Of a stretch of DNA of 13,703 bases, positions 1-13,703 are shown in pieces. The notes under the pieces were generated by a model. That model ran no database searches and was not told the DNA's origin. It worked only from the letters and a program-made list of their open reading frames with translations. Numbering within the stretch: the first letter of the stretch is position 1; each line of letters opens with the position of its first letter. Position numbers and translations under genes: made by a program. This DNA comes from Pseudomonadota bacterium (GTDB lineage: Bacteria > Bdellovibrionota_B > Oligoflexia > Oligoflexales > RGVZ01): positions 1 through 13,703 of the forward strand of contig JBEGVZ010000033.1 of assembly GCA_041178085.1 (NCBI GenBank). Direction: 5' to 3'.

Positions 1-1010
1 CGTATGACCTCGATCTGGTTCACAAAGGGACGACCGTAAACCAGCAAGGAAACCTCTGGTTCCGCATGCATGGGATAGAACGCAAAACGGAAATCTCCGG
101 GCTCGCGAATGTCGAAATACCGCTCTGACAACCAGCCCTTCTGACGTCGTGCACGCACCGGATTGATAACGGCACCATAGATCAGGGCTTTGATCATGTC
201 GGGCACGTGATTGTCCTGGTAGGCACCGCTACTGCGGTAGAGCATGTAATTCGCGGCCTGACGCACCAGAGAGCGCAGAGGCCCACGCAGGAAACCCGTT
301 CGCCGGGCTGGCTTATCAGAAGGAGCGACCACCCCTTCATAACGGCCCTTGGTTGCCCTGAACTTCTCTAGGTACTGGCGCGCATCTCCATCCTTCTCCG
401 AACCAGATTGCCGGACCCGGGCATAAAGATCCCGGATTTCGACCGTCGGGTCGAGCAGATCGTCGGCAAAATAAACCCGGTCACCGATGCGGGACGGACG
501 CAAGTTCAGAATCTTGATCCCCCTCGCCTTTGCCATCTTCGCCAGCAAAAACTCCAAAAACGTCACCGAAATGAAGCCAATGATCACATCGGGGCGCAAT
601 TGATTGAGCAGCTGATCGCACTGCTTCACTGCGCGCTCTAGAATCACAAGAAGTTCGTTGTCAGAGAACCTGCGTGAATAGTCCTGGGTATAGGAACAAT
701 GCCGTCCCATCGCCAGACGACGGTCGCTCAAGACCACGTGAAATAGATTTTCGACAGCCAGTTTCTTTTCCCATTCCCGGAGGAATTTCATGTCGGGGGT
801 CCCCGACGGGTTATCCGTAATCTCCCATTCCTTCAAAAGACAGGGGTACGAACGCTCAAAGTCAGGGTTGTTGCGCATGAACTTGGCGTAAAACAGCTTG
901 TCTGCAACGACAAAGCCACTTTCTTCGATCCGCAGGCGTTTGCTCATTTCAGCGGCAAGTCCGCTGAAAACATTGAGTGTCTGGTTCTGGGTACAAAAAA
1001 GAATCCGCAT
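1..1010 (-). CDS. KpsS/Capsule_synth-like capsular polysaccharide glycosyltransferase, candidate nonulosonyl transferase (3' end outside window)
   Basis: Not in the ORF track; translated by hand. ATG at 1010 (GGAG 6 nt upstream, 1 nt after the neuA TAA), open for 336 codons to the window edge: MRILFCTQNQTLNVFSGL...SDRRL...LRPDVIIG...FRFAFYPMHAEPEVSLLVYGRPFVNQIEVI. The FxFYP(L/M)(H/Q)xxPE...NQ segment (from 86 down to the edge) is typical of KpsS/KpsC-like CMP-ulosonate transferases. The expected KEHP-type motif would lie beyond the window. Confidence 0.75.
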   Translation of the reverse strand, partial: MRILFCTQNQTLNVFSGLAAEMSKRLRIEESGFVVADKLFYAKFMRNNPDFERSYPCLLKEWEITDNPSGTPDMKFLREWEKKLAVENLFHVVLSDRRLAMGRHCSYTQDYSRRFSDNELLVILERAVKQCDQLLNQLRPDVIIGFISVTFLEFLLAKMAKARGIKILNLRPSRIGDRVYFADDLLDPTVEIRDLYARVRQSGSEKDGDARQYLEKFRATKGRYEGVVAPSDKPARRTGFLRGPLRSLVRQAANYMLYRSSGAYQDNHVPDMIKALIYGAVINPVRARRQKGWLSERYFDIREPGDFRFAFYPMHAEPEVSLLVYGRPFVNQIEVI

Positions 1011-1011
1011 T

Positions 1012-1737
1012 TTACACTCCACGCGCGGCCGACATAATCTGCTCCGCACAGGCAAGGTCTTCCGGGGTGTCAATATCAATGCTGGACGCCAGCGACATTT
1101 CAAAGCCAATCGTCGAGGGGGGCATCAAGCAACCGCGCATCAGGTCAGAAAACCGGTAAATATATATTGCCCCGTTCGGACGAAAGACAGCCGGCAACTC
1201 TTGCCGTTGCATGAACGGGAACTCGTCATTGACGATCCCACGCAGAAAGCCATCTTCACTGGTGAAGAAGTTCTTCAAGCATTTCGCATCTTCGCGCACC
1301 GTGCTGATCAATGCACCTGCGCCAGAGCTCAAAAAGACGTCCAATGCGCGACGCACATCCGTTCCCGACCGTAATGGCGAGGACGGCTGCAGAAGCATAA
1401 GGAGCCCATCCTTTTTGACCTTGGCGGACTCTTCCAATCCGAAAAATGCATCCATTGCATGTTGCATGACGGGAAGCATCGGCGAGGAATCCCCGGCTAG
1501 AGAGCCTGGTCGCAAGAGGGGCTCCGCTCCGCTTTGCCTGGCCAAATCAAGTATCTCGGGATCGTCAGAAGAGACATAGACGCGATTGATTCTCTGATCA
1601 AACAGCGCTGCCTCAATCGAATGACTGATCAGGGGGCGACCTTGCAGAATTGCCAGATTTTTGCGCGGAATACCCTTTGACCCGCCTCTGGCTGGAATCA
1701 AAGCGACAATTGGAATGTCTTTGCTGGAACCAGCCAT
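1012..1737 (-). CDS. neuA: CMP-nonulosonic acid synthetase (acylneuraminate cytidylyltransferase)
   Basis: Motifs ALIPARGGSKGIPRKN, VSSDD, LRPxxLAGD, LLQPSSPLR, RQELP, PNGAIYI, SIDIDTPEDL. Start is ATG 1737 or GTG 1740; AGGA lies upstream. Confidence 0.95.
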   Translation of the reverse strand: MAGSSKDIPIVALIPARGGSKGIPRKNLAILQGRPLISHSIEAALFDQRINRVYVSSDDPEILDLARQSGAEPLLRPGSLAGDSSPMLPVMQHAMDAFFGLEESAKVKKDGLLMLLQPSSPLRSGTDVRRALDVFLSSGAGALISTVREDAKCLKNFFTSEDGFLRGIVNDEFPFMQRQELPAVFRPNGAIYIYRFSDLMRGCLMPPSTIGFEMSLASSIDIDTPEDLACAEQIMSAARGV

Positions 1738-1755
1738 CACATCCTGCCCAGGTCC

Positions 1756-2829
1756 CTACACCGTGCCAAAGATCTTGTTGTATTCGCCCTCTGCACGTTC
1801 CAGATCCTGGCGTTGTCCGACGTCAATCCAATACTCACAGACCGGAAAAGCGGCGGTGCATTGGCCGCGTTCACGAAGCTGCTGAAATAACTGCGGCATG
1901 TCCAACGACTCGTTTGGCTTCAAGATCCGCAGCACTTCCGGCGACAAGACGTAGATCCCAGCGTTTACAAAAAAGCGATGGGTTGGTTTCTCGTCGATTG
2001 CCTGGATCCTTGATTGCTCATCTACCGTGACGACACCGTAAGGAACTTGCATGTCAAACTCACGGACAGCCATCGTCGCAGCCGCACCCTGCTTCTGGTG
2101 AAAGTCCAGCATGCGATCGAACTTTATATTGGTCAGCACGTCGCAATTCATGACCACCATCGGCCAATCCGGAACCTCTGGCAGAAGAGCCAGCGCACCT
2201 GCGGTCCCGAGCCTGGTATCCTCACGCAAATAGTCAATGGCAAGACCAAAGCGGCTGCCATCACCGAAATGGTTCTCGATCATGTCCCGCTTGTAATTCA
2301 CGGACAGGAAAACCTTGGAAAACCCCTGCTCCGCAAAGTTCGATACGATAGTCTCCAGGATCGGACGACCACCAATTGGCAGCATGGGCTTTGGAACATC
2401 CTGCGTGAGCGGGAATAGCCTGCTGCCAAGCCCTCCGGCCATGATAATCACCGGGTTGGCCTTGGCCGTCGACTTGCTGCCTGCACTGGCTTCTTCGACG
2501 CCAATCAGGACAAGATTGCGGTCAACAACCGGGACCTGCCGGGCACCTCGCTCAACCACCTGTCTCTGCAACTGCGCAAGGTCCGTATCCGGCTTCTTGA
2601 CAACTGGATTCGGATTCATCGCAGCGGTGACCAGCGAATCAAGCCCCTGGCCTCGCAGCAAGGCCCGCCGGATGTCACCGTCAGTCACCGTCCCCAATAA
2701 CCGGCCACTGCCGTCAACGACGAACGCCATCTGGCGACCACCAGAGTCGATGGTCTGCATCACTTGCCGGATCGATGCATCAGCCGGGGCAAGACTTTTT
2801 TTCCAGTCTCTTTTCAACGAGTCCCCCAA
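1756..2829 (-). CDS. legX: CBS-domain nucleotidyltransferase, LegX/PtmE type (putative GlcN(Ac)-1-P guanylyltransferase)
   Basis: N-terminal CBS pair (VVDxxGRLLGTVTDGDIRRALL) followed by an NTP_transferase domain (IMAGGLGSRLFPLTQDVPKPML, LGTAGAL, EKP, VNAGIYVL, YWIDVG). The start may instead be TTG 2817, which has GGGGGA upstream. Confidence 0.88.
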   Translation of the reverse strand: MGDSLKRDWKKSLAPADASIRQVMQTIDSGGRQMAFVVDGSGRLLGTVTDGDIRRALLRGQGLDSLVTAAMNPNPVVKKPDTDLAQLQRQVVERGARQVPVVDRNLVLIGVEEASAGSKSTAKANPVIIMAGGLGSRLFPLTQDVPKPMLPIGGRPILETIVSNFAEQGFSKVFLSVNYKRDMIENHFGDGSRFGLAIDYLREDTRLGTAGALALLPEVPDWPMVVMNCDVLTNIKFDRMLDFHQKQGAAATMAVREFDMQVPYGVVTVDEQSRIQAIDEKPTHRFFVNAGIYVLSPEVLRILKPNESLDMPQLFQQLRERGQCTAAFPVCEYWIDVGQRQDLERAEGEYNKIFGTV

Positions 2830-2839
2830 AAGCCAGGAT

Positions 2840-4036
2840 TTATGGGATCGTCATCTGCTTGGTGATCAAACGACCATCAAGCGAGATCCGCGCAAGAACA
2901 TCTGCGATCTTCTTTCCAGCATCTCCGACCCCATAAGGGTTATGCCCCTCATGGCATCTCTTGATGAAACCCTTGTCGTTCAGACATTTCCTGACGGCCG
3001 CAAGAACTTCATCACGTCCGTAGCCGGTTTTGATTACATTTTCGCCGGCCAAGCGACCTTCCTGCCGGGATCCAATGTCTACCGTTGGACACCCAAAAGC
3101 CGGAGTTTCCTTGATGCCGCTGGATGAATTACCGACACAGGCACCCCCGGCAGGGCCACGACCACAAATGTTCAAAAGTCCGTGGTAATTGCTACGCCCA
3201 AGACTCTTGTGCAATTGGACATTGGGCACCCCTTTCCCCATGAAGCGCTCAAGTTCCGTCGCGATCCGGCGTCCACCCGCATCGTTGTTCGGGTAGGTCA
3301 AAATCACCTGAACACCTTCCCAAGCCAGGATTTCCATGGCTTGAAGAGGCCCCTCCAGCTGCCTTGCGGCATCCTCAAACTGAGTCGTCACAGAATGCTG
3401 GGTGAACACCACCAAGGGCTTCGACAGGTCCAGGTTGTACCTGGCAACAAGGTCCTCCTTGGATGCGTAAATTCCGTCAGCGATCAAATCGATCGCAGGA
3501 AATCCAACATTGAATACCCGCCAAGGCTCCTCACCCATGACCCGGATCCTGTTGGCAGCGTTTTCATTGGTCGTGAAGTGCAAGTGCGCCAACTTTGTCA
3601 TCGCGTGACGGACGGAGTCATCCAAGGCACCACCTTGCGTGACATCCCCACCCTCGATGTGAGCCGTTGGAATACGCATTTGAGTGCCCGCAATCATGGC
3701 CGCGAAACCTTCAAATCGGTCTGCGTAGACGACGAAAATGTCGGGCTTCAGCCGATCAAGTGCCTTCGAAATGGAAAGGACACCGCTGCCAATTGCCTGC
3801 GCAGTGGCGTAAAGCGTGTCGGCATCCATGTCGATCGCAACTTCCGAGTGAATCTCAAAGCCGTCTTTTTTGATTTCCTCAAGTGTCGCGCCGAAATTCC
3901 GGTCCAGATGCGCACCGGATACCATCAACTGGTAAGACAAATCCGGATGCCGCGAAATCGCACGAAGAATAGGGAACTGCAGGCCATACTCCGCCCGGTT
4001 CCCGGTAAATACTGCAACGACTCTTTTCTGTCCCAT
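2840..4036 (-). CDS. neuC: NDP-N-acetylglucosamine 2-epimerase, hydrolysing (NeuC/LegG family)
   Basis: Motifs TGNRAEYG, GAHL, ADRFE, AHIEGGD, DDSVRHAMTKLAHLHF, GEEPWRV, GNSSSGIKE, GSRQEGR, NPYGxGDAG. The real start is ATG 4036 (TGATG overlap with the upstream stop), not 4099. Confidence 0.93.
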   Translation of the reverse strand: MGQKRVVAVFTGNRAEYGLQFPILRAISRHPDLSYQLMVSGAHLDRNFGATLEEIKKDGFEIHSEVAIDMDADTLYATAQAIGSGVLSISKALDRLKPDIFVVYADRFEGFAAMIAGTQMRIPTAHIEGGDVTQGGALDDSVRHAMTKLAHLHFTTNENAANRIRVMGEEPWRVFNVGFPAIDLIADGIYASKEDLVARYNLDLSKPLVVFTQHSVTTQFEDAARQLEGPLQAMEILAWEGVQVILTYPNNDAGGRRIATELERFMGKGVPNVQLHKSLGRSNYHGLLNICGRGPAGGACVGNSSSGIKETPAFGCPTVDIGSRQEGRLAGENVIKTGYGRDEVLAAVRKCLNDKGFIKRCHEGHNPYGVGDAGKKIADVLARISLDGRLITKQMTIP

Positions 4037-4932
4037 CAGCTGCCTTTTTCTTTCTGCAAAAGATTCAGGCCATCGGCAAGCGCCGTGGTTGCCCGCCACT
4101 TTAGCAAGTCAGCGGCAAGTTTGCTCGACAAAACAACGTGGGACGGGGGAATCGACGGTTCATAAGCCGCACGCGAAATGACCTTGGGAGCCGGGTGTCC
4201 GCCGAGCCGGCCGATCAACTTGGCAAGGTCCTCCACAGAGGTTCCGATACCGGTAGAGATGTTAAACACCCCGCTCGCATCAGAACTGACTGCCGCGGCA
4301 AACGCCCTCGCCACGTCGGCTACGAAAATGTAATCCCGCACCGGACTGGCATCGTTGACGTGGATCACCGGCCCCTTTCTCGCCTGTTCAATGACCTCCG
4401 AAAGCACGTTCCGGGGCGACATCCCGGGTCCGTAGGTGTTGGCAAGGCGAAGGATCGTAGCCGCCGCGTTTTCGCGTAAAAAGGCCTCGCTACGAACTTT
4501 GGAACGGCCGTATTCCGACGCGGGCTCGGTGGGCGAGTCTTCTGTGAGCGCCCCCTGAACCCTGTCCCCGTATACGGCCGCGCTGGATGCGTAAATCACC
4601 CGTGCAAATCCCGCCTCAACGACCTGGCGAAGCACCTGCTCGCCACCTGGGTAAGGGATTCCCTCCGTAAGGGCACTACCCTGGGCACCCGCCAGATTCG
4701 ACTCTGCAAGGTGCACACAGACATCTTCCGGTCCGGGAGCAAGGCCACGGTATCCTGGCGTGTGGACGACACGCAGAAGCTCCCCGCCTGCACCCGCGCG
4801 GTCAGCAAAAGGGGAATCATTCCCAGCCGGGCGCGTCGTGCAGGCAAGAACCTCGTGACCGACGGCGACAAGGGCTTCGCACACATGCCGGCCAATGAAC
4901 CCCAAACCACCCAGCACCCAAACCCGCTTCAT
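4036..4932 (-). CDS. Extended SDR NAD(P)-dependent epimerase/reductase (candidate NDP-4-keto-6-deoxy-HexNAc 4-reductase)
   Basis: GGLGFIG Rossmann motif, HLA, YASSAAVYG, catalytic YGRSK, LRLANTYGP, RDYIFVADVA, FNISTG. It lacks the T-(S/D)-E dehydratase signature. The specific activity is inferred from gene context only. Confidence 0.85.
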   Translation of the reverse strand: MKRVWVLGGLGFIGRHVCEALVAVGHEVLACTTRPAGNDSPFADRAGAGGELLRVVHTPGYRGLAPGPEDVCVHLAESNLAGAQGSALTEGIPYPGGEQVLRQVVEAGFARVIYASSAAVYGDRVQGALTEDSPTEPASEYGRSKVRSEAFLRENAAATILRLANTYGPGMSPRNVLSEVIEQARKGPVIHVNDASPVRDYIFVADVARAFAAAVSSDASGVFNISTGIGTSVEDLAKLIGRLGGHPAPKVISRAAYEPSIPPSHVVLSSKLAADLLKWRATTALADGLNLLQKEKGS

Positions 4933-4978
4933 CGCGCGCCACCCAAATTGGATGCATCAATCAATCGACGCCAATCGT

Positions 4979-6025
4979 TCAAAGGTGAAAGCCTTCGATG
5001 TCCTCGGGGTTGACATGGATGTCCGGCGACAATTCGCGAGTCGCACGCTTACCCAGGACATCCTCAAGCCGGTTTGCCAGGATCCTGCCTGTGCCCGGTC
5101 GCTTCACCCAAACGTTGTCGTGGCTGAAAACCTCGCCTTTTTTAACCGGCCTGATTGTCACCACGGTCGAATAAGCAAAGTCAATGACCGGCTGTTCTTC
5201 CTTGAGGATGGTTTTTGATCCGCCGCGGGCTTCCCAGATGGCACGCGAGCCAACGATCAAATCCCGCAGCTCATTCGGCTCAATCGAAATGCCAGTGTCG
5301 GGGCCCGGCCACTGCCGTGAAATCGTGAAATGCTTTTCAAGAATGGTCGCGCCAAGCGCCACGGCTCCAAGGCCGGTCCAGATGTTCAGCGAATGACAAC
5401 TCAACCCAACCGGCAGATCCGGAAATTCCGTCTTCAAGTGTGTCACCGCTCCAAGACGTACTTTTTCGTAGGGCGTTGGATACATGCTTGTGCAGTGCAG
5501 CAGGGCCAGCGGAACATTGAACTTCCTGATCGCCTCCACTGATGCGCGAATGGCCGGCATGTCATTCATCCCGGTCGAGAGGATGATTGGCTTACCCTTC
5601 TTGGCGATATGCTGCAGGAGGGGGATGTTATTGCACTCCCCTGAACCGATCTTGAAGGCCGGCACACCCATGGCGTCCAGACGGTCACAGGCTTCCCGGG
5701 AAAACGGTGTCGAAAGGTAAGTAATGCCTTTTTTCTTGCAGTAGGCTTGGACCTGCCGTTCTTCCTCTTCAGTCAGCTCACAGCGCTTGATGATATCCCA
5801 GAGCTTTTCCTTTGAAATCTGCCCGGGCGTCATGTCGGTCGGAACCATCTCCTTGTCCGTGATATGACACTGGAACTTCACAACCTCCGCGCCCGCATCG
5901 ACAGCGGCATCAACAAGCGCAATCGCCTTGTCCAGCTCACCCTCGTGGTTGATACCCACTTCAGCGATCACATAGGGCGCGTGGTCGGGGCCAATTTTGC
6001 GCCCTTCAATTTCAAAGTTCTTCAA
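4979..6025 (-). CDS. neuB: N-acetylneuraminate synthase family (NeuB) with C-terminal SAF/antifreeze-like domain
   Basis: Motifs IAEVGINHEG, VKFQ, STPFS, FKIGSGECNN, KPIILSTGM, LLHCTSMYPTP, LEKHFT, GPD, VKRPGTG. TTG start with AAGGAG RBS 7 nt upstream. Confidence 0.96.
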   Translation of the reverse strand: MKNFEIEGRKIGPDHAPYVIAEVGINHEGELDKAIALVDAAVDAGAEVVKFQCHITDKEMVPTDMTPGQISKEKLWDIIKRCELTEEEERQVQAYCKKKGITYLSTPFSREACDRLDAMGVPAFKIGSGECNNIPLLQHIAKKGKPIILSTGMNDMPAIRASVEAIRKFNVPLALLHCTSMYPTPYEKVRLGAVTHLKTEFPDLPVGLSCHSLNIWTGLGAVALGATILEKHFTISRQWPGPDTGISIEPNELRDLIVGSRAIWEARGGSKTILKEEQPVIDFAYSTVVTIRPVKKGEVFSHDNVWVKRPGTGRILANRLEDVLGKRATRELSPDIHVNPEDIEGFHL

Positions 6026-6037
6026 TTTTCGACTCCT

Positions 6038-7048
6038 TCAAATGTTGTATCTGCCGGGCTTGTAAAGTTTCATGGCATGACCAGACCGGAACCATTCGAT
6101 GGTCTCGCCGATTCCCTTTTTGAAACCTTGCAGGCCTGCGTATTGAGGTTTCCACTCAGTCAGACTCAGGATCTTGCTGTTGTCCCCCCAAAGACGATCG
6201 ACCTCGCTGCGCTGGGGGCGAACGCGGTCCCCATCCAGCTTGATCACGGGGTTGACAGACAGGACTTCTGCAATCGCTTTGATCGAGGCCTCGACTGAAA
6301 TCTCAAAGTTACTGCTGATGTTGACCACTTCGCCGACGGCAGCGTCAGCCTCCGCGAGAGCAATGAACCCTGCCGCAGTATCAGCGACAAAGTTAAAATC
6401 ACGCGTCGGATGAATGGCGCCGAGCTTCAATTCGCCCGCACCGGCCAAAAGCTGCGTGATCACTGTCGGCAAAACGGCCCGGGCAGACTGCCTTGGGCCG
6501 TAAGTGTTGAACGGCCGAGCAACTACGACCGGGAAATCAAAGGACCGATGAAACGAGATGGCAATCTGGTCAGAACCGATTTTTGTTGCCGAATAAGGCG
6601 ACTGGCCGTGAAGGGGATGTGCCTCAGTGATCGGGACAAACTGCGCAGTTCCATACACTTCGCTTGTCGAGGTTTGAACGAAGCGCTTGACCCCCGCCCG
6701 ACGCGCTGCCTCGAGCAAATTCAGCGTCCCCTTGACGTTGGTTTCCACGTAAGTCGCAGGACTGTGATAGGAGTAAGGAATCGCAATCAACGCCGCGAGG
6801 TGAAAAACAACGTCAATTCCCTCCATCGCCTTCATGCATCCGTGCGGGTCGGTGATATCGCCGGCAAACACATCCAGCTGCGATTTCTTGCGTTCGTCAA
6901 GGTATTCCAGCCAGCCCCAAGAGCCGCTTGAGTTGTACCGGACAAACGCCCGGACCTGACAACCGTGTTGGATCAGCGCTTCAGTAAGGTGCGATCCAAT
7001 GAATCCACCCGCACCAGTGACAAGAACCTTCGCTCCCTTGATGCGCAA
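6038..7048 (-). CDS. legB: NDP-GlcNAc 4,6-dehydratase, LegB type
   Basis: GAGGFIGSHL, AFVRYNSxxxWGWL, HLAALIAIPYSY, TSTSEVYGTA, QSPYSATKIG, RPFNTYGPRQSARA, RDFNFV, RPxxSEVxRLW. This motif set is characteristic of the dehydratases that open legionaminic-acid clusters. TTG start with GGAGG RBS at 7054-7058. Confidence 0.88.
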   Translation of the reverse strand: MRIKGAKVLVTGAGGFIGSHLTEALIQHGCQVRAFVRYNSSGSWGWLEYLDERKKSQLDVFAGDITDPHGCMKAMEGIDVVFHLAALIAIPYSYHSPATYVETNVKGTLNLLEAARRAGVKRFVQTSTSEVYGTAQFVPITEAHPLHGQSPYSATKIGSDQIAISFHRSFDFPVVVARPFNTYGPRQSARAVLPTVITQLLAGAGELKLGAIHPTRDFNFVADTAAGFIALAEADAAVGEVVNISSNFEISVEASIKAIAEVLSVNPVIKLDGDRVRPQRSEVDRLWGDNSKILSLTEWKPQYAGLQGFKKGIGETIEWFRSGHAMKLYKPGRYNI

Positions 7049-7076
7049 ATTAGCCTCCGAGACAGCTACAGCCAGC

Positions 7077-7105
7077 TTGACGATGTATGACCCATTTCAT
7101 ATTCT
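7077..7105 (+). promoter_or_regulatory. Candidate sigma70-type promoter for the plus-strand operon
   Basis: TTGACG (7077-7082), exactly 17 nt of spacer, then TATTCT (7100-7105), in the gap between the divergent operons. Confidence 0.6.
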
Positions 7106-7151
7106 CGGGCACCAAAGTTTTCCACCCAAAAGTCTCGAGAGTATTGAAAAA

Positions 7152-8363
7152 TTGGCTGATTTGAACGTCCAATTACCGACCCGGAGCCGGATCGAGCGAG
7201 CCCAGCAAAGGGCACGTGAGTTCGTTCTGGCCTGTCGCACGGGCGAGACTGAATTCAGCCTCACCAGGGGTGGTTCAAGTTCCTGTTTTTCAAGGTGTTT
7301 CGGCCTTTTCAACATTCACCTGCTGGGTCTGGGCCACGAAATCTCAGGGCTGGAAGCCACCCTGGCTGCGCGAATCTGCGCGGATCTTGACGAGACCCTT
7401 GCCAAACGCAAAGCCCAGGGAGCTGACCCCAGACAGGATAAACACTACCTGCAGCTTCTGACGTTTTCCCTGAGTGCCTTGGCGACCATCGGCAAAGTTG
7501 CTGACGCGCCGCTGGAAGACCACATCAAGCCCTTGCTGTTAAACGCCGACAACCTGGATAACTTCCTGACCCAGGCGGGCGTCTTCGAGGGGCGCGCAAC
7601 ATCGGGCAATCTCGCCATGTTCCATGCGATCCTGCTCTGGCACGCACAGATTTACCTGGGACTCGACACCTCCAGCGCAATCTCCAAATGGAATGACCTG
7701 CACTTGCAGAGGCGAAACCGGTTTGGCTTCTGGGGAAGTAGTTCAAACATGACCTACCTGCAGTTCCAAAACGGGTTCCACCAGTACGAGATGCTAAACT
7801 ACCCCACCCTGAGGCTAGACGAAGGTGCGGAGCTCGCCGCCCGCAACGCCGCGCTCATGGCGGACCGTGCTGGACAGTTTGCGCCGTATCCGGGCGGTGG
7901 CGGTTGCTATGACTTCGATGCGGTCGCGCTGATAGCTGCGTCCAAAAACTCCCGCAAGTACGCGCCACTGTTGACCCGGACACTCGATACAATTTTGTCC
8001 GCGCAAAACGATGACGGTGGTTTCTGTGAGTCGCGTATTGTCCGTCCGCGATCGCCAAAAAACCTGTTCCGCCAAATCGCTCACTGCATCCGCCCTGAAA
8101 AACCGGGAGCGACTGAACGGTTGCGCTACTTCGCCACATTACAGCGACCCAGGCACGACATTGTCACGACCCATTGGACGAGTCGTCACCGCCGGTGGGA
8201 TGAATCAGACCTTTGGGATACCTGGTTTCGTTTGATGGCAATCGCGACCATCGACAAAGTTCTCGCAGCAGGCAGCGGCGTCACATGGCGATTCATCGAC
8301 TATCCCGGGATAGGGTATAAGCCGGACGTTCCGAAGACGCAAACTCCGGAGCGAAATGCGTGA
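7152..8363 (+). CDS. Uncharacterised protein, probable alpha/alpha-barrel (prenyltransferase/squalene-cyclase repeat-like)
   Basis: Long ORF with repeat-like segments LQRRNRFGFWG, LMADRAGQF and ILSAQNDDGGF (QxxDGGF at 8004-8024), plus GGGCYDFDAV and ESDLWDTWFR. The start is uncertain: ATG 6999 overlaps legB and ATG 7083 lies inside the candidate promoter, so TTG 7152 or 7161 is preferred. The stop overlaps the next GTG start (GTGA). Confidence 0.7.
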   Translation: MADLNVQLPTRSRIERAQQRAREFVLACRTGETEFSLTRGGSSSCFSRCFGLFNIHLLGLGHEISGLEATLAARICADLDETLAKRKAQGADPRQDKHYLQLLTFSLSALATIGKVADAPLEDHIKPLLLNADNLDNFLTQAGVFEGRATSGNLAMFHAILLWHAQIYLGLDTSSAISKWNDLHLQRRNRFGFWGSSSNMTYLQFQNGFHQYEMLNYPTLRLDEGAELAARNAALMADRAGQFAPYPGGGGCYDFDAVALIAASKNSRKYAPLLTRTLDTILSAQNDDGGFCESRIVRPRSPKNLFRQIAHCIRPEKPGATERLRYFATLQRPRHDIVTTHWTSRHRRWDESDLWDTWFRLMAIATIDKVLAAGSGVTWRFIDYPGIGYKPDVPKTQTPERNA

Positions 8364-9478
8364 AGGAAACCACCGGTAAAAATCTTTTTGTCATTGTCCC
8401 GCAACATGTCCCGAGCGGCCCAGTAAAAGGCGCCCTGGCAATATGCAACTACCTTTGTGACTACATGCCAGTGACATTTGTGGCGGTCAAAACCCCTGTG
8501 CAGCAGGACGGAACCCTCCGCCCGGAAGTCCGCACCCTGAGCCTTGCCGAGGGCAAAGGCATCTTCCAAAAGGCGCGCATGTTCCGTACAGCGCTGGCAG
8601 CCGCTGGTGGCAGAAAACAAAACGTTTCCCTGTCGATGTGTTTCGCAGCGGACTTGGTGAACTTATTTGCAGCGGGACTGGCAACGCGCATCACCAGTGT
8701 TCGCGGCAACCTGCTCCGCAACTACGCTGGTGATTACGGCCCCGCGGGAATCCCCTTTGCCATCGTGCATTTGTTGATGCTGCACGGCATGGACCTGGTC
8801 CTCTCCATGTCAGACGCCATGACCCGCCAACTCCGGCTTTTTGGTCACTTCGGCACAAGGCTCATAAGAAATTTCATCGACGAGGATGCCGCTGCCAGGG
8901 ACGCGGAATCAAACGCAGATATGCGCGCCCCGACACCAACGAAGGAGGCGGACGGCGAAATCACTTTCGCTTTCCTTGGTAGTCTTACCCGACGCAAACG
9001 CCCCGAACTCGTGATCGACACCGTCGCAAAACTGCAAGGGGCCAGGATCCCGTCGCGTGCCGTCATGGTGGGCAGCGGACCACTCGCGGCGCAGCTTGCA
9101 AAATACGCTGAGTACCGAGGAGTGAGCGACCGGATACGTTTTGCCGGCCAGGTCAGGAATCCCTTGCCGGAACTGAAGCACTGCGACTACTTGTTGTTGC
9201 CATCATCTTCGGAGGGCGTACCCCGGGCGGCACTCGAAAGCTTGTTTGTGGGTGTCCCCTGTATTCTCAGGGATGTTGATGCAAACCGGGAATTGATTCG
9301 CGAAGGCCGGACTGGATTGCTGTTCAAAGACGACGAAGAACTCAGCCATGTGGTCATGCAAGCCGCCACCGCTCACCAGCGGTCCGCCCAAGTGCACAAG
9401 GACATTCTGCTACCGGCTGAATACCGGCAAGCAAACAATTGCAAACAGCTCCTGGAGATCCTCCTGAATGGGAAATGA
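8360..9478 (+). CDS. Glycosyltransferase family 4 (GT-B, retaining)
   Basis: N-terminal SGP loop, FLGSLTRRKR, VGSGP, RIRFAGQ, LLPSSSEGVPRAALES (EX7E), GVPCI, RELIREGRTGLLF. GGAG RBS at 8348-8351. Confidence 0.92.
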   Translation: MKETTGKNLFVIVPQHVPSGPVKGALAICNYLCDYMPVTFVAVKTPVQQDGTLRPEVRTLSLAEGKGIFQKARMFRTALAAAGGRKQNVSLSMCFAADLVNLFAAGLATRITSVRGNLLRNYAGDYGPAGIPFAIVHLLMLHGMDLVLSMSDAMTRQLRLFGHFGTRLIRNFIDEDAAARDAESNADMRAPTPTKEADGEITFAFLGSLTRRKRPELVIDTVAKLQGARIPSRAVMVGSGPLAAQLAKYAEYRGVSDRIRFAGQVRNPLPELKHCDYLLLPSSSEGVPRAALESLFVGVPCILRDVDANRELIREGRTGLLFKDDEELSHVVMQAATAHQRSAQVHKDILLPAEYRQANNCKQLLEILLNGK

Positions 9479-10052
9479 ATCCTTTGAAAATTACACTCTT
9501 TACCTGCAGCAGACGAGCCGGCTCGGAAATATTTATCGCCGGCATTTGCTATTCCCTCGCTTGTGTAAACACTTGATCGGCAGGACTCTAGACATAGGGT
9601 GTGGTGTGGGCGAGCTGCTTGCATATCGAAGCCGCACGGTCGGCATCGATATCAATCCCCACAACATTGAAATTTGCAAGCAGAGGGGCCTTGAGGCCCA
9701 GGTGATTGAAAATGGCCGCTACCCGGCAGACGACGCAACATTCGACTCAGCGATCGCCAACCATGTCATCGAACACCTTCCAGACCCAGGCCCACTTCTG
9801 TCCGAGGCATACCGGGTACTAAAAACGGGCGGAATCCTGATGCTGGGTGTCCCGGGAGTGAAAGGGTTTAACTCTGACCCGGACCACAAAGTTTATTACG
9901 ACCTAGAGAAACTCACCAACTGCGTCGTGGCGCATGGATTCTCCGTATCAGACCACTTTTACATGCCCTTACCAGTTTTGGTGTTGACCGGTTATTTGCG
10001 TCAGTTCAGCCTCTACTTGATCTGCAAAAAGACCGCAAAACCTGCGCACTGA
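9468..10052 (+). CDS. Class I SAM-dependent methyltransferase
   Basis: LDIGCGVG motif I, GIDIN, FDSAIANHVIEHLPDP, EAYRVLKTGG. GGAGA RBS upstream and an 11-nt overlap with the GT4 gene. Confidence 0.9.
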   Translation: MGNESFENYTLYLQQTSRLGNIYRRHLLFPRLCKHLIGRTLDIGCGVGELLAYRSRTVGIDINPHNIEICKQRGLEAQVIENGRYPADDATFDSAIANHVIEHLPDPGPLLSEAYRVLKTGGILMLGVPGVKGFNSDPDHKVYYDLEKLTNCVVAHGFSVSDHFYMPLPVLVLTGYLRQFSLYLICKKTAKPAH

Positions 10053-10077
10053 TTTTTCACCTGCCCCGGAGAACCCT

Positions 10078-10827
10078 TTGGTCACGAACCTCACAAGCAT
10101 GGCACGAAAACTTCTCCACAGGGCACTTGGACGGAACACCCCTGAGGCGGACGCCAACAGGATTCGTCAACAGGTTGCAGCACGTTTCTTGCATGGCGAG
10201 GGCATCGAGGTTGGAGCCCTTCACTCTCCGCTGTGGATCCCTTCTTCCGCCAGGGTGCGATATGTAGATCGTTTAAGTGTCGCGGATTTGCGCCTACATT
10301 ACCCGGAGCTCAGTAATCTGCCCTTGGTGGAAGTTGACATCATCGATGACGGTGAGAAGCTGGTGACACTTGCCCCCGCATCCCAGAATTTTGTGATTGC
10401 CAACCACTTCCTGGAACACACCCAAGACCCGATCGGCACAATGAAACGCCATGTTGCCGTACTGAAACCAGGCGGCGTCTTGTACACCGCGGTTCCAGAC
10501 AAGCGTTGGACATTCGATATGAATCGTCCGGAAACCACTCTCGATCATCTGATCAAGGATCACGATCTCGGTCCGGCATGGTCCTACGAAGACCATGTCC
10601 GTGAGTATGCGGGATTGGTGGATTGCCTTGCGGGGCAGGCGCTGGAGGATCGCGTCCGCTTCATCAAAGAAACCGCCTACAGCATCCACTTCCATGTCTG
10701 GTCCGCATCGTCCTACCGGGCCTTCCTCGAGCATTTGTGCGGTCCGGCCGGATTACCGCTCGAAATCGTGCATTTCCAGACGAATCCAGGGCGAGCTGAA
10801 ACCATCGCCGTCATGCGCAGGACATGA
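10078..10827 (+). CDS. SAM-dependent methyltransferase-like protein (polysaccharide-locus type)
   Basis: GEGIEVGALHSP, RYVD, NFVIANHFLEHxxDPI, VLKPGGVLY, VPDKRWTFD, HFHVW. TTG start with GGAGA 5 nt upstream; alternative ATG at 10099. Confidence 0.82.
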   Translation: MVTNLTSMARKLLHRALGRNTPEADANRIRQQVAARFLHGEGIEVGALHSPLWIPSSARVRYVDRLSVADLRLHYPELSNLPLVEVDIIDDGEKLVTLAPASQNFVIANHFLEHTQDPIGTMKRHVAVLKPGGVLYTAVPDKRWTFDMNRPETTLDHLIKDHDLGPAWSYEDHVREYAGLVDCLAGQALEDRVRFIKETAYSIHFHVWSASSYRAFLEHLCGPAGLPLEIVHFQTNPGRAETIAVMRRT

Positions 10828-10831
10828 GCCA

Positions 10832-12199
10832 ATGAGAGTACCCCTGCGGTTTGCCCTTCCGTTCCTGGGTCTTCTTGCGACCATCCATTTGACTGCGATT
10901 GTCGCTGCATCGACCAACCTACCCTTAATGGACGAATGGGAAATGCTGGCTCCAGGCGGGCTGGACAGAACCCTGAACTGGCGGTGGGTTTTTGCCGCTC
11001 ACAACGAGCACCGGATCGTCTTCACCAAACTAATCACCTGGGTTCTTTACAAGGCCAATGGATGGCATCATGTGGCCAACCTTGTGTTCAATTTTTTCTT
11101 GTATATTTTGACAATCGCAGCATTTCTCTTTTTACTGCGCACGATCAAGCAATCCAGCGCGGGTCTGCAAAAAAAAGGGATAGGATTTGATGAAATTGGC
11201 TGGGCGACTCTCGCGTTGTCCGGTCTCGCCTGGGAAAATCACTCGTGGGGTTTCCAGAACCAGTTTCACCTGTTTCTACTATTCTTTTTCCTTGGTTCCG
11301 CCTTTGCCATCCGGGGGCCTGATAAATTGCAGATCTGGTTAGCCGCATCGCTTGCGATTTGCAGCGCCTGGTCTTTCTCATCTGGTGTTGTCTGTGCACT
11401 TGCCATTGCCGCGCTAATCGCCTGGAGGGGTATCGTTGGCTCACTTGCTTGGCGCAAGATCACGCCCCAACTGATTTTAATTCTTGCAGCGATAACCCTG
11501 TGGGTCGCAGGTTTTCAAAAAAACCCAGGACATCCCGCCTACAGCTGGCCCACGGGGAACCATTTCTGGGGACACTTTTTGACAATGCTGGGCAGCGGAT
11601 GGGGTCTGAAGTCTGTTTTGAAGGTCCCGGTGGCAGCTGTGGTTTTAGGCCTGGTTCTTTTCCAGTTGTCCCTGGTCGCCATGTCATTGATAAAATCAAA
11701 CAAAAGCAACTCCAGAAAACAGCATCAGCAATGGTTGGGCGCGATCTTGTTTACCTGTTCTGGACTTATTGCCACAGCCGCCTTGACATCTCTTGCAAGG
11801 GGGCAATTCGGAAGGGAACAGGCGGAGTCCTCCAGGTACACGGAGTTTACCTTTTTCTTGTTACCCCTCGCTTGGACTATTTTCACATCCGGCCCCAAGG
11901 AAGGGTTTAGAAGTCACATCAACACCCGACAAGCTTGGATAATCAAAGCCATTATTGGCCTGCTGCTGGTGTGGAGTTTTGCTCCATACTACGATTACAG
12001 AAAGGTTTATCAGTGGCATTCGGACCAAATGGCTGCAGGGCGCAAGTGTGTCGCCACTTTCTACGCACAAAACACTGCGGCAACAGCGTCATGCTCGACG
12101 CTTTACCTGGCACCGATAGAGGCGCAGTTGCTCCGGGCGAGGGAACTTAACCTTGCATTTACCGCGGAATACGGGATTAATCAGGGGGTTACCCCCTGA
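10832..12199 (+). CDS. Polytopic membrane protein, putative GT-C-fold glycosyltransferase
   Basis: About 10-12 hydrophobic segments by eye. Acidic PLMDEW motif right after TM1, then HNEHRI, GFQNQF and a late SSRY motif. The start is moved to ATG 10832 because the ORF-track extension from 10595 overlaps the methyltransferase. Confidence 0.65.
   Translation: MRVPLRFALPFLGLLATIHLTAIVAASTNLPLMDEWEMLAPGGLDRTLNWRWVFAAHNEHRIVFTKLITWVLYKANGWHHVANLVFNFFLYILTIAAFLFLLRTIKQSSAGLQKKGIGFDEIGWATLALSGLAWENHSWGFQNQFHLFLLFFFLGSAFAIRGPDKLQIWLAASLAICSAWSFSSGVVCALAIAALIAWRGIVGSLAWRKITPQLILILAAITLWVAGFQKNPGHPAYSWPTGNHFWGHFLTMLGSGWGLKSVLKVPVAAVVLGLVLFQLSLVAMSLIKSNKSNSRKQHQQWLGAILFTCSGLIATAALTSLARGQFGREQAESSRYTEFTFFLLPLAWTIFTSGPKEGFRSHINTRQAWIIKAIIGLLLVWSFAPYYDYRKVYQWHSDQMAAGRKCVATFYAQNTAATASCSTLYLAPIEAQLLRARELNLAFTAEYGINQGVTP
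12181..12199 (+). terminator. GC-rich inverted repeat overlapping the stop codon; possible weak terminator or mRNA-stabilising hairpin
   Basis: TCAGGGGGT-T-ACCCCCTGA (perfect 9-bp arms), followed by ACTTTCT, which is only a weak U tract. Confidence 0.35.
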
Positions 12200-12229
12200 A
12201 CTTTCTACTGATCCCGGGGAGTTGTGCGC

Positions 12230-13297
12230 ATGCGAATCTTAATCACTGGCGGGGCCGGTTTTGTTGGTTCCTCTCTCGCTCGCACGTTCAAATCCGACGG
12301 CGCAGAGGTCGTCACGTTTGACAACCTGCGACGGCGCGGGTCTGAGCGCAACGTCATCGACTTCCAGAGTCGCGGGATCGAGTTTATTCACGGCGACATC
12401 CGTAACGCCGCGGATGTGGATTCAATAACGGGTAATTTTGACCTGGTGATCGACGCGTCTGCGGAACCCAGTGTCCTTGCTGGCACTGACGGCAACGCCA
12501 TCCGTTACCTGAACGACACCAACCTTAACGGCACGTTGAATTGCCTTGAATTCGTCCGAACGCGCAAATCGAAGTTGATCTTTTTGAGTACCAGCCGGGT
12601 TTATGCCATCAAGGCCCTTCAGGAAATCAAACTCCGCGAGGAAACGACCCGCTTTCAAATTAGCGAGACCGGCAACTTGCCCGGCCTTTCCTTGGAGGGA
12701 GTCACGGAGGATTTTCCCGTTGTGGGGCAAGGATTTCGCTCGCTCTACGGTGCGACCAAACTTGCATCAGAGCTCTTTGTTGAGGAATACGCTCAGACCT
12801 TCAACATGCCAGCTGTCATCAACCGCTGCGGCGTGATCGCAGGCCCCGGCCAGTTTGGTAAAACCGATCAGGGTGTCTTTACGATGTGGGTGGCCCGTCA
12901 CTTGTGGCCAAAAGGCCTGCAGTACACAGGATTTGGCGGTCAGGGAAAACAGGTGCGGGATTTGCTGCACCCTTCTGATTTGCACGAATTGTTGAAACTA
13001 CAAATCAAGGCCCTGCCAGACCTTCGCGGCGAAACGTTCGTTGCGGCTGGAGGTCAAAAGGGATCGGCAAGCCTTTGCGAGTTTACGGCTATCTGCCGCG
13101 AGGTCACGGGCAACGCTCCAGAGATTGCCAGCAACCCCCAAACGGCGACGGTCGACGTACCGTTTTTTGTTGGTGATTCAACCAAGTGTAAAAAAACGTT
13201 TGGCTGGGCACCGAAAGCAACACCTGAGACGATCGTAAAAGACATCGCTGGCTGGCTGCGCAGCGATGAAACCAATTTGAAACCGCTTTTTGCGTGA
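12230..13297 (+). CDS. NAD-dependent epimerase, CDP-paratose 2-epimerase (RfbE/Tyv)-like SDR
   Basis: ITGGAGFVG, DNLRRRGSERN, SAEPSVLAG, STSRVY, YGATK, NRCGVIAGPGQFGKTDQG, GFGGQGKQVRDLLH. ATG 12230 is preferred over GTG 12224 on GGGGAG spacing. Confidence 0.88.
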   Translation: MRILITGGAGFVGSSLARTFKSDGAEVVTFDNLRRRGSERNVIDFQSRGIEFIHGDIRNAADVDSITGNFDLVIDASAEPSVLAGTDGNAIRYLNDTNLNGTLNCLEFVRTRKSKLIFLSTSRVYAIKALQEIKLREETTRFQISETGNLPGLSLEGVTEDFPVVGQGFRSLYGATKLASELFVEEYAQTFNMPAVINRCGVIAGPGQFGKTDQGVFTMWVARHLWPKGLQYTGFGGQGKQVRDLLHPSDLHELLKLQIKALPDLRGETFVAAGGQKGSASLCEFTAICREVTGNAPEIASNPQTATVDVPFFVGDSTKCKKTFGWAPKATPETIVKDIAGWLRSDETNLKPLFA

Positions 13298-13309
13298 GAG
13301 ACACAGACC

Positions 13310-13703
13310 ATGAGTATTGCGATTGTCACCGGTTCATCCGGACTGATAGGAAGTGAAACCGTACGTGCCCTCCACGCCAAAGGCTTTGATGTTGTCGGCG
13401 TCGACAATAACATGCGCGCGTACTTCTTTGGTGCAGACGGATCAACGGACTGGGCAGCGAAGGAACTGACAAAGGCCCTGCCCAAGTACACGCATGTCAG
13501 CATCGACATCCGGGATCAAGACGCCGTCAACAAGCTCTTCACCAAGTACGGCAACTCAACCAGCATCGTGGTGCACTGCGCGGCACAACCCTCCCACGAC
13601 TGGGCAGCGAAAGAGCCGGTGACGGACTTCGGCGTCAACGCTTTGGCCACACTCTATTTGCTTGAAGCGACGCGCCACAACTGCCCCGACGCCACGTTTA
13701 TTT
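13310..13703 (+). CDS. Second CDP-paratose 2-epimerase-like SDR (3' end outside window)
   Basis: Not in the ORF track; translated by hand: MSIAIVTGSSGLIGSETV...VGVDNNMRAYFFG...DIRD...VHCAAQPSHDWAAKEPVTDFGVNALATLYLLEATRHNCPDATFI, open to the window edge. Confidence 0.88.
   Translation, partial: MSIAIVTGSSGLIGSETVRALHAKGFDVVGVDNNMRAYFFGADGSTDWAAKELTKALPKYTHVSIDIRDQDAVNKLFTKYGNSTSIVVHCAAQPSHDWAAKEPVTDFGVNALATLYLLEATRHNCPDATFI

Follow-up and report, generated by a model that had tools for sequence, protein, structure and literature searches.

On the minus strand of the window (the whole stretch of DNA analysed, which is the entire 13.7 kb contig C33 of a 96%-complete MAG of 136 contigs), ORF calls together with Pfam and NCBIfam scans identified a tightly packed operon in the order legB, neuB, an extended SDR gene, neuC, a PtmE-type CBS-nucleotidyltransferase gene, neuA and a truncated last gene (Table 1). 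Successive gaps are 12 nt, 46 nt, a 1-nt overlap, 10, 15 and 1 nt, so that a preliminary description of this DNA, which had given this gene order and no gap longer than 46 nt, was correct. Since contig and window coincide, the downstream end of the operon is truncated. Unrelated glycan genes lie on the plus strand from position 6999 onward. As the preliminary description had also noted, none of the 14 ORFs scanned in the window matched an aminotransferase or acetyltransferase family in the Pfam and NCBIfam scans.

Table 1. Operon genes in order of transcription, with the family matches that define them.
Feature	Position	Strand	Basis
LegB-type NAD-dependent 4,6-dehydratase, 336 aa	6038..7048	-	TIGR04180 487.4 bits, cut-off 475
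NeuB-family nonulosonate synthase, 348 aa	4979..6025	-	PF03102 254.7 bits; SAF
Extended SDR of nonulosonate-locus subfamily (SDRx), 298 aa	4036..4932	-	PF01370 105 bits
NeuC/LegG-type hydrolysing NDP-HexNAc 2-epimerase	2840..4036	-	TIGR03568 375.8 bits, cut-off 235.9
PtmE-type CBS + sugar-1-phosphate nucleotidyltransferase, 357 aa	1756..2829	-	PF00571 + PF00483 (NTP_transferase)
NeuA-type CMP-nonulosonate synthetase (cytidylyltransferase), 242 aa	1012..1740	-	PF02348 66.6 bits
KpsS/KpsC-like (Capsule_synth) protein, N-terminal ~336 aa	3..1010	-	Cut by contig end

LegB also matches PF16363 (246 bits, Pfam scan) and carries the motifs STSEVYG and YSATK. NeuC may start at ATG 4036 (398 aa) or GTG 4099 (419 aa), and among solved structures it is closest to the GDP/UDP-diNAcBac hydrolysing 2-epimerase 5xvs (240 bits). 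The gene first named legX is present, and its CBS + NTP_transferase architecture identifies it as PtmE-type; its top NCBIfam matches are guanylyltransferases, every one under cut-off, and the same architecture also adjoins LegB in canonical legionaminic acid (Leg) loci. NeuA scored 114 bits against PseF (TIGR03584), under the cut-off of 205.7. The last gene had been called a transferase. The part of it inside the window matched no Pfam, NCBIfam or PDB entry; its homologues (42-47% identity) come after NeuA or LegB in loci L200, L146, L153 and L203, and the full-length proteins of L200 (521 aa) and L155 (540 aa) match PF05159 with 32.5 and 50.4 bits (cut-off 20). By this homology, the truncated protein is likely a CMP-sugar transferase.

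The missing aminotransferase

In Campylobacter jejuni, CMP-legionaminic acid is made by a GDP-linked pathway that is reported (Schoenhofen et al. 2009) to consist of PtmE, LegB, LegC, LegH, LegG, LegI and LegF. The window operon resembles it in the PtmE-type CBS-nucleotidyltransferase, a LegB above cut-off, a LegG-like 2-epimerase, a NeuB-family synthase and a cytidylyltransferase. It differs, however, in that operon and genome both lack LegC and LegH/NeuD, and an extended SDR is found in their place. Indeed, in this 96%-complete MAG, where the operon is cut at a contig end, we found no match at all to LegC (TIGR04181) and none above cut-off to NeuD, and the only matches to DegT (PF01041) were a methionine/aspartate-type aminotransferase (37 bits) and a serine hydroxymethyltransferase (29 bits). 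The DegT search was positive in 14 of 14 reference genomes, and at E≤1e-20 it found no DegT in any of the four other genomes of the genus tested (G006, G001, G002 and G003). This genome-wide search for LegC/DegT and NeuD had been suggested in the preliminary description, and came out in favour of its reading.

The operon thus combines genes of sialic-acid and legionaminic-acid synthesis, with a small reductase-type gene in the usual place of the amino-adding enzymes, and its predicted product is a sialic-acid-like sugar that lacks the 9-hydroxyl. The reading that we favour, and consider somewhat better than evenly probable, is that a 4-ketoreductase would act in place of LegC and LegH, leading to a CMP-5-acetamido-3,5,9-trideoxy-nonulosonate (9-deoxy-Neu5Ac or its 7-epimer).

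Alternatively, the pathway might be an ordinary legionaminic acid pathway whose aminotransferase and N-acetyltransferase are encoded in unassembled DNA or past the contig end, or are enzymes of a different class. The contig does stop inside the last gene of a MAG that is fragmented and incomplete; DegT is present in 7 of the 23 related loci that have flanks of 5 kb or more on each side of SDRx, 4.3-7.7 kb off and never closer than 4.3 kb, and a class-III aminotransferase adjoins NeuA in L154, both of which count against the ketoreductase reading. In the canonical LegB loci of the phylum, however, DegT directly adjoins LegB or PtmE in 8 of 11 cases, and in L153, L203 and L146 no DegT or PglD was found in the 4-4.8 kb past the KpsS-like gene. 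With DegT missing from the genome and the four tested congeners, the window NeuB outside the LegI clade and a conserved SDRx that this reading does not account for, we regard an ordinary pathway as very improbable.

Recurrence of the cassette and the extended SDR

The order legB-neuB-SDR-neuC-nucleotidyltransferase is also present in congener G006, whose SDR is 48% identical to that of the window. An SDR-motif pattern derived from cassette members was used to retrieve metagenome loci, and 78 of 80 contained SDRx; since these loci were chosen by motif and are mutually related, the counts that follow are not independent events. Among 41 loci with at least 1.3 kb on each side, NeuC adjoins SDRx in 39 and NeuB lies within 2.5 kb of it in 37. 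Where both flanks reach 5 kb or more (23 loci), NeuC and NeuA are present in 23 loci each, PtmE in 21, LegB in 18 and PglD in three. A 4,6-dehydratase-type gene is found in all 23, as the five loci lacking LegB have either a dTDP-glucose-dehydratase-like SDR (two) or a Polysacc_synt_2 protein adjoining NeuB or the SDR (three). The SDRx subfamily is thus tied to nonulosonate loci, and the synteny that the preliminary description proposed to look for exists in a congener and, with no adjoining aminotransferase, is widespread.

Phylogenies set NeuB and NeuC of the cassette apart, but not LegB. In the NeuB tree, 53 SDR-adjacent NeuBs group with three further ones of those loci in a single clade (SH-aLRT 99), apart from six DegT/PglD-linked and four second-set NeuBs; the window NeuB, the only one in its genome, falls in subclade B of the SDR-linked clade. 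Loci L145 and L199 contain both LegB-NeuB-PglD-DegT and NeuA-NeuB-SDR-NeuC-PtmE, with one of the two NeuBs in each of the two clades. Likewise, a branch with SH-aLRT 100 sets the 56 SDR-adjacent NeuCs apart from the other NeuCs, so that both NeuB and NeuC of the window stand apart from their legionaminic acid counterparts. In contrast, cassette and DegT-adjacent LegBs are intermixed (50 rows, seven changes between locus types), which points to the steps after the dehydratase as those where the two locus types diverge.

SDRx had no equivalog match in the NCBIfam scan. It has the motifs GGLGFIG, SSAAVYG and YGRSK, and keeps the S-Y-K triad while lacking the dehydratase Glu. Where beta-2 of GalE and PelX ends in an NAD-binding Asp, the window protein has T-T-R instead; none of 17 subfamily members has Asp or Glu at this position, and in 11 of the 17 an Arg lies no more than two residues away. 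By the established cofactor rule for SDRs, Arg there instead of Asp/Glu agrees with NADP(H). The absence of the epimerase Asp agrees with a reductase, and SDRx is predicted from these residues to be an NADP(H)-dependent 4-ketoreductase. The extra SDR had been proposed as a reductase from the start, and its cofactor site is reductase-like, in keeping with this.

The nearest solved relatives of SDRx by both sequence and fold, though, are the UDP-hexose/UDP-GlcNAc 4-epimerases 4zrm and 6wjb, which counts against the ketoreductase reading, and its SSAAVYGD motif resembles that of GalE. SDRx might then be a 4-epimerase of an NDP-HexNAc, or act on the finished nonulosonate, so that Neu5Ac or 9-deoxy-Neu5Ac would be formed as a stereoisomer by another logic. 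PMC5595891 describes modification of legionaminic acid after its synthesis, by added dehydrogenases, in A. baumannii; those enzymes, however, are classical adh_short SDRs rather than extended ones. The lack of the NAD-holding Asp and the presence of a 4,6-dehydratase-type gene in all 23 well-flanked loci, as a keto-sugar reductase would lead one to expect, also argue against an epimerase, and we find this role improbable. The fold search did not separate epimerases, dehydratases and reductases: GDP-4-keto-6-deoxy-D-mannose reductase (Rmd, 2pk3) ranked 27 with a similar E-value and a TM of 0.78. Like SDRx, Rmd and the UDP-4-keto-6-deoxy-GlcNAc 4-reductases are short extended SDRs, and the keto-sugars that they reduce come from 4,6-dehydratases; SDRx differs from them in its predicted substrate and in genomic context, and its sequence similarity to 2pk3 is weak (absent among the PDB matches at E≤1e-10).

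The synthase and the predicted sugar

The operon shares the NeuB, NeuC and NeuA families with the Neu5Ac pathway of Neisseria meningitidis (SiaA/SiaC/SiaB), but Neu5Ac synthesis has no need of the nucleotidyltransferase, 4,6-dehydratase and SDR that are also encoded here. The window NeuB scored 365 bits against TIGR03569, under the cut-off of 399.65. Its match to the meningococcal Neu5Ac synthase NmNeuB (1xuu/1xuz) reached 350 bits (1xuu, E 1e-103), whereas a LegI-type NeuB scored 150 bits against that enzyme; this closeness counts against the ketoreductase reading. The window NeuB keeps the PEP/metal-site motifs KIGSGECNN and PGPD and the equivalents of H215 and H236. It departs from NmNeuB in the 70-85 loop (N74Q, D76S and one inserted residue) and by N184S. 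PMC7371886 links this loop to sugar C4-C6, and, judged by these substitutions, the sugar site of the window NeuB is remodelled. The larger cassette subclade (46 of 56 rows, window excluded), however, keeps the NmNeuB loop residues and N184, as expected of a ManNAc-using enzyme, again counting against the ketoreductase reading.

These similarities bear most on the main rival, in which the operon would combine two independent three-gene modules: NeuC/NeuB/NeuA making CMP-Neu5Ac from UDP- or GDP-GlcNAc, and PtmE/LegB/SDR supplying that same glycan with a separate NDP-6-deoxy-HexNAc of the QuiNAc or FucNAc type. Besides the NmNeuB-like synthases, it is consistent with a NeuC above its equivalog cut-off and with LegB-nucleotidyltransferase-short-SDR trios that stand without NeuB in L115 and L118 of the same phylum; the trios count against the ketoreductase reading and indicate that dehydratases of the LegB type take part in plain 6-deoxy-sugar synthesis as well. 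Their SDRs, however, belong to a different subfamily (22-28% identical), whereas SDRx was found only in nonulosonate loci and adjoins NeuC in 39 of 41 while the dehydratase shifts position or type. Loci such as L038 and L156 hold a second complete NeuB/NeuC set, and the compact cassette of L131, which ends with a Maf flagellin glycosyltransferase, needs a CMP-nonulosonate only. To our knowledge, no glycosyltransferase uses GDP-HexNAc donors, which also speaks against separate modules. Given this and the altered C4-C6 loop and position 184 of the window NeuB, we consider two modules unlikely.

In the ketoreductase reading, PtmE would make GDP-GlcNAc (the nucleotide being deduced), LegB would convert it to the 4-keto-6-deoxy sugar, and SDRx with NADPH would reduce the C4 keto group to a hydroxyl, standing in for LegC and LegH. 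NeuC would then remove the nucleotide and invert C2 to give 6-deoxy-ManNAc or 6-deoxy-TalNAc, NeuB would condense this with PEP, NeuA would form the CMP-sugar, and the KpsS/KpsC-like protein would likely transfer it to a surface glycan. The checkable predictions of the preliminary pathway (gene set, absence of DegT, synteny and SDR site) held, while the substrates and the product are those that we infer; compared with legionaminic acid, the predicted sugar would have a hydroxyl instead of NHAc at C7. We found no published pathway with this gene set in the literature.

A 5-amino-3,5,9-trideoxy-nonulosonate of the fusaminic acid type is reported from Fusobacterium nucleatum 25586 (Vinogradov et al. 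2017, as cited in PMC7371886, PMC5595891 and PMC12940168); the literature searched described no biosynthetic genes for it. It is reported to be L-glycero-L-gluco and, unlike the sugar predicted here, would begin with an inverting PseB-type dehydratase rather than LegB; it co-occurs with 6-deoxy-L-AltNAc, the hexose intermediate expected of a route that reduces instead of aminating. This natural nonulosonate, with one amino group, a 7-hydroxyl and no 9-hydroxyl, shows that the predicted class of product exists, and the gene set that would make such a sugar recurs in many environmental bacteria.

Gene content of the operon and its genome

We found that the minus strand of the window, an entire contig (13,703 bp) from an assembly that totals 3.0 Mb and 136 contigs (96% complete, 0.9% contaminated), carries seven closely packed genes running from position 7048 down to the contig end, with successive spacings of 12 and 46 nt, a 1-nt overlap, and 10, 15 and 1 nt. 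The genes for LegB, an extended short-chain dehydrogenase/reductase (SDR) and a PtmE-type nucleotidyltransferase are interspersed with those for NeuB and NeuC inside this single operon; we refer to the NeuB-SDR-NeuC-PtmE-LegB gene set as the cassette. By its TIGR04180 score, LegB is predicted to be the GDP-GlcNAc 4,6-dehydratase of the legionaminic acid (Leg) pathway; among PDB sequences it had no match at E≤1e-40.

Features of the window and of the loci compared, with positions in each contig or locus
Feature	Locus	Position	Strand	Match
LegB	window	7048-6038	-	TIGR04180, 487.4 bits (cut-off 475)
NeuB	window	6025-4979	-	PF03102 + SAF; TIGR03569, 365 bits (below cut-off, 399.65)
Extended SDR, 298 aa	window	4932-4036	-	PF01370; no equivalog
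NeuC	window	4036-2840	-	TIGR03568, 376 bits (cut-off 236)
CBS + nucleotidyltransferase, PtmE architecture	window	2829-1756	-	PF00571 + PF00483
Cytidylyltransferase (NeuA)	window	1740-1012	-	PF02348; weak PseF match
Last ORF, runs off contig	window	about 1010 to 3	-	no family match for part present
454-aa ORF, divergent from legB	window	6999-8363	+	no Pfam, NCBIfam or other family match
Glycan-assembly block	window	8360-13702	+	
GT4 glycosyltransferase	window	8360-9478	+	family scan
SAM methyltransferase	window	9468-10052	+	family scan
SAM methyltransferase	window	10078-10827	+	family scan
534-aa ORF	window	10595-12199	+	no family (family scan)
Extended SDR	window	12224-13297	+	family scan
Extended SDR, cut by contig end	window	13310-13702	+	family scan
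Homologue of 454-aa ORF, divergent	L012 (G006)	4-400		
Class-III aminotransferase, CN-hydrolase, classical SDR	L154	5273-6637		
LegB-NeuB-PglD-DegT and NeuA-NeuB-SDR-NeuC-PtmE sets	L145	330-12688		
LegB-NeuB-PglD-DegT and NeuA-NeuB-SDR-NeuC-PtmE sets	L199	7376-19895		
LegB-NTase-SDR trio	L115	7866-10429		
LegB-NTase-SDR trio	L118	9536-12094		

ORF calls and family scans bear out two points of the preliminary description, the tight gene order with gaps of at most 46 nt and the lack of any aminotransferase or acetyltransferase in the window: none of the 14 ORFs scanned matched such a family in Pfam or NCBIfam. Because the contig end truncates the operon downstream, this absence is weak information when taken within the window alone. 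In the whole genome, TIGR04181 (LegC) had no match, PF01041 (DegT) found only two weak partial matches, both housekeeping (a methionine/aspartate-type aminotransferase and a serine hydroxymethyltransferase), and TIGR03570 (NeuD) reached at best 56.8 bits against a cut-off of 160.8, on contigs other than that of the window. The NeuB of the operon is the sole NeuB of this 96%-complete genome. DegT was likewise absent at E≤1e-20 from four of four congeners tested (G006, 77% complete, and G001, G002 and G003, about 90% each), so that a DegT-family sugar aminotransferase was found in 0 of 5 genomes of the genus; the first such search detected the family in 14 of 14 control genomes. Since four congeners lack DegT as well, the gap is no assembly accident of a single genome, and we consider a canonical Leg pathway with aminotransferase genes hidden elsewhere, perhaps beyond the contig end, very unlikely.

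The congener G006 has the identical order legB-neuB-SDR-neuC-NTase; its NeuB and NeuC are 85-88% identical to those of the window, its SDR only 48%. On L038, a proteobacterial contig, the order is NeuB-SDR-NeuC-PtmE-LegB with no DegT within 20.8 kb (DegT genes are present in its genome, on different contigs). Both checks proposed earlier, for LegC/DegT and LegH/NeuD homologues across the genome and for the same synteny without an aminotransferase elsewhere, thus came out in favour of the proposal.

Two further genes of the window have relatives beside the cassette. For the last gene of the operon, the 336-aa N-terminal part within the window had no Pfam, NCBIfam or PDB match, and in four cassette loci a homologue of 42-47% identity comes immediately 3′ of NeuA or LegB. 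Full-length homologues in two loci, L200 and L155, match PF05159 (Capsule_synth, KpsS/KpsC family) with 32.5 and 50.4 bits (cut-off 20); the matching stretch is C-terminal and missing from the window's copy. Since members of this family use CMP-Kdo, the last gene may plausibly encode a CMP-nonulosonate transferase. Weak homologues of the 454-aa ORF that diverges from legB (37-48% across 90-150 aa) adjoin the cassette in G006 and in loci L129 and L161. As annotated, this ORF overlaps legB by 50 nt at its start, which makes a later start codon probable.

The SDR as a predicted reductase

The SDR has a Rossmann motif (GGLGFIG) and a Ser-Tyr-Lys triad (YGRSK), and with SSA where LegB has TSE it is no dehydratase. 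Its closest solved relatives are 4-epimerases, Thermotoga maritima GalE (4zrm) and PelX (6wjb), at 85 bits. A fold search with the predicted model (pLDDT 85) matched epimerases, decarboxylases, dehydratases and the reductase Rmd at near-equal scores and does not settle whether the modelled protein is a reductase or an epimerase. In SDRs the residues at the end of strand β2 tell NAD from NADP(H). The NAD-binding Asp of GalE and PelX lies at this point (VVDNL and VLDDL), whereas the SDR of the window has T-T-R for D-N-L; 0 of 17 members of its subfamily have Asp or Glu at this position, and 11 of 17 have Arg within two residues. The absence of Asp/Glu and the frequent Arg argue for NADP(H), hence for a reductase that exchanges its cofactor, and together with GxxGxxG, the S-Y-K triad and the lack of the dehydratase Glu they are the sequence features expected of an extended-SDR NDP-4-keto-6-deoxy-sugar 4-reductase. 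They point to a predicted NADP(H) reductase; that the SDR acts as an epimerase, like its closest solved relatives, appears unlikely to us.

With such a reductase, PtmE and LegB would make NDP-4-keto-6-deoxy-GlcNAc, the SDR would reduce C4, substituting for amination and acetylation, NeuC would convert the product to free 6-deoxy-ManNAc or its 4-epimer, and NeuB and NeuA would yield CMP-5-acetamido-3,5,9-trideoxy-nonulosonate. This reading, reduction instead of amination, had been proposed in the preliminary description as a route to a 9-deoxy, 7-hydroxy sialic-acid analogue; it is the most economical one, and we lean slightly towards it.

The SDR-linked cassette in other genomes and metagenomes

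The two closest database relatives have 61% and 49% identity to the SDR and the next ones less than 40%; the motifs HLAE, SSAAVYGD, GPGMSxxNVLS and PVRDY are common to these relatives. A generic motif, [AV]SSA[AV]VYGD, derived from eight sequences, retrieved mostly unrelated GalE-like SDRs on genome contigs, and the cassette was present in only one of 80 loci, L038. A degenerate DNA pattern based on GPGMS, loosened because a stricter version missed L038, matched only the window, G006 and L038 among the 128 loci at hand. In JGI metagenomes the pattern yielded at least 120 stretches, 80 of which we screened using HMMs derived from the loci of this study.

Among the matches listed, the SDR was present in 78 of the 80 metagenome loci, and in those with at least 1.3 kb on each side NeuC adjoined it in 39 of 41 and NeuB lay within 2.5 kb in 37 of 41. 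Likewise among the matches listed, the HMMs detected NeuC and NeuA in all 23 loci with at least 5 kb on each side, PtmE in 21, LegB in 18, DegT in seven (never closer than 4.3 kb) and PglD in three. The five loci without LegB each had another 4,6-dehydratase-type gene, in two a dTDP-glucose-dehydratase-like SDR and in three a Polysacc_synt_2 (PseB/PglF-type) protein immediately beside NeuB or the SDR; Polysacc_synt_2 variants were seen in L131, L154 and L191. A dehydratase-type gene of varying family therefore accompanies the SDR in 23 of 23 loci among the matches listed. As the loci are related to one another and were chosen by the SDR motif, these counts measure linkage, not independent events. 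Elsewhere the gene at the end of the cassette locus encodes a Maf flagellin glycosyltransferase, as in L131, or is polysialyltransferase-like, as in L191; in L154, three extra genes immediately 3′ of NeuA may modify the sugar further.

LegB-like genes occur in 17 of 131 genomes of the phylum. We scanned 11 of the 15 LegB loci from genomes other than that of the window and G006, leaving out one 2.3-kb contig and three loci of the genus of L119, a locus with a LegI-type NeuB. DegT stood immediately beside LegB or PtmE in eight of the 11, mostly with a PglD-type acetyltransferase, NeuB and NeuC, and 3.5 kb off in one; two (L115 and L118) lacked NeuB and DegT and combined LegB with a plain nucleotidyltransferase and a short SDR. 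These trios were rejected as instances of the same system, their SDRs being of another subfamily, 22-28% identical to that of the window. The L118 trio adjoins a flagellin gene, and that of L115 is close to an HpcH-aldolase/DHQ-synthase/cytidylyltransferase set.

That LegB-NTase-SDR trios can stand alone, and that NeuB resembles a Neu5Ac synthase, would suit an operon of two separate modules, one making CMP-Neu5Ac and the other an NDP-6-deoxy-HexNAc. Against two modules stand an SDR-NeuC adjacency that stays fixed while the dehydratase moves or is swapped, an SDR subfamily found, among the matches listed, exclusively in nonulosonate context, the second NeuB/NeuC sets in some cassette loci, and the compact Maf island of L131. 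We regard this main rival to reduction in place of amination as doubtful, though less so than the other two alternatives.

NeuB and NeuC clades and known pathways

The trees were all made by a quick method and their support values call for caution. In the NeuB tree, 53 SDR-adjacent NeuBs and three others from the same loci formed one clade (SH-aLRT 99), separate from six DegT/PglD-linked NeuBs and from four extra NeuBs that some cassette loci, such as L038, carry with their own NeuC; the NeuB of the window falls outside the DegT-linked (LegI-like) clade. Similarly, 56 SDR-adjacent NeuCs made up one side of a branch (SH-aLRT 100). LegBs of SDR and DegT loci, in contrast, intermingle, with seven changes. 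From these sequences the dehydratase step looks common to both locus types, the pathways diverging after it. L145 and L199 each have both gene sets in the same locus, with one NeuB in each of the two clades and a single NeuC, PtmE and LegB common to both sets, which looks like a branch point yielding two nonulosonates.

NeuC is closest to the Acinetobacter baumannii GDP/UDP-diNAcBac hydrolysing 2-epimerase (240 bits; human GNE, 166 bits), and NeuB to the Neisseria meningitidis Neu5Ac synthase (NmNeuB; 350 bits), to which the LegI-type NeuB of L119 and the second NeuB of L038 score 150 and 152 bits. The window's NeuB is nonetheless below the Neu5Ac synthase cut-off, at 365 against 399.65 bits, with its sugar-site loop and residue 184 altered. 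An alignment including the NeuBs of L129-L208 divides the cassette clade into two subclades: the larger (46 rows) retains N184 and a 70-85 loop nearly identical to that of NmNeuB. In the subclade of the window (10 rows) the changes are N74Q/E/K, D76S, an insertion of one residue, Y80W and N184S, and position 54 is Phe, as in LegI-type enzymes. A passage of PMC7371886 links the 70-85 loop to specificity at hexose C4-C6. Judging from these residues, the two subclades may act on different substrates or yield different configurations at C7.

The operon would follow the GDP-linked Leg pathway of the Campylobacter jejuni type up to the 4-keto sugar and shares with it a PtmE-type nucleotidyltransferase (CBS + NTP_transferase), a hydrolysing 2-epimerase (TIGR03568), a synthase (PF03102) and a CMP-synthetase (PF02348), but operon and genome lack LegC and LegH and differ from the pathway in these two. 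From the hexosamine onward it would follow the Neu5Ac pathway, in which, however, NeuC, NeuB and NeuA suffice; the operon adds LegB, the SDR and PtmE. Full-text searches of the literature, which covered few subscription journals, turned up no pathway that combines these genes, and the preliminary description knew of none; they found a natural mono-amino 3,5,9-trideoxy nonulosonate only in Fusobacterium nucleatum 25586 and no biosynthetic genes for it. A passage of PMC7371886 counts 'one instance' of this kind as of 2020, and main-text passages of SugarBase (10.64898/2026.04.20.719630) and of Kleikamp et al. (PMC8157484) do not mention such a sugar.

We consider it an evenly balanced question whether the cassette represents a widespread, so far undescribed third route. 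In it, a 4,6-dehydratase and an NADPH reductase specific to the route, together with NeuC and NeuB clades that co-evolved with them, would synthesize a 9-deoxy sialic acid with a hydroxyl at C7, legionaminic acid's 7-hydroxy analogue, which many environmental bacteria would place on capsules and flagellins. Nonulosonic acids cap bacterial capsules, lipopolysaccharides and flagellins and affect recognition by phages, lectins and immune receptors, and to our knowledge three biosynthetic logics have been described so far, Neu/Kdn, Leg and Pse. If true, reduction in place of amination would add to these a mono-amino 9-deoxy class with its own gene signature and explain the origin of fusaminic-type trideoxy sugars; it would also correct automatic 'sialic acid' and 'legionaminic acid' annotations of metagenomes and provide an enzyme source for 9-deoxy sialosides.
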